Positions 1 through 64,000 of a stretch of 64,000 nt of DNA are shown one piece after another; the first letter of the stretch is position 1, and every line of letters begins with the position of its first letter. The DNA lies in assembly GCA_964537265.1 (NCBI GenBank), contig CAZHZE010000001.1:27103-91102 (forward strand). The letters are read 5' to 3'. The notes beneath the pieces were generated by a model. It was not told where the DNA came from. It saw only the letters and a program-made list of their open reading frames with translations, and did no database searches. Made by a program: the position numbers and the translations under genes. Source of the stretch: an uncultured Gammaproteobacteria bacterium. Its GTDB lineage: Bacteria > Patescibacteriota > Patescibacteriia > Patescibacteriales > GWC2-42-12.

Positions 1-2384
1 TGCAAGGCACGGCCGAAGTAGCCATGATTTTAGAACGCGCCAAAAAAGAAGCTGATAGAATCGGCGACGAATATATTTCTACCGAACATTTATTTTTATC
101 AATAATCGGCGTAAAAACAAAAGCTCAAGAAATTTTAATTAACGCCGGAGTTGAGTATGCTGAAGTTTTAAAAATTTTAGCAAAATTGCGCGGCTCGCAA
201 ACCATTACCGACCCGGAACCAGAATCAAAATTCAGAGTTTTAGAAAAATACGCCATTAATTTAACCGAGCTAGCGCGCCAGGAAAAACTTGATCCGGTTA
301 TCGGCCGTGATGAAGAGATTAGGCGCATTATGCAAGTCTTATCCAGACGCACAAAAAATAATCCAGTTTTAATCGGCGAAGCCGGCACTGGTAAAACAGC
401 GATCATTGAAGGCTTAGCGCAACGCATTGTAGCCGGTGATGTGCCGGAAACTTTAAAAGGCAAAGAATTGATTTCTTTAGACTTAGGCGCTTTAGTTGCT
501 GGTTCAAAATTTAGGGGCGAATTTGAAGACCGTTTAAAAGCCGTTCTAAAGGAAATAAAAGCCCAGGGCGGCAATATCATACTCTTTATTGACGAATTGC
601 ACACCTTAGTGGGCGCAGGCGCTTCTGAAGGCTCTATGGACGCTTCTAATATGTTAAAGCCGGCTTTGGCGCGCGGCGAATTAAAAGCCGTGGGCGCTAC
701 TACTACCCGTGAATACCAAAAATATATTGAAAAAGACGCGGCGCTAGAAAGGCGTTTTCAGCCGATTTATGTTTCTGAACCTTCGATCGAAGATACAATT
801 GCAATCTTACGCGGCATAAAAGAAAAATATGAAGTTCATCACGGCGTCCGAATTACTGATGACGCTTTAATCTCCGCCGCAAAATTATCTTCACGCTATA
901 TTACCGACAGATTTCTACCGGATAAAGCCGTAGATTTAGTTGATGAAGCAACTTCGGCTTTACGCATGGAAATAGACTCTTCGCCTGAAGAATTAGATAC
1001 TTTAAAAAGAGATATAAAACGTTTAGAAATTGAAAAAGCTGGTTTAAATAAAGAAAATAAACAAAACTCTAAACTTAAAGATATAAATAAAAAATTAGCT
1101 CAGCTAAAAGAAAAAGCTAACCAAATAGAACTTCATTGGCATAATGAAAAAAATGTTATTGCAAAAATAAGGCAATCTAAAAAACAAATTGATGAATTAA
1201 AAATTCAAGCCGAAATTATTGAACGCCGGGGCGATGATTTAACTCAGGTAGCGGAAATATTATATTCAAAAATCCCGGCGTTAGAGCAGGAAGTAAAAAA
1301 ACAAGAAACTGAACTCGTGAAAATACAAAGCGCCGGACAAAGAATTTTGAAAGAAGAAGTTGATGAAGAAGATATCGCTAAAGTAGTCGCCCGCTGGACC
1401 GGCATCCCGGTAGCTAAAATGCTTGAATCGGAAATAAAAAAATTAGCTAAAGCCGAAGAAGTTTTAAATAAACGCGTCATCGGCCAAGACGAAGCTATCA
1501 AATCAGTCGCTAACGCAATTAGGCGTTCGCGAGCCGGCATTAGCGAAGAGAAAAAACCCATCGGCTCTTTTATGTTCGTCGGCCCGACCGGCGTAGGTAA
1601 AACCGAACTGGCTAAAGCCATCGCCGAATTTATGTTTAACGACGAAAACGCTTTAGTAAGATTAGATATGAGTGAATTTATGGAAAAGCATTCGGTGGCA
1701 AAAATAATCGGCTCCCCTCCTGGCTATGTCGGACATGATGAAGGAGGACAATTAACCGATAAAATTAGGCGCCGACCATATAGCGTTGTCTTATTTGATG
1801 AAATAGAAAAAGCCCACCCCGAAGTCTTTAATATATTACTGCAAATTTTAGACGACGGCCGATTAACCGATTCAAAGGGCCGCTCGGTCAACTTCAAAAA
1901 TTCTATTATTATCATGACTTCTAATTTAGGCAATGAAGTTATTAAAGAATATTCTATCGGTTTTACCGATACGACCGACATAAAACAAGCCGCTACCTTG
2001 CGTAATGATGAAATGAAAGAAAAAATTGATCGGATTTTAAAAGATAATTTTAAGCTGGAATTTTTAAACCGTATTGATGAAATTGTAATATTTAAGAGCT
2101 TGAATAAAGATGTTTTATCGGAAATCGTTGATTTAGAATTAGCTAAGGTAGAAAAAAGATTAAAAAACAAAGAAATTAATCTTAAGATCGGCCTGAAAGT
2201 TAAAAAAATGCTAGCGGAAAAAGGTTATGATACGACTTACGGCGCCCGCCCGCTAAAACGCATTATTCAGAATGTAATTTTAGATGAACTGGCCATGGAA
2301 ATAATCGAAGGCAAAATTAAACAGGGCGATAAAGTAGAAATTAATCTTGGCATAAAAGACAAAATTTTAATGACCATAAAATAA
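1..2384 (+). CDS. clpB: ClpB-type Hsp100 disaggregase, 5'-truncated by the window edge
   Basis: The frame of ORF 24..2384 stays open back to position 3. Two AAA+ modules are present ([16 protein letters not shown] and [19 protein letters not shown]), separated by a long K/E-rich coiled-coil middle domain, with a C-terminal GARPLKR motif. Confidence 0.9.
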
Positions 2385-2431
2385 ACTCATACACTTATTC
2401 ATAAGTGTGCGGGAAATTCAGAATAAAAAGA

Positions 2432-2462
2432 AGCACCCTTTTTAAAAACAGGGTGCTTTTTT
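2432..2462. terminator. Intrinsic terminator hairpin between convergent clpB and ORF 2486..3154
   Basis: Stem AGCACCCT / AGGGTGCT, with an A-run upstream and a T-run downstream, so it can act in both directions. Confidence 0.6.
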
Positions 2463-2485
2463 GTTAATCATAAGTCCGATTTCCG

Positions 2486-3154
2486 CTAAGCAGGCTGGGG
2501 TATAAAATGGCCTCCGCGGATAGTTTTTCTTTTTCCCAGAAATTTTTTAATTCGCCGACCTGCGTCACGACGGGCATTTTTTATTTCACGCATACTTTTG
2601 CCGGCACGTTCAGCCTTTTTGGTTTTAACGAAAACATCGTTTCTCGTTGAGCCATGGAACCTTGGCTTGATAATAAAAGCATTGGGTTGCGCCGGCTCGG
2701 CAGGAAATAAATGAGGACAGCAAGGGCGATAATAATTTGCAATATCTTCCCGGTTTTTTAAAAGTTCCTTGCCTTCATCTTCTTCTTCACCGCGAAAAAA
2801 TATTGGCGCGTCCAGGCTGGGAATAATTGTTTCCTCTTTCCCCCGGTTGTCAATCATTGCGATAATGGCATCTTCCGATGATACAAAAGCGACGGAAGCA
2901 ATATCTAAAGGCGACATTACGCAAGATAAAATACTAACCGAGGGTATGACGCCACCTCCGGTTATGATTGCAACCAACTTCTCCTCGTCAGGAACGCGAA
3001 TCTTGCCGGCGCAATGTTTGAATTCTTCCTGAACCGATTGCGGCCAATTTTCTATGCCTAAAGCATTATGCAGCGGCATGATTTGCGCTTTTGTTAAATT
3101 TAAAGGAGCTACAACTTTCTTACCGCCTAAAAAAGAATCAGACCCCTTCTTCAT
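2486..3154 (-). CDS. Hypothetical protein with a strongly basic C-terminal tail
   Basis: 222-aa ORF with an SD-like GGGGGA 8 nt upstream of the ATG. No family recognised. The C-terminus is K/R-rich (KTKKAERAGKSMREIKNARRDAGRRIKKFLGKRK). Confidence 0.55.
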   Translation of the reverse strand: MKKGSDSFLGGKKVVAPLNLTKAQIMPLHNALGIENWPQSVQEEFKHCAGKIRVPDEEKLVAIITGGGVIPSVSILSCVMSPLDIASVAFVSSEDAIIAMIDNRGKEETIIPSLDAPIFFRGEEEDEGKELLKNREDIANYYRPCCPHLFPAEPAQPNAFIIKPRFHGSTRNDVFVKTKKAERAGKSMREIKNARRDAGRRIKKFLGKRKTIRGGHFIPQPA

Positions 3155-3328
3155 TATTAAAATCCCCCTTTCAAAAATTTATGAAATAACATTAACATAA
3201 TTCATAAAAAAAATCAATATACATCTTATATATTAAACTAATATTAGCAAAGTTATTTTTTGTAATTTGCCCAGAGCCTTTTCGTATACTATAATATATA
3301 ATATAACTCACAATTAAGCATTATAAAT

Positions 3329-4798
3329 ATGGCTAAAACAAAGCTATTATTATTATTTTTCTGTTTTTCTTTAGTTTTTGTATTTACTATTAGTGCGGCT
3401 AAGGCCGAAGGTTTTGATCCTAATAATATTATTAGCGATTTAGAAATTTTGGATTATACTTCCATGGGCTTAAATGAAATCCAAACATTCTTACAAAATA
3501 AAGGCAGTTATTTAGCTACCTATTCCTGCCCTGACGCTTACGGCATGATCAGAAAAGCTTCGGAAATAATTTACAATGCGGCGGCTAATAATTTTGACTG
3601 CGACGGCGCTGTTTTAAGCGATAATCCGACTATTGAAGAAAGACAAGCTAAATGCAAAAAAATAACTATCAGCCCGAAATTTCTTTTGGTGCTTTTGCAA
3701 AAAGAGCAAAGTTTAATTGAAAGAAGCACAACTCCGACTCAAAGAAGCCTAGATTGGGCGACCGGTTATGGTTGTCCTGATTCTGGCGGTTGTAATTCAC
3801 GCTGGCAAGGTTTTGGCAAACAAGTTAATTCAGCCGCTTTGCAATTCAGAGATTATATTGATAATCCGCAATATTATACTTACAAAGCCGGCAACACTTA
3901 TACTTTTACCAATACTGACGCCGAGCCTATGACCGTTACGCCGGCTAATCAAGCCACAGCCGCGCTTTATAATTACACGCCGCATGTTTATAACGGCAAT
4001 TATAATTTTTATAAAATCTGGCAACGCTGGTTCACAAAAATTTATCCCGACGGCTCGCTTTTGCAAGCTAGCGGAGAAGCTGGAGTCTGGCTATTGCAAA
4101 ATGGTTTAATTCGTCCATTTTTATCTAAATCAGCTTTGGTCTCTCGCTTTGACATAAATAAAATTATCATCGTAAATAAATCCGATTTGGATAAATATGA
4201 AAAAGGCACGCCGATTAAATTCGCTCAATATTCTTTAGTAAAATCTCCGCGCGGCACGATTTTCTTAATCGTTGATGATAAAAAACGCGGCTTCACTTCT
4301 ATGGAAGCTTTCAGAAAAATGGGCTTTAACCCCGAAGAAGTCGTTAGCGCCGCCTGGGAAGATATAAATTATTATGCCGACGGTCCGAATATTACCGCTA
4401 CCTCTACTTATCCGACCGGCGCTTTGCTGCAAAATAATAAAACCGGTGGAATTTATTATGTAATTGATGGCATCAAATATCCGCTAATAGATAAAATTTT
4501 CTTAACTACTAAATTTAAAAGTAAAAAAATCATAGCTGTAACTCCGGCGGAATTGGATGGATATGAAACAGCCAAACCTTATCTATTCGGCGACGGCGAA
4601 TTGCTTAAAACAAAAGATTCTCCTTATACTTATGTAATTTCCGGCGGAAAAAAACTTTTAATAACCTCGGATAAAGTCTTTACTAGTTTAGGTTATAAAA
4701 TCGAAAATGTTATAATCGTGCCTTCAAGCATTTTGTATTTATATGAAGCCGGCACTCCTTTAACCGAAGAATTATTGGTTAATAATAGTACTAATTAA
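3329..4798 (+). CDS. Secreted protein of unknown function, possibly cell-wall associated
   Basis: 489-aa ORF with an N-terminal signal peptide (LLLLFFCFSLVFVFTISAAKA). No catalytic motif recognised with confidence. Confidence 0.7.
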   Translation: MAKTKLLLLFFCFSLVFVFTISAAKAEGFDPNNIISDLEILDYTSMGLNEIQTFLQNKGSYLATYSCPDAYGMIRKASEIIYNAAANNFDCDGAVLSDNPTIEERQAKCKKITISPKFLLVLLQKEQSLIERSTTPTQRSLDWATGYGCPDSGGCNSRWQGFGKQVNSAALQFRDYIDNPQYYTYKAGNTYTFTNTDAEPMTVTPANQATAALYNYTPHVYNGNYNFYKIWQRWFTKIYPDGSLLQASGEAGVWLLQNGLIRPFLSKSALVSRFDINKIIIVNKSDLDKYEKGTPIKFAQYSLVKSPRGTIFLIVDDKKRGFTSMEAFRKMGFNPEEVVSAAWEDINYYADGPNITATSTYPTGALLQNNKTGGIYYVIDGIKYPLIDKIFLTTKFKSKKIIAVTPAELDGYETAKPYLFGDGELLKTKDSPYTYVISGGKKLLITSDKVFTSLGYKIENVIIVPSSILYLYEAGTPLTEELLVNNSTN

Positions 4799-4824
4799 AA
4801 TTATAAAATTAAAAATTTAATTTT

Positions 4825-5613
4825 ATGCCAATTGTATTTTCCGCCATTACGCCTCATCCGCCTATCGCCATTCCTACAATCGGCAAAGATAATGTAAAAC
4901 AGATCGAAGCCACAACTAAAGCTTTCTTAAAACTTGAGCAGGAATTATACGCCTCGCAACCGGATAGCATTATAGTTATTTCTCCGCATGGCTATTTGCA
5001 GGAAGACGCTTTTACTATAAATCTAAGCCCGGAATTTACGGCTGGTTTTGATAATTTCGGCGACCTAACGACTAAATTTACTTTAGCCGGAGATGTCGGG
5101 TTAGCGCATCAGATAAAAGAAAGTTTGGAAACAAAGGCCCGACTGCAGCTAAATAGCGAACCGGATCTTGACCATGGCGCGTCCGTGCCGCTTTATTTTT
5201 TAACTCAACATCTGCCTAAAATAAAAATAATCCCGCTTTATTATTCGGGATTGGATTTAAAAGCTCATTATGATTTCGGGCAAATGATAAAAAGTAAACT
5301 GACTAACTCCCCTAACCGAATCGCCATCATCGCTTCCGGCGACTTATCGCACCGTTTAATTAAAAACGCCCCGGCCGGTTATAGCCCTAAAGGAAAAAAA
5401 TTTGATCAAAAACTTATTGATTGTTTACTAAAAAAAGAAACCGAAGAGCTGATAAAATTAAAACCTGAATTTGTAGAAGAAGCCGGTGAATGCGGCTTAA
5501 AATCAATTATGATTTTACTCGGCATTTTAGAAGGCGTACAATACGAACCGCAGCTTTTTTCTTACGAAGGGCCGTTCGGCGTCGGCTATATGGTAATGAA
5601 TTTTAAATTATAG
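4825..5613 (+). CDS. Class III extradiol dioxygenase subunit B (LigB/Memo-like) family protein
   Basis: Family-typical motifs: PHPP near the N-terminus, ISPHG, DHGASVPL and ASGDLSHRL. Confidence 0.65.
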   Translation: MPIVFSAITPHPPIAIPTIGKDNVKQIEATTKAFLKLEQELYASQPDSIIVISPHGYLQEDAFTINLSPEFTAGFDNFGDLTTKFTLAGDVGLAHQIKESLETKARLQLNSEPDLDHGASVPLYFLTQHLPKIKIIPLYYSGLDLKAHYDFGQMIKSKLTNSPNRIAIIASGDLSHRLIKNAPAGYSPKGKKFDQKLIDCLLKKETEELIKLKPEFVEEAGECGLKSIMILLGILEGVQYEPQLFSYEGPFGVGYMVMNFKL

Positions 5614-5898
5614 TTTTTTCTTTCCGCCGTCAACGACTTTAAAAAAGTATTTCCATTTTTCTCCAGTCTGACATAATTCTTTAGTATCATTTAGGGCAGT
5701 TTCTATAATAACTCTTGGCTTCTGCTTGCAAACTTTAAAAACTGAATTTCTTTTGTTACTAGGCACGCTTAGTTCCTTAATTACGCGCAATGCCAAATCC
5801 TGCCAGGCGTAAGCCGGCGGTTTTGGCAGTAACCCCTTATTTTTTGCGCCTTGGGCGAATAAATCCCCTATTTTTTCCAAACCTTTATCTATTTGCAT
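5608..5898 (-). CDS. Small hypothetical protein
   Basis: 96-aa ORF convergent with the previous gene, with a 6-nt overlap of the stop regions. No recognised domain. Confidence 0.5.
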   Translation of the reverse strand: MQIDKGLEKIGDLFAQGAKNKGLLPKPPAYAWQDLALRVIKELSVPSNKRNSVFKVCKQKPRVIIETALNDTKELCQTGEKWKYFFKVVDGGKKKL

Positions 5899-5954
5899 AA
5901 TATAATTATATCATATATAGTTTAGAGTTGATAAGTTATATTTTTACTAATTTT

Positions 5955-6428
5955 ATGCCAATCTTAAAAATAATCACACAACCTAATTCTATATTAAGGA
6001 AAAAATCTACGGAAATTAATGTTAAAGACATAAAAAGCCGGGAACTGCAGGGCTTAATTTTATCTATGGGGAAAACCATGATAAAAAAAGACGGCGTGGG
6101 CTTAGCCGCTCCACAAATAGGAAAAAATATTCGCTTAGTCGTGATTAATTCTAAAGACGGAGTTTTTTGTTTAATAAATCCTAAATTTATCAAAAAATCC
6201 TGGGCGCGCGAACTCGGTCAGGAAGGCTGCTTATCCGTACCAGGAGTTTTCGGAAAAGTTAAAAGGCATAAAAAAATTAGTTTAACCTATTATAACCAAA
6301 AAGGTGAAAAAGTAAAATTAACCGCCGAAGGCATGATGGCGCGAGTTATTCAACATGAAGTTGATCATCTAGACGGAATTTTATTTATAGATAAAGCAAA
6401 AGATTTAGAAAAAGTGGAAGATAAATAA
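5955..6428 (+). CDS. def: Peptide deformylase
   Basis: Motifs GVGLAAPQIG, EGCLSVPG and QHEVDHLDG. I chose the ATG at 5955 (MPILKIITQPN) rather than the upstream TTG at 5928. Confidence 0.9.
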   Translation: MPILKIITQPNSILRKKSTEINVKDIKSRELQGLILSMGKTMIKKDGVGLAAPQIGKNIRLVVINSKDGVFCLINPKFIKKSWARELGQEGCLSVPGVFGKVKRHKKISLTYYNQKGEKVKLTAEGMMARVIQHEVDHLDGILFIDKAKDLEKVEDK

Positions 6429-6430
6429 TT

Positions 6431-7366
6431 ATGCAAAAAACAAAAATCATTTATATCGGCACGGCCGAATTCGGTCTGCCATCTTTTCAGGCTTTACTAA
6501 ACGAGCCTGATTTTGAAATTCCTTTGGTTATAACTCAGCCGGATAAACCAGCAGGCCGAAAACAAATTTTGACTTCCCCGCCGATAAAAATAGAAGCTGA
6601 AAAAAGAGGTATCACGGTTTTGCAACCGACGCATATTATAGATATTTTAGAAAAAATTTCTTTATTGAAACCGGACTTAATTATCGTTGCGGCTTATGCT
6701 CAGCTTATACCTGAGGCGATTTTGAATTTACCTAAATACGGTTGTCTTAATCTGCATGCTTCGCTTTTGCCTAAATATCGCGGTTCAGCCATAATCCAGG
6801 CAGCAATTTTAAACGGCGACGAGCAAACCGGAGTAACTATAATGAAAATGGATAAAGGGCTGGACACCGGACCAATTTTAACTCAAAATGCTATTAACAT
6901 AGAAGAAAACGATACTGCCGGAACATTATATGATAAATTATCGGCTATGAGCTCTGATTTTCTTATTAAAACCGTAAAGAAATATTTAGCCGGAGAAATT
7001 GAGCCAAAAATGCAAGATTCAAGCCAAGCCAGTTATGCTAAAGAGATAACTAAAAGCGACGGCTTAATAAATTGGAAAAAACCGGCCGCGGAATTAGAAA
7101 AATTTATTAGAGCCATGAACCCTTGGCCGAGCGCCTGGACCTGGCACGAAGGCAAACAGGTTAAAATAATTTGCGCGCAGAATAAACCTTTAGAAATAAA
7201 TTCTTATAAACCAGGTAAAACTTTTAAATATAATAATGGTTTGGCTGTGCAATGCGGCCGCGATGCTTTAATTATAAAAAAATTACAGCTTGAAGGAAAA
7301 AATGCGGTTACGAGCGAAGAATTTTTACGAGGCCATAAAAATTTTATTGGGACTATTTTAGGTTAA
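6431..7366 (+). CDS. fmt: Methionyl-tRNA formyltransferase
   Basis: Typical Fmt N-terminus (IIYIGTAEFG), the motif NLHASLLPKYRGSAIIQAAIL, and the def-fmt gene pair. Confidence 0.9.
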   Translation: MQKTKIIYIGTAEFGLPSFQALLNEPDFEIPLVITQPDKPAGRKQILTSPPIKIEAEKRGITVLQPTHIIDILEKISLLKPDLIIVAAYAQLIPEAILNLPKYGCLNLHASLLPKYRGSAIIQAAILNGDEQTGVTIMKMDKGLDTGPILTQNAINIEENDTAGTLYDKLSAMSSDFLIKTVKKYLAGEIEPKMQDSSQASYAKEITKSDGLINWKKPAAELEKFIRAMNPWPSAWTWHEGKQVKIICAQNKPLEINSYKPGKTFKYNNGLAVQCGRDALIIKKLQLEGKNAVTSEEFLRGHKNFIGTILG

Positions 7367-7372
7367 CGTTAT

Positions 7373-7444
7373 GCCGCCATCGTCTAACGGTTAGGACGCC
7401 AGGTTCTCATCCTGGTAATAGGAGTTCGATTCTCCTTGGCGGTA
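7373..7444 (+). tRNA. tRNA-Glu (anticodon CUC)
   Basis: Hand-folded cloverleaf: GCCGCCA TC GTCT AACGGTTA GGAC G CCAGG TTCTCAT CCTGG TAAT AGGAG TTCGATT CTCCT TGGCGGT A. It has a G1-U72 pair and no encoded CCA. Confidence 0.9.
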
Positions 7445-7451
7445 CTATAAT

Positions 7452-7482
7452 AAAAAACAGATGAACAATTCATCTGTTTTTT
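7452..7482. terminator. Bidirectional intrinsic terminator (tRNA-Glu / ftsI)
   Basis: Stem ACAGATGAA / TTCATCTGT with loop CAA, flanked by an A-run and a T-run. Confidence 0.65.
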
Positions 7483-7491
7483 GTAAACTAT

Positions 7492-9591
7492 TTATTTTTT
7501 ATCATCAACATTTCTTACCTTCGGCACCTGCCAGTAATTAAGCATATATTCAGCCAATTCTCCGAATAACGGCGCGGCCGAACTTTCCGCCCATTCGACA
7601 TCGCGCGGCTGATCAATTCTTACGAGCATGACAAATTTAGGATCATCGGCCGGAGCAAAGCCGGCGAATGAACCTATGTGAGCGCCAGCTTGATAACCGC
7701 CTTTTTTGTCCGGCACTTGCGCCGTGCCCGTCTTACCGGCTACATAATAACCTTTAACGCCGGCTTTTTTACCATGCCCATTCTCTACTACATTAACCAT
7801 CATGCCGCCTAAAAGCGTAGCAGCTTTTTCCGAAATTATTCTACCGATTACAGTCGGCTGTGTTTCAACTTTTGTTCCATCAGGATTAACTATTTCTTTA
7901 ACAATATAAGGTTTCATCATAACTCCGTTATTAGCTAAAGCTAAAAATGCTGAAACCATCTGAATAGGAGTAACCGCTATGCCCTGCCCGAATGAAGCCG
8001 TGGCGGCATAAAGTTCGCCGACCGAATTTTTATTTAAATTTTTTATATCCCCCTTGCTCTCGCCTTCTAATTCAATGCCGGTCTTTTCCCCAAAGCCGAA
8101 TTTTTTTACATAATCAGCGAACAAATTCGGCCCGATCGACCGCATAGCAAAAATTGCGCCGGTGTTTAAAGATTTTTCTAAAACCTCGGTCATGGTTTGC
8201 ACGCCGTTAGATTTATGATCGGAATTTTCTATTTTATATTTAGCGATTATAACCTGGCCGGTATCTTCATAAGTTGTTTGCGGAGTTACTTTTTCCTGGT
8301 CTAAAGCCATGGCCATGGTTAAAACTTTAAAAATAGAACCCGGCTCGTATTGGGAAAAAATCGCCGGATTAGTAAAAATTTTTATATCCTTAACATCTTT
8401 ATAACTATTACCATCATAATCAGGATTAGAACACATGGCTAAAACCGCCCCGGTTTTAGGCTCTAAAATTATTACGCTACCGCCATCGGCTCCATGCCTA
8501 GCCACCGCTTCGTTTAATTTCTGGCAGGCCGTAAATTGGATGGAACGATCTATAGTTAAAATTAAATCGCTGCCGTCGTTAGCTTTATTATATTCGCGGT
8601 CATTAATAATTATCGGCTTGCCCCTAGCATCTCTTTCAACTTTTATGGAGCCGGCTGAACCGGTTAATTCTTGATTAAAAAATTCTTCCAAACCGTATCG
8701 GCCCTTTTGATCATCGCCAACATAACCAACAAAGCCTAAAATATTGGAACCGATATTTTTTTCCGGATAAAAACGAAATGAACTTTCGGAAAAACCGATG
8801 CCGTCTATTTTTAATTCTTTTTTAATAGTTTCTTTTTTTTCCCTGTCATAATATGGAAATAGGATAGTGCCGGCGTCTATTTCCAAATCTTCGATTTTTA
8901 AAGCGTCGGCCGGATCGCTTAAACCTAAATAAAATTTCTTTAAAATTTCTTCATCAACTTTCTGCTCTAACGGCTCATAAACATCGCCGGGTTTATTAAG
9001 CCTCTCTAAATAAGCTTCAACGGCCTGTTTTTTTCTTAATTCAATTTCAGCTTCGCGTTTAATTTGCCTTAACTCTTGAAAAGTTTTATCGGCTAAAAGC
9101 GCTTGATGCGCGGCGATAACTTCAGCTTCTTTAATTTTATAGGCTTCATCTTTAACATCGCCCAAAACCTTTAATTTAGCTTTTAAACTTTCTTCATCTT
9201 CTTTTTTAAATATTTCTTCAACCTCTTTTTCTGTTTTTTCTTTTTTAAAAGTTATATAAAGCTGCTCGCCTATTTTATTAGCATCTTTTATATCTTTCGG
9301 CACGGCATAAAGCAAAGCAAAATCTTTATTGGTGGCTACCGGGTAAAGTTTATTGTCAGCGCTTTTTATGTCATTTTGCAAAAAAATCCGGCCACGAACC
9401 GGATTGATTAAATTATAAATTTGGTGCTGATCGGCGGCTAGCGTAGAATATAAATCATAATTAAAAATCTGCAAACTGATTAATTTATAAACAACTGCTC
9501 CGGCCAATAAAAAAATAATCGCGATTACTAGATTAATGCGACTATTATTTATTTTTTCGCTATTGCCCTGTCTTTTTTTCCAAAACGACAT
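7492..9591 (-). CDS. ftsI: Class B penicillin-binding protein (FtsI-like transpeptidase) with a long charged insertion
   Basis: N-terminal TM segment and transpeptidase motifs (SIFK = SxxK, SDH, KTGTA). It lies downstream of mraZ-rsmH-ftsL. A K/E-rich segment of about 150 aa sits in the N-terminal module. Confidence 0.85.
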   Translation of the reverse strand: MSFWKKRQGNSEKINNSRINLVIAIIFLLAGAVVYKLISLQIFNYDLYSTLAADQHQIYNLINPVRGRIFLQNDIKSADNKLYPVATNKDFALLYAVPKDIKDANKIGEQLYITFKKEKTEKEVEEIFKKEDEESLKAKLKVLGDVKDEAYKIKEAEVIAAHQALLADKTFQELRQIKREAEIELRKKQAVEAYLERLNKPGDVYEPLEQKVDEEILKKFYLGLSDPADALKIEDLEIDAGTILFPYYDREKKETIKKELKIDGIGFSESSFRFYPEKNIGSNILGFVGYVGDDQKGRYGLEEFFNQELTGSAGSIKVERDARGKPIIINDREYNKANDGSDLILTIDRSIQFTACQKLNEAVARHGADGGSVIILEPKTGAVLAMCSNPDYDGNSYKDVKDIKIFTNPAIFSQYEPGSIFKVLTMAMALDQEKVTPQTTYEDTGQVIIAKYKIENSDHKSNGVQTMTEVLEKSLNTGAIFAMRSIGPNLFADYVKKFGFGEKTGIELEGESKGDIKNLNKNSVGELYAATASFGQGIAVTPIQMVSAFLALANNGVMMKPYIVKEIVNPDGTKVETQPTVIGRIISEKAATLLGGMMVNVVENGHGKKAGVKGYYVAGKTGTAQVPDKKGGYQAGAHIGSFAGFAPADDPKFVMLVRIDQPRDVEWAESSAAPLFGELAEYMLNYWQVPKVRNVDDKK

Positions 9592-9610
9592 AAAATATCT
9601 ATTAGAATCT

Positions 9611-9660
9611 ATTAAAAAAATTAATGGCCGTAGAGTTTCGCTCGCTATTAAAAATTTTTT
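9611..9660 (-). promoter_or_regulatory. AT-stem hairpin with a conserved 21-nt loop in the ftsI leader (copy 1)
   Basis: The minus strand reads TTTAAT-AGCGAGCGAAACTCTACGGCC-ATTAAT. The loop at 9626..9646 matches 39674..39694 at 19 of 21 positions, in the same orientation relative to the downstream gene. Confidence 0.45.
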
Positions 9661-9672
9661 CTAAAAAAGTTT

Positions 9673-9999
9673 TTACTTTTTAGCCACAGCTTCAATTCCT
9701 GAATTTAAATAACTTACTTCGCCAACCGCCACCATTTTTAGCTCGCCGATTTTATCTTTTATATTTGCATAAGAGCTAGAAGTTAAAGCGCTAAGCTCAA
9801 GTTTATTATTAACTTCGACTAATTTACTTTTCTGCTGTTTAAGATCAGACAAAGCAAAACCTTTTATGGATAAATCATTGACGCCAGCCACATAATAAAC
9901 CGATAAAATAATTATAGCAAAAAATATGGCTTTGTTTAAATTTTTCAGATTAAAAACCTTTTTAATCAATGGCAATTTTGTATTTTTTGTTTTTTCCAT
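9673..9999 (-). CDS. ftsL: FtsL-like bitopic cell-division protein
   Basis: 108 aa with a single TM segment (AIFFAIIILSVYYVAGV) followed by a coiled-coil-like region. It sits between rsmH and ftsI. Confidence 0.55.
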   Translation of the reverse strand: MEKTKNTKLPLIKKVFNLKNLNKAIFFAIIILSVYYVAGVNDLSIKGFALSDLKQQKSKLVEVNNKLELSALTSSSYANIKDKIGELKMVAVGEVSYLNSGIEAVAKK

Positions 10000-10007
10000 A
10001 TTTGTTT

Positions 10008-10955
10008 TTATTTTTTGTTTGCTGCCCTGAGTTTAGCGCTCCTGGCTCGAGGATTTTTTAAGACCTCCTCCTCAGTTGGCCTTAAAATCTGGTTATTTAA
10101 TATTTTTAAACTAGCCTTATGACCGCATTGGCAGATTGGCATAGCGGGCGGGCAAAGGCAATCTTTAGATTCTTGTTTAAAATATTGTTTAACGATTCTA
10201 TCTTCTAAGCTATGATAAGAAATAATTACTAATTTACCGCCGGTTTTTAATAATCCAACTGCTTGAGGCAAAACCGCTTGTAGATTTTCTAATTCTCCAT
10301 TAACGGCGATACGCAAGGCCTGAAAAACTTTAGTAGCCGGATGTATTTTATCTTGAAATCTTTTAGGTATGTTTTTAATAATAATTTCTGATAATTCTCC
10401 GGTGGTAGTAATTTTTTTTAATTTGCGTTCGCTAACTATGGCTAAAGCTATTTTATAGGCGAACTTTTCTTCGCCATAATCTCTAAATATTTTAGTCAAA
10501 TCTTCAGCACTCCAAGTATTAATAATATTTTCCGCCGTCTCCCCTATCTTCTCGCCAAAATTCATTCTTAGCGGCGCAGTAGATAATTTAAAAGAAAATC
10601 CTCTGCTCCGGTCTTCGAGTTGAGCTGATGATAGCCCCAAATCAAGTACAATGCCGTCAAACTTGGCATTTTCTTTAAAATATTTTTTGACAATGATTTG
10701 TAAATTTTTAAAATTGTCATGTGCTAAAATTATGTTTTTATTTTTTATTTCTGTTTTAAATTTTTTTTGAGCGTTAGCTATGGCTATATTATCCAAATCA
10801 ACAGCTAAAACTTTTCCTTGACCGCCGATTTTTTCTAAAATCGCTTTGCTATATCCGCCGCCGCCTAAAGTGCAATCTATAAAACTTTGACCAATTTTAG
10901 GTTTAAAAATTTCCATTACCTCCTTAAGCATGACTGGCGTGTGTTTATATTCCAT
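10008..10955 (-). CDS. rsmH: 16S rRNA (cytosine1402-N4)-methyltransferase
   Basis: Motifs HTPVML, DCTLGGGGYS and DLGLSSAQL, plus dcw cluster position. Confidence 0.9.
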   Translation of the reverse strand: MEYKHTPVMLKEVMEIFKPKIGQSFIDCTLGGGGYSKAILEKIGGQGKVLAVDLDNIAIANAQKKFKTEIKNKNIILAHDNFKNLQIIVKKYFKENAKFDGIVLDLGLSSAQLEDRSRGFSFKLSTAPLRMNFGEKIGETAENIINTWSAEDLTKIFRDYGEEKFAYKIALAIVSERKLKKITTTGELSEIIIKNIPKRFQDKIHPATKVFQALRIAVNGELENLQAVLPQAVGLLKTGGKLVIISYHSLEDRIVKQYFKQESKDCLCPPAMPICQCGHKASLKILNNQILRPTEEEVLKNPRARSAKLRAANKK

Positions 10956-10966
10956 CGGCTTTTAAA

Positions 10967-11104
10967 TTACAAAATTAAAGCTCTTTGCCTTTGCGCCATA
11001 ATTTCTTTTAAAATTCCAGTATCAACCAGCGGCGCTTTTATAACTCTCACCTTTATGCTTTGCGCTTGCTTTCTTGGGCTTTGGCAAATAATTGATTTAA
11101 TCAT
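10967..11104 (-). CDS. Possible 45-aa ORF in the mraZ-rsmH spacer
   Basis: Hand translation gives MIKSIICQSPRKQAQSIKVRVIKAPLVDTGILKEIMAQRQRALIL. It fills an otherwise unexplained 206-nt gap. There is no homology evidence. Confidence 0.2.
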   Translation of the reverse strand: MIKSIICQSPRKQAQSIKVRVIKAPLVDTGILKEIMAQRQRALIL

Positions 11105-11161
11105 ATTTTTGTTTTTATTTTTTACCCTGGTAAATAATTGAATTTGCCCGGGCTAATTTTT

Positions 11162-11593
11162 TTACACTCCAAGCTCGCCTAACGCTTCGGCAATATCGGC
11201 GCTTTTCTTTTCAGTGCCTTTTTTATATTTATTCCAAGCTGTTTCATCCCAAATTTCTAAACGGTTATAAAGGCCAGCAATAATTAAATTCTTTTTTAAA
11301 CCGGCAAACTTTCTTAAATATTCCGGTAGCATAATTCGGCCTTGATTATCAAAATTAACATCCATGGCTCCGCCCAGCATTAAACGAGAAAAAGCGCGCG
11401 TGTTAGATTTACTTATTGGCAGCTTAGCTAATTTCATGGCCAGCTCCTGCCATTCTTTTTTAGAGTACAAAAAAAGGCAGTTATCCAATCCTTTAGTAAC
11501 TACTGCTCCGCTTTTTAATATGGCACGGAATTTGGCCGGAACCGCTACCCTGCCCTTATCGTCTAAATTGTGATTATATTCTCCGATAAACAT
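11162..11593 (-). CDS. mraZ: Transcriptional regulator MraZ
   Basis: Starts MFIGEYNHNLDDKGRVAVPAKFR and contains a second DxxGR repeat (FDNQGRIMLP). It is the first gene of the dcw cluster. Confidence 0.9.
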   Translation of the reverse strand: MFIGEYNHNLDDKGRVAVPAKFRAILKSGAVVTKGLDNCLFLYSKKEWQELAMKLAKLPISKSNTRAFSRLMLGGAMDVNFDNQGRIMLPEYLRKFAGLKKNLIIAGLYNRLEIWDETAWNKYKKGTEKKSADIAEALGELGV

Positions 11594-11614
11594 GAAAAAT
11601 TTTTATAAAGTGTT

Positions 11615-11672
11615 AAGGCCCACGAGAAGTCTGACCAGCGGCAAGCCGCTCTTCAGACCCCTTCTTTGCCTT
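11615..11672 (-). other. 58-nt GC-rich extended hairpin in the mraZ 5' leader
   Basis: The minus strand reads AAGGC..GAAG..GTCTGA-AGA-GCGG-CTTG-CCGC-TGG-TCAGAC-TTC..GCCTT, with a CUUG tetraloop and a 3x3 internal loop. It lies about 20 nt upstream of the mraZ ATG. Confidence 0.4.
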
Positions 11673-11792
11673 AATTAAATTTTGTTTCGTTAGGCACGAA
11701 ACTGGCCATTCTCGCCGGCGTTATTATCTTGGCCGGCTTTATTTTTATTTTTGTTTTTTTAAAAAAGCTTAGGATAAAGGATTTTACCGTTT

Positions 11793-11856
11793 CACCACTA
11801 TTCCCCACCGTTCACCATTATACTATAATTATATACCACTTAATGCCATTTGTCAA
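11793..11856 (-). promoter_or_regulatory. mraZ promoter with three MraZ-box direct repeats
   Basis: The minus strand carries TTGACA (11851..11856), a 17-nt spacer and TATAAT (11828..11833). Downstream follow TGGTG, TGGGG and TGGTG at exact 10-bp spacing (11813-17, 11803-07, 11793-97). Confidence 0.65.
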
Positions 11857-11991
11857 TGATAAGCTACCACTAAAATTACAGCTAAAATTAAAGTAAAAAT
11901 AATAAAAAATACCCACCGCCTGACCGATGGATATTTTATGAAAAATATTATGAAATTTTTTTTATTTAGTTATCAACAACTTTATCCACAT

Positions 11992-12369
11992 TTATTTCTT
12001 CTTCTCGGTTATATCCGGATCTCTGTCATAAACAGGTTCAATAATTTTAAAGCTTCTTTTTTCATTTCTTGCAGACTTGCTTTTGCCGCTTTTGCCTGAT
12101 ATGGCAATGTCTAGAGCATAAGCTAAAGCATTAGCCGTTACCACGCCGATACGCAATGAAGTAAACGAGCCTCCCCTATTTTCTATCTGTATATTTTTTA
12201 AATCTTTTAATTTTAACTTATTAGCTTTAACTAATTTATCTATGGCCGGTAAAAGTTTCTCCGCCTGCGTTCGCTCGGCTTTAATTTTTTTAAGCACAAC
12301 AATTCGACCTTTATTCTTAAGGCTAATTTCTATTAAATTATTTGGCGTGGTGTTGATATATAATGTCAT
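11992..12369 (-). CDS. tsaB: Short TsaB-like protein (N-terminal half only)
   Basis: The motif GGSFTSLRIGVVTANALAYAL resembles the TsaB GPGSFTGLRIG region. At 125 aa it is about half the usual length. Confidence 0.55.
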   Translation of the reverse strand: MTLYINTTPNNLIEISLKNKGRIVVLKKIKAERTQAEKLLPAIDKLVKANKLKLKDLKNIQIENRGGSFTSLRIGVVTANALAYALDIAISGKSGKSKSARNEKRSFKIIEPVYDRDPDITEKKK

Positions 12370-12450
12370 AAAATTACTATAACAAAAAAATAAAAATAAA
12401 AAAAGGCGTTTCTGTATTGCAAGAAACGCCTAGAAACTTAAACAATTTTA

Positions 12451-14205
12451 TTATGGCACGGATAAAACCAGTATTTGTTTTACCGAGTCATAATAACTGG
12501 ACCCTGCCATATCGGCATAAGAATTGGATGCGTAATCGCCGCCGTAATTCAATTCTAATGTTGTTGGTCTATCTCGTTCGGTTTCAAATTTACCCCAGCC
12601 GCTTGAATCATAGATAATTTGGTCGCCAGGAGACCAACTCGTGAAATTTCCTCGAACAAAAGGTTTGGCGATAGAGCCGGCAATATAATTGTTATTTAAA
12701 TAAATGACAACCTTGCCTTCGACAATATCATAACGCAACCAATTATCACCGTTTACTCCAGGAGAATTTCCGAATGGCGCTCGACCATATATGTATATCG
12801 AGCCATTGCAGAAACCGATCAAAAGAGTTCCTTTGTCTTTATTAAAATAAATAGAACCGCCAACATCTGCCCAACTGTTGCTATCGTGATCTCCGCCGTA
12901 ATTAAAATTTATATACTTATTGAATGTAACAATTTTAGCCTCATAGTATCCGTCCTTATTAAAATCGGTGATATTTTCTATATTCCAACTATTAAAATCA
13001 CCGGCTATAAAAGGATTGGTTAACAACCCGGTAGCTGGGATTGCTTCTTTCCACAACTCCAAATTGTATTCCCAACGATAATCAGGCAGTAGCTTAGCCG
13101 ACACTAAACGCACATATTTATCCGGGCTAAGTTCCGGCTCAACCGTAAAAGTAGAAGAAAAATTATCGACCATCTGATTGCCGGCTAAATCAATAACTGC
13201 ATTAGACGGTATACTAATAGCGTAATTTTCTCCCTTCACCAAACTATTGCTGGGCGTAAAAATATAAGTTGCTGTTTCGCTGTTATAGCTACCAGCGCCC
13301 TCGACAGAATTACCGGCGTTATTCTTCAAGGGATTAACGGCGAGAATGTTCGCTGACCTTATATCTTCTGAAAAATTAATCACAATTTTTGAAGTTGGAG
13401 AAATTCTAACGCTCTTATCCGCCGGCAATACCTTTATAACTTGTGGCGGAATAGTGTCTGCTATAATCTGAACTACGGTAAAAGACGAAAGAAAATCTCC
13501 AGCCATTTCATTATCGGAGCCATCAATCACTTTCCCCGCCAAAATTCTCACATGGTATTTTTCTCCAGCTAATAAATTACTGCTTGGCGTAAATAATAAA
13601 ATCTGGCTATTGTAAACCGCGGTTCCGGCTACTTCATGGCCATGATCATCAGTCAGTATAAGAGCTTCGAGAACGTCAGGAGACATAACATCTTCAGAAA
13701 ATGTGACTTGAATCAAGGCTCCTGCAGAAATATTGCTGCTTCCATCAGATGGCGATATAATATTTATTTTTGGCGCAATTATGTCAACTGATCCCTGTAA
13801 TACATTAAAAGACGAAAGAAAATCTTTAAGCATCGCATTGCCCGAATTATTTATCACTTTTGCCGCCAAAATTCTAACATAATATTGGCCTGGCTGAAAT
13901 GCTTTATCCGGAGTAAATGTTAAAACTCGGTTATTATACAAGGACACTCCTGATAAATCTTGACCGCTGTTGTTAGTAACCACTATTGCCTGGAGAACAT
14001 CCGCGTATATAACATCTTCAGAAAACGTAATAGTAATTATACCATTGCCCTCCGCATTTGCTCCGTCAGATGGCGTGATGCTTATAACTTCTGGTCTTAT
14101 AACCGGGGCGTTATTACCGCCTGAACCGCTGCCTCCACCACTACAACCCACCAAAAAAATAAATAAAAACCAACAAAACCACAACATTGTTTCTTTTCTT
14201 CTCAT
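12451..14205 (-). CDS. Surface lipoprotein with three SbsA-type Ig-like repeats and two C-terminal carbohydrate-binding-like modules
   Basis: Lipobox LVGCSGG. Three repeats follow of the form I.PSDG...I.(I/V)TFSEDV...YN...L.FTP...L..G..Y.V.I....V.D..GN.M. Two modules contain GDFNSW / GNFTSW and NYGGD..SNS(W/Y)AD. The SD is AAGGAGGAG. Confidence 0.75.
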   Translation of the reverse strand: MRRKETMLWFCWFLFIFLVGCSGGGSGSGGNNAPVIRPEVISITPSDGANAEGNGIITITFSEDVIYADVLQAIVVTNNSGQDLSGVSLYNNRVLTFTPDKAFQPGQYYVRILAAKVINNSGNAMLKDFLSSFNVLQGSVDIIAPKINIISPSDGSSNISAGALIQVTFSEDVMSPDVLEALILTDDHGHEVAGTAVYNSQILLFTPSSNLLAGEKYHVRILAGKVIDGSDNEMAGDFLSSFTVVQIIADTIPPQVIKVLPADKSVRISPTSKIVINFSEDIRSANILAVNPLKNNAGNSVEGAGSYNSETATYIFTPSNSLVKGENYAISIPSNAVIDLAGNQMVDNFSSTFTVEPELSPDKYVRLVSAKLLPDYRWEYNLELWKEAIPATGLLTNPFIAGDFNSWNIENITDFNKDGYYEAKIVTFNKYINFNYGGDHDSNSWADVGGSIYFNKDKGTLLIGFCNGSIYIYGRAPFGNSPGVNGDNWLRYDIVEGKVVIYLNNNYIAGSIAKPFVRGNFTSWSPGDQIIYDSSGWGKFETERDRPTTLELNYGGDYASNSYADMAGSSYYDSVKQILVLSVP

Positions 14206-14330
14206 GATCTGCTCCTCCTTTATATTCTTTTGTTTAAATTATTTTTAATGACCAAATTTCTTATATATAAAAGGAATATTAACTCCTTAATATCCCCTTA
14301 TTAATAAAACTAAATTTTATAATTAAACAA

Positions 14331-15506
14331 TTAAAAAAACCAAACTGCTATTTTTTGCGCTAATTTCAATCTGAAAAAATGTTTTTGTTTATTAGCGGCT
14401 TCAGCTAAGACTTGCCTATAAATTTTCGCGGTAGTAATAACTAATTTTGACCAATTATAATTTTTATTAACTTCCGCTTTGGCTAGCAAGCCGTATTTAT
14501 GAACTAAGGCCGTATGTTTTAATAAATAAACTAATTTTATCTTTAAACTTCTAACATTTTTATTTTTAAAATTTACTCCGCATTTTTTAATAACATCGGT
14601 ATTCTCTCTGATATCGCTTACTAAGACGCATTTTTTGTAAGCCATGGCTTCTAACAAAGCTATGGATAAACCCTCTGATTCGGAAGGTTGCACAAAAAGA
14701 TAAGCGTTGGAAAAAAGTTCAGCTAAAGTAGAGCCGACTTGATTGCCAGTAAAAATTATATTCTTATTGCCGCGAGTTGATTCTTTAAGTTTTTTTACAT
14801 AATTATCAGTATAAGCTCCGTCTCCGACTATAACTAACTTTTTCTTAGTTTTTATGCTTTTATAAGCATCAATTAAATATTGAACTCCTTTATGGCCTAC
14901 CAACCTGGTAACCGCTAAAATATATCCATCTTTTTCTAACCCCCATTTTTTTATTTGATTAACTTTTATCTGCTTCATTGCACTGACACCATTAGGGATG
15001 AAAGCGGATTTAATATTATGTTTAGATTTAGCATAATTGGTTAAAGATTGCGAAATGGTAATTACTTTATCAGCCGAATGGCAGGCAAATCTCTCAGCCA
15101 GTCTTAAGCAGGTTTTGGCTAAACGACCCCATTTCTGATGCTCATAACATTTAGTATGAAAAGTAAAAACTACCGGCACACCCGGTTTTAATAATTTAGC
15201 TAACCAGATTAAAGAAGACGGCCCGATAGAATGAAAGTGGATAACATCAACATCCCTTTTTATTAAATCTAAACAGGCGCGAAAAGTATGACTAATAGCG
15301 TCAAAATGTTTAGTGGCTATATTGGGCAAGCTAATTAAATTAACGCCTTTATATTTGCGTAAATCAGCTTTAGTATGATTCGGTCTGGTATAGACAAAAA
15401 CTTCATGGCCAGCTTTGGCTAATCGTGTTGACAGCTCTTCAACATGCCTTTCTACTCCGCCGAATTTGGCCGGAATGCCCTTTTGTCCGATAAAATATAT
15501 TTTCAT
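14331..15506 (-). CDS. GT4-family glycosyltransferase (DUF1972-type N-terminus)
   Basis: Starts MKIYFIGQKGIPAKFGGVERHVEELSTRLAKAGHEVFVY. The C-terminal region (QPSESEGLSIALLEAMA) carries the GT4 E-x7-E motif. Confidence 0.85.
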   Translation of the reverse strand: MKIYFIGQKGIPAKFGGVERHVEELSTRLAKAGHEVFVYTRPNHTKADLRKYKGVNLISLPNIATKHFDAISHTFRACLDLIKRDVDVIHFHSIGPSSLIWLAKLLKPGVPVVFTFHTKCYEHQKWGRLAKTCLRLAERFACHSADKVITISQSLTNYAKSKHNIKSAFIPNGVSAMKQIKVNQIKKWGLEKDGYILAVTRLVGHKGVQYLIDAYKSIKTKKKLVIVGDGAYTDNYVKKLKESTRGNKNIIFTGNQVGSTLAELFSNAYLFVQPSESEGLSIALLEAMAYKKCVLVSDIRENTDVIKKCGVNFKNKNVRSLKIKLVYLLKHTALVHKYGLLAKAEVNKNYNWSKLVITTAKIYRQVLAEAANKQKHFFRLKLAQKIAVWFF

Positions 15507-15668
15507 AATAAATTGCTATAAAACTTATCAATTTCCCTTATTTTAATAGCATTTTTTAAGCTTATTTTAGCTATTTAATGCCTATTTTTACCTAAAAAAT
15601 TATTTAACTTATAATTCTAACATAGAAAAATTGATTTGTCAAGTATGTTTAGCTCAGGCTGGCTATTA

Positions 15669-17396
15669 TTAGTTTTTGTCCATAATTATAAAAGCATAAT
15701 TATCACTCGATAAATCATTGGTTAAATCGCCAAATGATTTTTCAATATTTTCTCGAGTAAAATCATCGAAGAAATTATATTTTATATTGTTAAGCAATAA
15801 AATTTTCTTTTTGGCATTAGCGGCGTTAGGAATAATAGTTAAGGCAAAAGCTAAGCGGCAATTTTCATCCAGGCTGCCGACTTCATCAACCTGCCAAGTA
15901 AACATATTTTTCTTGTCGTCAAAGGTAAGCGTCCCCTTATTAACGCTGCTTTCATTCGACCAAATTACGCCGGCTGGCAGCTCGGCTGAAACTTGCAAAT
16001 CAGCCAGCTTATTGCCATGGTTTTTTAATTGCCAAAAAATCCAATACTTCGTCGGTATGCCGGCGACCGGCGGTATTGGCCCTACTCCGAGCTGATCGCC
16101 GTAAACGCTAAAATATCTTGTTTCAGCTTTAAATTGATAAGTGGTTTTTATTTTAGAAGTATCAGATGAATAATATCCTCTTAATAAATCTTTATTGATA
16201 TAATATTGCGCCACAGCCTTTACGCTAATTGCATCGTTAATAAGAATCTCGGAGCGGGAAAATTGAGCGGTTATTTCAATATCTTCAGCTTCGCCTGACT
16301 TGAAACTTCTATCAAAAATTATTTGTTTACCAATTAACCTAACAAAAGGCTTATTGGCCATTTTAACTGATTTTAAATTATGGCTGGGCTTATTGGCTGA
16401 TAAATCTAAAACCAAATTATCAATACTTTTATCGCCGGAATTTTTTAAGGTAATTTTATAAATAATATCATCATCAATATCAACAACTTGTTTATCCGGC
16501 TTTATTTTTATAGACAAATCGGTTTCTTTAACAACGAAAATGCCGGTTAAATCCGCTTGATTAACTTTTTTGCCATTGATCGACGCGTCGGCCACTAATT
16601 TTATTTCCGCTTTGTCCCCCGCCCCGTCATAAATTACGCTAAATTTTATAGTTAGATTTTCACCGGCTTTTAGCTGCTTTATTTTTAATTTATTGTTTTC
16701 TTTTTCTACTTTATTTTTATCTTCTTCCAAATTTAAAGATATGCCAGAATTAATAAAACTTAATTCTAAATCTTTCAAATCGAATTGGCTGATATTTTTT
16801 AAAGTCAGGGAAATAGGCGTGGGTTGGCCACGATATAAAAAACCAGAATTATCACAAGTTATTTTAAGGCTCGATAAATCAATATTTATTTTTCTGGAAA
16901 ATAATTCATTAATTAATTTTCCGTTTAATAAATAACTTACATTAAGTATTACCTCGGAAGAACTGCCTGGAGCGCCGATAAAAACCCCCTTAATTTTTAT
17001 TGCGCCATTGCCACCGGGTATTAAATGCCCGATTTCAAAACTATTAGTTTTTTTATGGAAAAAATTATCAGGCGAAACTTCTTCTAAAATAAAACCTTCG
17101 GGAGAATTAAAGGAAAATTTTGTTTCCTCTAAATTAACTTTGGAAGTGTTGGCATATTTTATTTGAAAAATTACTTCCTGGCCGCTAACAATTTTATCTT
17201 TATCATAAGACACGTCAAAAGACAGCCTGTTTTTATAAGAAAAATCTGTAAATTTAATGAAAATTATAAAAAATATTAATACCACGACCATTGACGCTAA
17301 AATTATATCTATGGCCAGATGGATTTTTCTTTCCCGGTAATGCCTGTCATATCTCCATCTTAAGTAATTATTCAATTTTCTAATAGTTTTAAACAT
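15669..17396 (-). CDS. Membrane-anchored protein with a repetitive beta-rich ectodomain
   Basis: 575 aa with one N-terminal TM segment (LAIDIILASMVVVLIFFIIFI) followed by repeated beta-sandwich-like segments. No family confidently recognised. Confidence 0.6.
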   Translation of the reverse strand: MFKTIRKLNNYLRWRYDRHYRERKIHLAIDIILASMVVVLIFFIIFIKFTDFSYKNRLSFDVSYDKDKIVSGQEVIFQIKYANTSKVNLEETKFSFNSPEGFILEEVSPDNFFHKKTNSFEIGHLIPGGNGAIKIKGVFIGAPGSSSEVILNVSYLLNGKLINELFSRKINIDLSSLKITCDNSGFLYRGQPTPISLTLKNISQFDLKDLELSFINSGISLNLEEDKNKVEKENNKLKIKQLKAGENLTIKFSVIYDGAGDKAEIKLVADASINGKKVNQADLTGIFVVKETDLSIKIKPDKQVVDIDDDIIYKITLKNSGDKSIDNLVLDLSANKPSHNLKSVKMANKPFVRLIGKQIIFDRSFKSGEAEDIEITAQFSRSEILINDAISVKAVAQYYINKDLLRGYYSSDTSKIKTTYQFKAETRYFSVYGDQLGVGPIPPVAGIPTKYWIFWQLKNHGNKLADLQVSAELPAGVIWSNESSVNKGTLTFDDKKNMFTWQVDEVGSLDENCRLAFALTIIPNAANAKKKILLLNNIKYNFFDDFTRENIEKSFGDLTNDLSSDNYAFIIMDKN

Positions 17397-17405
17397 ATGT
17401 TTTAT

Positions 17406-20400
17406 TTAAAATATATTTATATTAACCAAAATTTCATCAATATTGTCATTGTCTATATCGTTTACCGAAACATAGGCGCCTTGTCTGCTTTTTTTATCAG
17501 CAGCGAAAAATTGGCCTAAGAGCTTACCTTTATCGTCAAAAATTCTTACTTGCGGTCCGCCGCCCTGCCCGGCTCCGGCGATAATTTCGTCTTTGCCATC
17601 TCCGTTTATATCTCCTGAGGCAACGTTTACGCCGCCGCGAAAATTCTTGTCAAAAGCGAAAAATTGGCCTAAGAGCTTACCTTTATCGTCAAAAATTCTT
17701 ACTTGCGGTCCGCCGCCCTGCCCGGCTCCGGCGATAATCTGTTTAGTTAAATTATTTTTACTTAATTGAGCTACGGCAAAATTAATATTTATTTTTGAAG
17801 ATACGAAAGGGTTAAAGGAAAAAATAACTTTTCCGTTTTTATAAATAGATATTTTCCCTTCACCATCAACTATAATTTCTTTGGCCCCATCATTATTAAT
17901 GTCGGAAATTAAAATTTTAACTCCGCTGGCCATATTTGGTCGATAAGAAAAAAAACCGTTTCTAACCTGCTGGCCGAAAGAATTAAAAACGCGAATAAAG
18001 CCGCCGTTATAATAAGCGTTATTTTCTATTTCTTTCTGAATTTTTAAAGCGATAAATCCGTCGTTAGGCTTTAATTTAAACCAATTGATTTTTTCTCCGC
18101 TATTTACCATTGGATCTTGCGAGCCTTTTATTTTTTCAAATTCTTCTTTGCTAAAAACGTAAACTTGTTCAACTGAGGTGGAGTTAGTAATAACTATGCC
18201 GTTTTCAAAGTCACGACGCCATAAACCAGCTTGCACGGTTCCGTCTTTAGTATTAAGCAAATTATAAGCCTTAGACTCGGCGCGGCCAAGGTTAATATTA
18301 TACTCATCAAACCACCAAACCTGCGCATGATTCTGGTCGCCTTGATCATAAGAAAAATACCCGTCACCTAATAAAGCGCTAGTTAAACCAAATCTCATAT
18401 TACGCAATTTTTCCGCCCAGCTGCAATCGCCGTCGTTATCAATATTAGAATTAATTATATAAGTATATTTTTCATTGTTATTGTTGAGATAAACATTCAT
18501 TAATTTTGACCAACCATTAGCCCCTAACCATTTAACAGGAAAATTTTCCATCATTTCACCATCTAATTTATCTTTATAAGTCCCGGCAATATTCAAATTA
18601 GCAATTAATGGCAAGGGACTAATTTTTTGTTTAGTATTAACCAATAATTCATTAATGCCATTAAACCAATATTGATTTAAACCGGGCATATTAAGCTTGC
18701 CATTTAATCTTTTATCGGCCGTAACAATATCTCCATTATTTAACCAGTTTAACTCAGAAGAAACCATGTCATAAAAAATTCCATCCCAATTACCATCTGA
18801 TAAAATCTCATCTTTAACAAAATTGGGCAAATAATTTTTCCAACCGCTGCCAATATCCACTATTTTTATAGTAGGCCAGGTGCTATTAAAACTAATAATC
18901 CCATTAGAATTATCTCTAAGCCACCAATTGCCGCTATCAGCGGCTTGATAATTTTTTGCTCTGTATTCCGACCAATCGCCTATTCCTTGTGTGTTAACGC
19001 TCTGGCTAGGCACATAAGCAAAAATCTTTTCTTGCTGATTTTTCGATTTAATATTAAATAATAAATTAGGGGTTAATCTAGCCACTTCAGCGTCAAGAAC
19101 AACTAAATCATATTTAGATAATTCACTTAGGTGCTCTTCGGGAATAATTGGCTGTAAATAATAATTAGCTATTTTAGGAAAAACATCTTTAGAATCAAAA
19201 GCCTGCGTCGACGCAGGAATAAATAAAAAAGAAAGTAATAAAAAAACTGCAGTCGCGTATTTTTTAAAATTATTTTTTATCGAGCGCTTATCTATTAATT
19301 GCTGATAAAATTTTATAATTTCTGATAAATATTTTTCCGGCTGATATTTTGCGCTTACTAAAAGAGCCGCCTGGCTTAATTTTTTTTCATCGCCTTGGTC
19401 TAATTTATGGATGGCGGCGGCTAAACTTTTTTCATCTCCAGCCTTAAATAAGAAACCATTTTCACCATCAACTATCATTTCCTTTAAGCCACCGATAGCC
19501 GAGGCTATAATCGGTTTTCCGGCGGACAACGCCTCTAAAACTACATAGGGAAAATTTTCCGGCCAAATTGACGGAACTATAACTGCGCGAGAATTTATAA
19601 TATAATTATTTAAATCCTGGCCGTATTTTGCGCCGAGCATTTCTATTCTATCCGTTAATTTTAATTTTTCAATTAAATTTTTAATTTTTTTAAAATCTGG
19701 ACCAGCGCCGACAATTTTTAATTTAAACTTTTGTTCAGTTAAGGCCATGGCCTTAATTAAAGTATTAATACCCTTTTCTTCGGCCAATCTACCGTAATAA
19801 AGTAAATATGGCTCACTAGGTAATTTAGGCGTTGAGCCGGATAATGATGCATTATTAAAATTATTAAGCACTTTTATTTTATTTTCCGGAACGCCGAAAT
19901 TAACGCAAATATCTTTCATAAATCTGCTGGGCGCAATAAATAAATCTATTTTTTCATAAACTTTTTTAAAGCGGCAATAATAAGCTTCTAAACTAGCCAA
20001 TAAACTTTTTAAAAATGATTTTTTTAAACATTTATTAAGAGTACAATTATAATACTTTCCGCCGCGGCATTTATAGCAAACTTCTCCGCAAGTAAATAAT
20101 TTATAATTAGGACATATTAATTTATAATCATGCAAAGTCTGCACTATAGGAATATTATATTTTTTTAGAACATTAATAATCGACGAGCTTAATTGATGAG
20201 AAAAATTATGCAGATGCGCGATATCCGGCCGCTCTTCTTTAATTAATTTTTCCAATTGGTTCGCCGCTTCGCTATTATAAAATAATTTAAAAATATTTTT
20301 TAGGCTAAATTTTTCCAAACTAACTGGTTTAGAAAAATAACGGCTATAAGGCGTGGTTTCATTTTTTTTATCCTGCATGGAAAAAGGTATGACCTCATGA

Positions 20401-20492
20401 CCGGCCTTACGCAATAGATCGGATAAAACAAAAAAATGGCGCTCGGATCCGCCTTTTAAATAATAAAATTTATTTATTTGCAGAATTTTCAT
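17406..20492 (-). CDS. Fusion protein: GT4 glycosyltransferase, TM segment, putative glycoside-hydrolase-like domain and FG-GAP/VCBS repeats
   Basis: The N-terminal ~400 aa are GT4-like (PSIWPENFPYVVLEALSAG). A TM segment follows (ATAVFLLLSFLFIPAS), then a W/Y/D-rich TIM-barrel-like region. The C-terminus carries DINNDG / DINGDGKDEIIAGAGQGGGPQVRIFD repeats. Confidence 0.75.
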   Translation of the reverse strand: MKILQINKFYYLKGGSERHFFVLSDLLRKAGHEVIPFSMQDKKNETTPYSRYFSKPVSLEKFSLKNIFKLFYNSEAANQLEKLIKEERPDIAHLHNFSHQLSSSIINVLKKYNIPIVQTLHDYKLICPNYKLFTCGEVCYKCRGGKYYNCTLNKCLKKSFLKSLLASLEAYYCRFKKVYEKIDLFIAPSRFMKDICVNFGVPENKIKVLNNFNNASLSGSTPKLPSEPYLLYYGRLAEEKGINTLIKAMALTEQKFKLKIVGAGPDFKKIKNLIEKLKLTDRIEMLGAKYGQDLNNYIINSRAVIVPSIWPENFPYVVLEALSAGKPIIASAIGGLKEMIVDGENGFLFKAGDEKSLAAAIHKLDQGDEKKLSQAALLVSAKYQPEKYLSEIIKFYQQLIDKRSIKNNFKKYATAVFLLLSFLFIPASTQAFDSKDVFPKIANYYLQPIIPEEHLSELSKYDLVVLDAEVARLTPNLLFNIKSKNQQEKIFAYVPSQSVNTQGIGDWSEYRAKNYQAADSGNWWLRDNSNGIISFNSTWPTIKIVDIGSGWKNYLPNFVKDEILSDGNWDGIFYDMVSSELNWLNNGDIVTADKRLNGKLNMPGLNQYWFNGINELLVNTKQKISPLPLIANLNIAGTYKDKLDGEMMENFPVKWLGANGWSKLMNVYLNNNNEKYTYIINSNIDNDGDCSWAEKLRNMRFGLTSALLGDGYFSYDQGDQNHAQVWWFDEYNINLGRAESKAYNLLNTKDGTVQAGLWRRDFENGIVITNSTSVEQVYVFSKEEFEKIKGSQDPMVNSGEKINWFKLKPNDGFIALKIQKEIENNAYYNGGFIRVFNSFGQQVRNGFFSYRPNMASGVKILISDINNDGAKEIIVDGEGKISIYKNGKVIFSFNPFVSSKININFAVAQLSKNNLTKQIIAGAGQGGGPQVRIFDDKGKLLGQFFAFDKNFRGGVNVASGDINGDGKDEIIAGAGQGGGPQVRIFDDKGKLLGQFFAADKKSRQGAYVSVNDIDNDNIDEILVNINIF
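17502..17738. repeat. Perfect 84-bp direct repeat (17502..17585 and 17655..17738) inside the FG-GAP region
   Basis: The two stretches are identical, are offset by 153 bp (51 codons), and both encode IIAGAGQGGGPQVRIFDDKGKLLGQFFA. Confidence 0.9.
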
Positions 20493-21438
20493 AATGAATC
20501 ATCAGAAAATTATTCCGTAATAACCAAAAAACAAATTTAGGCCAATGTTTTTTAATGGCCATTCTAACCGTGCAGATCATCCAGTTAGAATTTTCATCAA
20601 CTTGAGCATCTGCTAAATTATTAAAACCATTAATTAAATTGCCCATTTTTTTATTAGAAATATCGCACGGGTAAATATCGCCGTATGGATCAACAAATAA
20701 ATTATATTTACCAGAATAATCCGGTAAAATTCTTTTACCGGTTAAAATAAATTCTCTTAAACCAAAAGCAAAATAAGCGCGCAACCATCTTTTAGGTGAA
20801 AAACTTTTTAACTCGCGTTTTATGAGCCAATCAAGCGCTTTAGCCATTTCCTGTTTTTTTTCTATGCGATTTTCAGCATCAAAATAATTATCGCCAGAGT
20901 GCACCGCGGCCAAAGTCATTTCTATATTTAACTCACGGCTTAAATTATAAACTTTAGGCAACTCATCTATATTATAATCACCTAAAGTGAAAGCTATTCT
21001 TAAATTTTTTAAACCAATTTTTTGTAAACCTTTTATGGTTGTCATAACTTTATCAAAACCTCCGGGTATGCCGCGAATTTCATCGTGCTTACCGCCAATA
21101 CCGTCTAAAGAAATAGCGATGCCGAAACTAGGAATAATTTTTCTTATTCTTTTGGCTCTCTCTATAATTAAATCAGTAGCAAAACCATTACTGGAAATTA
21201 TTATGGCGGCTTTAGGGCTGGTCTTAGAAATTACTGTTAAAACCTCTTCTAAATCACTTCTTAAAAATGGTTCTCCGCCAGTAATATTAATATTTGATAA
21301 ATCAGAGGGTATTTTATTATAAACATCAGCTTTTAAGTCGCTGATTAAATTTTTACGCCAAATATTGCACATTCTGCAGCGAGAATTGCATTGATAAGTA
21401 ACAGCTATAACTAAGTCTTTGCAGCTTGATTTTTCCAT
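20470..21438 (-). CDS. Radical SAM enzyme
   Basis: CNSRCRMC (CxxxCxxC) cluster near the N-terminus, GGEPFL, and a Cys-containing C-terminal extension. It overlaps the downstream GT4 fusion gene by 23 nt. Confidence 0.8.
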   Translation of the reverse strand: MEKSSCKDLVIAVTYQCNSRCRMCNIWRKNLISDLKADVYNKIPSDLSNINITGGEPFLRSDLEEVLTVISKTSPKAAIIISSNGFATDLIIERAKRIRKIIPSFGIAISLDGIGGKHDEIRGIPGGFDKVMTTIKGLQKIGLKNLRIAFTLGDYNIDELPKVYNLSRELNIEMTLAAVHSGDNYFDAENRIEKKQEMAKALDWLIKRELKSFSPKRWLRAYFAFGLREFILTGKRILPDYSGKYNLFVDPYGDIYPCDISNKKMGNLINGFNNLADAQVDENSNWMICTVRMAIKKHWPKFVFWLLRNNFLMIHYENSANK

Positions 21439-21507
21439 AATATTATTATAAATTTAATACATTGGATCTATTTACTCAATATTATATATTAACATAATTA
21501 TAAAAAA

Positions 21508-22848
21508 ATGTCAAATAAAAAAAGCACTATAATTCTATTCTTTATCGGGCTCTTACTAGTAAGTCTTTTTTTACTAATCAATCTAGAGGCTAGCGCAAAA
21601 ATTTTATTAGTTATCTTGTTTGGCATTTTTACGATCGCTTTTATAAAACCAATCTTAGGATTACTACTCTTAATAATTATAAGACCATGCTTAGATATTC
21701 TAACTGATCAAGCTATTATTACTACTGATCATTTTAGTTTAAACATTGCTTCAATTATTGCTGTTTTAACTATTCTATTCTCTATTATTATTTTAATTAA
21801 AAATTTTTCCAAAATTAAAACCTTGCCGCTTAAATATAGTTGGATTATTTTTGTCGCGCTAGCCATAATATCAATTTTTTTCTCTTACAGCCCCTATTTA
21901 AGCCTGGCTGAAAGCTTGCGCTTACTAAGCATCTTAGCTGTTTACATTTTAGCTTATTTATTAGTTGATTCAAAGCAAGATTTGCAGAATCTAATTAAAG
22001 CTATAATTTTTTCTGCTATTATACCCTCGTTCTTCGCTTTATGGCAATTCTACACCGATACTGGTTTGTCCATACCTTTCGAAGGAATTTATAACAGAAT
22101 TTACGGCACCTTCGCCCACCCTAATTTGTTTGCTTATTATATTTTATTGCCCATAGCTTTATCGCTTTTTATTTTTCTGAGCGGTAATAGAAAAAAAATA
22201 AATAATATTTTATACTTTTTGTTTGCTATATTTTTTACAATAATTTTATCTCTTACTTTTACTAGAGGAGCCTGGCTGTCATTTTTAATAATTTTGGCGG
22301 TAATCGGAATTCTCCGCTATCGCGCTTTATTAATCAGTGCCATAATTGTTTTAGCTCTAGCATATTTATTAATTGAACCATTAAACTACCGCGTTAATGA
22401 TTTAGTTGCTAACCGCTCCGATAGTTCAATCCAATGGCGAATTAATCTTTGGAATGATGCCAAAGAATATGTTAAAGCTCAACCTTTGCTAGGTTATGGC
22501 GCCGGTACGGCTAGCAACTTAATTCTTGATAAAAGAGGAGAGAAATTCGGCTCCAGCGATCCGCACAATGACTATTTAAAAATTGCTCTTGAAAATGGCC
22601 TTATCGGATTACTAACCTACTTAGCAATTATAGCTGGTTTGTTTATAAAGTTGATAAAAACATATTTTGGCGCCGAACAGCCTAAATTAAAAATTTTAAT
22701 TTTATCAATAATTGGCTTATTAATATCTTTCTATACCATGAGCGCCGCGGATAACATTTTAAGAAACACCGCTTTAATGTGGTCGTTTTGGGCGCTTATC
22801 GGCGGTGTCTTTACTATCTCTGCTATAACGAGCAATCAGAAAGAGTGA
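21508..22848 (+). CDS. O-antigen ligase / polymerase-like (Wzy_C family) membrane protein
   Basis: 446 aa and polytopic. It contains a periplasmic-loop-type motif (FTRGAWLSF ... GYGAGT ... DPHNDYLKIALENG). Confidence 0.8.
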   Translation: MSNKKSTIILFFIGLLLVSLFLLINLEASAKILLVILFGIFTIAFIKPILGLLLLIIIRPCLDILTDQAIITTDHFSLNIASIIAVLTILFSIIILIKNFSKIKTLPLKYSWIIFVALAIISIFFSYSPYLSLAESLRLLSILAVYILAYLLVDSKQDLQNLIKAIIFSAIIPSFFALWQFYTDTGLSIPFEGIYNRIYGTFAHPNLFAYYILLPIALSLFIFLSGNRKKINNILYFLFAIFFTIILSLTFTRGAWLSFLIILAVIGILRYRALLISAIIVLALAYLLIEPLNYRVNDLVANRSDSSIQWRINLWNDAKEYVKAQPLLGYGAGTASNLILDKRGEKFGSSDPHNDYLKIALENGLIGLLTYLAIIAGLFIKLIKTYFGAEQPKLKILILSIIGLLISFYTMSAADNILRNTALMWSFWALIGGVFTISAITSNQKE

Positions 22849-22875
22849 AAACAATCTCACAAATACTTTATCTTA

Positions 22876-22908
22876 TAAAAAAAGGTTCCGTTTGTTCGGA
22901 ACCTTTTG
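22876..22908. terminator. Bidirectional terminator
   Basis: Stem AAGGTTCCG / CGGAACCTT, with an A-run upstream and a T-run downstream. Confidence 0.6.
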
Positions 22909-22929
22909 TGTCTTTTTATTGTTTACTTT

Positions 22930-23604
22930 TTATTTATTGGCTGGCGTCCTTACGGTTATAAAACCATAAGAAGATGAGCAATACCAGTTACCTATAAACC
23001 CCTCGCAGTTATTCGTGCCAACACATTCTTTGTGCCAGCCGTTCCAGTCGGCCTTTAAGTCTTTCCAATAATCAAGGCCTAACTGCAAACAGATTTTACC
23101 TTGCAGTTTAAATTTTGCCTCCACTACATGGTGGGAGCCGTTTTTTACCTCGGCTCTCGATGTCCACCAATGCAATATCTTGTCCGGCGTTTCTTCGGCT
23201 TTTAAAACTAAACAGCCGTTCTCGAGACAAGAATTTTGGATTGGCTGATGCTTATCATCGGCGAACCAATTTGGTTGGCGGCTATATAATCCTCCTTTCT
23301 TTTTATCTAAAAAAGGAGAATCACTTTGGTCGTAGTTCTCTTCAGTAATAATTTTTTCATCGCCTTGCTCATTAATTTCAATGAGCCGAAGAAAATCAAC
23401 AAAGGCTATGCCGCCTTCTCCGCCCTGCTCAGTAGTAGTAGCAACTTGAGCCCAAGCAACAGCAGTAGAAAATCCCGCCGGCGCTTTTTGTCTTAGCACG
23501 TTCTGCTGTTTCCAGATTGCTCCATCTGGATACTTCTGGGTAGTGGCGCAAGACATAAGCAAAAACAATAAAAAGATCATCCCTATAATTTTTAAAATTT
23601 TCAT
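22930..23604 (-). CDS. Lipoprotein of unknown function (exported-protein block, gene 5)
   Basis: I chose the start at 23604 (MKILKIIGMIFLLFLLMSCATT) because AAAGGAGGAG lies 7 nt upstream. It has a lipobox LLMSC and a W/C-rich mature part. Confidence 0.65.
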   Translation of the reverse strand: MKILKIIGMIFLLFLLMSCATTQKYPDGAIWKQQNVLRQKAPAGFSTAVAWAQVATTTEQGGEGGIAFVDFLRLIEINEQGDEKIITEENYDQSDSPFLDKKKGGLYSRQPNWFADDKHQPIQNSCLENGCLVLKAEETPDKILHWWTSRAEVKNGSHHVVEAKFKLQGKICLQLGLDYWKDLKADWNGWHKECVGTNNCEGFIGNWYCSSSYGFITVRTPANK

Positions 23605-23700
23605 GATACACTCCTCCTTTATAAAAGTATTCTTATAAAAATTACGGAACATTATACATTAACATTTTTTTTAATTTTTGTCAACGCATAATACTTTTTT

Positions 23701-23737
23701 AAAAAAATACCCCGGTTTCTTTTATTAGAAACCGGGG
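23701..23737 (-). terminator. Intrinsic terminator after ORF 23762..24289
   Basis: The minus strand reads CCCCGGTTTC-TAATAAAA-GAAACCGGGG followed by TATTTTTTT. Confidence 0.7.
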
Positions 23738-23761
23738 GTTAATTATTTTATCTGTCGAGAT

Positions 23762-24289
23762 TTATTCCCAGGCCGGATAATCTCTTGGCACCGACTTTGT
23801 TTCGCCGGTACTGATTTTTGTAACGAACTGATACGCAATATTGCCTTTTTTGTCAGCTCGACAAAGTTCATCATCAGGGTTGATGTCTAACCAGAAAATT
23901 TTATTTTCTTTTGCTACTTTACCCCAACCCCTCAACATTATAATATCTGACTTTCCGGTACCTTTAACGGTTGCCGTGGCATATCTGCCGGACTTTTCCG
24001 TCTTCACTTTGTAATCGCCGATAGCAACTTTAACCCATTGACCATCAATGTACTCAGCGAAATCGAAATATAATGTCGGCACTCCATCTTTTTGTCTTTC
24101 GGAAAGAGGTATGGCTATTGTTATTCCTTTTTCTGCATCAGGAGCAACTTTCACATATTCTTTTCCGAAACCTAAGCCGCCAAAAGGTGATATAACTTTG
24201 GTATCAGCCGACGGCAATTGAAAATCCGCAAATGCCGTACCACAAACAAAAAACGACACAACAACTAACAACAACCACAACTTTTTCAT
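23762..24289 (-). CDS. Secreted protein of unknown function (block gene 4)
   Basis: Signal peptide MKKLWLLLVVVSFFVCGTAFA. SD AGGAGGAAGTT-ATG. Confidence 0.65.
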   Translation of the reverse strand: MKKLWLLLVVVSFFVCGTAFADFQLPSADTKVISPFGGLGFGKEYVKVAPDAEKGITIAIPLSERQKDGVPTLYFDFAEYIDGQWVKVAIGDYKVKTEKSGRYATATVKGTGKSDIIMLRGWGKVAKENKIFWLDINPDDELCRADKKGNIAYQFVTKISTGETKSVPRDYPAWE

Positions 24290-24336
24290 AACTTCCTCCT
24301 TATATTTTGTTTTATTTTTTTATTTTTCCCAGACTT

Positions 24337-26004
24337 TTAGTAAGACATGGGTTGATTGTGTAACGGTTCATTCAAATTATTAACATTTTCGACTTTCTCA
24401 AATATCGGCTGTTCCACTTTTTTATTGGTCAGCCAATCGTAAAAATCCATCACATACTCGCTAACATCAAGAAGAGCATAAATCTGATATTGATCGCCTT
24501 CGCCACTAAATATCTCTTTATAGATTGCTCCCAAGTTAAGAGACTTAACTTTTTTGTAAGCGAATTTAATATTCGGTCCAATTTCACCGAAATTAAACAA
24601 CCCATCGCTTGCCAAATTTCTTTGAGATAAACCAAATTCTTTTCCAAGTCCAGCTTTTATCGCCGGGGTTATCCGTAAATCACCGATATTAAAATCATAA
24701 ATGGCTTGATCGATGGTTACTTCGTACATCTTATTATCGCTTGTGTCAGGAGCTAAAGGTCCGTTGTCCCAATAATGCTTTTGATCGGCTTTGAAAACAT
24801 GCCGATATTCAGCATTTAGCTCTGTCTCAGGCAAAAACTTTTTGCCTTCGACTCTTCTCGCATAATAATTCAGATGGGCCGAAATAATACCTATTGCATC
24901 CTCCTGCTCGCTGCGGTATTTACCGGTGCCACCTTGTTCTATTGTTGTGCTACCGAAACCACCCTCATTATAAAGGCGGCCATACATAACGTCAATGTCG
25001 CCGTCATAATTTTTGAGGCCGTTTATAAACTTCAAGGAAGGACCAGCAGCCCATTCATTCCATTTATAATTATAGTCCTTGTCATGGCCTTCGCCACCAG
25101 ACAGGAACGCAGCAATACCACCGTAAAAATCCGTATCACCGACTTTACCGATGAAGCATCTTTCTCTGACTTTGAGCCAGTAATAATACCCATCGGCATC
25201 CTGATCCGAATGCGAATTTTCATAATACCCGGTTCCCATGATGAGATCGGTTTTGCAATGACCATTATATTCGCCGCAAGGCTCTTCCTTAACCTCTTCC
25301 ACCGGAATTTCTTCGGGCGGAATCAATAGAGCCATAGGCTCTTCGGGGGGCGCTGGTTCAGGCTCGGGCACAACTTCGGGTTCGGGCGGTGCAGGCGCAG
25401 GCTCGGCTACCACTTCGGGTTCCGGAGGCTTCGGCGCCTCTTCTTTCCACCAAGACCAATTACTGCAAATAAGCGGTTTGATAAGGTAATAAATATAACC
25501 ATCAAACTCAACCTTAGCATACATCTCTGCATCTAGCTGGTCTTCCGGCAACTGCACCTCGACATTATTACGAACCTTATAATTATCGTACATCTGTTGA
25601 GCAAACACTTTCCCAACTTCCATGCGATAAGGTTCACTTTGTTTTTTCTCAACGGCCGCTGTGAACTTCACTTTAACTTCTTCGGGGAGAAGATCAAAAA
25701 GATTCATCTCCATTGCTTTAATAAAATTTCTGCCGTCGAAAGGGTTTGTGCCGCCTTTTTCCCAAATAAAGGGAAAAGCCTTTTCTGGAATTTCCAGAGT
25801 CTGGCCGGGGTAAATCCTATTAGGGTTCTTAATCTCTGCTTCGTTCGCCTTGTAAACAGTTTGCCAATTAAGGCCATACTGCTTAGCGATCGAGGAGAGA
25901 CACTCGCCTTTCTTAACTGGGTGTTGCGTAGCCTGGGCAAGCCCGGTCACGCAAAACATTGTCAGAAAGGAAACGACAACTGCAAAAAATAATGTCTTCT
26001 TCAT
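24337..26004 (-). CDS. Secreted LysM protein with a Pro-rich linker and a beta-rich C-terminal domain (block gene 3)
   Basis: A signal peptide is followed by a LysM motif (GECLSSIAKQYGLNWQTVYKANEAEIKNPNRIYPGQTLEIP). Residues ~188-242 form a PEPEVV/PAPP linker. The last ~300 aa show alternating-pattern segments. Confidence 0.75.
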   Translation of the reverse strand: MKKTLFFAVVVSFLTMFCVTGLAQATQHPVKKGECLSSIAKQYGLNWQTVYKANEAEIKNPNRIYPGQTLEIPEKAFPFIWEKGGTNPFDGRNFIKAMEMNLFDLLPEEVKVKFTAAVEKKQSEPYRMEVGKVFAQQMYDNYKVRNNVEVQLPEDQLDAEMYAKVEFDGYIYYLIKPLICSNWSWWKEEAPKPPEPEVVAEPAPAPPEPEVVPEPEPAPPEEPMALLIPPEEIPVEEVKEEPCGEYNGHCKTDLIMGTGYYENSHSDQDADGYYYWLKVRERCFIGKVGDTDFYGGIAAFLSGGEGHDKDYNYKWNEWAAGPSLKFINGLKNYDGDIDVMYGRLYNEGGFGSTTIEQGGTGKYRSEQEDAIGIISAHLNYYARRVEGKKFLPETELNAEYRHVFKADQKHYWDNGPLAPDTSDNKMYEVTIDQAIYDFNIGDLRITPAIKAGLGKEFGLSQRNLASDGLFNFGEIGPNIKFAYKKVKSLNLGAIYKEIFSGEGDQYQIYALLDVSEYVMDFYDWLTNKKVEQPIFEKVENVNNLNEPLHNQPMSY

Positions 26005-26042
26005 GATCGTTCTCCTTTTTTGATTTTTGTTTTTTGTGTTTG

Positions 26043-26263
26043 GGCGACTTGCCTCTTCAAATAACTCGTATCTTAGATTTTATTTTTTATCTTTTTGGGC
26101 GCTATTGCGTCTTATCCAGCCAATGGCTTTCAAAGCATTCTCCAATTGGAGAACTTTTTTAAGGTTCCCCAATGGGGCGCCTTCCTAAGATAAATCATAA
26201 TTTCTTCGATTCTTATTACTTTTATTAAGCTCGACGCAACAAACAATTAATCCCGCATTGCGG
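26043..26263. repeat. Cluster of short GC-clamped palindromes with a CAAT(T)G core, in the leader of ORF 24337..26004
   Basis: Palindromes: CCGCATTGCGG (26253-63), CCCCAATGGGG (26167-77), TCTCCAATTGGAGA (26139-52) and AGCCAATGGCT (26118-28). Degenerate copies: GGCGACTTGCC (26043-53) and CGCTATTGCG (26100-09). Confidence 0.55.
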
Positions 26264-26266
26264 AAT

Positions 26267-27322
26267 TTATTTCTTGATTATCTTACTGTTATATACCAAC
26301 ACGCAGTTATTGTACTCTTCATACGTATTGGCTTTTTCACAGGGCGTGCCCTGGATAGAAAGTTTCACATTTTCCGGTAATAAACGTTCGGAATTGCGAA
26401 AATTTTTCGTCGCGATTGACGACGAAGCTACTGGTTTATAATTCTTCTCGTAGTACTCCAGCAATTCATAATAATCACCTGCTGTCAGTACTCTGTCCAT
26501 GTAGCCGGGTTGATTCAAATCTTCCTGAAATAATTGCTTTGGGATTTGAAAAACCTTAGATGCTAAAATATAAGCTCCGTAAGCTTGCGGAGTTAAAATG
26601 GGATATGTTGCTACCACATACCATCCTTCGCCAAAAAATTGCTTTACAAGCTTATCACGTCCGCTTTTTTCCAACTTCTTAAGAACTTCTTCAGGCAAGG
26701 CGGAATAAAAAGGAATATTATACTCCTTATAAATAGCCCGCACTTCCTTTTGCAGCTTCTGACCGACAAAAGAAGCATTAAGGTCAACCGCTCTTTCAAA
26801 AGCCTCGGTGCCGTTTTCATACAACATCGGGTTAACCTCGCTAACTCTCGGCAAAAAATTCTCGGCTTTTTCAGGATTAAATTTCCCAATGTCTCCGAGC
26901 TTTATATATTTCTCCGAGCGCGGATCGAAAATGCGTTTTCCAGCATGATCGGCAATTCCGATAAAAGTATTATCGAAATCAAACTTTACAGATACTGGAA
27001 TTAAAACGGTTAATTTATTACCCAACGTTTTCACGCCGAAAAATTCATAGAATTTCCAATCTTCACCGTCTTTGTAATAAACCGGCGTCATCCAGGCAAT
27101 CGAAACCTGTTCAATGCCTTCATCATTTAACAGAGCCGTATCGGCAATGTTTAATTTTTTCGGCAAAGGAACTTCTATTTTATAAACCGCTTTAATCGAT
27201 TCCGCTTTATTAAATTGCGGAACGGCGTACATCTCGCCCAGGACTATCTTTGAGTTACTCCCACACCCGCAAAACATAACCGCGACCATCAGAAAGATGG
27301 CCAAAAAGATATTTCTTTTCAT
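26267..27322 (-). CDS. Lipoprotein of unknown function (block gene 2)
   Basis: Lipobox VMFCGCGS. I chose the start at 27322 because AGGAGG lies 6 nt upstream; the ORF-track start at 27328 abuts the SD. Confidence 0.7.
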   Translation of the reverse strand: MKRNIFLAIFLMVAVMFCGCGSNSKIVLGEMYAVPQFNKAESIKAVYKIEVPLPKKLNIADTALLNDEGIEQVSIAWMTPVYYKDGEDWKFYEFFGVKTLGNKLTVLIPVSVKFDFDNTFIGIADHAGKRIFDPRSEKYIKLGDIGKFNPEKAENFLPRVSEVNPMLYENGTEAFERAVDLNASFVGQKLQKEVRAIYKEYNIPFYSALPEEVLKKLEKSGRDKLVKQFFGEGWYVVATYPILTPQAYGAYILASKVFQIPKQLFQEDLNQPGYMDRVLTAGDYYELLEYYEKNYKPVASSSIATKNFRNSERLLPENVKLSIQGTPCEKANTYEEYNNCVLVYNSKIIKK

Positions 27323-27333
27323 GTCCATCCTCC

Positions 27334-28083
27334 TTAGACTCGTTTGATTTGTCTGATTTTACCTTCGGCAATCAACTTATCAACCTGATCGCCGTATTTG
27401 TCTTTCCGACGCCAACACTGTCGTACATTTGCCTTGGCTTCGCCTTCTTTCTCCTTCCAAATCCGATCACCACCATTTTTGTGGCAAAAAGGAATGAAAT
27501 AACGATCAAGTTCAGCATTGTACTCAATTTCGGCCTCAAAAATACCATTTTCTTCAACCGGGACGAAAAACTTTTTATCAGTAACTGTTTGAGAAACTTC
27601 ATTTTTTTGCTCCGCTTGAACCGACGCTTGCTTTTTATCTCGAAGGAAAAAAACTATTGCAATGATAATTATTGCAAGGATAGCGAAGACAATTAAATTA
27701 TCTCTTCTTTCTTCTTGTTGTTTTTTAATTCTGTCTTTCCTATCTTCATCCATCTCTTTTACAATCTTTTGCGCATCTTTCAATGTCGCAATAGCTTCTG
27801 CAACTTGTTTTTTTGCTTCTTCGGGAGTTAACTTAGCTATCGGCCGATCAGATAGATAATAAACAATTTTCTGACCAACCACCACCTGCGTACCCAAATT
27901 TGGGTTCCACTGGTGTATCTCTTTAATGTTTATCCCCTGGACTTTCCAGGTGTACATCAATTCGCCGAGAGTATCGCCGACTTTTACCGTATAAATAACT
28001 TTCTCACCGGCAAATGCCAACGATCCGACTAACAACATAATCATAACCATTACAACCAAAATCATCTTTTTCATTTCCAACAT
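27334..28083 (-). CDS. Bitopic LysM protein: signal peptide, LysM, coiled coil, TM segment and cytoplasmic tail (block gene 1)
   Basis: LysM motif VKVGDTLGELMYTWKVQGINIKEIHQWNPNLGTQVVVGQKIVY, a charged helix, a TM segment (LIVFAILAIIIIAIVFFL) and a C-terminal domain of about 100 aa. An alternative start lies at 28074. Confidence 0.7.
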   Translation of the reverse strand: MLEMKKMILVVMVMIMLLVGSLAFAGEKVIYTVKVGDTLGELMYTWKVQGINIKEIHQWNPNLGTQVVVGQKIVYYLSDRPIAKLTPEEAKKQVAEAIATLKDAQKIVKEMDEDRKDRIKKQQEERRDNLIVFAILAIIIIAIVFFLRDKKQASVQAEQKNEVSQTVTDKKFFVPVEENGIFEAEIEYNAELDRYFIPFCHKNGGDRIWKEKEGEAKANVRQCWRRKDKYGDQVDKLIAEGKIRQIKRV

Positions 28084-28089
28084 CCTTTC

Positions 28090-28212
28090 CGTCCAATTGG
28101 ACGATTTTTGGGCAATTGCCCATTTTTATTTTTACTAACTAAATTGTCAAAGTTCTAATCTATAATCTGCCGATCTTAATTCACTTGAATCACGATCGTC
28201 GGCAATTGCCGA
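28090..28212. repeat. Three CAATTG-core palindromes around the block promoter
   Basis: CGTCCAATTGGACG (28090-103), GGGCAATTGCCC (28110-121) and TCGGCAATTGCCGA (28199-212). The last two share the 10-bp core GGCAATTGCC. Confidence 0.55.
28123..28150 (-). promoter_or_regulatory. Candidate sigma70-type promoter of the exported-protein block
   Basis: The minus strand carries TTGACA (28145..28150), a 16-nt spacer and TAAAAA (28123..28128). The predicted start falls at the GGGCAATTGCCC palindrome. Confidence 0.4.
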
Positions 28213-28249
28213 GTGGCGCAAATTCAGACCTCCATTCTCGGATAATTTT

Positions 28250-29119
28250 TTAATTATCCGAATATGGCTTTCCGAATATATTATTCATACTTCCCTGCTT
28301 AGAAATTTCTTCATTGTTATCTAAGTCATCATCACTATCTAAATCATTATTTATTTTATTTTCACTAAAATTAAATTCTGTCTCATCTAACGCTTCCGTT
28401 GGTTCGGCTACGCTCGCGAGTACAGCCGGCGCGAATTCTCGTTCTCGATAAGAATTATTTTTTTCTTCATGTTTATCGTGAGAATTTTTTGGCGCTAAAC
28501 TGACATTATATTTTTTTTCAGGATATAAATAAATATAAACGCCGGAAAAAATTAAACCTAGCACTAGGGCCAAATTAAAATTTAAAATTAAATTTGGTTT
28601 AACCGGATAGTTGCTGGTAATCGGATCATCAATTACTTTTATAGAAACATTATCTGCGCCACCATGATAAAGTCCATGTTTAGTTTGTAAAGTATAAACT
28701 ATGGCACGAGCAATCAAATCTGTTTGAGTGCGATCTTTATGATAAACATTAATTGTGATAATACCCGAGTCATTATTAGCTTTAGTGCTAACGGTTTTAT
28801 TCCAAGTCTTCATTTGTTTTTTTACTGTCTGACCGAAATAACTTTTATCAACCGCATAACCAGAGTTCAAAACATTTTCAAAAAATGAATTAGAATAAAC
28901 GACCTTGGCCAAGATGTTGCTTAAATACTCAGTTGATTTTGAAGCTGTGTACGGATCGGAGCTAATTGAGTTTTGAATTATTAGTATTTGAGAACTTGCC
29001 CCATATTTAAACGGTTGAACAACGGTTAAAATAGTGGCTAAAATTAAAAAAATAAAAACAAAAGACGCAATGGTGCTTTTTTTCTTATTTATTAGGGATA
29101 AATAATCTTTTAATTCCAT
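28250..29119 (-). CDS. Wzz-like polysaccharide chain-length determinant family protein
   Basis: An N-terminal TM segment follows MELKDYLSLINKKKSTI, a second TM segment lies near residue 200, and the C-terminal tail is acidic. This architecture is typical of the Wzz N-terminal domain family. Confidence 0.55.
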   Translation of the reverse strand: MELKDYLSLINKKKSTIASFVFIFLILATILTVVQPFKYGASSQILIIQNSISSDPYTASKSTEYLSNILAKVVYSNSFFENVLNSGYAVDKSYFGQTVKKQMKTWNKTVSTKANNDSGIITINVYHKDRTQTDLIARAIVYTLQTKHGLYHGGADNVSIKVIDDPITSNYPVKPNLILNFNLALVLGLIFSGVYIYLYPEKKYNVSLAPKNSHDKHEEKNNSYREREFAPAVLASVAEPTEALDETEFNFSENKINNDLDSDDDLDNNEEISKQGSMNNIFGKPYSDN

Positions 29120-29223
29120 ATAAATTGTTTATAAATAATTAATTAGTTTAACAGAGCATCTTAACACTTCTTTGGATTTTTGTCAAGATAAGGCAATTTT
29201 ATACCATATTTTGCCTAAAAAAA

Positions 29224-29250
29224 CAAAAAAACGGGTTTACGCCCGTTTTT
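29224..29250. terminator. Terminator hairpin
   Basis: AAAAAAACGGGTTTACGCCCGTTTTT: stem ACGGG / CCCGT flanked by an A-run and a T-run. Confidence 0.55.
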
Positions 29251-29275
29251 ATTATATTTTAAGATTATTTTAAAT

Positions 29276-30637
29276 CTAATTATTGTTTATCTGAAAAATT
29301 TTACCTACTGGCCAGCTTTTTTTATTAAATTCACCGTCAACAATCTGACTTTTTTTAAATTCTACATCAAAATAATACTCTGTTTTACCAATTGTTTTAT
29401 CTGACTTAATTCTTTCTATTACGACTTGCAAATTTTTATTTTTAAACTTCTTTTTGTAGCTATTAGCTAATTCAACACCCAACTTTCTTAATATTGCCGC
29501 TCGCCTATTTTTTTCTTTTTCTTCAACCTGATTTGGCATGCTCGCGGCCGGAGTTTTTTCATGGGCTGAAAAAGGAAAAACATGCAAACGGCTAAATTTT
29601 ATTTGTTGAATAAATTTTTTTGTTTCTTCAAAATCCTTTTTCGTCTCGCCGGGAAAACCGACGATCACATCCGTGGTGATAGCGACATCCGAAAGAACAC
29701 GCCTAATTTTTTTTACTTTATTTAAAAAATATTTTTTATCGTACGGACGATTCATTAATTTTAAAATTTTATCTGAACCAGCTTGCAAAGGTAAATGAAG
29801 GTGCTTACAAATCTTTTTTTCTTTAACCATCAAATTTATTAATTCATCAGACACTTCGGTAATTTCAATTGAGCTTAAACGCACTCGACCAAACTCGTTA
29901 ATTTTAATTATTTTTTTTATTAAACTAACTAAATTGTCATTGCGAGGAGCGCCAGCGACGCGGCGATCTAACTTACTATTTACTTTACAATTTGTTTGTG
30001 AGATTGCTTCGCTCCTTTTAGTCGCTCGCAATGACAGTTGCCTTTCTTTCCCATAAAGCCCTAAATGAATTCCGGATAATACAACTTCTTCATAGCCGTT
30101 TGCAACAGCTTTAGTAATCTCATTAATTATTTCTTTTTCCCCCCTACTTTTTAATTTTCCTCGTACATAAGGAATAATACAATAACTGCAATACTGTTCG
30201 CAGCCGTCTTGTATTTTTATAAAATAACGTGATCTATCGGTCGCGGCCAGCTTTATTTTTTTATCGTTTGGCGTTGAGCATTTTTTAAAAATTTTTTTAA
30301 TCGCTTTACTAGCATCTTTATCTTTTATAATATAATCGACTCCGGAGATTTTATTACCATTTAATCTTGGCCAACAACCTGCCAAAATTATTTTTGCTTT
30401 AGGATTTTCCTTTTTAGCTAATTTAACTATACGGCAGCTTTTTACTATAGCTGTTTTAGTAACCGCGCAACTATTAATAATAGCCATATCGGCATTTTTT
30501 TTGATCGCAATAAAACCAGCCATTTCCAACTCAGCGGCTAAAGATCCTGAATCATATTGATTAACTTTACAACCAAGGGTGTAAATTTTATATGTCTTTA
30601 CCCTGTTAAATACTATCTTGTTATCATGAACTGCCAT
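29276..30637 (-). CDS. mtaB: tRNA methylthiotransferase of the MtaB type (radical SAM), carrying an in-frame insertion
   Basis: UPF0004 N-terminal domain (YTLGCKVNQYDSG), radical SAM cluster CEQYCSYC, and VIVGFPGETKKDFEET. The YGKE...RVRLSSIE spacing is about 27-36 aa longer than in B. subtilis MtaB as I recall it. Confidence 0.85.
   Translation of the reverse strand: MAVHDNKIVFNRVKTYKIYTLGCKVNQYDSGSLAAELEMAGFIAIKKNADMAIINSCAVTKTAIVKSCRIVKLAKKENPKAKIILAGCWPRLNGNKISGVDYIIKDKDASKAIKKIFKKCSTPNDKKIKLAATDRSRYFIKIQDGCEQYCSYCIIPYVRGKLKSRGEKEIINEITKAVANGYEEVVLSGIHLGLYGKERQLSLRATKRSEAISQTNCKVNSKLDRRVAGAPRNDNLVSLIKKIIKINEFGRVRLSSIEITEVSDELINLMVKEKKICKHLHLPLQAGSDKILKLMNRPYDKKYFLNKVKKIRRVLSDVAITTDVIVGFPGETKKDFEETKKFIQQIKFSRLHVFPFSAHEKTPAASMPNQVEEKEKNRRAAILRKLGVELANSYKKKFKNKNLQVVIERIKSDKTIGKTEYYFDVEFKKSQIVDGEFNKKSWPVGKIFQINNN
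29936..30035. repeat. Palindromic repeat element of about 100 bp inserted in frame in mtaB
   Basis: Terminal inverted repeat GTCATTGCGAG (29936-46) / CTCGCAATGAC (30025-35), with further imperfect arm matches (GAGCG, GC(G/A)ATC). It translates to SLRATKRSEAIS...AGAPRND. Confidence 0.6.
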
Positions 30638-30702
30638 AAAAATTTATTCATATTATAAATCATATATTTATTATACCTCGTTATATTTAACGGGGTGAAT
30701 AC

Positions 30703-30724
30703 TAAAAAATCCCACTCAAGGGAT
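30703..30724 (-). terminator. Terminator after tRNA-Thr
   Basis: The minus strand reads ATCCC-TTGAGT-GGGAT followed by TTTTT. Confidence 0.5.
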
Positions 30725-30730
30725 ATTAAT

Positions 30731-30806
30731 TGGAGCCACCCGTCGGATTCGGACCGACGACCTACGGTTTACAAAACCGTTGCTCTACCAACTGAGCTAG
30801 GGTGGC
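30731..30806 (-). tRNA. tRNA-Thr (anticodon UGU), CCA encoded
   Basis: GCCACCC TA GCTC AGTTGGTA GAGC A ACGGT TTTGTAA ACCGT AGGTC GTCGG TCCGAAT CCGAC GGGTGGC T CCA. The T-loop reads TCCGAAT, so position 55 is C. Confidence 0.9.
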
Positions 30807-30823
30807 CTATTGAGAAATAAATA

Positions 30824-30845
30824 TGTGCGCCGTATTGGATTCGAA
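30824..30845 (-). pseudogene. Duplicate of the 3' end of tRNA-Lys (fragment)
   Basis: The plus strand TGTGCGCCGTATTGGATTCGAA matches 30945..30967 (TGGTGCGCCGTACTGGATTCGAA) with one mismatch and one indel. No complete cloverleaf can be folded. Confidence 0.6.
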
Positions 30846-30944
30846 GGGGCAAGCCCCACGCCGACACACAGTTTCGAATCCTTTATGAGAATTAAAAAAC
30901 CTTAATAATTTATTTTAAATTAAACTAAAAAAACAGCATTCTGC

Positions 30945-31020
30945 TGGTGCGCCGTACTGGATTCGAACCAGTGACCTTCTCCTTAAAAGGGAGCTGCTCT
31001 GCCAACTGAGCTAACAGCGC
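30945..31020 (-). tRNA. tRNA-Lys (anticodon UUU), CCA encoded
   Basis: GCGCTGT TA GCTC AGTTGGCA GAGC A GCTCC CTTTTAA GGAGA AGGTC ACTGG TTCGAAT CCAGT ACGGCGC A CCA. Confidence 0.9.
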
Positions 31021-31029
31021 GTAAATAAA

Positions 31030-31266
31030 TTATATTCTATTTTCTAAAAACTTTCTACCAAAACCTGTTTTAAAATATTTTTCTCTATTTAGGGCTTTAA
31101 ATTTATTATTACATGCCTCATAATATGCTAGCTTTAACGGCCTTCTGTCTCTAGTAGAAACTACCAAACCATTCTGATGTTCTAAAAATCTTTTTCTTAA
31201 ATCATGAGTAAACCCAATATATAATTTTTTGTCTTTTATGCTTTCTAATATATAAGTGTAATACAT
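31030..31266 (-). CDS. Small GIY-YIG nuclease family protein
   Basis: MYYTYILESIKDKKLYIGFTHDLRKRFLEHQNG contains the GIY-YIG motifs YxYIL and YIGxT. I chose the internal ATG at 31266; the upstream part of the 125-aa ORF looks non-coding. Confidence 0.8.
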   Translation of the reverse strand: MYYTYILESIKDKKLYIGFTHDLRKRFLEHQNGLVVSTRDRRPLKLAYYEACNNKFKALNREKYFKTGFGRKFLENRI

Positions 31267-31389
31267 GCTCTTAATACGCCAACTGAGCCCCGCCCGCCAT
31301 GCAAGCCAGCTTGCTGGCGTTGCGGGCGCGGTAACGGCGCGCAAATAAAAAACCCGCGCCAACGGATATGTTAATAATAAAATAACATA
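31267..31389 (-). other. GC-rich nested-hairpin block with a tRNA D-arm-like segment upstream of the GIY-YIG gene
   Basis: On the minus strand a 10-bp hairpin (GGATATGTTA / TAACATATCC) comes first. Next, CCGCGCCCGC pairs with GCGGGCGGGG around GCCAGC-AA-GCTGGC. Then GCTCAGTTGGC..GAGC matches the tRNA-Lys D-arm (11-mer plus GAGC, with a 7-nt insertion). Confidence 0.4.
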
Positions 31390-31450
31390 TCCTTTATAAA
31401 AATGCAAATATTTGGTGAAAATCTGTGGAAAAAAAGTGAAAATTTTGCCC

Positions 31451-31479
31451 TTGCTTAAACTAAACCTAAAAGGTATTAT
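31451..31479 (+). promoter_or_regulatory. Candidate dnaB promoter positioned for a leaderless mRNA
   Basis: TTGCTT, a 17-nt spacer and TATTAT, with only 6 nt between the -10 element and the ATG at 31486. Confidence 0.4.
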
Positions 31480-31485
31480 AACAAC

Positions 31486-32883
31486 ATGACTGACAAAAAA
31501 GATTCTATATCAAAATTACCACCGCAAAATATGGAGGCTGAGGCCTCTCTTTTAGGCTGTTTAATGATTGACAAAGACGCAATTTTTAAAATTGCCGATA
31601 CTTTAAAGCCGGAAGATTTTTATAAAGACAGCCATGGCATTATTTATGAAAATATGCGCGAATTATATGCGCGCCATGAACCGATTGATATTTTAACCCT
31701 TACTTCAAAATTAGAAGAAAAAAATAAGCTTGAAGTTGTAGGCGGACGCACTTATATAGCCGAATTGGCCAATACCGTAGCCACTTCGGCCCATGTAGTC
31801 CATTATTCTAATATTATACAACGCAAAGCCACTCTAAGACGCTTATTATCAGCTTCGGCCGATATTACTGAATTAGGCTATCGTGAAGATGAAGAAATAG
31901 AAAAATTGTTAGATGAAGCCGAGCAAAAATTATTCGGCGTTTCGCAAAAATATTTAAAAAATGTTTTTCAGCCGATTGATAACTTATTAACTGAAGCTTT
32001 TGACAGAATTGATGAGCTGCATAAACAAAGCGGAAAATTGCGCGGACTAGCTACAGGTTTTAACGATCTTGATAATTTATTGGCCGGTTTGCAAAAATCA
32101 GATTTAGTAATTTTAGCCGCTAGACCGAGCGTGGGCAAAACTTCTTTAGCTCTAGATATAGCCAGACAATCAGCTTTATTAAGCAAAATCCCTGTCGGTA
32201 TATTTTCTTTAGAAATGAGTAAAGAGCAATTAGTCGACCGCATGCTTTGCGCCCAGGCCAACGTAAGCTTATGGCGTATGCGCACCGGGAAATTATCCGA
32301 CAAAGAGGAAGATAATGATTTTTCACGCATCGGCGAAGCTATGGGAAAATTATCAGAAGCGCCTATTTATATTGATGATTCAGCCAGCTGCAATATTATG
32401 GAAATAAGAACTAAAGCGCGCCGCTTACAGGTTGAAAAAGGTTTAGGCTTATTAATCATCGACTATTTGCAATTAATGGAAGGACGTTCTAGCCACGGAG
32501 ATAACCGCGTTCAAGAAGTTTCAGAAATCACTCGCGGCCTTAAATCAATCGCCCGTGAATTAAATATACCCGTTTTAGCTTTATCGCAATTATCGCGAGC
32601 AGTAGAAATGGGTGGCGCTCAAGCCATACCGAGATTAGCGCATTTAAGAGAATCAGGATCCATTGAACAAGATGCTGATGTGGTTATGTTTATTTATCGT
32701 AAAGCCGCCGACCGCCACTATAATTACGACGATTTATCCGAAACCGATAAACATACAGGGGAAATTCATATTGCTAAACATAGAAACGGCCCGACCGGTA
32801 AGGTAGAATTATTTTTTGATGAAAATACTGTAAGCTTTAAAAATTTAGATAAAACCGGCCAAGAAGCGCCGCCTGAATACTAA
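31486..32883 (+). CDS. dnaB: Replicative DNA helicase DnaB
   Basis: The N-terminal motif PPQNMEAEASLLGCLM, Walker A ARPSVGKTS, LLIIDYLQLM and the C-terminal motif GSIEQDADVVMFIYR. Confidence 0.95.
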   Translation: MTDKKDSISKLPPQNMEAEASLLGCLMIDKDAIFKIADTLKPEDFYKDSHGIIYENMRELYARHEPIDILTLTSKLEEKNKLEVVGGRTYIAELANTVATSAHVVHYSNIIQRKATLRRLLSASADITELGYREDEEIEKLLDEAEQKLFGVSQKYLKNVFQPIDNLLTEAFDRIDELHKQSGKLRGLATGFNDLDNLLAGLQKSDLVILAARPSVGKTSLALDIARQSALLSKIPVGIFSLEMSKEQLVDRMLCAQANVSLWRMRTGKLSDKEEDNDFSRIGEAMGKLSEAPIYIDDSASCNIMEIRTKARRLQVEKGLGLLIIDYLQLMEGRSSHGDNRVQEVSEITRGLKSIARELNIPVLALSQLSRAVEMGGAQAIPRLAHLRESGSIEQDADVVMFIYRKAADRHYNYDDLSETDKHTGEIHIAKHRNGPTGKVELFFDENTVSFKNLDKTGQEAPPEY

Positions 32884-32893
32884 ATAAATTATT

Positions 32894-33175
32894 ATGTTCA
32901 ACAAACTAAAACAATTTAAGGATCTAAGAAACCAAGCCAAAACTTTACAAAATGCTTTAGCTCAAGAAACAGTGGAATATGAAAAAAACGGCATTAAAAT
33001 AACTATGAGTGGCAATATGGAAATAACTCAACTGTCTATTAACGCCGAATTTTCAAAAGAAAAATTAGAAAATATTTTAACAGAAGTAATAAATGAAAGT
33101 ATAAAACGCGCCCAGAAAGTCATGGCTAAAAAAGTTCAGGATATGGGCGGACTAAACGGAATGAATAATTTTTAA
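32894..33175 (+). CDS. ybaB: Nucleoid-associated protein YbaB/EbfC
   Basis: 93 aa with a typical sequence pattern, positioned immediately upstream of recR. Confidence 0.8.
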   Translation: MFNKLKQFKDLRNQAKTLQNALAQETVEYEKNGIKITMSGNMEITQLSINAEFSKEKLENILTEVINESIKRAQKVMAKKVQDMGGLNGMNNF

Positions 33176-33244
33176 TATCCTAATATTTAAATATTAAAAA
33201 TTTAGATATTATTTAAAAATTAAAAAATTAAAAATTCTTATTGC

Positions 33245-33841
33245 ATGCATTACCCCTCTTCTATCCAAAATCTGATTGATTACTTCTCTAAATTACCATC
33301 GGTTGGGCCTAAAACCGCTGAACGTTATGTTTTTTATTTATTAAAACAAAATCCTGAATTGCTGCAACAATTTGCTCAAGCCATAGCCGAACTTAAAGAA
33401 AAAACCACAATTTGCCAAATCTGCTTGTCTATCGCCGAAACTAACCCTTGTGTAATATGCTCGGATAAAAAAAGAAACAAAAACACGCTCTGCTTAGTTT
33501 CCGATACGCGAGACATGCTTGCTATTGAAGCAACTAAACAATATAACGGTTTATATTTTATTTTAGGCGGAGTTATAAATACTATTGAAGGTATTAAACC
33601 AGAACAGCTAAATATTAAAGCTTTGCAACATCATTTAAAAGTGAATAATATTGATGAGATAATTCTGGCTTTTAATCCCAACCTTGAGGGTGAAACCACT
33701 ACTATGTATATTGCTAAATTATTAAAACCTTTAAATATAAAAATAACTCGTTTAGCTAAAGGCTTGCCTATGGGGGCGGATCTTGAATACGCCGATGAAA
33801 TTACTTTAATTAATGCCTTAAAATATAGAAATAAAATTTAA
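33245..33841 (+). CDS. recR: Recombination protein RecR
   Basis: LPSVGPKTAERYVFYLL (HhH motif), a C4 zinc finger CQICLSIAETNPCVIC, and a Toprim region. Confidence 0.9.
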   Translation: MHYPSSIQNLIDYFSKLPSVGPKTAERYVFYLLKQNPELLQQFAQAIAELKEKTTICQICLSIAETNPCVICSDKKRNKNTLCLVSDTRDMLAIEATKQYNGLYFILGGVINTIEGIKPEQLNIKALQHHLKVNNIDEIILAFNPNLEGETTTMYIAKLLKPLNIKITRLAKGLPMGADLEYADEITLINALKYRNKI

Positions 33842-33879
33842 ATAAAATAAAAATAAATATAAAAAAATAAGGAGTAAAA

Positions 33880-34230
33880 ATGGCTCACAAAACTTTATCG
33901 GAACTTTCAAAAACATCACTTTTTGAAATAGTAAGTTATGTGCATAAAAACCACAACTTGTTGCCATACTCGAAAGGCAAACTTGCACCCATATTGCAAG
34001 AAAAAAAAATTATTGAAAAATTTATAGTATACGGTGAAGTCGGCGATAAGTCTGTGGTTGCTGAATTGTCAAAAGATCAATTACTATGCATAGCCTACTA
34101 TCGAAGAATCAATGACTCTAACGTTTTAAAACGTTTATTGTGGAAAATAATCTTAAATATTTTTCACAAAAAAAGAGTTGAAAAAATCTATCGGCAATAC
34201 CAAGAGTTGGAAGAAAAAATCATTAGCTAA
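33880..34230 (+). CDS. Hypothetical protein
   Basis: 116-aa ORF with AAGGAG 5 nt upstream of the ATG. No family recognised. Confidence 0.5.
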   Translation: MAHKTLSELSKTSLFEIVSYVHKNHNLLPYSKGKLAPILQEKKIIEKFIVYGEVGDKSVVAELSKDQLLCIAYYRRINDSNVLKRLLWKIILNIFHKKRVEKIYRQYQELEEKIIS

Positions 34231-34242
34231 ATTCAGTTTAGC

Positions 34243-34278
34243 AAAAACCCTGGCTCAAATGAGCGCAGGGCTTTTTTT
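34243..34278. terminator. Bidirectional terminator
   Basis: CCCTGGCTC-AAAT-GAGCGCAGGG followed by a T-run, with an A-run upstream. Confidence 0.6.
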
Positions 34279-34292
34279 AGTTATAAAAAATC

Positions 34293-34628
34293 TTAATCGA
34301 TTTTAGTAATTTCTACTTTCGTAAAAGGCTGGCGATGGCCGACATTTCTTTTATATCTGGTTTTATTTTTAAACTTAATTACGCTTATTTTTTTTCCTCT
34401 GCCCTGTTCTAAAATTCTTCCCTTTACCATTTCATCTAAAGCCGGCTGGCCTAATTTAATATTATCATCTTTAGCAATTAATAAAGTTTTAAATTCTAAA
34501 ATTTCACCGGCATCGCCGTTAATTTTTTCAATTTTTAATTTTTGTCCCTGGCTTACTTTATATTGTTTTCCGCCAGTTTTAATAACCGCTATCTTTGTTG
34601 GGTTGGATAATTCGCTTTGCATTGCCAT
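34293..34628 (-). CDS. rplU: 50S ribosomal protein L21
   Basis: AVIKTGGKQYKVSQGQKLKIEK ... KFKNKTRYKRNVGHRQPFTKVEI. Confidence 0.9.
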   Translation of the reverse strand: MAMQSELSNPTKIAVIKTGGKQYKVSQGQKLKIEKINGDAGEILEFKTLLIAKDDNIKLGQPALDEMVKGRILEQGRGKKISVIKFKNKTRYKRNVGHRQPFTKVEITKID

Positions 34629-34741
34629 ATAATTTAGAAAACCCTATTATCAAAATTAAATAATAATTTTATCTAACAAGGTGAATAAAAATTTTTATTA
34701 AAAAATAAAAGCCCGCTAAAATCAGGCAGAATATTAAAATA

Positions 34742-35770
34742 TTAAACTATTCTTTGCTTCCTGTCAAGATAAGCTAAAAAAACAATAACAATTACCATAA
34801 TAAACGTCAAAACGGTCAAAGCAAGAATTTTACCTTTGCTTTGCAAAAATAAAGCTGACAAACCGAAAACAAGGGAAATTATATAAAAAAACAAAACTGA
34901 TTTTTTAACGCCTAAACCTAAATTAAGCAAACGAAAATGCAAATGTTTCCTGTCGGCGAATTTAAATGGATTTTTACCATCCAATAAACGCCTAATTATA
35001 GTCCAAGCCACATCCAAAATAGGCACACCCATAACTAGCAAAGCTATAGCTATTTTACCGCCTGATATTATAGAAAGTACGCCTAAAGCATAACCCAAAA
35101 ATAATGATCCGCCTTCGCCTAAAAATATTTTTGCCGGGTGCCAATTAAAAACTAAAAATCCCAGACAAGCGCCAGCTAAAACTAAAGCGGCCAAAGCTAT
35201 ATCCGGCTGATAATATTTTGTTGTTAAAGTAAAAAGGAAAATAACAAACGAGCCTATAAAAGTTAAACCGCTGACTAAACCGTCCAAACCGTCAAGCAAT
35301 TTTGTTGTGTACATCATACCCAAAAGCCAAAAAGCAACTAAAATAGCCGACAGAGCCCCAAGATAAAAATAACCTCCAAACGGGTTAGTAATTTTTTCTA
35401 TTTCTACGCCGCCGATAATAACGCTGGCAATAGCTAAAATTGGCCAGATAATCTGCTGGGTTGGTTTTAATTTGTATTTATCATCAAAAAATCCGCCAAT
35501 CATTAGCCAAACACCGCCAATAAAAAATCCTAGCCAATGCCTAATTTCTAAATTTCCGGTCACTAAATCTTGGCGAAAAAAATATAATATAATAAAAAAA
35601 GCGAAAAAAATAGCTAAACCTCCTAAAAGCGGAACTTCCTGGGCATGAATTTTTCTTTCTATATCTGGCTTATCAGTAATTTTTAATTTAAAGGCTAATT
35701 TAATAACTAACCATGTTAAAAAAGCGGAAAAAAGAAAAATTATTGTAAAAATTTGCAAATAATAAAGCAT
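34742..35770 (-). CDS. Polyprenyl-phosphate sugar-1-phosphate transferase (MraY/WecA family)
   Basis: About ten TM segments and the motifs VPLLGGLAIF, FFDDKYKLKP and LLDGLDGLVSG. I cannot tell from sequence alone whether it is MraY or WecA-like. Confidence 0.75.
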   Translation of the reverse strand: MLYYLQIFTIIFLFSAFLTWLVIKLAFKLKITDKPDIERKIHAQEVPLLGGLAIFFAFFIILYFFRQDLVTGNLEIRHWLGFFIGGVWLMIGGFFDDKYKLKPTQQIIWPILAIASVIIGGVEIEKITNPFGGYFYLGALSAILVAFWLLGMMYTTKLLDGLDGLVSGLTFIGSFVIFLFTLTTKYYQPDIALAALVLAGACLGFLVFNWHPAKIFLGEGGSLFLGYALGVLSIISGGKIAIALLVMGVPILDVAWTIIRRLLDGKNPFKFADRKHLHFRLLNLGLGVKKSVLFFYIISLVFGLSALFLQSKGKILALTVLTFIMVIVIVFLAYLDRKQRIV

Positions 35771-35852
35771 AAAAAATTATCAACTTGATTTTTTCTAGAA
35801 ATAATGTAGTATAAAATTTATAAAATCAAAATATAATAAGGGGGTAGTAGAA

Positions 35853-36230
35853 ATGTGGAAAAGGTTTAACAAACAGATAGCTATCGGGGTTTTTGGTAAT
35901 TTTTTACCGTTGGGAGCTCATATACTCCTCGATTACTTATTCGAGGACGAAGAAACAGAGGGGTTTATATATAAACGCAACCCAACATTAAAAGATTTCC
36001 AAATACTGGATAAGATAATATGTTCGGTTGATGTTTATAAAAAATTTGAAACCGAGCTAACAAAATTATCAAAGAAGAAAAAAATAACTGTAGTATATGA
36101 ACATGACGTCAGCGCAGAGATAGATGGCATCAACAAATTATACATATGCCATAGCGACCAGACGTTAATAAACGCTGAACACAAAAGCATTCTTAAAAAA
36201 CCGGGTGCGAGTGGTTTCAGAAAAAAATAA
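35853..36230 (+). CDS. Hypothetical protein
   Basis: 125-aa ORF with SD-like AAGGGGG upstream. No family recognised. Confidence 0.5.
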   Translation: MWKRFNKQIAIGVFGNFLPLGAHILLDYLFEDEETEGFIYKRNPTLKDFQILDKIICSVDVYKKFETELTKLSKKKKITVVYEHDVSAEIDGINKLYICHSDQTLINAEHKSILKKPGASGFRKK

Positions 36231-36244
36231 AAAACGCTTTCATC

Positions 36245-36280
36245 AAGGACGAATATTAATTACATATTCGTCCTTTTTTT
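36245..36280. terminator. Terminator between convergent genes
   Basis: 12-bp stem AAGGACGAATAT / ATATTCGTCCTT followed by a T-run. Confidence 0.7.
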
Positions 36281-36302
36281 AATTTTTTATTTTTTCAATA
36301 TA

Positions 36303-39056
36303 TTATAATTCCCTAGCCTTTTCAACCTGCAACTTAGCTTCTTTATCTATAATAATTGTGTCTCTTCTTTTTAAACCATTAGCTAAAACTTGATTAGCGA
36401 TTTCATTTTCAATTTTTTCCTGGATTAAACGCCTAAGCGGCCGGGCGCCGAATTTAGGATCAAAACCTAAACCAGCTAATTTTTTTATCCCCTCTTCTTC
36501 ATATTTTAAACCAATGCCTTTGGTTTCCAAAAGCCGCTTAACTTTATTAAGCATTAATTTCGTGATACTTTCAACTTCTTCTAACCCCAAAGGTTTAAAT
36601 ACCACAACGCCATCAAAACGATTAATTAATTCTGGTTTTAAATATTTATTAAGTTGATCATTTATTAAAGACTGCTTTATAACATCAAGCGAAGCACCGG
36701 CGCGTATCTGATCTTGGATATAAACCGCTCCGATATTAGAAGTCGCAATAATAATGCAGTTAGTAAAATTTATTGTTCTGCCCATGCCATCAGTTAAACG
36801 TCCATCATCCATAACTTGCAAAAATAAATTTAATATATCAGGGTGGGCTTTCTCCAACTCATCTAAAAGAACCAGAGAAAACGGAGCTTTGCGCACGGCT
36901 TCGGTTAAATACCCTAAAGCTCCATTGGGCGAACCGATCATTTTTTCCACAGATTCAGGACGCTGATATTCACTCATATCTATTCTAACCATATAATTTT
37001 CATCGCCAAAATAAACCTCGGCAACGGTTTTCGCTAATTCTGTTTTACCGACTCCAGTCGGACCCAAAAATAAAAAGCTGGCGATCGGGCGTTTCTGTTC
37101 TCTTAATTCTGTGCGCGCGCGCCTTAAACTCGCCGCCACCATATCAACCGCCTCAGATTGGCCAATCATACGATTATGAATCTTTTCTTCAAGATTAAGC
37201 AAAGTCTCGCTTTCCTTCTCCGTAATTTTCGTTAAAGGAATTTTTGTTTTCTGGCTGACTATCTCAGCTACATCTTCAACATCAACCATGCTATTTATAC
37301 CTTTATCTTTAGAAACTTTAACCGCAATAGCTTCTAAAATATCTACTGCTTTAGCCGGCAAATATTTATCATGAATATATTTAGCCGATAATTCCACGGC
37401 TTTGGCAATGCTGGCGTAAGTAAAATAAACTTGAAATTTCGCTTCGTAAAATCCTATTTTACTTTCTATCATCTGAATGGATAAATTATTATTCGGTTCT
37501 TCTACCTCTACCTTAGACATAATTGAGCCAAGCGGTTGGTTTTCAATATACTTTACATAACTTTCCTGAGTAACGCTGGCTAAACAAATAATATTATGGC
37601 GGTCAATGGCATTCATTAAAACATCGGATAATTCCAAGCTTTCTTCTCCGCCGGCCGTGATGCCCATTAAATTTTCTATATTATTTATGTATAAAATAAT
37701 ATTGCCGGCACGGGCTACTTCATCAATTATAACCAAAAGCCTTTCTTCCGCTTGAGCGGCGGTAATGCCGCTTAGCAAACGAGAAATGTCCAATTCTAAA
37801 AGACGCTTATCCTTTAAAGTTTTTGGCACATCTTCTTCCACCATCTGTCTAGCAATTTGGCCAATAATTATATTTTTACCCACGCCGGGATTGCCGCAAA
37901 GTATTATGCCATTTTTACCGCTTTCTAAAATTTCAAATATTTGTTTAATTTCTTGCTCGCGCCCGACACATAATTCCAACCTTCCCCATTTAGCCGCCAA
38001 AGTTAAATCATATGCAAAATGATTTAGAATAGGCGTGGCTACGGCCGTGTAAGCTCTATCCATGGCATTGCCAGGTTTAAAGCGCGAAGCCTTTTTATAA
38101 AGATGGTAATTTTCTACTAGCCTTTCGCTAATAATAAACCATTGGATAACATTATTTATTTTATCATGATCAATTTCTAAATCGTAAAGCAATTCGCTTA
38201 AATTTTTATCTCGAGATAAAATAGGTAAAATAAAATGAATCGGTTCAACTTTTTTTTGTCCGGAATTTAAAGCGCTAATATAACTTTCAAAAAAAATTTC
38301 TTTAATTTCAGGCGATATTTCCGTCGATTGATTTATTGTTTCTACGGCCAATAATTGATTTTTTAATTTAGAAATTAGTTTAGCCGAATCAACGTTTAAT
38401 CGAGAAAAAACCGCTGACACTCCCCTGTCTTTCAATAAATTAAAAAATAAATGAATCGGTCTAACTTGACCATGTTTTGAAAAACTAGCTAAATTAAAAG
38501 CCTGTTCGATTGTTTTAATGGCGATCTGGCTAAAACCGCTAGAAACTTCAATTTTGTATTTATTTCTTGTCTTATTAAATTCCACCCAGTTATTAGGAGA
38601 TTTAAATTCATTTTTTTGGCCATATTTTATTTTTTTTATTTTTTGCTTGGACGCTTGTTCTTCGCTTAAACGATAAATTATAAACATATCTACAAGCAAA
38701 CTAAGCCAAAAAAATAAAATAAAGGGGCTTTTAACCCGCCAAAAAGAAAAAGCCGATAGGCCCTGAGTTTCTTGACCAGCTATTACCACCCAATATGTTA
38801 AAGCCATCAACCCGCCCAAACCGATAACTAAAGCCGACAAATTTAAAAATATATTTAAACCTTTTTTTAAATGCCTTAATTTTATAGCCGGCAGACTAAT
38901 GGGTAAACCCCAATAAAAAAATCTGCCTTCATAAATTGCAATAAGGCCGACGCCTGAACAATTTTTGCAAGATAATCCGTTATTAATTTTACCTGTACCG
39001 CCGCAAACCGAACAAGTTATATATTGAATGTTAGATTTTTTTATATCTTCGGACAT
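36303..39056 (-). CDS. Membrane-anchored Hsp100/Clp-family ATPase with an N-terminal zinc ribbon and a degenerate first AAA+ module
   Basis: N-terminus CSVCGGTGKINNGLSCKNCSGVG (two CxxCxGxG), then about three TM segments and Clp_N-like repeats. D1 has GNPGVGKN and ILYINNIEN in place of GxxGxGKT and hhhhDE. D2 is intact ([19 protein letters not shown]). There is no coiled-coil middle domain. Confidence 0.8.
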   Translation of the reverse strand: MSEDIKKSNIQYITCSVCGGTGKINNGLSCKNCSGVGLIAIYEGRFFYWGLPISLPAIKLRHLKKGLNIFLNLSALVIGLGGLMALTYWVVIAGQETQGLSAFSFWRVKSPFILFFWLSLLVDMFIIYRLSEEQASKQKIKKIKYGQKNEFKSPNNWVEFNKTRNKYKIEVSSGFSQIAIKTIEQAFNLASFSKHGQVRPIHLFFNLLKDRGVSAVFSRLNVDSAKLISKLKNQLLAVETINQSTEISPEIKEIFFESYISALNSGQKKVEPIHFILPILSRDKNLSELLYDLEIDHDKINNVIQWFIISERLVENYHLYKKASRFKPGNAMDRAYTAVATPILNHFAYDLTLAAKWGRLELCVGREQEIKQIFEILESGKNGIILCGNPGVGKNIIIGQIARQMVEEDVPKTLKDKRLLELDISRLLSGITAAQAEERLLVIIDEVARAGNIILYINNIENLMGITAGGEESLELSDVLMNAIDRHNIICLASVTQESYVKYIENQPLGSIMSKVEVEEPNNNLSIQMIESKIGFYEAKFQVYFTYASIAKAVELSAKYIHDKYLPAKAVDILEAIAVKVSKDKGINSMVDVEDVAEIVSQKTKIPLTKITEKESETLLNLEEKIHNRMIGQSEAVDMVAASLRRARTELREQKRPIASFLFLGPTGVGKTELAKTVAEVYFGDENYMVRIDMSEYQRPESVEKMIGSPNGALGYLTEAVRKAPFSLVLLDELEKAHPDILNLFLQVMDDGRLTDGMGRTINFTNCIIIATSNIGAVYIQDQIRAGASLDVIKQSLINDQLNKYLKPELINRFDGVVVFKPLGLEEVESITKLMLNKVKRLLETKGIGLKYEEEGIKKLAGLGFDPKFGARPLRRLIQEKIENEIANQVLANGLKRRDTIIIDKEAKLQVEKAREL

Positions 39057-39065
39057 GAAAAAAAA

Positions 39066-39446
39066 TTATAAAAATTGAAAAATTATTTCGTAAATAACAA
39101 ATATTGGGAATAAAACCCAAAAAGAAATAATTACAACAACAACAATCAGCCAACATATCATAATTAAACTTCTGACAATAATCTGCACCAAGCGCACAAG
39201 AAAACTTATCAGCATACCGGCAAAATCATATTGCGCATACATTGGACGAAAAATATTTTTTACCCAAACTAAAAGCGCCAAAGACTTTTCTTTGTCGCTT
39301 AAAAAATGCCCCATACTAATAAGCAAATCTAACAAGCCTCGGCCATACCACCAAAGCGGAAAATAAATAACATCGCGGATAAGTTCAATTATTATTTGGA
39401 TGCTATAAAAGACAAAACTATTGTTCATAAAATTAACAATTATCAA
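39066..39446 (-). CDS. Small polytopic membrane protein, apparently co-transcribed with the Hsp100 paralog
   Basis: 126 aa with 3-4 hydrophobic segments. Its stop lies 9 nt upstream of the start of ORF 36303..39056. Confidence 0.55.
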   Translation of the reverse strand: MIIVNFMNNSFVFYSIQIIIELIRDVIYFPLWWYGRGLLDLLISMGHFLSDKEKSLALLVWVKNIFRPMYAQYDFAGMLISFLVRLVQIIVRSLIMICWLIVVVVIISFWVLFPIFVIYEIIFQFL

Positions 39447-39496
39447 TTACGAATTTAAAATTTATAATTGATAATTGCAAATTAATAATTGATTTT

Positions 39497-39526
39497 ATTA
39501 TACCACATTCTTTCTGATTTTACCAA
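39497..39526 (-). promoter_or_regulatory. Candidate promoter of the membrane-protein/Hsp100 operon
   Basis: The minus strand carries TTGGTA, an 18-nt spacer and TGGTATAAT (extended -10). Confidence 0.45.
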
Positions 39527-39530
39527 ACGC

Positions 39531-39559
39531 TTGACACTAATTTAATTATTGTGTAATAT
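39531..39559 (+). promoter_or_regulatory. Candidate promoter of the secE-nusG-rplKA region
   Basis: TTGACA, a 17-nt spacer and TAATAT. A small GCCC-GACA-GGGC hairpin with a T-run follows at 39579..39598. Confidence 0.45.
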
Positions 39560-39658
39560 ATAATTATCAATAAATACCGCCCGACAGGGCTGTTTTTTAA
39601 AATTCTTTAAAAACTTTTTCAAAAAAGTTTTTAATATTTTCAAAAAATATAATGTATT

Positions 39659-39709
39659 AAGCTAAAATTTAATAGCGAGTAAAACTCTACGGCCATTAAA
39701 TTTTAGCTT
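39659..39709 (+). promoter_or_regulatory. Hairpin with a perfect 15-bp AT-rich stem and a conserved 21-nt loop in the secE leader (copy 2)
   Basis: AAGCTAAAATTTAAT-[AGCGAGTAAAACTCTACGGCC]-ATTAAATTTTAGCTT, ending 14 nt before the secE ATG. The loop matches the ftsI-leader copy at 19 of 21 positions. Confidence 0.5.
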
Positions 39710-39722
39710 AATAAATGTAAAT

Positions 39723-39911
39723 ATGAGCAAAATAATCAATTACATCAAAGCCTCGATTGAAGAAATGAAAAAAGTTACTTGGCCGACAAAAAAAGAAACC
39801 TACAACTATACCGTATTAGTAATTTTTATCAGTTTAGGCGTAGCTTTATTTTTAGGAGTTTTAGATTTAATCTTTAATAAAGGCTTAGAATATTTAATTA
39901 CCAATATTTAA
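39723..39911 (+). CDS. secE: Preprotein translocase subunit SecE
   Basis: 62 aa with EEMKKVTWPTKKE followed by a single TM segment. It lies immediately upstream of nusG. Confidence 0.8.
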   Translation: MSKIINYIKASIEEMKKVTWPTKKETYNYTVLVIFISLGVALFLGVLDLIFNKGLEYLITNI

Positions 39912-39921
39912 TCATCCCCAT

Positions 39922-40467
39922 ATGGCTAAACAAACATTAAATCAAGGCCGCCGCTGGTATGTTCTGCATACCTATTCCGGTTACGAAGAAAATGTATCGC
40001 AAAATTTAAAACAAAGGATTGAATCCATGGACATGGAAGATAAGATTTTTAATATTCTAATCCCTACGGAAAAAAAGATTAAAATTAAAAATGGAAAAAG
40101 AAAAATTGTTGAAGAAAAAATCTTCCCTGGCTATGTTTTAGTGGAGATGATCGTTAACGACGATTCTTGGTATGTGGTTAGAAATACACCTAACGTTACC
40201 GGTTTTATTGGCACAGGTACTATCCCGACTCCTATTTCTGAACATGAAATAAAAGATTTACAGAAACGCATGGGCGTTGAAGAGCCTAAATTTAAAATTG
40301 ACGTTTCAGTTAATTCACCAGTGCGTATTACCGACGGACCTTTTAAAAACTTAGAAGGTAAAGTAGCCGATATTGATGAAGCTAAGGGAAAAATTAAAGT
40401 TATAGTTTCCATGTTCGGTAGAGAAACTCCAGTTGAATTAGATTTCTTACAAATTAAAAAAATATAA
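39922..40467 (+). CDS. nusG: Transcription termination/antitermination factor NusG
   Basis: WYVLHTYSGYEENV, FPGYVLVEM, and a KOW region (VRITDGPFKNLEGKVADID). Confidence 0.9.
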   Translation: MAKQTLNQGRRWYVLHTYSGYEENVSQNLKQRIESMDMEDKIFNILIPTEKKIKIKNGKRKIVEEKIFPGYVLVEMIVNDDSWYVVRNTPNVTGFIGTGTIPTPISEHEIKDLQKRMGVEEPKFKIDVSVNSPVRITDGPFKNLEGKVADIDEAKGKIKVIVSMFGRETPVELDFLQIKKI

Positions 40468-40581
40468 CAATAAGTTAAAAGTAGAAAGTTATAAAGTTAT
40501 AAAGTAAAATTTATTTTATAAAAGCTTCTCTTTCATATAACTTTCAACTTTAAAAACTTTATAACTTTTAACTAACATAAT

Positions 40582-41004
40582 ATGGCTAAAAAAATATTGA
40601 CTAAAATTAAATTGCAGATTCCTGCCGGTCAAGCCAATCCTGCGCCTCCAGTAGGTCCAGCTTTAGGCCAACACGGTTTAAATATTGCTCAATTTTGTAA
40701 AGACTTTAATGATAGGACAAAAGACAAAATGGGAGATATTACGCCGGTTGAAATCACGGTTTTTGAAGATAGAAGTTATACTTTTATTTTAAAAACTCCT
40801 CCGGCCGCCGAATTAATTAAAAAATTCGCGAAAATCCCGAAAGGTTCTGGTAAACCTTTGTCGGAAAAAGTCGGCTCAATCACTAAGGCTCAACTCAAAG
40901 AAATTGCGGAAATAAAAATGCCCGACCTTAATGCTAACGATATTGAAGCAGCGATGAAAATTATTGCTGGTACGGCCAGACAAATGGGAGTAGAAATTAA
41001 ATAA
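40582..41004 (+). CDS. rplK: 50S ribosomal protein L11
   Basis: [27 protein letters not shown]. Confidence 0.95.
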
Positions 41005-41059
41005 TTAAATAATTTGTGGGAGCTTTAATTTATATTAAAGCGCTCGCACCACGAAACTT

Positions 41060-41731
41060 ATGACAAAAAAAACACAAGCGACAGTTGAATACGATGCTAA
41101 CAAAGCTTATTCAATCGCCGAAGCAGTTGAATTAACTAAAAAATTATCTAAAACAAAATTTGATGCTTCAGTAGAAGTTCATTTTCGCTTAGGTATTGAT
41201 ACAAAAAAAGGCGAACAGCAAGTCAGATTAGCTGTTTCCTTGCCGAACGGCACTGGTAAAACCGTTAAGGTAGCGGCTTTTGTAACCCCGGAAAAAGAAA
41301 AAGAGACTCGCGAAGCCGGAGCTGATTATGTTGGCGGAGATGATTTAATAAACGAAATTAAAAAAACCGAAAAGACAGATTTTCAGGTAGCCGTAGCCGA
41401 ACCAGCCATAATGAAAAACTTAGCCGCTATCGCTAAAATCTTAGGAACCCGAGGCCTTATGCCTTCACCTAAAAATGAAACTGTAACTCCTAATCCGGCT
41501 AAAGCCGTTGCCGAATTGAAAAAAGGCAAAGTCAGTTTAAAAAATGACGATACTGGCAATGTGCATGTAGCTATCGGAAAAATTTCTTTTGAGAATAATA
41601 AATTAGTAGAAAATTTTGAAACGCTCTTAGAAGCGATTAAAAAAGCTAAACCGGCGACTTCAAAAGGTATTTATATTAAAAGCGTTTACTTAAGTTCAAC
41701 CATGGGCCCTGGATTAAAAATTGCCTTATAA
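41060..41731 (+). CDS. rplA: 50S ribosomal protein L1
   Basis: FDASVEVHFRLGIDTKKGEQQVR ... GTRGLMPSPK. Confidence 0.95.
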   Translation: MTKKTQATVEYDANKAYSIAEAVELTKKLSKTKFDASVEVHFRLGIDTKKGEQQVRLAVSLPNGTGKTVKVAAFVTPEKEKETREAGADYVGGDDLINEIKKTEKTDFQVAVAEPAIMKNLAAIAKILGTRGLMPSPKNETVTPNPAKAVAELKKGKVSLKNDDTGNVHVAIGKISFENNKLVENFETLLEAIKKAKPATSKGIYIKSVYLSSTMGPGLKIAL

Positions 41732-41750
41732 ATTTAAACATCAATTAATA

Positions 41751-41781
41751 TAAAAACAGAGGTTTATAAAACCTCTGTTTT
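41751..41781 (+). terminator. Terminator after rplA
   Basis: Stem CAGAGGTTT / AAACCTCTG followed by TTTTT. Confidence 0.65.
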
Positions 41782-41791
41782 TATATTTAAC

Positions 41792-41822
41792 TCAAAAAAA
41801 GAGGATGCTACGCAAGCATCCT
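41792..41822 (-). terminator. Terminator after ndk
   Basis: The minus strand reads GAGGATGCT-TGCGT-AGCATCCTC followed by TTTTTTT. Confidence 0.65.
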
Positions 41823-41834
41823 CGGCTAATTTAT

Positions 41835-42290
41835 TTATCCCGGCCAAATTATTTTTTCTTCCCTGTTGGCATTTTCTGAAGAATCAGAAGAATGTACGGC
41901 GTTTCTTGAACCCGGGTCCATTTCGCCCGGCGGAGCTTTTATTCCGTACTTAGCTCTTATGGTTCCTTCTTCGGCAAGGCGAGAATCGGTGTGGCCATTT
42001 ATTTTTCTTACTTTCTTTATAGCGTCAGGTCCTTCAATAAGAAAAACAGCTGACTCGCCGGCCGTTGTTGTATCTAAAAGATTCTCGAAATAAAATTTAC
42101 CTTCATGAGCAGAATAAAATTCTGCTGCCTTTCTTCTCGTGAAAGTAAGGCGTAATCCTTTTACAATCTTTAAAGTTTGATCGGCCAGATAAAAAGATTT
42201 GATGTCTAATATAACATCATCGCCATAATCAATAAGAACATGAGGTCTGATCATAACCACTGTTTTTTCTACCTTATTTATATTAAACAA
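41835..42290 (-). CDS. ndk: Nucleoside diphosphate kinase (divergent)
   Basis: TVVMIRPH, GTIRAKYG and NAVHSSDSSENANREEKIIW match the NDK active-site His region. The start is TTG with GGAGGTG 5 nt upstream. Confidence 0.75.
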   Translation of the reverse strand: MFNINKVEKTVVMIRPHVLIDYGDDVILDIKSFYLADQTLKIVKGLRLTFTRRKAAEFYSAHEGKFYFENLLDTTTAGESAVFLIEGPDAIKKVRKINGHTDSRLAEEGTIRAKYGIKAPPGEMDPGSRNAVHSSDSSENANREEKIIWPG

Positions 42291-42374
42291 CCTTTCACCT
42301 CCTTGAAAAAATTTTATAAAAAATAAAAGAACATTTTTGTTAATTTTACATCATAATATTAAAAAGTCAAATCC

Positions 42375-42403
42375 TTGCTTTCTTATTTACCATTTGATAA
42401 AAT
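42375..42403 (+). promoter_or_regulatory. Candidate promoter of the dCMP deaminase operon
   Basis: TTGCTT, a 17-nt spacer and TAAAAT. Confidence 0.35.
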
Positions 42404-42519
42404 AAAAGAACTTTAAACCAATTAACAAAAAATAGTTAGTTGTTTTTTACTTTATTATTAGGCAATTTGCGGATCATATTTCCCTCTTTTTGGGAGCCGC
42501 CAAATAACATTATATCAAT

Positions 42520-43056
42520 ATGGCAAAACTCAAAGAACCAAAAATTTCCCGCTTAAGCTGGGATGAATTATTTATGAATATGGCCATTCTCTGCGCCAAA
42601 CGAACTGCTTGCCGTTATGTGGAAGCTGGCGCCGTTTATGTCGACCAAAATCACCGCGTAATTTCCATCGGCTATAATGGTCCGACCGAAGGCGATTATC
42701 ATTGCATTGATGTCGGTTGCGCTAAAGTTGACGGTGACCCACAAACTAAAGAATTAAAACGTTGCCGTGGCGCCCATGCAGAAATGAACGGCATTGCTAA
42801 CTCCGTAGATACAACCCGCCTAAGAGGCAGCATACTCTACACAGCCACTTTCCCCTGCTACGACTGTATGAAATCTTTAAATAATTCTGGCATTAAAGAA
42901 ATAATATATTTTGAAGAATACGAGAGAATAAAAGCCGGCGGCAAAGAGACTGAAAAAGAAAACGAGGCGCGCGAATTAGCTGATCGACGCGGCATAAAAA
43001 TAAGAAAGTACAACGGCAAAGTTTATTGCCAAGTTGATTTTAAAAACCACGAATAA
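42520..43056 (+). CDS. dCMP deaminase (ComEB/Dcd1 type)
   Basis: Zinc motifs GAHAEMNGI and PCYDCMK, plus a typical N-terminus (WDELFMNMAILCAKRTAC). Confidence 0.85.
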   Translation: MAKLKEPKISRLSWDELFMNMAILCAKRTACRYVEAGAVYVDQNHRVISIGYNGPTEGDYHCIDVGCAKVDGDPQTKELKRCRGAHAEMNGIANSVDTTRLRGSILYTATFPCYDCMKSLNNSGIKEIIYFEEYERIKAGGKETEKENEARELADRRGIKIRKYNGKVYCQVDFKNHE

Positions 43057-43057
43057 T

Positions 43058-43606
43058 ATGATTTTAGGAATTAAAAAACTCCACGAACTAGTAGAAAAAA
43101 TTAAATTAGTAGAAAACCTCTGCGAACGGGAAATGAATAATCCCGAAGGCGCCGGTTTTGATTTGCGTTTAGGAGAAATTTATGAACTCGAAGGCAACGG
43201 TTTTTTAGGAGTTGAAGAACGCGATACTCCTAAAATAAAATTAGTAGCTAAAAACGAATCGGAAAAGGGCGAAGCGGAAAATTTTTTTATTTTTGAACCG
43301 GGTAAATATTATTTAGTAAAAACTATTGAAAAAGTTAATCTGCCGGTTACTTTATCTGGTATAATTTTTCCTCGCACTACTATGTTTCGTTCTGGACTAG
43401 GATTATTTAACGGCATAGTCCAGCCTGGCTACTCGGGCGAACTTACCTTCGGCGTCTGCAATTTAGGTAAAAGCAATATTAAAATATCCTTTGGCGCGCG
43501 CATCGTTCATATTACTTTTCACGAAGTATTGGGTGAAGGCAATGAATATCGAGGACAATGGCAAGGCGGACGCGTGGCTACGGATGGAAAAGAGGTTCAG
43601 ATATAA
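43058..43606 (+). CDS. dcd: dCTP deaminase / dUTPase-superfamily protein (Dcd-like)
   Basis: FDLRLG, FPRTTMFRSGLGL and VQPGYSGELTFGVCNLG parallel E. coli Dcd VDVRLG, GRSSLARLGL and IDPGWSGCIVLEF. I chose the ATG at 43058. Confidence 0.75.
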   Translation: MILGIKKLHELVEKIKLVENLCEREMNNPEGAGFDLRLGEIYELEGNGFLGVEERDTPKIKLVAKNESEKGEAENFFIFEPGKYYLVKTIEKVNLPVTLSGIIFPRTTMFRSGLGLFNGIVQPGYSGELTFGVCNLGKSNIKISFGARIVHITFHEVLGEGNEYRGQWQGGRVATDGKEVQI

Positions 43607-43633
43607 AAAAGAAGGATGCTTTAAAGCATCCTT
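43605..43633 (-). terminator. Terminator after the small minus-strand ORF; the hairpin also closes dcd
   Basis: The minus strand reads AAGGATGCTT-TA-AAGCATCCTT followed by CTTTTTT. Confidence 0.6.
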
Positions 43634-43640
43634 GCGAAAA

Positions 43641-43796
43641 TTAAAATTTAATCCCCAAAAAATACATTACGAAGCAACTTAAAAAAAATAAAGCCGAACC
43701 TATTATTTTTGCTTTTTTGGGCATAACTCCTCCTGCTATAACCAAGGTAACTCCGGCCGCAGTAGTAAGACAAAGAATAAATTTTATTATTTCCAA
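43641..43796 (-). CDS. Candidate 51-aa two-TM membrane peptide (absent from the ORF track)
   Basis: Hand translation from a TTG start gives MEIIKFILCLTTAAGVTLVIAGGVMPKKAKIIGSALFFLSCFVMYFLGIKF. AGGAGG lies 8 nt upstream and the ORF has its own terminator. Confidence 0.45.
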   Translation of the reverse strand: MEIIKFILCLTTAAGVTLVIAGGVMPKKAKIIGSALFFLSCFVMYFLGIKF

Positions 43797-43876
43797 TATT
43801 ATTCCCTCCTAAATTTATTTTAAAAAATATTTAATTTTTTATTTTTATTTAATTAATACTAACATAGTATATTAAT

Positions 43877-44881
43877 ATGTCAAACCAAAACCACCCTGAA
43901 TATCAATACTTAAATCTACTTCAAGATATTTTAGATAACGGCTCAGATAAAAAATTATTTTTTACTCCCGAGGTGCTGCAGCAATATGCAGACAAAGGCG
44001 AAGAGCCGCCTTATATACGATCAGTTTTCGGCCGCCAAATTCGTTTTGATTTATCCAAAGGTTTCCCGGTCTTAACTACTAAAAAAGTTTTTACTCGAGG
44101 CATTATTGAAGAATTAATTTGGTTTCTATCCGGCAGTTCAAATATTAAATATTTAGCCGATCGCGATGTGCATATCTGGGATGAATGGGCCTGGAAAAGG
44201 TACCATAAATATTGTTTAGCTAATGCGCCGGCCGAAGATTTAACGCAAGCTGATTTTATAAAAAAAATAAAAGAATTGCCGGCTGACGATGAATTTGTTA
44301 AAACTTGGGGCGACTTAATTACTATTTACGGACGCATGTGGCGCCGCTGGCCAGCTTCGGACGGCCGCGAGATAGACCAATTAGGCTGGTGCATTCAAGG
44401 TTTAAAAGATAAACCATTTAGAAAATCTTATGTGGTTTCAGCTTGGAATCCTGATTTTATTTACGCTATGGCTTCAAAAGGCAACGCCAACGAAGTGCCG
44501 CCGTTTTGCCATACCACTTTTCAATTTCAAACCACTGGCGACGGTGTTCTGAATTTAGGTTTATACCAAAGAAGCGCTGATGTATTTTTGGGCGTACCAT
44601 TTAATATAACTAGCTATGCCCTACTTCTTCTGATGGTAGCGCAGGTTACTGGTTTAAAACCCGGAGAATTTGTCCATACTTTCGGCGATGTGCATCTTTA
44701 TTCAAATCATTTTGAACAAGCTAAATTACAACTATCGCGAGAACCCAAGCCTTTCCCGAGTATTAAATTAAATCCGAATATAAAAAATATAGACGATTTT
44801 AAATACGAAGATATAATTATAGAAGGTTATGATCCGCATCCGGCCATTAAAGCCGAAATTGCTAACATCGGAGGATTTTAA
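43877..44881 (+). CDS. thyA: Thymidylate synthase ThyA (long form with an internal insertion)
   Basis: [42 protein letters not shown] (catalytic Cys), [15 protein letters not shown] and FGDVHLY. Confidence 0.9.
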
Positions 44882-44882
44882 T

Positions 44883-45362
44883 ATGATTTCAATTATCTGC
44901 AACATCGCTAAAAATCGAGCTATCGGTTTTCAAAATAAATTGCTTTATGATATTCCGGAAGACATGAAACATTTTAAAGAAACTACAACCGGCCACGTTG
45001 TTATTATGGGAGAAAAAACTTTTCATTCCATGAATGATCGACCGTTGCCTAACCGCGTTAATATTATTTTAACTTTAGACAAAGACTTTAAGGCTGAAAA
45101 TTGCTTAGTCGCCCACTCCATCGAAGAATCAATTGAATTGGCCAAAGCGCAAAATAAAGGTGAAATATTTTTTATTGGCGGCGGCATGATTTATAAGCAA
45201 GCTTTGCCTTTCGCTGATAAATTATATTTAACTATTGTCGACGATGAACCGACGCAAGCTGATACTTTTTTTCCTGAATATCCAGAATTTAAAAACATTA
45301 TTAAAAAAGAAGACAAAGAATCAAATGGTTATAAATATAGCTTTGTAGAACTAATTAGATAA
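44883..45362 (+). CDS. folA: Dihydrofolate reductase
   Basis: MISIICNIAKNRAIG, VIMGEKTF, LPNRVNIILT and IFFIGGGMIY. GGAGGA lies upstream, and the ATG lies 2 nt after the thyA stop. Confidence 0.85.
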   Translation: MISIICNIAKNRAIGFQNKLLYDIPEDMKHFKETTTGHVVIMGEKTFHSMNDRPLPNRVNIILTLDKDFKAENCLVAHSIEESIELAKAQNKGEIFFIGGGMIYKQALPFADKLYLTIVDDEPTQADTFFPEYPEFKNIIKKEDKESNGYKYSFVELIR

Positions 45363-45414
45363 ATATTTATCCCGTTAGAAATTGCCAATTTAACGGACAT
45401 AAATAATTAATAGC

Positions 45415-46005
45415 ATGAAAACGCAAAAAAATAATATTTCTAACGGGGTGAAAAATAAAAAAGTTATCGCTATTATTGGCATGGCTGGATCAGGAAAATC
45501 CGCGGTAGTTAATTATTTACAGAAAAAATATGACTGGCCAAAAATTTATTTAGGAGAAGCCACTTTTAAACGCTTAAAAAAAGAAAAATTGGCCATTAAT
45601 TATATTAATGAAAGAATTATTAGAGAAAAAATCAGGCAAGAATTAGGCATGGGCGCTTACGCCAAGTTAGCTTTGCCTAAGATTACAAAAATTTTAAAAA
45701 TTAATAAAATAATCATACTCGAAAGCCTTTATAGTTGGGATGAATATAAAATATTTAAGAAAAAATTTAAAGAAAATTTTTTAGCTATAGCAGTAACCAC
45801 GCCAGCAAAAATTAGATTATCCAGACTTAAAACCAGATCAATACGCCCAATAAAAACCATGGCTGAATTAAATAAAAGAGACATCACGGAAATAGAAGGA
45901 ACAGATAAAGGCGGTCCCATCGCCGTGGCTGATTACACAATTATAAATGACGGCAGTTTAGAAAATTTACATAAACAGATTGACCAAATTATTAAAAAGA
46001 GTTAA
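45415..46005 (+). CDS. P-loop nucleotide kinase (UPF0200 / dNMP-kinase-like)
   Basis: Walker A IGMAGSGKS and a small kinase-like fold pattern. It sits inside the nucleotide-metabolism cluster. Substrate unknown. Confidence 0.55.
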   Translation: MKTQKNNISNGVKNKKVIAIIGMAGSGKSAVVNYLQKKYDWPKIYLGEATFKRLKKEKLAINYINERIIREKIRQELGMGAYAKLALPKITKILKINKIIILESLYSWDEYKIFKKKFKENFLAIAVTTPAKIRLSRLKTRSIRPIKTMAELNKRDITEIEGTDKGGPIAVADYTIINDGSLENLHKQIDQIIKKS

Positions 46006-46066
46006 ATTATAACTGAATTTTATCAAGGAGGAGTGCCTAAGGAGCACTCTTTTATTGTTTGTTAAT

Positions 46067-47116
46067 ATGGAAAAAAATCACGGAAAATTTATAGTGATTG
46101 ACGGTATAGACGGTTCAGGAAAAACCACCCAAACTAAACTTTTGGCGGAAAATTTAATGCAAGCTGGTTTTGATATAAAAATAATTGACTTTCCGCAATA
46201 CAACACAAAATCAGCCGGTTTAGTTGAAGAATATTTGAGCGGTAAATATGGTTCATTAGAAAAAGTCGGGCCTTATCGCGCTTCTATTTTTTACGCCTGT
46301 GACCGCTATGACGCCAGCTTCAAAATAAAACGATGGCTTAAAGAAGGAAAAATCATTATTTCCAACCGCTATGTAATGTCTAATATGGGTCATCAAGGCA
46401 GTAAAATAAAAAATTCTCTGGAAAGAAAACATTTTTTTAATTGGCTAAATCAACTTGAATACGAAATTTTTAATATACCGAGACCTGATTTAAATATTAT
46501 TCTACATCTTAAACCAGAAATCGCTAAAGCCTTAGTCGATCGAAGACAGAGGCAAGATTGGTTTAATAAAACCAGCGACATTCATCAAGCAGATTTAAAC
46601 CATTTAAAAAGAGCTGAACAAACTTATTTACAAATTGCTAACTCTCATCCTGATTGCGTTATAATTGAGTGCGCTAATGAGCGAGAAATTTTACCGCCAG
46701 CAGAAATTAATAATCTAATTTTCAGGCAAGTTATAAATAAATTAGCTTTGTTTCCTAAAGCAAATTTAAAAAACAAAAGGAAGATGATTATTGAAAGATT
46801 AACGCCGACGGCCTTCGCTCCGACTAAAGCCGATCACCAGCGGCCATTATTTAATTTATATTCAGCGGTCGGCATAACTATAAACTCAGGAGAGAATGCG
46901 GACATAAAAACCGGTTTAAAAATTTATTTGCCAAAAAACTATATCGGTTTGATTTTAGACTACCAGCCGAATTTAAAAAATAATTTGATAATTTTAAAAA
47001 ATAGAATTAACTGCGAAACTAACTCAGAAATTATTATTAATTTAACGAATTACAGCGACCAACCGCTAGCTATCCCGGCCGGACAAAAAATTGCGCAAAT
47101 GTTGATAATTGGCTAA
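46067..47116 (+). CDS. tmk: Thymidylate kinase fused to a degenerate dUTPase-like C-terminal domain
   Basis: The N-terminal part has FIVIDGIDGSGKTTQ and ACDRYD. The last ~110 aa align to Dut only at motif 4 (GQKIAQM). Motifs 1-3 are altered (FNLYS, LDYQPN, INCETNSE) and motif 5 is absent. Confidence 0.8.
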   Translation: MEKNHGKFIVIDGIDGSGKTTQTKLLAENLMQAGFDIKIIDFPQYNTKSAGLVEEYLSGKYGSLEKVGPYRASIFYACDRYDASFKIKRWLKEGKIIISNRYVMSNMGHQGSKIKNSLERKHFFNWLNQLEYEIFNIPRPDLNIILHLKPEIAKALVDRRQRQDWFNKTSDIHQADLNHLKRAEQTYLQIANSHPDCVIIECANEREILPPAEINNLIFRQVINKLALFPKANLKNKRKMIIERLTPTAFAPTKADHQRPLFNLYSAVGITINSGENADIKTGLKIYLPKNYIGLILDYQPNLKNNLIILKNRINCETNSEIIINLTNYSDQPLAIPAGQKIAQMLIIG

Positions 47117-47117
47117 A

Positions 47118-48632
47118 ATGATAAATATGAAATACGACGTAATTATCGGCCTGGAAATACATGCCGAATTAAAAACTAAATCTAAAATGTTTTGCTCATG
47201 CAATAACGACGCGCACGGTAAAAAACCTAACACTACGGTCTGCCCGATTTGCATGGCGCACCCGGGAACCTTACCGATTCCTAATAAGCAAGCTATTGAA
47301 TGGACGATCTTAATCGGCCTGGCTTTGAATTGTAAAATCAATGAACTTAGCAAATTTGATCGCAAAAATTATTTTTATCCTGACCTGCCTAAAGGCTATC
47401 AAATTTCCCAATATGATTTGCCTATTGCTTATGATGGATTTTTACAAATTGACGAGAAACCGGTTTTAATTACCCGCATTCATTTAGAGGAAGACACTGG
47501 CAAATTAATTCATCCAGCCGGAAAAAAACATTCATTAGTAGACTATAATCGCGCCGGCACGCCATTAATTGAATTAGTGACCGAACCGGTAATTCGCGAT
47601 GCGGCCACGGCTAAAAAATTCGCGATAGAATACCAGCAAATTTTAAGATCATTAGATATCTCTAACGCCGACATGGAAAAAGGAGAAATGAGATGCGAAG
47701 CTAATATCAGCGTGCAGGAAAAAGGCAAATGGAAATATGAGAATGGACAAATTTTACCGATTGGCGATTATAAATTAAATCCGAAAGTAGAATTGAAAAA
47801 TATAAATTCTTTCCGTTATATGGAAAAGGCCGTTGATTATGAAATTAAACGCCAAATAAAAGCTTTAGCGGACGGAGAAAAATTAGTTCAGGAAACTCGC
47901 GGTTGGAATAACAATAAAGGCATAACTTTTAGCCAACGCGTTAAAGAAACTTCAGCCGACTATCGATATTTCCCCGAACCGGATATTCCTCCGCTAAAAA
48001 TCAACCAAAAATGGATAGACAAAATTAAAGCTGGCATGAACGAATTGCCAGCGCAAAAAATTAAAAGATTTAAAGATGAATTTTTATTTTCCGATAAAGA
48101 AGCAGAAATTTTAGCTAGCGACCAATATCTGGCTGACTATACGGAAAAAGTTGTTTCCGAATTGCGCGCCTGGATAAATTCTACTGGCGATGACTGGGAA
48201 AGGCAAAAAAATAAACTAGCTAAAGCAACGGCTAACTGGTTAATTAATGAATTATTTAGACATCTAAAAATCGACGGCTTAAGCATTAAAAAAATAAAAA
48301 TTACTCCGGAAAATTTTGCTGAATTGATTTGCTTGATTTATCAAGATAAAATTAATTCTTCAGCCGCTCAAACTATTCTAGAATATATGTATAAAAAGGG
48401 CGGCGACCCGACTAATATTATGGCGGATTTAGGCTTGGAACAGCTTGACGATAAAGCAGCGCTGGAAAAAATTATTGCAGAAATAATTTTAAAAAATCAA
48501 AAGCAGGTTGAAGAATATAAAACCGGCAAAACTAATGTCTTACAATTTTTAGTTGGTCAGGTTATGGCCGCAACCAAAGGCAAGGCTAACCCTAAAATAG
48601 TAATTGAATTATTAAAAAATTTGCTAAAATAA
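47118..48632 (+). CDS. gatB: Asp/Glu-tRNA amidotransferase subunit B
   Basis: YDVIIGLEIHAEL, CPICMAHPGTLP, NYFYPDLPKGYQISQ and HLEEDTGK. The start could be 47118 or 47127. Confidence 0.9.
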   Translation: MINMKYDVIIGLEIHAELKTKSKMFCSCNNDAHGKKPNTTVCPICMAHPGTLPIPNKQAIEWTILIGLALNCKINELSKFDRKNYFYPDLPKGYQISQYDLPIAYDGFLQIDEKPVLITRIHLEEDTGKLIHPAGKKHSLVDYNRAGTPLIELVTEPVIRDAATAKKFAIEYQQILRSLDISNADMEKGEMRCEANISVQEKGKWKYENGQILPIGDYKLNPKVELKNINSFRYMEKAVDYEIKRQIKALADGEKLVQETRGWNNNKGITFSQRVKETSADYRYFPEPDIPPLKINQKWIDKIKAGMNELPAQKIKRFKDEFLFSDKEAEILASDQYLADYTEKVVSELRAWINSTGDDWERQKNKLAKATANWLINELFRHLKIDGLSIKKIKITPENFAELICLIYQDKINSSAAQTILEYMYKKGGDPTNIMADLGLEQLDDKAALEKIIAEIILKNQKQVEEYKTGKTNVLQFLVGQVMAATKGKANPKIVIELLKNLLK

Positions 48633-48708
48633 GCAAATAAATTAACAAAACTATTGACAAATTATATTTTGTATGATATAATATATTAATAACTATTAAT
48701 AAAAATTT

Positions 48709-49062
48709 ATGGAAATGTGGCCTGAAAATTTCAACAATAAAGAAAATATTGAGGAAAATAAGGATAGAAAAAAAAATAATTTACCAGAAAAAACTCAATC
48801 TGATTTAGAATCTGAACATTTTTCTCATTATATAACAGAAGCGCTCTACAAAATGGGCGAACCGGGTTTAGCCGAATTAATTCATGCTAAAGATAAAAAA
48901 ATAATGGCTTTAATTAATTTGGAAGCTCGCAAAGCCGCCATAACCGGAGATCAAGTTGAAAAAACCAATCCTGAAGGCTTTGATGTTGTAGAGCATATGA
49001 AAATGAGGGCGGAAATTTTTTCTCAACAATTAATACAAAATAAAGAACAATACTTCAACTAA
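48709..49062 (+). CDS. Hypothetical protein
   Basis: 117-aa ORF followed by a terminator. No family recognised. Confidence 0.5.
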   Translation: MEMWPENFNNKENIEENKDRKKNNLPEKTQSDLESEHFSHYITEALYKMGEPGLAELIHAKDKKIMALINLEARKAAITGDQVEKTNPEGFDVVEHMKMRAEIFSQQLIQNKEQYFN

Positions 49063-49077
49063 AATAATCTGTGCATA

Positions 49078-49112
49078 AATAAAATACCAGTATATAAAAT
49101 ACTGGTATTTTA
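49078..49112 (+). terminator. Terminator after ORF 48709..49062
   Basis: Stem ATACCAGTAT / ATACTGGTAT followed by a T-run. Confidence 0.65.
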
Positions 49113-49128
49113 TTTAATTTTAGCTGAT

Positions 49129-49277
49129 TTGACAGATTTTCTAAGAGTGGTATCATAAAAATAATGTATAAAATTAAATCAACTAAAATCAAATCATATA
49201 CCTGCTTGAACTTAATGTTCGAGAGGAAAACTATTTCCTAAAAAAATTCCCCGTTGCAAAAACGGGGAATTTTTTTA
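49129..49277 (+). ncRNA. Candidate small RNA or attenuating leader: promoter, AU-rich 5' part, three hairpins, intrinsic terminator
   Basis: TTGACA (49129-34), a 16-nt spacer and TGGTATCAT (-10 at 49151-56). Hairpins lie at 49205-23 (CTTGAAC/GTTCGAG) and 49224-39 (AGGAAA/TTTCCT). The terminator at 49245-77 is AATTCCCCGTT-GCAAA-AACGGGGAATT plus T6. Confidence 0.35.
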
Positions 49278-49342
49278 GAGCGTAATTTTAACGGAATAAT
49301 AATAAAAACAAAAAACAACGAACATTTTAATAGGAGGCTTTT

Positions 49343-49750
49343 ATGGATTGCTTGTACAAAAAATTTTGCGTTTTAGGAGGAATCGGTTGTGATGATGGCA
49401 ATAACTGCGGTGAAAAAATGAGACTCGACGATCTGGCCAAAGAAAAATGCCCTATCGCGCTTGAATCGGGCAAAGTGTTAGATTGCGATTTACCTTTATT
49501 TATCAGGGCTCTTATTCCGGGGCATGCATCATGCGTCCAAGGCGCTCAATGCATTTTCGCAAAATATTACCCCCAGCTCAGATCAGAAGGTTATGCCGGT
49601 AAATTAAATTCTCTCACCCGCAAAGAAATCATCCATTTATCCGCAGAAATAAAAACAACACTTCGTAGCGATTTTCCTCAACAACAATTAAAGTTTGGGG
49701 ACACTACCAAAGAAAGTCAAAGCAGTTTTACTTTTGCCGCCACCGCATAA
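49343..49750 (+). CDS. Cys-rich hypothetical protein
   Basis: 135-aa ORF with TAGGAGG 5 nt upstream of the ATG. It contains 10 Cys. No family recognised. Confidence 0.55.
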   Translation: MDCLYKKFCVLGGIGCDDGNNCGEKMRLDDLAKEKCPIALESGKVLDCDLPLFIRALIPGHASCVQGAQCIFAKYYPQLRSEGYAGKLNSLTRKEIIHLSAEIKTTLRSDFPQQQLKFGDTTKESQSSFTFAATA

Positions 49751-49769
49751 TAAACGGCTACGTACAAAT

Positions 49770-49806
49770 AAAAAAGGGTTGCACCAACGCGACCCTTCTT
49801 TTTATT
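49770..49806. terminator. Bidirectional terminator (ORF 49343..49750 / miaA)
   Basis: Stem GGGTTGC / GCGACCC with loop ACCAAC, flanked by an A-run and a T-run. Confidence 0.55.
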
Positions 49807-50710
49807 TTAAAAATGTTTTTACTAATTTTTTAATCTTCTTATCATCTTTTAACCAATTTATTTTTGCGCCTTGCTTCTCCCAACGCTTAAACCAAGTGAG
49901 CTGCCGTTTAGCGAATTGATAAATCGCGATGTTTAATTTTTTCACCATCTCATCATAAGAAAATTTATTTTGTAAATACAAGGCGATAAATCTATATTCT
50001 AATCCGAACTCTTCTAATTTTTTCCAACTCAATCCCCTTTTACGTAATTTTTTTATCTCCCCTATCATATTTTGTTTCTCTAATCGTTCAAGTAATCTTT
50101 TTAAAATTCTTTGTTGCAAAACTTCGCGGGAAATATTTACGCCGATAAGTAGAGCTTGATATTTTTTTTCCCCGGATCGGCTTTTAAAATTTTTATCCTG
50201 GCCTAAAATTTCTAAATATCTAATTAAACGGCGTTTATTATTTTTATCGCTTTGGTTAAGTTTAGCCACCATTTTCGGCGCGAGTTTTTTTAATTTATTA
50301 AACAATTCTAGGACGTTTAATTTATCTAATTTTTTCCTTAAAACTAAATCGCTTTTTATATCTGACAATTTATAGTTATCTATTACGGCCTGTAAATATA
50401 AACCGCTGCCGCCGGCTAAAATCGGCAATTTTCCGCGCTTTAAAATGTCGTCAATGGCTTTAAATGCCGCTTCCTGATACTTTGCTAGGTCAAACCTAAT
50501 CTTAGGGCTTACAACGTCAATTAAGTGGTACGGCACGCTATATTCGCTTAAATCCTTGCCTGTGCCAATATCCATGCCGCGATAAACCTGACGCGAATCA
50601 GCGCTCACGATTTCGCCATTAAATTTCTCGGCCAGCTTAACCGCCAACTTAGTCTTACCGCTAGCCGTTGGGCCTAAAATTACTAAAATTTTATTTCCGC
50701 TTTTTTTCAT
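49802..50710 (-). CDS. miaA: tRNA dimethylallyltransferase
   Basis: ILGPTASGKTKLAV, SADSRQVYRGMDIGTGK and LAGGSGLYLQAV. Confidence 0.9.
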   Translation of the reverse strand: MKKSGNKILVILGPTASGKTKLAVKLAEKFNGEIVSADSRQVYRGMDIGTGKDLSEYSVPYHLIDVVSPKIRFDLAKYQEAAFKAIDDILKRGKLPILAGGSGLYLQAVIDNYKLSDIKSDLVLRKKLDKLNVLELFNKLKKLAPKMVAKLNQSDKNNKRRLIRYLEILGQDKNFKSRSGEKKYQALLIGVNISREVLQQRILKRLLERLEKQNMIGEIKKLRKRGLSWKKLEEFGLEYRFIALYLQNKFSYDEMVKKLNIAIYQFAKRQLTWFKRWEKQGAKINWLKDDKKIKKLVKTFLK

Positions 50711-51947
50711 AATTGATTATCTCGCCTTCTAAGCCAAAATCTTTGGCTTCAATAATTTTTACATTTACGAATTTACCAATTAAATTATTTTTATTATTCT
50801 TCGCTATAAACTTAACATTTTTTTCCGTCGCAGTTTTACCGAACCATTGCCCCGTTTTACCTTTACCCTCAACTAATAATTTAACGGTTTTACCAAAATA
50901 TTTTTTATTATTAGCTAAAGCTGTTGAACTTAAAATTCTGGTTAATTTATTTTCTCTAACTTTCTTTTCTCTTAACGATACATTATCGCCTAATTTAAAA
51001 GAGGCTGTGCCTGGGCGAGGGCTATAACGAACGATATAAGCTAAATCAAATTTAATATCTTTCATTAATTTAGCAGTATTGCTAAACTGCTTTTTAGTTT
51101 CTCCGGGAAAACCAACGATAATGTCCGTAGTAATGCTGACGCCGGGCATAATTTTTCTAATTTTTTTTATTAAACCTTTATAATGCGCGACAGTATATTT
51201 TCTATTCATTAAAGCTAATATTTTATCATCGCCGGCCTGAATCGGCAGATGGATATGATGGCAAACTTTTTTAGAACTGGCAATAACTTTTATTAATTTA
51301 TCGCTCATGTCTTTAGGATGGCTCGTGATAAACCTAATCCAAAAATCACCTTTAATTTCATCAACCATTTTTAATAAATCAGCAAAATCAATTTTGCCTG
51401 ACTTATAACTATTTACATTTTGCGCGATTAAAACAATTTCTTTATAATTATTTTTAACTAATTTTTTAACTTCAGCTAATATCTCTTTAGCTGGCCGGCA
51501 GACTTCTCTGCCCCTAGCGTAAGGCACGACGCAATAAGAACAAAAATTATTACAACCATTACCAATCGGCACATAAGCGCTGAATTTAGATTCATACTTC
51601 GGGGCTATTTTCAAATAATCATTAGGGCACTTTGATTTCGTTATTTCATTAATCGGCAGCCAGACGTCTACATATTTTTTTAATCTATTTTTTACATCTT
51701 TTCTATTTACTAAGCAGCCGGTTAAAATTATTTTTGTCTTTTTATTAGCTTTTTTTATAGCTGGAATTAAGCCATAAATCCTATCTTCAGCCATCTGCCT
51801 AATGCCACAAGTATTAACCACAACTAAATCAGACTGATATTTTTTATCAGTCTTTTTATAACCTTGCTGCTCTAATAAACTAGCCACTCTTTCGCTATCA
51901 GATTTATTCATCTGGCAACCGATGGTAATAATATGATAAGTTTTCAT
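50691..51947 (-). CDS. miaB: tRNA-i6A37 methylthiotransferase
   Basis: TIGCQMNKSDSE, radical SAM cluster CNNFCSYC, IVGFPGETKKQF and a TRAM-like C-terminus. It overlaps miaA by 20 nt. Confidence 0.9.
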   Translation of the reverse strand: MKTYHIITIGCQMNKSDSERVASLLEQQGYKKTDKKYQSDLVVVNTCGIRQMAEDRIYGLIPAIKKANKKTKIILTGCLVNRKDVKNRLKKYVDVWLPINEITKSKCPNDYLKIAPKYESKFSAYVPIGNGCNNFCSYCVVPYARGREVCRPAKEILAEVKKLVKNNYKEIVLIAQNVNSYKSGKIDFADLLKMVDEIKGDFWIRFITSHPKDMSDKLIKVIASSKKVCHHIHLPIQAGDDKILALMNRKYTVAHYKGLIKKIRKIMPGVSITTDIIVGFPGETKKQFSNTAKLMKDIKFDLAYIVRYSPRPGTASFKLGDNVSLREKKVRENKLTRILSSTALANNKKYFGKTVKLLVEGKGKTGQWFGKTATEKNVKFIAKNNKNNLIGKFVNVKIIEAKDFGLEGEIINYEKKRK

Positions 51948-51952
51948 AAAAT

Positions 51953-53029
51953 TTATACTCCTAATTCTTTTAATATCTCTCTTTGCTTTCTTGATAATCC
52001 GGTCGGCGTTTTAACTATAACTTCAACTAAATGATCGCCACGCCCGCGTCCGTTTAAATGGGTTACGCCTCTGCCTCGTAAAATAAAAACTTTGCCGGAT
52101 TGCGTACCTTCAGGAATTTTTAAATCAACCGGTCCGTCGACGGTCGCAACTTCAATTTTATCGCCTAAAGCGGCTTGAGAAAAATTTATTTCTGCGCGGG
52201 ATTTTATGTTAAAACCATCGCGTTCAAAACGACGATCCGAATTAACTCTTATTTTTAAATATAAATCCCCTGTTTGCCCGCCTTTTACCGCTTCGCCCTG
52301 CCCGGATAATCTTATGGTTTCACCATTATCTATGCCGGCTGGTATTTTAATTTTCAAATTAACTATTTGTTGTGTTATACCGGCGCCTCGGCAAGCCGAA
52401 CATTTTTCTTTGAATGTTTTGCCTTCGCCGCCGCAATCATCGCAAGTCGTCTGCATTTGCATGTTGCCTAAAATAGTTCTTTGCACTTTTATAACTCGTC
52501 CTTTACCGCCGCAAGTTTTACAAGTTATAACTTCCGTTCCCGGTTCTCTGCCTTCGCCATTACATTTAGAGCATTTTACAGTTTTCTTTAAACTTATTTC
52601 TTTTTCTACACCGAAAACCGCTTCATTAAAATTAATAGTCAAGGCTACTTGTATATCATGCCCGCGCTTAGCGCTTCTATGTCTTGAACCACCGCCGCTA
52701 AAACCGAAAATATCACCAAACCCACCGAACATATCGCCTAAATCGTCCATATTAATATTAAATCCGCCATTAAAGCCTTCAAAGCCCCCAAAACCTTGAG
52801 CGCCACCAGCTTGGCCATATTGAAAAGACGAACCAAATTGATCGTATTGAGATCGTTTTTTAGGATCGCTTAAAACTTGATAAGCTTCATTGATTTCTTT
52901 AAATTTGGCTTCGTCGCCTGTTTTTTTATCAGGATGATGCTCGTGCGCTAATTTACGAAAAGCTTTTTTAATCTCATCAGGCGAAGCATTTTTATTTACA
53001 CCGAGTATATTGTAGTAATCTTTACTCAT
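51953..53029 (-). CDS. dnaJ: Chaperone DnaJ
   Basis: J domain (DYYNILGV ... HPDK), a G/F region, and four CxxCxGxG zinc motifs. Confidence 0.95.
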
Positions 53030-53042
53030 ATTAATTTATAAA

Positions 53043-53076
53043 CCCTCTCCTTACTAAGGAGAGGGCAGGGTGAGGT
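53043..53076 (+). repeat. Hairpin-plus-AGGGTGAGGT element, copy A (abuts the DUF559 stop)
   Basis: CCCTCTCCTTA-C-TAAGGAGAGGG followed by CAGGGTGAGGT. Confidence 0.6.
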
Positions 53077-53435
53077 TATATTTTTTCGCATTTCTCATTT
53101 ATAACAGTTAAAACCTCATCCATATTTTCTTTTATGTCATTATTTGTAAATCTAATTACTCTCAATCCTAAACTCTCAAAATATTTTTCCCTGATTGCAT
53201 CATCTGCAATTTCCTTATTAGTTGAATGGGTGGCTCCATCAATCTCAATAATTAATCTCTTCTTGGGACAATAAAAATCCACAATATATTTACCAATGCC
53301 AAATTGGCGTTTAAATTTATAGCCTAAATTTTTATTTCTTAATTTTGACCATAATTTTATTTCCGCCAAAATCCCCTGTCCCCTTAAAATTTTTCTTAGA
53401 CCTTTCTGCGATTTGAGATTAAATAATTGAGTCAT
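53076..53435 (-). CDS. DUF559 (Vsr-like endonuclease fold) protein inserted between dnaK and dnaJ
   Basis: YIVDFYCPKKRLIIEIDGATHS ... DAIREKYFESLGLRVIRFTNNDI matches the DUF559 pattern (DF...L.IE.DG..H...D..R...L...G..V.RF.N). Confidence 0.8.
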   Translation of the reverse strand: MTQLFNLKSQKGLRKILRGQGILAEIKLWSKLRNKNLGYKFKRQFGIGKYIVDFYCPKKRLIIEIDGATHSTNKEIADDAIREKYFESLGLRVIRFTNNDIKENMDEVLTVINEKCEKI

Positions 53436-53438
53436 GAA

Positions 53439-53470
53439 ACCTCCCCTAGCCCCTCCTTCGCAAGAAGGGG
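53439..53470 (-). repeat. Hairpin-plus-AGGGGAGGT element, copy C (inverted relative to copy A; supplies the DUF559 SD)
   Basis: The minus strand reads CCCCTTCTT-GCG-AAGGAGGGG, then CTAGGGGAGGT, then TTC and the ATG. Confidence 0.6.
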
Positions 53471-53501
53471 AACTATTTCAAAACTTTATTTACGCAATAT
53501 T

Positions 53502-55418
53502 TTATTTCTTTTCCGTAAATTCCCCTTCAATCGGTCCTTCATCTTTTTTCGGTTCTCCTGCTCCACCTTGTTCAGCGCCTGGCTGCGCTCCAGCGTCAGC
53601 GCCAGGTTGCGCGCCTTGCGCAGATTGGTACATGGCCGCGCCAATTCTCTGCGCGACAGTATTTAATGCTTCTAATTTCTTTTTTATTTCTTCAATTTGA
53701 TCGCCGTCTTTGGCTTTTTTCAAATCTTCAATTTTATCCTGCAATTCTTTTATGTCTTCTGGTTTCATTTTATCGCCGGCATCTTTAATTAATTTTTCTG
53801 TCTGAAAGATTACAGCTTCGGCCTGATTTTTCGTTTCTATCTGCTCTCTTTTTTTCTTGTCTTCTTCGGCGTGAAGTTCGGCTTCTTTCTTCATTTTTTC
53901 CACTTCTTCTTTGGATAGCCCCGAAGACGCCGTTATGGTAATTTTTTGTTCTTTATTAGTCGCTTTATCTTTGGCTTTAACATTTAAAATTCCATTAGCG
54001 TCTATATCAAAGCTAACTTCAACCTGCGGAATGCCGCGCGGAGCTGACGGAATGCCGTCTAAAATAAATCTGCCTAAAGTTTTATTGTCTGACGCCATCG
54101 GTCTTTCGCCCTGTAATACATGAATTTCTACGCTAGTCTGTCCGTCAGCCGCGGTTGAAAAAATCTGCGACTTTGAAGTCGGGATCGTGGTATTACGTTC
54201 AATTAATGGCGTAGCTACGCCGCCCAAAGTTTCAATGCCTAAAGTTAATGGTGTAACGTCTAAAAGCAAAACGTCTTTAACATCGCCCTGTAAAACTCCG
54301 GCTTGAACGGCCGCGCCCAAAGCCACGACTTCGTCCGGATTAACCGTTAAATTCGGTTCTTTACCGAAAAACTCTTTAACTTTTTTCTGAACTAACGGCA
54401 TGCGAGTCATGCCGCCGACTAAAATTACTTCTTCAATATCATTAACCGTAAATCCCGCGTCTTTCAAAGCTGATTGGCAAGGCGCAATAGTTTTTTCCAC
54501 TAAATCCCCGACCAATTCTTCAAGTTTAGCGCGCGTCATTTTCATAACTAAATGTTTTGGTCCGCTAGCGTCAGTCGTAATAAACGGCTGGTTGATTTCG
54601 GTTTCCATGGTGGTTGATAATTCAATTTTAGCTTTTTCCGCGGCTTCTTTAATTCTTTGCAAGGCTAAAGTGTCTTTTGACAAATCAATACCCTGATCTT
54701 TTCTAAATTCTTCAATGATCCAATTAATTATTCTTTGGTCAAAATCTTCACCGCCTAAATGCGTATCACCGTTAGTTGATTTAACTTCTACTGTGTCGGC
54801 CGAAACATCCAAAATGGAAATATCAAAAGTACCGCCGCCTAAATCATAAACCGCTATTTGCTGGCCTTTCTTTTTCTCAAAGCCATAAGCTAAGGCCGCG
54901 GCCGTCGGTTCATTAATAATGCGTTTAACGTCTAAACCGGCGATTTTACCGGCGTCTTTAGTCGCTTGCCTTTGCGAATCGTCAAAATAAGCCGGAACGG
55001 TAATAATCGCTTCGGTAATTTTTTCGCCCAATTTAGCTTCGGCGTCAGCTTTTAATTTAGCTAAAACCATGGCGGAAATTTCCTGCGGAGTATATTCTTT
55101 GTCAGACATTTTTATTTTAACTCCGCCGTTCGCTTTAACTATTGTGTATGGCGAAATTTTAATATCACGTTGAACTTCATCGGATTCAAAACTGCGTCCG
55201 ATTAAACGTTTAACCGCGTAAACAGTATTTTCCGGATTAGTAACAGCCTGCCTTTTAGCGGTCTGACCGACTAATCTTTCACCATTCTTAGAAATCGCTA
55301 CGATTGAAGGCGTAGTTCGATTGCCTTCAGCGTTTTCTAAAATCTTCGGCTGGCCGCCTTCGATAATGGCCATGGCCGAATTTGTTGTTCCTAAATCAAT
55401 ACCTAAAATTTTTGACAT
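53502..55418 (-). CDS. dnaK: Chaperone DnaK (Hsp70)
   Basis: [28 protein letters not shown], and a G/A/Q/P-rich C-terminal tail. Confidence 0.97.
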
Positions 55419-55443
55419 AATATTTATTAAATTTATTTATTAA

Positions 55444-55875
55444 TTATTTTTTATTTGTTTTAATCTTGATCGTTTTCGGTTTTGTTTCCGAAGCTTTTGG
55501 CACAGAAATTTTTAAAATTCCATTAACCGCTTCGGCGCTAGCTTTTTCGCCGATTACATGCGACGGCAAAGGCACGCTTCTGTAGAAACTACCGCGTCTG
55601 ATTTCTTTTCGGTAATAATTTTTATCTTCAACTTCACTTTTCTTTTCATTTTCGCCTTTAATAGTTAAAACATTATTTTCAATGGAAATATCAACTTTTT
55701 CCGGATCAATACCGGCTAATTGAGTTTCAATATAGACTTTATCTTTATCCTGATAAACGTCTATGGCCGGAACGTAACCGGCGAAACCGGTTCGAGCCGG
55801 CATAAAATCTTCAAACATTTTATCCATATCCTCGAATGATTCGAGTGATGGCATCCATTTTATAATTGGTGACAT
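55444..55875 (-). CDS. Hsp20 / alpha-crystallin small heat-shock protein
   Basis: PAIDVYQDKDKVYIETQLAGIDPEKVDISIENNVLTIKGE ... NGILKISVPK. SD AAGGAGA. Confidence 0.9.
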   Translation of the reverse strand: MSPIIKWMPSLESFEDMDKMFEDFMPARTGFAGYVPAIDVYQDKDKVYIETQLAGIDPEKVDISIENNVLTIKGENEKKSEVEDKNYYRKEIRRGSFYRSVPLPSHVIGEKASAEAVNGILKISVPKASETKPKTIKIKTNKK

Positions 55876-55926
55876 ATATTTATTCTCCTTGTCGCCATTT
55901 AGCCCGAAGCTAATATGGCCAATATT

Positions 55927-56574
55927 TTATTTTTTTAATTTATAAACTATAACTTTTGCCGGCTCTATAATTTTTCCGTTTAACTTATAACCGGCTTTAA
56001 TTTCTTTAGCCACTAAACCATCTAATTTTTCGTCTTCTGTTTCTTCATTACTTAACGCATCCATTAAATTATGATCAAATTTTTTGTCTTTAACCTTTAT
56101 CTCTTCAACACCAATTTTTTCTAAAACATCTTTAAATTGTTTAACTACATGCTTTACTCCGGTTATCCAATCATCCGTTGACTCGCCATTATGATGCGCA
56201 ATAGCCATTTTTAAATGATCATAAACCGGTAAAATTTCTCTTAACATCTGCTCATTAGCATAAACCGCAAATTCCATTTTTTCTTTAGCCGTTTGCTTTA
56301 ATAAATTTTGATAATCGGCTAAAGCGCGTTTATATTTATTTTCCCAACTATTTTCTTCTTCGGAAATAAATTCAAATCTTGGTTTTTTATTACCATCGAC
56401 TTCAACTTCTTCTAAAAACATTTTTTTGGGTCTGACCCAAATTTTACCCTGGCCGTGCATTTCCTGATAAACTACCATTTCTTCTTTAGTCTCTGTATCA
56501 ACGGCAGTATATAAAATTTTATATTCTTTACCTTTGTAATGCTTATAAATTCCCATTTTTATCTCTTCTGTCAT
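55927..56574 (-). CDS. grpE: GrpE nucleotide-exchange factor with an N-terminal DUF1653-like domain
   Basis: The N-terminal ~65 aa (GIYKHYKGKEYKILYTAVDTETKEEMVVYQ ... WVRPKKMF) fit my recollection of the DUF1653 pattern. The remainder is GrpE (RALADYQNL, ILPVYDHL, FDHNLMDA). Confidence 0.85.
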   Translation of the reverse strand: MTEEIKMGIYKHYKGKEYKILYTAVDTETKEEMVVYQEMHGQGKIWVRPKKMFLEEVEVDGNKKPRFEFISEEENSWENKYKRALADYQNLLKQTAKEKMEFAVYANEQMLREILPVYDHLKMAIAHHNGESTDDWITGVKHVVKQFKDVLEKIGVEEIKVKDKKFDHNLMDALSNEETEDEKLDGLVAKEIKAGYKLNGKIIEPAKVIVYKLKK

Positions 56575-56578
56575 AATA

Positions 56579-57265
56579 TTATTTTCCTATTAATGTATTG
56601 TTAATAAACTTAACTAAAGCTAAATTTTTTTCATAATCCATTCTGATCGGCCCTAAAATTCCAAATAAACCGATATTATTATTAAGCCTGTATTTATTTA
56701 AAACCGTGCCGCAAAAATCACCGAAAGGATTTTCAGCTCCTAAAAATATCTGCGGCCCGGTTTCAATTTTAGCAAAAATATTATCAATTATATCATCCAC
56801 CTGGTCGATGATTTTTGAAATGTCATAAATTAGTTCAGTTTGCATAAATTCAGGTTGGGATAAAAGATTAGAAATGCCTGTATAATATAAATTATGGCGA
56901 TGAAAAGCCCAAAAAACCGCGTTGCCGGAAACTTTCGCCAACTCTTTAGCCGCCTGCTTAAGGCTTAATTCGTCTTTATCTTTTAGTAACTTAGAAAAAT
57001 TTTTCATTTCCGAAATATTTAATTTTTTTTCAGACAAATTATTAACATACAAATTATAAGCTTTTTGAGTTGGGATTCGTCCAGCTGAAGTATGCGGCTG
57101 AGCTATAAAACCAGCCTGCTCTAATTCAGCCATTTCATTTCTGACCGTAGCCGAAGAAATATCTAATTTATATTTTCCAACTAAAACTTCCGACCCTACG
57201 GGAACGCCGGTTTTTATATGTTCTTTTATTATAGTATTTAGAATTAGTTCTTTTCTTTTATCCAT
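56579..57265 (-). CDS. hrcA: Heat-inducible repressor HrcA (short form, 228 aa)
   Basis: N-terminal wHTH (RKELILNTIIKEHIKTGVPVGSEVL ... SSATVRNEMAELEQAGFI.QPHTSAGRIPT) and a C-terminal GILGPIRMDYEKN. The middle region is shorter than the usual ~340-aa proteins. Confidence 0.85.
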   Translation of the reverse strand: MDKRKELILNTIIKEHIKTGVPVGSEVLVGKYKLDISSATVRNEMAELEQAGFIAQPHTSAGRIPTQKAYNLYVNNLSEKKLNISEMKNFSKLLKDKDELSLKQAAKELAKVSGNAVFWAFHRHNLYYTGISNLLSQPEFMQTELIYDISKIIDQVDDIIDNIFAKIETGPQIFLGAENPFGDFCGTVLNKYRLNNNIGLFGILGPIRMDYEKNLALVKFINNTLIGK

Positions 57266-57274
57266 ATATTATAT

Positions 57275-57313
57275 ATTATATAACATTTAGCACTCCTGTC
57301 AAGAGAGTGCTAA
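57275..57313 (-). promoter_or_regulatory. Perfect CIRCE operator overlapping the hrcA promoter
   Basis: TTAGCACTC-N9-GAGTGCTAA at 57287..57313. On the minus strand the N9 spacer contains TTGACA (57297-302), followed by a 16-nt spacer and TATAAT (57275-80). Only 9 nt separate the -10 element from the ATG. Confidence 0.85.
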
Positions 57314-57320
57314 AATATAA

Positions 57321-57357
57321 CCACCTCTCATTTATAAGGAGATGGTTAGGGTGAGGT
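57321..57357 (+). repeat. Hairpin-plus-AGGGTGAGGT element, copy B (degenerate, solo)
   Basis: CCACCTCTCATTTATAAGGAGATGG-TTAGGGTGAGGT. The tail is identical to copy A and the stem is partly decayed. Confidence 0.5.
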
Positions 57358-57368
57358 CTTGTCGAGAT

Positions 57369-57402
57369 AAAAAAAGAGGCTCTACCTAGAAGGTAAAACC
57401 TC
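57369..57402 (-). terminator. Terminator after ORF 57427..57666
   Basis: The minus strand reads GAGG-TTT-TACCT-TCT-AGGTA-GAG-CCTC followed by TTTTTTT. Confidence 0.55.
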
Positions 57403-57426
57403 AAACTTTTTTACTAAAATATTGCG

Positions 57427-57666
57427 TCAACTAGAAAGTCGATAATTATGAAACCACAAACGTCCGGCTTTAGTCGCCACAGCAATTCCTTTTTTATCTT
57501 CGCCAGTAATATAGCCAAAATTAATCAAGTATCTAAAGGTATGGCTATTTCCATATCGCTCAGCCAATTCATTTATGGTTAAAATTTTCTTACTTTTCTC
57601 AGCTTGTATAACTTCCCCTAAAATTCTCTTTGCATACTCTGGCACAGGATCATTCTCTAGCAGCAT
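57427..57666 (-). CDS. Small hypothetical protein (possible winged-helix fold)
   Basis: 79-aa ORF with AGGAGG 4 nt upstream of the ATG. No family recognised. Confidence 0.5.
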   Translation of the reverse strand: MLLENDPVPEYAKRILGEVIQAEKSKKILTINELAERYGNSHTFRYLINFGYITGEDKKGIAVATKAGRLWFHNYRLSS

Positions 57667-57712
57667 AAAACCTCCTTTTTAAAATGAACTTATTTACAAA
57701 TAAAAAATTTAT

Positions 57713-59659
57713 TTATTTTTTATCCTTAAAATACCAAGTTAAAACTTCATTAGCGACGGGTACAGCCACGCTTGAACCTTCGCCACCAGCTTCAATTAAA
57801 ATCGTAATGACTATTTCGGGATTATCATAAGGCGCAAAACCTGTAAACCAAGCATGAGTTGATTTAGTCGTTGACCACTGCGCCGTACCGGTTTTCCCAG
57901 CTACTGCCACCGGTACAGATTGCAAACTGCGCGCGCTGCCGGCCGTAACCGTTTGCCTCATACCTTCTCTGACAATATTTATGTTTTTTGAACTTACAAC
58001 GTTAATTTTCACTGGCTTATTATCTACTTCACTGGCTAATTGATCCTGGCTGTTTAAAATTTGTTTAATTAAATGGGGACGATATAACGAACCGCCATTA
58101 GCAAAAACCGCAGTATAATTAGCAACCTGAAGCGGAGTTACTAAAGTATCGCCCTGCCCTATCGCTAAATGATAAGTATCACCAATATACCATGGTTCGT
58201 CTTTGGTTTTTAATTTCCATTTTTCAGTCGGTAAAAATCCAGTAGCTTCTCCGGGCATATCAATGCCAGTTTGAGCATCTAAACCAAATAATTTTTCATA
58301 TTTTACCATGCGTTCGAGCCCAAGGCCGGTAAAATCCTGATAGCCGCCGCCGACATAATAGAAAAAAGTATTGACTGACTCGGCGAGAGCTTTTCTAACA
58401 TTAGTAGCGCCATGGCCGCCAGCTTTCCAGTCAGGAAAAAACCACTGACCGATTCGTATACCACCAACGCTTAAAAAACTAGTATTCTCGTCCACGATAT
58501 TTTCTTCAAGCGAAGCGGCCGCGATTACTGGTTTAATTACAGAGCCCGACGGATATTCACCGGAGATGCAACGATTAAACAAAGGCCGATCGGCATGATT
58601 AGCTATAGTTTGATATTGCTCGCTTGTCATGCCTTTAGTAAAATTGTTGTTATTAAAAGAAGGCAAACTTACCATAGCTAAAATCTCACCATTATTAGGG
58701 TTCATGGCAATAGCGCAAGCTTTATTTAGATGTAATTTTTGCAACTCATTTATAACCGACTCTTCTAATTTTTTTTGTAAATCAACATCAATAGATAAAA
58801 CTAAATTATTTCCATTCTCGCCAATTTCTTCATTAATAATTTTTTTTTCTTTACCTAGCGCATCAACTTCAATTTGCTTTTTGCCATTTATTCCCCTCAT
58901 TTCATTCTCCCAAAAATTTTCTATACCGGTTTTACCAATATAATCAATAGGCAAATAATCAGAACCAAACTTATCTAACTCTTTATTATTTATTTTGCCC
59001 GTATAACCTAAAATATGAGACAACGATAAGCTATATAAATTATATTCTCGCCTGGTTTTGTTGGTAATAACTACTCCGGGCATATTATCAGACTCTAAAT
59101 AAAGAATCATGGCTTTTTCATAATCAATATTATCAGCTATAAAAAGCGGCTGATATGATTCAAGCGAACCAGGTTCAACAACGGCTAATAGATCTTCTAT
59201 ATCTTCGGGTTTTAAATTAATCAAAATATCACTGACCCTTTTAATAATCGCTTGACGAGCTAAATTGTCTTTAGGCAAATCTGAGGGTATAAAATATAAC
59301 AAAAAATTAGCCGAATTTCTAACTAAAGTTTTATAATTTCTGTCATAAATTACTCCTCTTTTACTTTCCACTCTTTCAACCCTGATACGATTGCCTTCAG
59401 CCAATTCATAATAATAACTTCCTTTAACTATTTGTAGCCAGGCAGCGCGAGCCATAATTATTCCCAGAAATAAAAGAAAAAACAATTCAACTTTAAAAGT
59501 TTTATTGATATCGAAATTTTTTCCCACTGTTTCTCTGGCGGTCGAATCCTGCTCAAGCCAATCTTCAGCCGAACCTCTATCTAACTTACCTAATTTTATA
59601 TCGCCTTCCTTAACAGTAAAAGGATGATCTCGTTTAAATTTTCTTTTAAATAAAGCCAT
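57713..59659 (-). CDS. mrdA: Penicillin-binding protein 2 (elongasome transpeptidase)
   Basis: An N-terminal TM segment, SVIKP (SxxK), and KTGTAQ. It lies next to an mreD-like gene. Confidence 0.85.
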   Translation of the reverse strand: MALFKRKFKRDHPFTVKEGDIKLGKLDRGSAEDWLEQDSTARETVGKNFDINKTFKVELFFLLFLGIIMARAAWLQIVKGSYYYELAEGNRIRVERVESKRGVIYDRNYKTLVRNSANFLLYFIPSDLPKDNLARQAIIKRVSDILINLKPEDIEDLLAVVEPGSLESYQPLFIADNIDYEKAMILYLESDNMPGVVITNKTRREYNLYSLSLSHILGYTGKINNKELDKFGSDYLPIDYIGKTGIENFWENEMRGINGKKQIEVDALGKEKKIINEEIGENGNNLVLSIDVDLQKKLEESVINELQKLHLNKACAIAMNPNNGEILAMVSLPSFNNNNFTKGMTSEQYQTIANHADRPLFNRCISGEYPSGSVIKPVIAAASLEENIVDENTSFLSVGGIRIGQWFFPDWKAGGHGATNVRKALAESVNTFFYYVGGGYQDFTGLGLERMVKYEKLFGLDAQTGIDMPGEATGFLPTEKWKLKTKDEPWYIGDTYHLAIGQGDTLVTPLQVANYTAVFANGGSLYRPHLIKQILNSQDQLASEVDNKPVKINVVSSKNINIVREGMRQTVTAGSARSLQSVPVAVAGKTGTAQWSTTKSTHAWFTGFAPYDNPEIVITILIEAGGEGSSVAVPVANEVLTWYFKDKK

Positions 59660-59761
59660 ATTAATATTTCTTAACCATAATAAATATTTTTAATTTCATC
59701 GAAGTTAGCGTTTAAAAATTATGGCATTTTGTAATATTAAATACAATTTACCATGCCAAAA

Positions 59762-60283
59762 TTATTTACTATGATGAATTAAAAATACCGGCCTTAAACT
59801 TCGCCCCAAAAAATAAATTATGTAATAAATAATAAACGTCAATAAAAAATTAAGCCCAACCTGCTTTAAAATGGCAATAAAAAAATTACTATCAAATATT
59901 AAATCTATTTGGGCAAAAAATAAAACAAAAAAATAAATAATAACTCTATAAATAATAGTGGCCAAACCCGTTAAGGCTAAGAACGAATAAAGCGAGCGGT
60001 TAGTAAAAAAATTATTTAATAAAAATTTTGCAACAAAAATAGTCAGGCTTAAAGAGACAAGATAAGCGCCGAATGGTAAAAAAGAAAAAATTTCTAATAA
60101 AAAACCTGCTCCCACCGCCCACCAAGCGGCTAATTCGAGCCCGGAAAAACCTAAAATAAAAATTAAAATTACTAAAATTAAATTTAAATTAGCGGCCATG
60201 CCAGGTAAACCGCTAATAAAAGAAATTTGTAAAATTACCAAAAAAATTATTGATATAACATTGAAAATTATTTTAATTATCAT
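59762..60283 (-). CDS. mreD: MreD-like polytopic membrane protein
   Basis: 173 aa with about five TM segments. The call rests mainly on its position immediately upstream of mrdA. Confidence 0.45.
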   Translation of the reverse strand: MIIKIIFNVISIIFLVILQISFISGLPGMAANLNLILVILIFILGFSGLELAAWWAVGAGFLLEIFSFLPFGAYLVSLSLTIFVAKFLLNNFFTNRSLYSFLALTGLATIIYRVIIYFFVLFFAQIDLIFDSNFFIAILKQVGLNFLLTFIIYYIIYFLGRSLRPVFLIHHSK

Positions 60284-61713
60284 ATTAGTAAATTTTCCCC
60301 CACTCTAAAAATATCGCCGGCGCCCATAAGAACTACTATGTCATCTCTTTTTATTTTTCCGCGCAGATACTTTTCGCATTCGGCTAATGTTGAAATATAC
60401 TTTACTTCTTGCTCTATCCTAGAATCTTTATTATTATCTTTTATTTTTTCAACTAAATCTCGGCTATGGATACCGCCCTGAGCCTCGCGCGCCGATCCGT
60501 AAATATCGATAATAATTAATTCATCGATTCGGGCGAAACTTTTAGCAAAATCATTAAATAATGCTTTAGTGCGCGTAAAAGTATGCGGGTGAAATGCTAC
60601 AATCAAATTTCGCTGACCATATTTCTGGCGCACTGCTTCAATCGTGGCTTTTATTTCTGTTGGGTGATGAGCATAATCATCTATTATAATCGCGCCTCTA
60701 AACTCTCCTAAAACTTGCATGCGCCTAGCAGTACCATTAAATTCTTCTAAATATTTTCTGATTTTAAATAATTCAATATTTAATTCAACACAAGTAGCAA
60801 TAACCGCTAAAGCATTATAAATATTATGTTTGCCGCCAAGCTGAATAGAAAAATCGCCAAGCTCTTCGGCTCTAATCTCATCTTCATTATCGTCTACATC
60901 TTCCACGCCTAATTTTACTTTAAAATATTGCCGTCCATTATTATTTTTTATATCATAAGCCACATAATCAGCCGCTTCATCAATAGCGTAAGTTATGACT
61001 TTAGAGCGGCAATTTACCTGGGCAATTTTTCTGATTATTGGGTCATCAAAATTAGCAACTAAAAATCCTTTAATAGGTATTTTTTTTATGAATTCAATAA
61101 AAACATTTTTATAATCTTCCTCAGTGTGAAAAAAATCCGGATGATCATAATCAATATTATTTAAAATTACGGCTTTAGGCTGATAATTTTCTAGCTTATT
61201 TTGATATTCGTCGGCTTCAATTAATAAATAATCGGAATTTCCAATTAAAGAACAACCATTAAATTGCGGTACTTTAGCGCCGACCATAACATTAGGTTCA
61301 ACGCCGGACATTTTCATAACATAACCGAGCCAAGCCGTGGTTGTAGTTTTTCCATGCGAACCAACTACGGCTATACCGTATTTCTGATTAAAAATTTCAC
61401 CGAGAGCTTGCGCATAAGCCAAGGTTTTAATCTTTCCTTCTAAAGCGGCCTCAACTTCAATGTTGGTTTTAGCGTTATAGGCAGTAGAATAAATTATTAA
61501 ATCTGCGTCATCAGGGATATTGGCGGCTGAAAAATTTTCAATTACTTTAATGCCGCAATCTTTAAGAACAGGATCGGTCATATATTTTTCTGTCAAGTCA
61601 GAACCGCTTACTTTAGCGCCATTAGCAACCAAAAACTGGCCAAGCATTGTCATGCCCACGCCCTTAACGCCGATCATATATATCTTTTTAATTTTAGTAA
61701 AATCCATAAGCAT
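60280..61713 (-). CDS. murC: UDP-N-acetylmuramate--L-alanine ligase (MurC/Mpl family)
   Basis: IGVKGVGMTMLGQFLVANGAKVSGSD, VVGSHGKTTTTAW and DDYAHHPTEI. Confidence 0.85.
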   Translation of the reverse strand: MLMDFTKIKKIYMIGVKGVGMTMLGQFLVANGAKVSGSDLTEKYMTDPVLKDCGIKVIENFSAANIPDDADLIIYSTAYNAKTNIEVEAALEGKIKTLAYAQALGEIFNQKYGIAVVGSHGKTTTTAWLGYVMKMSGVEPNVMVGAKVPQFNGCSLIGNSDYLLIEADEYQNKLENYQPKAVILNNIDYDHPDFFHTEEDYKNVFIEFIKKIPIKGFLVANFDDPIIRKIAQVNCRSKVITYAIDEAADYVAYDIKNNNGRQYFKVKLGVEDVDDNEDEIRAEELGDFSIQLGGKHNIYNALAVIATCVELNIELFKIRKYLEEFNGTARRMQVLGEFRGAIIIDDYAHHPTEIKATIEAVRQKYGQRNLIVAFHPHTFTRTKALFNDFAKSFARIDELIIIDIYGSAREAQGGIHSRDLVEKIKDNNKDSRIEQEVKYISTLAECEKYLRGKIKRDDIVVLMGAGDIFRVGENLLI

Positions 61714-61774
61714 ATTTTAACTTTTAATGGCCGAAAAATCAATGGCTATAATTACTATTAAATCACTTATTTTT

Positions 61775-61807
61775 TAAATAAAAAACTGCACCATGCGCTG
61801 ATGCAGT
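61775..61807 (-). terminator. Terminator after the DHH-family gene
   Basis: The minus strand reads ACTGCA-TCAGCGCATGG-TGCAGT followed by TTTTTTATTT. Confidence 0.55.
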
Positions 61808-61832
61808 TATCTTATAATCCGAGAGGGACGGA

Positions 61833-62831
61833 TTATAAAAATAAATTTAGTTTACTTTTCATAAAATCGATAAATTTTTTATACTTTTCATCTCCTGGAA
61901 TTTGAATAGCGAAACCGCCATTTCCTTCTCTGCCGCCGCCGCCAACATATTCGCAAAATTTCTGGGCGTTAAAATCGCTATTTTTATCTTTATAGAAAAG
62001 CATGGTACTTAATGGCGGCAAAAAATAAACGCAGACGCCGTCAACCTGACCAGCAAATTTATCGCGTAATTTTGCCAAACTTTCTTTTTGCGGCATAATA
62101 GATTCGCCGCAGGTTATAGCGAATTTTTTGCCTTTTACCTGGAGGATAAAACAATTTTTAAACATCTTATCATTCGCCTGCGCTAGTTGTTTATTGGCTG
62201 AATCGATAATTTTCTGCAACCGCAAATTAAATTTTCCGTCGCGATACCAAAAAAAATCTTTGGCAATAAAATCAATCAAATCTGCCAGGCTTTGTATATC
62301 GTCTCCGGCGTTATGATATGAAATAATTTTCTGCAGACCAAGGCCACACTGTAAAAACATGCCATTAATATCTAATTTAGCCGGCGGATAGTCATTAAAT
62401 TGGGCAATTTGCGCCATTTTTTTCAAATAAGAATCGCCGGGAAATAATTTCCCCTGAATCAATTTTGATGTGCAAATTCCCTCTTTATCGCCCATGATTA
62501 TTTCATGACCGTATTTTTCCAACAACGGAATAAATTCTCGCGTGGCCGGATGGTGATCATACCATTCTATCTTTTCTGCTCGCTCGGCTAAAGTTTGTAA
62601 AATCGTTTCCTTTTTGCCCGAGAGCAAAAAATCTTTGCCGCTGATATCGCCGATATAAACTTTTTTACCTTCGGCTATATTAGCGGCGTAGGTAAAAGCT
62701 TTTTCCTGATCTTGGCCATATCCGCAAAAAATCAATAATATATCATCCATTAAATACTTTCTGAACATCAAACCGCTTATTATCCCGTCCACATCGCTCT
62801 TATGAATAATAACTATATTTTTATATTTCAA
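61833..62831 (-). CDS. DHH-family phosphoesterase-like protein
   Basis: IIHKSDVDGI (DxD), WYDHHPAT (DHH), and a C-terminal GGGGREGNGGF (DHHA1-like). The start is TTG with AAGGAGG upstream. Confidence 0.6.
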   Translation of the reverse strand: MKYKNIVIIHKSDVDGIISGLMFRKYLMDDILLIFCGYGQDQEKAFTYAANIAEGKKVYIGDISGKDFLLSGKKETILQTLAERAEKIEWYDHHPATREFIPLLEKYGHEIIMGDKEGICTSKLIQGKLFPGDSYLKKMAQIAQFNDYPPAKLDINGMFLQCGLGLQKIISYHNAGDDIQSLADLIDFIAKDFFWYRDGKFNLRLQKIIDSANKQLAQANDKMFKNCFILQVKGKKFAITCGESIMPQKESLAKLRDKFAGQVDGVCVYFLPPLSTMLFYKDKNSDFNAQKFCEYVGGGGREGNGGFAIQIPGDEKYKKFIDFMKSKLNLFL

Positions 62832-62942
62832 GGTGCAACCTCCTTAAAAAATTTTTTATTCTTTTGAAATTAACATAAAAAATACATATTGTCAATAATT
62901 GATTTTTAAAAATTTTTTGCTATAATTATTTAATAATTTAAT

Positions 62943-63509
62943 ATGCAGAATATAAAAAAACCCATTAAAATCGCAATTATTGCTTCTCACTCAACCGGAA
63001 AAACAACATTAGCTAAAGCTCTGGCTAAAAAAATTAAAATACCCTATCTTAAAAGCGATTTTGTCAGAGAAATATCCAAGGAGAAATTTAACGGCAAAAA
63101 ACTTCAGGAATTATCTATGAAAGAATTTTTTAATATGGAATTACTGCATTATCTAAAAAAATTAGAAGTAGCTATAAAAAACGAAAAATTTATTACTGAC
63201 GGCGGTTTTATTTTGGGGCCAATTTATCTTGGTTGTATGAACCCAAAATTAATAAACAAAATAAACTACCAAAAATTTCTAAATTTATGTATTAAGAAAA
63301 CTAAAAACATTTATACACATATAATTTATCTGCCACCGGAAATTGAGCTGGAAAATGATAGCTATCGACCCATGGATTTAAAATTACGTCGGCAAGTTAA
63401 CAATGTGATTTTAAAACTACTTAATAAAAATAATATAAAATATTTTACGACCACCGGTTCAGTTAATAACAGGGTTAACCAAATAATAAAATTTCTAAAA
63501 AATCATTAA
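62943..63509 (+). CDS. P-loop ATPase/kinase (NadR-like AAA_28 type)
   Basis: Walker A ASHSTGKTT and a small size typical of nucleoside/nucleotide kinase-like folds. Function unknown. Confidence 0.55.
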   Translation: MQNIKKPIKIAIIASHSTGKTTLAKALAKKIKIPYLKSDFVREISKEKFNGKKLQELSMKEFFNMELLHYLKKLEVAIKNEKFITDGGFILGPIYLGCMNPKLINKINYQKFLNLCIKKTKNIYTHIIYLPPEIELENDSYRPMDLKLRRQVNNVILKLLNKNNIKYFTTTGSVNNRVNQIIKFLKNH

Positions 63510-63542
63510 AAAAACAGACTTATTTAATAAGCCTGTTTTTTA
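63508..63542. terminator. Bidirectional terminator
   Basis: Stem CAGACTTATT / AATAAGCCTG (one mismatch), flanked by an A-run and a T-run. Confidence 0.55.
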
Positions 63543-63551
63543 GAATCTTTA

Positions 63552-64000
63552 TTATATTTTAAACTCGCTTGCCTGTTTTAATATTTTTTCTTCATCAAGC
63601 GTTTTTACATTTCTGTCCCGCATAATTATTTTTCCGTTTACAATAACATTTTCTACATCATTAGAATTAACGCAATAAGCTAAATGCGAATACGGATCAA
63701 AAATCGGGGTTAAATGCGGCTGATTTAAATTTATAGTAATTATGTCCGCCTTTTTATCAACCTCTAAAGAGCCGATTTCTTTTTCCGCGCCCATCACTTT
63801 AGCTCCATCAATAGTCGCCATTTTTATTACTTCTTTAGCGCTAATAGCCGTGGGGTCATAATTATTAACTTTATGCATTAAAGTGCAAGCACGCATATCG
63901 GAAAATAAATCTAATGTGTTATTGCTAGCCGCACCGTCAGTGCCTAACCCAACGATAATTTTCATATCTAACATTTTTTTAAGCGGCGCCACGCCTGATG
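63552..64000 (-). CDS. Amidohydrolase of the MtaD / chlorohydrolase family, N-terminal part outside the window
   Basis: The frame stays open to the window edge. SGVAPLKKMLDMKIIVGLGTDGAASNNTLD matches the conserved metal-ligand region of this family. Confidence 0.8.
   Translation of the reverse strand, partial: SGVAPLKKMLDMKIIVGLGTDGAASNNTLDLFSDMRACTLMHKVNNYDPTAISAKEVIKMATIDGAKVMGAEKEIGSLEVDKKADIITINLNQPHLTPIFDPYSHLAYCVNSNDVENVIVNGKIIMRDRNVKTLDEEKILKQASEFKI

Follow-up and report, generated by a model that had tools for sequence, protein, structure and literature searches.

In the 64,000-nucleotide stretch of DNA analysed here (the window), the tRNA methylthiotransferase gene mtaB contains, in frame, two TGTC-tagged repeat units of the 'ATTGCGAG' family that form an inverted dimer without an ORF, with its CGACTAAAAGGAGC arm on the coding strand. 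With a probability of about 0.8, this segment is a non-autonomous hairpin of the CGTC/TGTC-tagged REP superfamily that was inserted into mtaB and is carried there as a tolerated passenger.

The host gene is the minus-strand ORF at 29276 to 30637 (453 amino acids), assigned from the ORF list and from Pfam, NCBIfam and fold matches. Its product contains both a UPF0004 (PF00919) and a radical-SAM (PF04055) domain and passes the cutoff of the MtaB equivalog TIGR01579 (372.2 bits versus 357.05), the match being split in two at the insert; the initial annotation of a palindromic segment lying in frame inside MtaB agrees with this assignment. The cysteines 23, 57, 88, 146, 150 and 153 are invariant columns of the ortholog alignment. 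A fold search retrieved the model of Bacillus subtilis MtaB (9a6d) as best match, followed by MiaB and RimO. The identical, insert-bearing protein is encoded on a separately assembled contig (Logan SRR11845625), so the insertion is no assembly artefact. The Pfam Radical_SAM domain comprises residues 140-343 and the insert lies within it, not between the radical-SAM core and the following strand as had been proposed. In an AlphaFold2 model, the insert appeared as a loop between the strand 184-188 (SGIHLG) and the helix 234-244, in line with the loop considered in the initial annotation, and residues 202-232 had pLDDT values below 50 and lacked secondary structure. The insert would be translated as part of MtaB, as a floppy loop of 33 residues to which the model assigns no confident fold. 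In radical-SAM enzymes, substrates bind at the barrel face to which the loop following the SGIHLG strand belongs.

The complete element extends from 29935 to 30036 on the minus strand (102 bp when the flanking Y..R pair is counted), as defined by its terminal repeat and by the covariance model R1. Its ends, which both display TGTC, form a perfect inverted repeat of 12 bp (TGTCATTGCGAG / CTCGCAATGACA, 29935-29946 / 30025-30036) that reaches 15 nt with one mismatch. The palindromic segment of about 100 bp described earlier was verified in sequence, with GTCATTGCGAG at 29936-29946 on the plus strand and its complement CTCGCAATGAC at 30025-30035. This 11-mer has just these two copies within the window, which contains no further inverted repeat of the long-spaced, GC-rich kind to which the mtaB element belongs. 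In the coding-strand reading, repeat unit 1 (30002-30036, minus strand; from the sequence and the family alignment) is composed of the TGTC tag, ATTGC, a 20-nt interior (GAGCGACTAAAAGGAGCGAA), GCAAT and C. Repeat unit 2, in the plus-strand reading (29935-29968, plus strand; from the sequence and the model alignment), has the TGTC tag, ATTGC, the interior GAGGAGCGCCAGCGACGCG, GCGAT and C. Its GCGAT represents a single T-to-C change from the consensus GCAAT and is the sole non-standard pair there in the model alignment; the copy in L001 retains GATTGC at the changed position. The AT-rich spacer or apical region between the units covers 33 nt (29969-30001, unstranded), as delimited by the fold and by alignment with L152, L158, L182, L227 and L245, and is decayed compared to the paired apical stems of the 100-nt subfamily.

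A codon-level comparison with L003 and L004, where the site is empty, showed that the element is read as codons 201-234 (LSLRATKRSEAISQTNCKVNSKLDRRVAGAPRND; 29936-30037, minus strand). The net gain over these orthologs amounts to 99 nt or 33 codons, with the frame kept, which falls within the 27-36 additional residues claimed before; the insert peptide quoted at that time (residues about 199-234) was correct. Because the length of the element preserves the frame and no stop codon is present, mtaB stayed intact. The element folds better than shuffled sequences, both as RNA (-32.4 kcal/mol, z = -2.5) and as DNA (z = -3.1).

Membership in a repeat family was established with the covariance model R1, which had been built from 37 copies at other loci, none of them from mtaB. 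R1 matched the window at 29933-30038 over its full length on the minus (coding) strand with 86.6 bits and E = 1.2e-21; the plus strand scored 41.6 bits. Given that the training copies were free of mtaB, this match is decisive against a chance resemblance. An R1 scan of the 64-kb window returned no second copy. In Rfam 15, neither the window copy nor the canonical copies had a match at gathering thresholds or at E <= 1-10.

The 'ATTGCGAG' variant spans hundreds of contigs and several phyla, and the earlier assignment of the arms to a widespread class of hairpins held up. The terminal pair was present in at least 120 contigs of a viral collection and the specific arm (unit 1, with a 4-nt wobble) in at least 120 metagenome contigs. 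Family copies were also detected in alphaproteobacterial, cyanobacterial and gammaproteobacterial replicons (Novosphingobium, Methylosinus, Methylocystis, Aulosira and Halomonas), with at least 40 places on one Novosphingobium replicon. The copies are mostly intergenic, as no ORF spans 82 of the 96 complete ones; another in-frame intragenic copy resides in L156, within a giant ORF of 2494 amino acids or more. Copy lengths fall in all residues modulo 3. Insertion occurs without target-site duplication: no direct repeat was found at the junctions of 200 of 231 copies.

Just outside the arm, about 95% of the 231 copies have Y/R, which corresponds to a CGTC/TGTC tag whose invariant GTC is a product of the search design. 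The base preceding GTC is T in 76% of the copies in low-GC contigs and C in 58% of those in high-GC contigs. Units of type A have the form ATTGC...GCAAT, with a 5-bp stem and a purine-rich interior of 12-20 nt. After GCAAT follows a C and then a second C in 65 copies or a T in 35, the opposite arm providing G or A as pairing partner; the sequence reads GCAATCCAG in high-GC copies and GCAATCTC in low-GC copies including that of the window. Dimer spacers measure about 10-100 nt, single arms also form tandem arrays (L118), and tandem dimers occur in L038, L089 and L112. Variable side hairpins across the family exhibit compensatory changes. No covariation was seen at the three distal positions within the inner helix, where 57 pairs were complementary versus 50.6 expected, and a comparison of stability and G-U pairs between strands revealed no RNA-level asymmetry (30 versus 24 elements).

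A search of 5.8 billion protein sequences with a 62-residue concatenate of the insert peptides in both orientations yielded nothing at E <= 1, since short peptides cannot reach significance in a database of this size. Full-text literature searches with the DNA motif and the peptides returned only chance matches to primers, and those on palindromic sequences in Patescibacteria or Parcubacteria led to nothing but papers on CRISPR.

The ortholog alignment supports the proposal that the segment is a true insertion. The site is filled in the window and in L001 and empty in L003 and L004; empty-site orthologs share 80-90% gene identity. The empty loop reads GKDNKNNLV and the filled one GKERQ[LSLR...APRND]NLV. 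Genes of L001 and L004 are about 90% identical, yet only L001 has the element, and for each of the two filled genomes the closest relative has an empty site. Eighty distant GTDB orthologs, Bacillota included, served as outgroup; among the GTDB matches listed, with identities of 53% or less, no further filled sites were found, and a short loop of 23-35 residues occupies the position in all except one with 49 residues (L282). The short form is therefore regarded as the basal state. The 49-residue loop of L282 contains no hairpin-repeat peptide. Filled (GAAAGRCAAC) and empty (GATAATAAAAAT) alleles disagree over the 10-13 nt that precede the element on its left, and the boundaries given for the insertion are approximate. 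A sliding-window comparison revealed no long recombination tract around the element.

Among Falkowbacteria-like relatives, the same loop holds the element in either orientation, a nested state with another CGTC element inside the element, an element of another CGTC family, deletion remnants, or nothing. The genes of L126 and L157 are near-identical (98% upstream and 88% downstream) but carry the element in opposite orientations. L327 contains an element of type B and L326 one of type C, with the stems ATTCCGGC...GCCGGAAT and ATGCCGGA...TCCGGCAT, respectively. The inserts at the mtaB site differ in family, in orientation and in the frame in which they are read, and they encode unrelated peptides; many relatives retain some insert there. 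In each of the six mtaB alleles analysed at the DNA level, the frame is intact and without stops, whereas only 79 of 232 generic family copies (34%) would keep the frame free of stops at the mtaB phase. Between the window and L001, the element differs at seven nucleotides in five codons, and all five changes are non-synonymous; judged from this codon comparison, the insert peptide is apparently free of peptide-level constraint. The insert is probably neutral, a passenger without a function of its own in MtaB. The two element copies are 92% identical and the two genes only about 76%, a contrast for which a plain, old neutral passenger is insufficient and which calls for recent spread, gene conversion or a constraint at the nucleotide level.

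A likely protein partner of the 'ATTGCGAG' family, which the initial annotation had missed, is a GIY-YIG nuclease of the Ssn type. A jackhmmer search identified five GIY-YIG ORFs in element-bearing loci, four of which lie within 30 nt of an arm: in L126 the ORF is enclosed by a left and a right arm, and in L149, L153 and L112 the ORFs are directly flanked by arms. An earlier regular-expression screen had located GIY-YIG ORFs beside only 2 of 139 copies, a false negative caused by too strict a pattern. The arm-associated product has about 98 amino acids and a single domain. Comparison with the SsnA ortholog of Neisseria gonorrhoeae, which covered two of the four arm-associated proteins, showed full-length identities of 45% for L112 and 41% for L126 (pairwise E = 5e-28 and 3e-20). 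In tblastn (E = 8e-19), 96% of the L112 protein aligned with this ortholog at an identity of 44.7%; E < 1e-10 is the published criterion for homology to N. meningitidis SsnA (PMC11893778). The gonococcal ortholog was itself recognised by Y6, Y17 and E64 and by seven surrounding NTS repeats. In Planktothrix, Spirosoma, Sinorhizobium and Azospirillum, genes of the Ssn type have flanking dimers of their own, of the form (C/T)GTCAT...ATGAC(G/A).

No Ssn-type gene was found in the 64-kb window. The neighbouring GIY-YIG gene at 31033-31270 was considered as cognate nuclease and rejected: its product belongs to a different subfamily, is shorter and shares 34% identity with SsnA over 64 residues, and the gene has no flanking arms. 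Nor does it track the element, as it is present in L004 and L005 with empty sites and absent from the filled L001.

SsnA binds hairpins solely as single-stranded DNA, cleaves a few nucleotides 5' of the tag and does not act on RNA; hairpin binding and cutting were shown for the Neisseria and Wolbachia pairs only, and the effects demonstrated are Ssn cleavage and an influence on transformation (PMC11893778). An Ssn-like nuclease may move or maintain the element, although mobilisation of such repeats by Ssn would be a proposal beyond the published cleavage data. The element itself is most likely a non-autonomous representative of a hairpin repeat that is, or once was, mobile; it is built from two inverted units and the 33-nt spacer, and its full-length relatives carry the gene of about 98 codons for the homolog of Neisseria SsnA between or beside the same arms. 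The order of events at the mtaB site may have been as follows. In a Falkowbacteria-like lineage of Patescibacteria, this copy would have landed in the radical-SAM loop of MtaB after the SGIHLG strand, without target-site duplication. The site could then have acted as a landing pad that accepted elements in either orientation and underwent nesting, replacement, reduction to remnants and loss. A stronger version, in which the loop is a true landing pad and Ssn-type cuts on single-stranded DNA during replication or uptake drive conversion, inversion, replacement and a homing-like spread between lineages, would account for the 92%/76% contrast, the empty closest relatives, the opposite orientations in L126 and L157 and the differing CGTC families in the loop; we regard it as tentative and rather unlikely.

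Other explanations received less weight than the tolerated passenger. An action at the RNA level, in which the hairpin is cut out of the mtaB mRNA or has a regulatory or stabilising role in it and the protein insert is irrelevant or absent, would fit the stable hairpin (-32 kcal/mol), the compensatory changes in the side hairpins, the higher conservation of the element than of the gene between the window and L001 with exclusively non-synonymous codon changes, and the view that REPs work as RNA elements in other bacteria. We consider it improbable, as Rfam has no such family even for the canonical copies, strand asymmetry is lacking and both orientations occur in mtaB, and SsnA is inactive on RNA. 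Moreover, every mtaB allele is frame-intact and free of stops where about one third of the family would be expected to be so, an unlikely outcome if the RNA were excised. A recruitment of the loop for MtaB function, for instance in binding tRNA or a partner, with retention by selection on the protein, is very unlikely. The position just after the SGIHLG strand, on the substrate side of the barrel, and the retention of some insert by many relatives would be in its favour, but the inserts give unrelated peptides from different families, orientations and frames, close relatives manage without any, and the five codons at which the window and L001 differ all encode a different residue; the structure model gives the insert no structure. 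That the segment is native to MtaB or an artefact of assembly has already been refuted: apart from its in-frame position, nothing speaks for it, and the segment is absent from all 80 distant orthologs, matches an intergenic repeat family (E = 1e-21) and is present in independent assemblies.

With respect to mobility, the inverted palindromic doublet, its mostly extragenic distribution, the missing target-site duplication, the occurrence of singlets and clusters and one Y1-transposase-like ORF in an element-bearing locus (L210) resemble a REPIN-type doublet moved by a RAYT (IS200/IS605-like) and not by an Ssn relative. This origin is improbable, since the head of the element is YGTC and not GTAG and the gene directly flanked by arms encodes a GIY-YIG protein. 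The tblastn search with RAYT and IS200 TnpA sequences revealed a single Y1 transposase in 2.2 Mb of loci, which lies 3.3 kb from the element and has its own, different hairpins; in the CGTC superfamily, too, no tyrosine transposase gene is flanked by the units (PMC3733652). A classical MITE, derived from an insertion sequence by internal deletion and mobilised in trans by a DDE transposase, would explain the 12-bp terminal inverted repeats, the length of about 100 bp, the many dispersed copies and the AT-rich flanks in low-GC genomes. It is nevertheless highly improbable, because direct repeats are missing at the junctions of 200 of 231 copies, no parent element with a transposase was found and the coding relative has a GIY-YIG nuclease gene instead, and lone arms in tandem arrays are a REP-like trait.

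The finding of a tolerated hairpin passenger in mtaB is real but ordinary. It is a new example of a behaviour described in Rickettsia and other bacteria and reveals no new kind of system. It extends the in-frame residence of CGTC repeats in housekeeping genes to the Patescibacteria and to a radical-SAM tRNA methylthiotransferase, and it brings to light an abundant, unannotated hairpin family which evades Rfam as well as the published SRM pattern and has the gene partnership of Neisseria NTS-SsnA, a small GIY-YIG gene enclosed by arms. For annotation, the recurrent metagenome peptides LSLRA...APRND and LSLRGA..ATKQS...VARND are explained and can be flagged as repeat-derived. With at least five states among close relatives, the MtaB loop offers a natural series for the gain, flip, replacement and loss of a hairpin.

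The closest described relatives are the CGTC-tagged REPs, a superfamily that includes dRS3 of Neisseria as well as RPE-4 (CGTC-4 units) and RPE-6 (CGTC-1 units) of Rickettsia (Di Nocera, De Gregorio and Rocco 2013; PMC3733652). Their units end in the unpaired tag CGTC (or TGTC / CCTC) and have a stem opening with AT and a short, likewise unpaired tail with the consensus CCA; they form inverted dimers, commonly heterodimers, with spacers of 20-100 bp that can fold into one long hairpin, and are mostly intergenic, with a minority of dimers inside ORFs, in frame and encoding 20-30 residues (PMC3733652). No adjoining transposase gene has been reported, and the families CGTC-1 to -4 have stems of 8-9 bp and loops of 4-5 nt (PMC3733652). 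A term search of the supplementary tables of this work retrieved neither the 'ATTGCGAG' type nor MtaB (PMC3733652). The window element shares with these REPs the terminal CGTC/TGTC tag, the A-T start of the stem, the inverted dimers and the mostly intergenic location with some copies wholly intragenic and in frame, and perhaps the short tail (CCA in high-GC copies). It differs in its 5-bp stem with a long interior, and the 5-bp stems of type A make it a variant outside the four described families. The type-C arms of L326 do have stems of 8-9 bp and loops of 4-5 nt, as do the type-B arms of L327, where one loop has 6 nt. Genomes of Patescibacteria became available later than the survey of 2013.

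Ssn-related motifs (SRM), a further name for the CGTC/TGTC-tagged superfamily, and the Ssn family of single-strand-specific GIY-YIG nucleases were described by Chenal et al. (2025; PMC11893778), with the degenerate pattern HGTCWYN(0-2)YYVSBRHN(0-5)WNVSBRGN(0-2)RNCYNB and with intragenic copies outside the scope of that study. Searched as a regular expression, the pattern matched neither the window nor any canonical type-A arm; the controls, NTS and the right arm of the type-C element in L326, did match, the latter being one base off the Neisseria NTS consensus. Common to both systems are the YGTCAT head, the oriented hairpin repeat and, for the family and not for the window copy, a single-domain GIY-YIG gene of about 95 codons enclosed or flanked by repeats as in the layout NTS-ssnA-NTS. 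In contrast, type-A arms are off the SRM pattern and the window is without an Ssn-type gene.

Palindromic elements within protein-coding genes were described in Rickettsia, where RPE-1 and similar elements measure about 150 bp (Ogata et al. 2000, 2002; reviewed in PMC10969869). The parallel to these RPEs drawn in the initial annotation stands and goes beyond analogy, as RPE-4 and RPE-6 belong to the same CGTC superfamily; the claim of a separate instance does not, as the behaviour is a general and described one (PMC3733652). Through this placement of RPE-4 and RPE-6 among the CGTC units, the element appears to behave like an RPE without being filed as one (PMC3733652). Both are palindromic repeats in frame in housekeeping genes, predicted to lie in loops, where the protein can remain intact. 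The 'ATTGCGAG' family differs from RPEs in being GC-rich and cross-phylum, and in that one loop of one gene underwent repeated turnover, whereas RPEs struck many genes once each. REPINs and RAYTs, reportedly introduced by Bertels and Rainey in 2011, offer a further comparison. They share with the present family the inverted REP doublet forming a long hairpin, the non-autonomous character, the missing target-site duplication and a single-copy partner gene flanked by repeats. The partner of the 'ATTGCGAG' family, however, is a GIY-YIG nuclease and not a HUH tyrosine transposase, and its head is YGTC in place of GTAG.

The minus-strand ORF at 29276-30637 scored 372 bits with the NCBIfam equivalog model for MtaB (cutoff 357); the insert splits this match in two. 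UPF0004 and radical-SAM domains were found in the protein, its closest fold matches were the B. subtilis MtaB model, followed by MiaB and RimO, and an identical protein is encoded by a second, independently assembled contig. Judged by the names of the homologs, the organism belongs to the Patescibacteria, near Falkowbacteria. In the MtaB orthologs that were aligned (38) and afterwards scanned (120), the stretch from GIHLG to RLSSIE mostly comprised 24-28 residues, and the window protein has 57 there. The sequence of empty sites is GGA AAA GAT AAT AAA AAT AAT TTA GTT and that of the window site GGG AAA GAA AGG CAA C-TGTCATTGCGAG...CTCGCAATGAC-AAT TTA GTT, a net difference of 99 nt or 33 codons. 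All but one of 80 further orthologs listed, from species-representative genomes of more distant Patescibacteria, Bacillota, Omnitrophota and others, have a short loop (23-35 residues); the exception, in locus L282, is a 49-residue loop without the hairpin-repeat peptide. The insertion proposed in the initial annotation is thus borne out: the short loop is the usual state of the orthologs, and the repeat belongs to a large family. An AlphaFold2 model based on the ortholog alignment gave residues 202-232 a pLDDT below 50 and no secondary structure. The insert follows strand 184-188, at whose end the SGIHLG motif lies, and precedes helix 234-244; it therefore lies within the radical-SAM domain (Pfam 140-343) and not after the radical-SAM core, where it had been placed. 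Many Patescibacteria-like mtaB loci (L247, L248, L251 and others) carry the misleading GTDB title 'uncultured Gammaproteobacteria bacterium isolate binchicken...'.

The inserted element (29935-30036) reads on the plus strand TGTCATTGCGAG-GAGCGCCAGCGAC-GCGGCGATC-(33-nt AT-rich spacer)-GATTGCTTC-GCTCCTTTTAGTCG-CTCGCAATGACA. Complementarity is perfect over the outermost 12 bases and imperfect in the inner pair GCGGCGATC / GATTGCTTC, which confirms the segment of about 100 bp bounded by inverted repeats that had been noted in mtaB. Its folding surpassed that of shuffled controls as RNA and DNA alike, and its terminal 11-mer occurs twice in the 64-kb window, both times at the element. The assignment to a widespread class of hairpin repeats also held: the pattern GTCATTGCGAG-N55-85-CTCGCAATGAC was present in at least 120 contigs of a viral collection and the coding-strand arm GTCATTGCGAGCGACTNNNNGGAGCGAAGCAATC in at least 120 contigs of a metagenome collection. 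A canonical copy matched at least 40 places in one Novosphingobium replicon as well as replicons of Methylosinus, Methylocystis, Aulosira and Halomonas, with no annotated features under these matches. Family members start with Y-GTCATTGCGAG and a variable stretch often holding a small hairpin, continue with G(A/C/T)(A/G)GCAATC(C/T) and a variable apical part, and end with the reverse of the first half, closing with CTCGCAATGAC-R. A covariance model trained on 37 copies, none of them from mtaB, recognized the window copy on the coding strand (86.6 bits, E = 1.2e-21) and had no second match anywhere in the window. The window copy is mildly decayed by one inner-arm change and the loss of the apical stem. 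No matching family was found in Rfam, also for canonical copies.

The habits of the family are those of REP-type repeats. A transposon-derived MITE is an unlikely explanation, given that target-site duplications are lacking (no direct junction repeat in 200 out of 231 copies) and that lone arms occur in head-to-tail arrays, as in contig L118 with a period of 41 nt. Tandem whole elements also occur. The base flanking each arm is a pyrimidine (a purine at the other side) in about 95% of the 231 copies; the outer flanking position and the position following GCAATC covary with their partners, and no such covariation was found at three distal inner-helix positions. Neither strand had a consistent folding advantage. 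Element lengths occupy all three mod-3 classes, and for 82 of the 96 complete arm-subfamily copies no open frame extends across the element by 50 codons on each side. The array in L118 (689-844, arms TCCGTCATTGCGAGGCGTAGCCGTGGCAATCTCTGCTTTAA) ends in a complete hairpin, and this contig is rich in further intergenic palindromes (ACAAGGGGACATGTCCCCTTGT, CGGGCGGATATGGAATCCGCCC).

In mtaB, all six alleles available as DNA are in frame and free of stops, compared to 79 of 232 family members (34%) that would be so at the mtaB phase. This difference speaks for selection that keeps the ORF intact and hence for read-through rather than RNA removal, so that the insert would be translated. Five codons differ within the element between the window and L001, a related filled locus, and all five change the residue; the peptide itself is therefore not conserved. 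The element is most likely a tolerated, presumably neutral passenger in MtaB, in agreement with the initial interpretation of a palindromic repeat tolerated in frame in a tRNA-modification gene. A second in-frame copy (69 nt, 6598-6666 in locus L156, peptide VVARSKATKQSEIASLPSVARNDG) lies in an ORF that occupies the entire locus (minus strand, 1-7482) and encodes at least 2494 aa.

The MtaB loop is a hot spot in this clade. A survey of 120 homologs, with DNA-level checks for part of the alleles, revealed the element in the window orientation (peptide LSLRAT..SEAIS...APRND), members of this family in the reverse direction (LSLRGA..ATKQS...REIA..VARND, confirmed at the DNA level in L157), a truncated CGTC dimer with a second one nested inside it (L327), another kind of CGTC dimer whose right arm differs by one base from the NTS consensus of Neisseria (L326), further repeat-like peptides, short remnants (...PSND, for example), and loops with nothing inserted. 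These states are intermixed on a neighbour-joining tree calculated with the loop masked. The gene of filled L001 and that of empty L004 share about 90% identity; between the window and L001, identity is 92% in the elements, which have a private apical variant in common, versus about 76% in the genes. L126 and L157, with elements in opposite orientations, share 98% identity upstream of the element and 88% on its downstream side. In the five type-A alleles available as DNA, which carry the window variant of the repeat, the element starts at the identical nucleotide, four codons and one base past YG, and these four codons differ. The favoured reading is a single early insertion, after which the loop underwent conversion, inversion, nesting, deletion and allele exchange; repeated independent insertions at one preferred position are a possible alternative. 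Loop turnover is the sole unusual feature and could reward more work.

A second variable stretch of MtaB, residues 130-134 (LAATD; 30236-30250, minus strand), directly precedes the CxxxCxxC motif. Many relatives have ..GLAMTD/..RLAMTD here (alignment columns 215-235) and others ELRITD/GRLRITNK and similar repeat-like peptides; the DNA of L157 and L327 resembles CTCGCAATGAC with two mismatches. The stretch may be the remains of an older arm of this repeat family. At 53431-53470, the GC-rich motif GTCATGAAACCTCCCCTAGCCCCTCCTTCGCAAGAAGGGG lies amid an AT-rich stretch and resembles a repeat class giving ..PLLIRRGRGEV.. and ..TPNPSPRTGEG.. in the MtaB loops of homologs P0034, P0090 and P0116.

A profile search over every ORF of the fetched loci detected five GIY-YIG ORFs in loci that bear the element; for four of these ORFs, an arm lies within 30 nt. 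In L126, arms on the left (GTCATTGCGAG...GAAGCAATC) and on the right (GATTGCTTCG...CTCGCAATGAC) enclose an ORF of about 98 aa, and the same contig holds an element-filled mtaB allele; in L149, L153 and L112 the gene is abutted by arms or complete elements. The L112 protein is 44.7% identical over 96% of its length to a chromosomal gene product of N. gonorrhoeae that has Y6, Y17 and E64, the residues mutated in PMC11893778, and whose gene is surrounded by seven NTS repeats; pairwise comparison with gonococcal SsnA yielded E = 5e-28 (L112) and 3e-20 (L126). The replicon used (L328, NZ_CP119140.1) is labelled 'plasmid' in PLSDB and is actually a 2.17-Mb N. gonorrhoeae chromosome. Ssn-type genes of Planktothrix, Spirosoma, Sinorhizobium and Azospirillum have their own (C/T)GTCAT...ATGAC(G/A) dimers alongside. 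With GIY-YIG genes flanked or enclosed by arms, the 80-100-bp elements are most readily understood as relatives, devoid of an ORF, of a GIY-YIG-carrying unit, the nuclease being the putative mover.

The 64-kb window lacks an Ssn-type gene. A GIY-YIG gene 1 kb from the element (31033-31270, minus strand, 78 aa) encodes a shorter, more distant SsnA relative (34% identity over 64 residues) without the C-terminal NPxWxDL part; it is not flanked by type-A arms, and its counterpart is present in the empty-site loci L004 and L005 and missing from filled L001. This ORF lies between a duplicated tRNA-Lys 5' fragment and an intact tRNA-Lys (flanks 31271-31342 and 30945-31020), a layout kept in L004 and L005. 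The fragment consists of GCGCGCCGTTA, a 43-nt GC-rich hairpin insert and GCTCAGTTGGC. The region appears to be a small GIY-YIG cassette directed at a tRNA gene, the 5' part of which it restores. In L326 (450-1000), a GIY-YIG ORF separates two tRNA-Thr copies, the downstream one with a 27-nt hairpin (TGCCCCGCCTTTATTAGGCGGGGTGAA) in the D-loop region. Hairpin insertions in tRNA genes may be a separate phenomenon. Between tRNA-Lys and tRNA-Thr of the window, a partial duplicate of the tRNA-Lys 3' end (30822-30882, minus strand, ...CCTTCGAATCCAATACGGCGCACA), not called as tRNA by ARAGORN or Rfam, follows a small GC hairpin (GGGGCTTGCCCC). L210 (7950-8650) carries an IS200/RAYT-like tyrosine transposase gene with its own paired hairpins on both sides (GCGGGCATAAATGCCCGC ... 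GATGCCCCCGCTGGGGGCA), unrelated to the CGTC-type element 3.3 kb off on the same contig.

Two REP superfamilies have been distinguished, one with a GTAG tag and the other with a CGTC tag (Di Nocera et al. 2013, PMC3733652). CGTC units, known from five phyla without a transposase gene beside them, have the tag CGTC or TGTC, A-T as the first two stem pairs and a short CCA tail; they are chiefly inverted dimers with spacers of 20-100 bp, able to form one long hairpin (PMC3733652). Some dimers are wholly intragenic and encode 20-30 residues, with peptides such as VIPAKAGI, SFPRKRES and ...DSRFRRND (PMC3733652). The peptides seen in MtaB relatives are of this kind. The superfamily includes Neisseria dRS3 and Rickettsia RPE-4 and RPE-6 (PMC3733652), which supports the likening to Rickettsia RPEs made in the initial annotation. 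The Neisseria repeat CGTCATTCCCGCGMAVGCGGGAATCYRG, which is oriented, and related 'Ssn-related motifs' flank small single-domain GIY-YIG genes, whose products bind the hairpin solely as single-stranded DNA and cleave just 5' of it; in N. meningitidis this reduces the integration of transforming DNA (Chenal et al. 2025, PMC11893778). The published search pattern for Ssn-related motifs had no match in the window, arms included. A CGTC-tagged REP or Ssn-related motif in frame within a gene is thus a known phenomenon. New here are the phylum, the host gene and an undescribed unit variant, with stems of 5 bp and interiors of 19-20 nt in contrast to the stems of 8-9 bp and loops of 4-5 nt in the described CGTC families.
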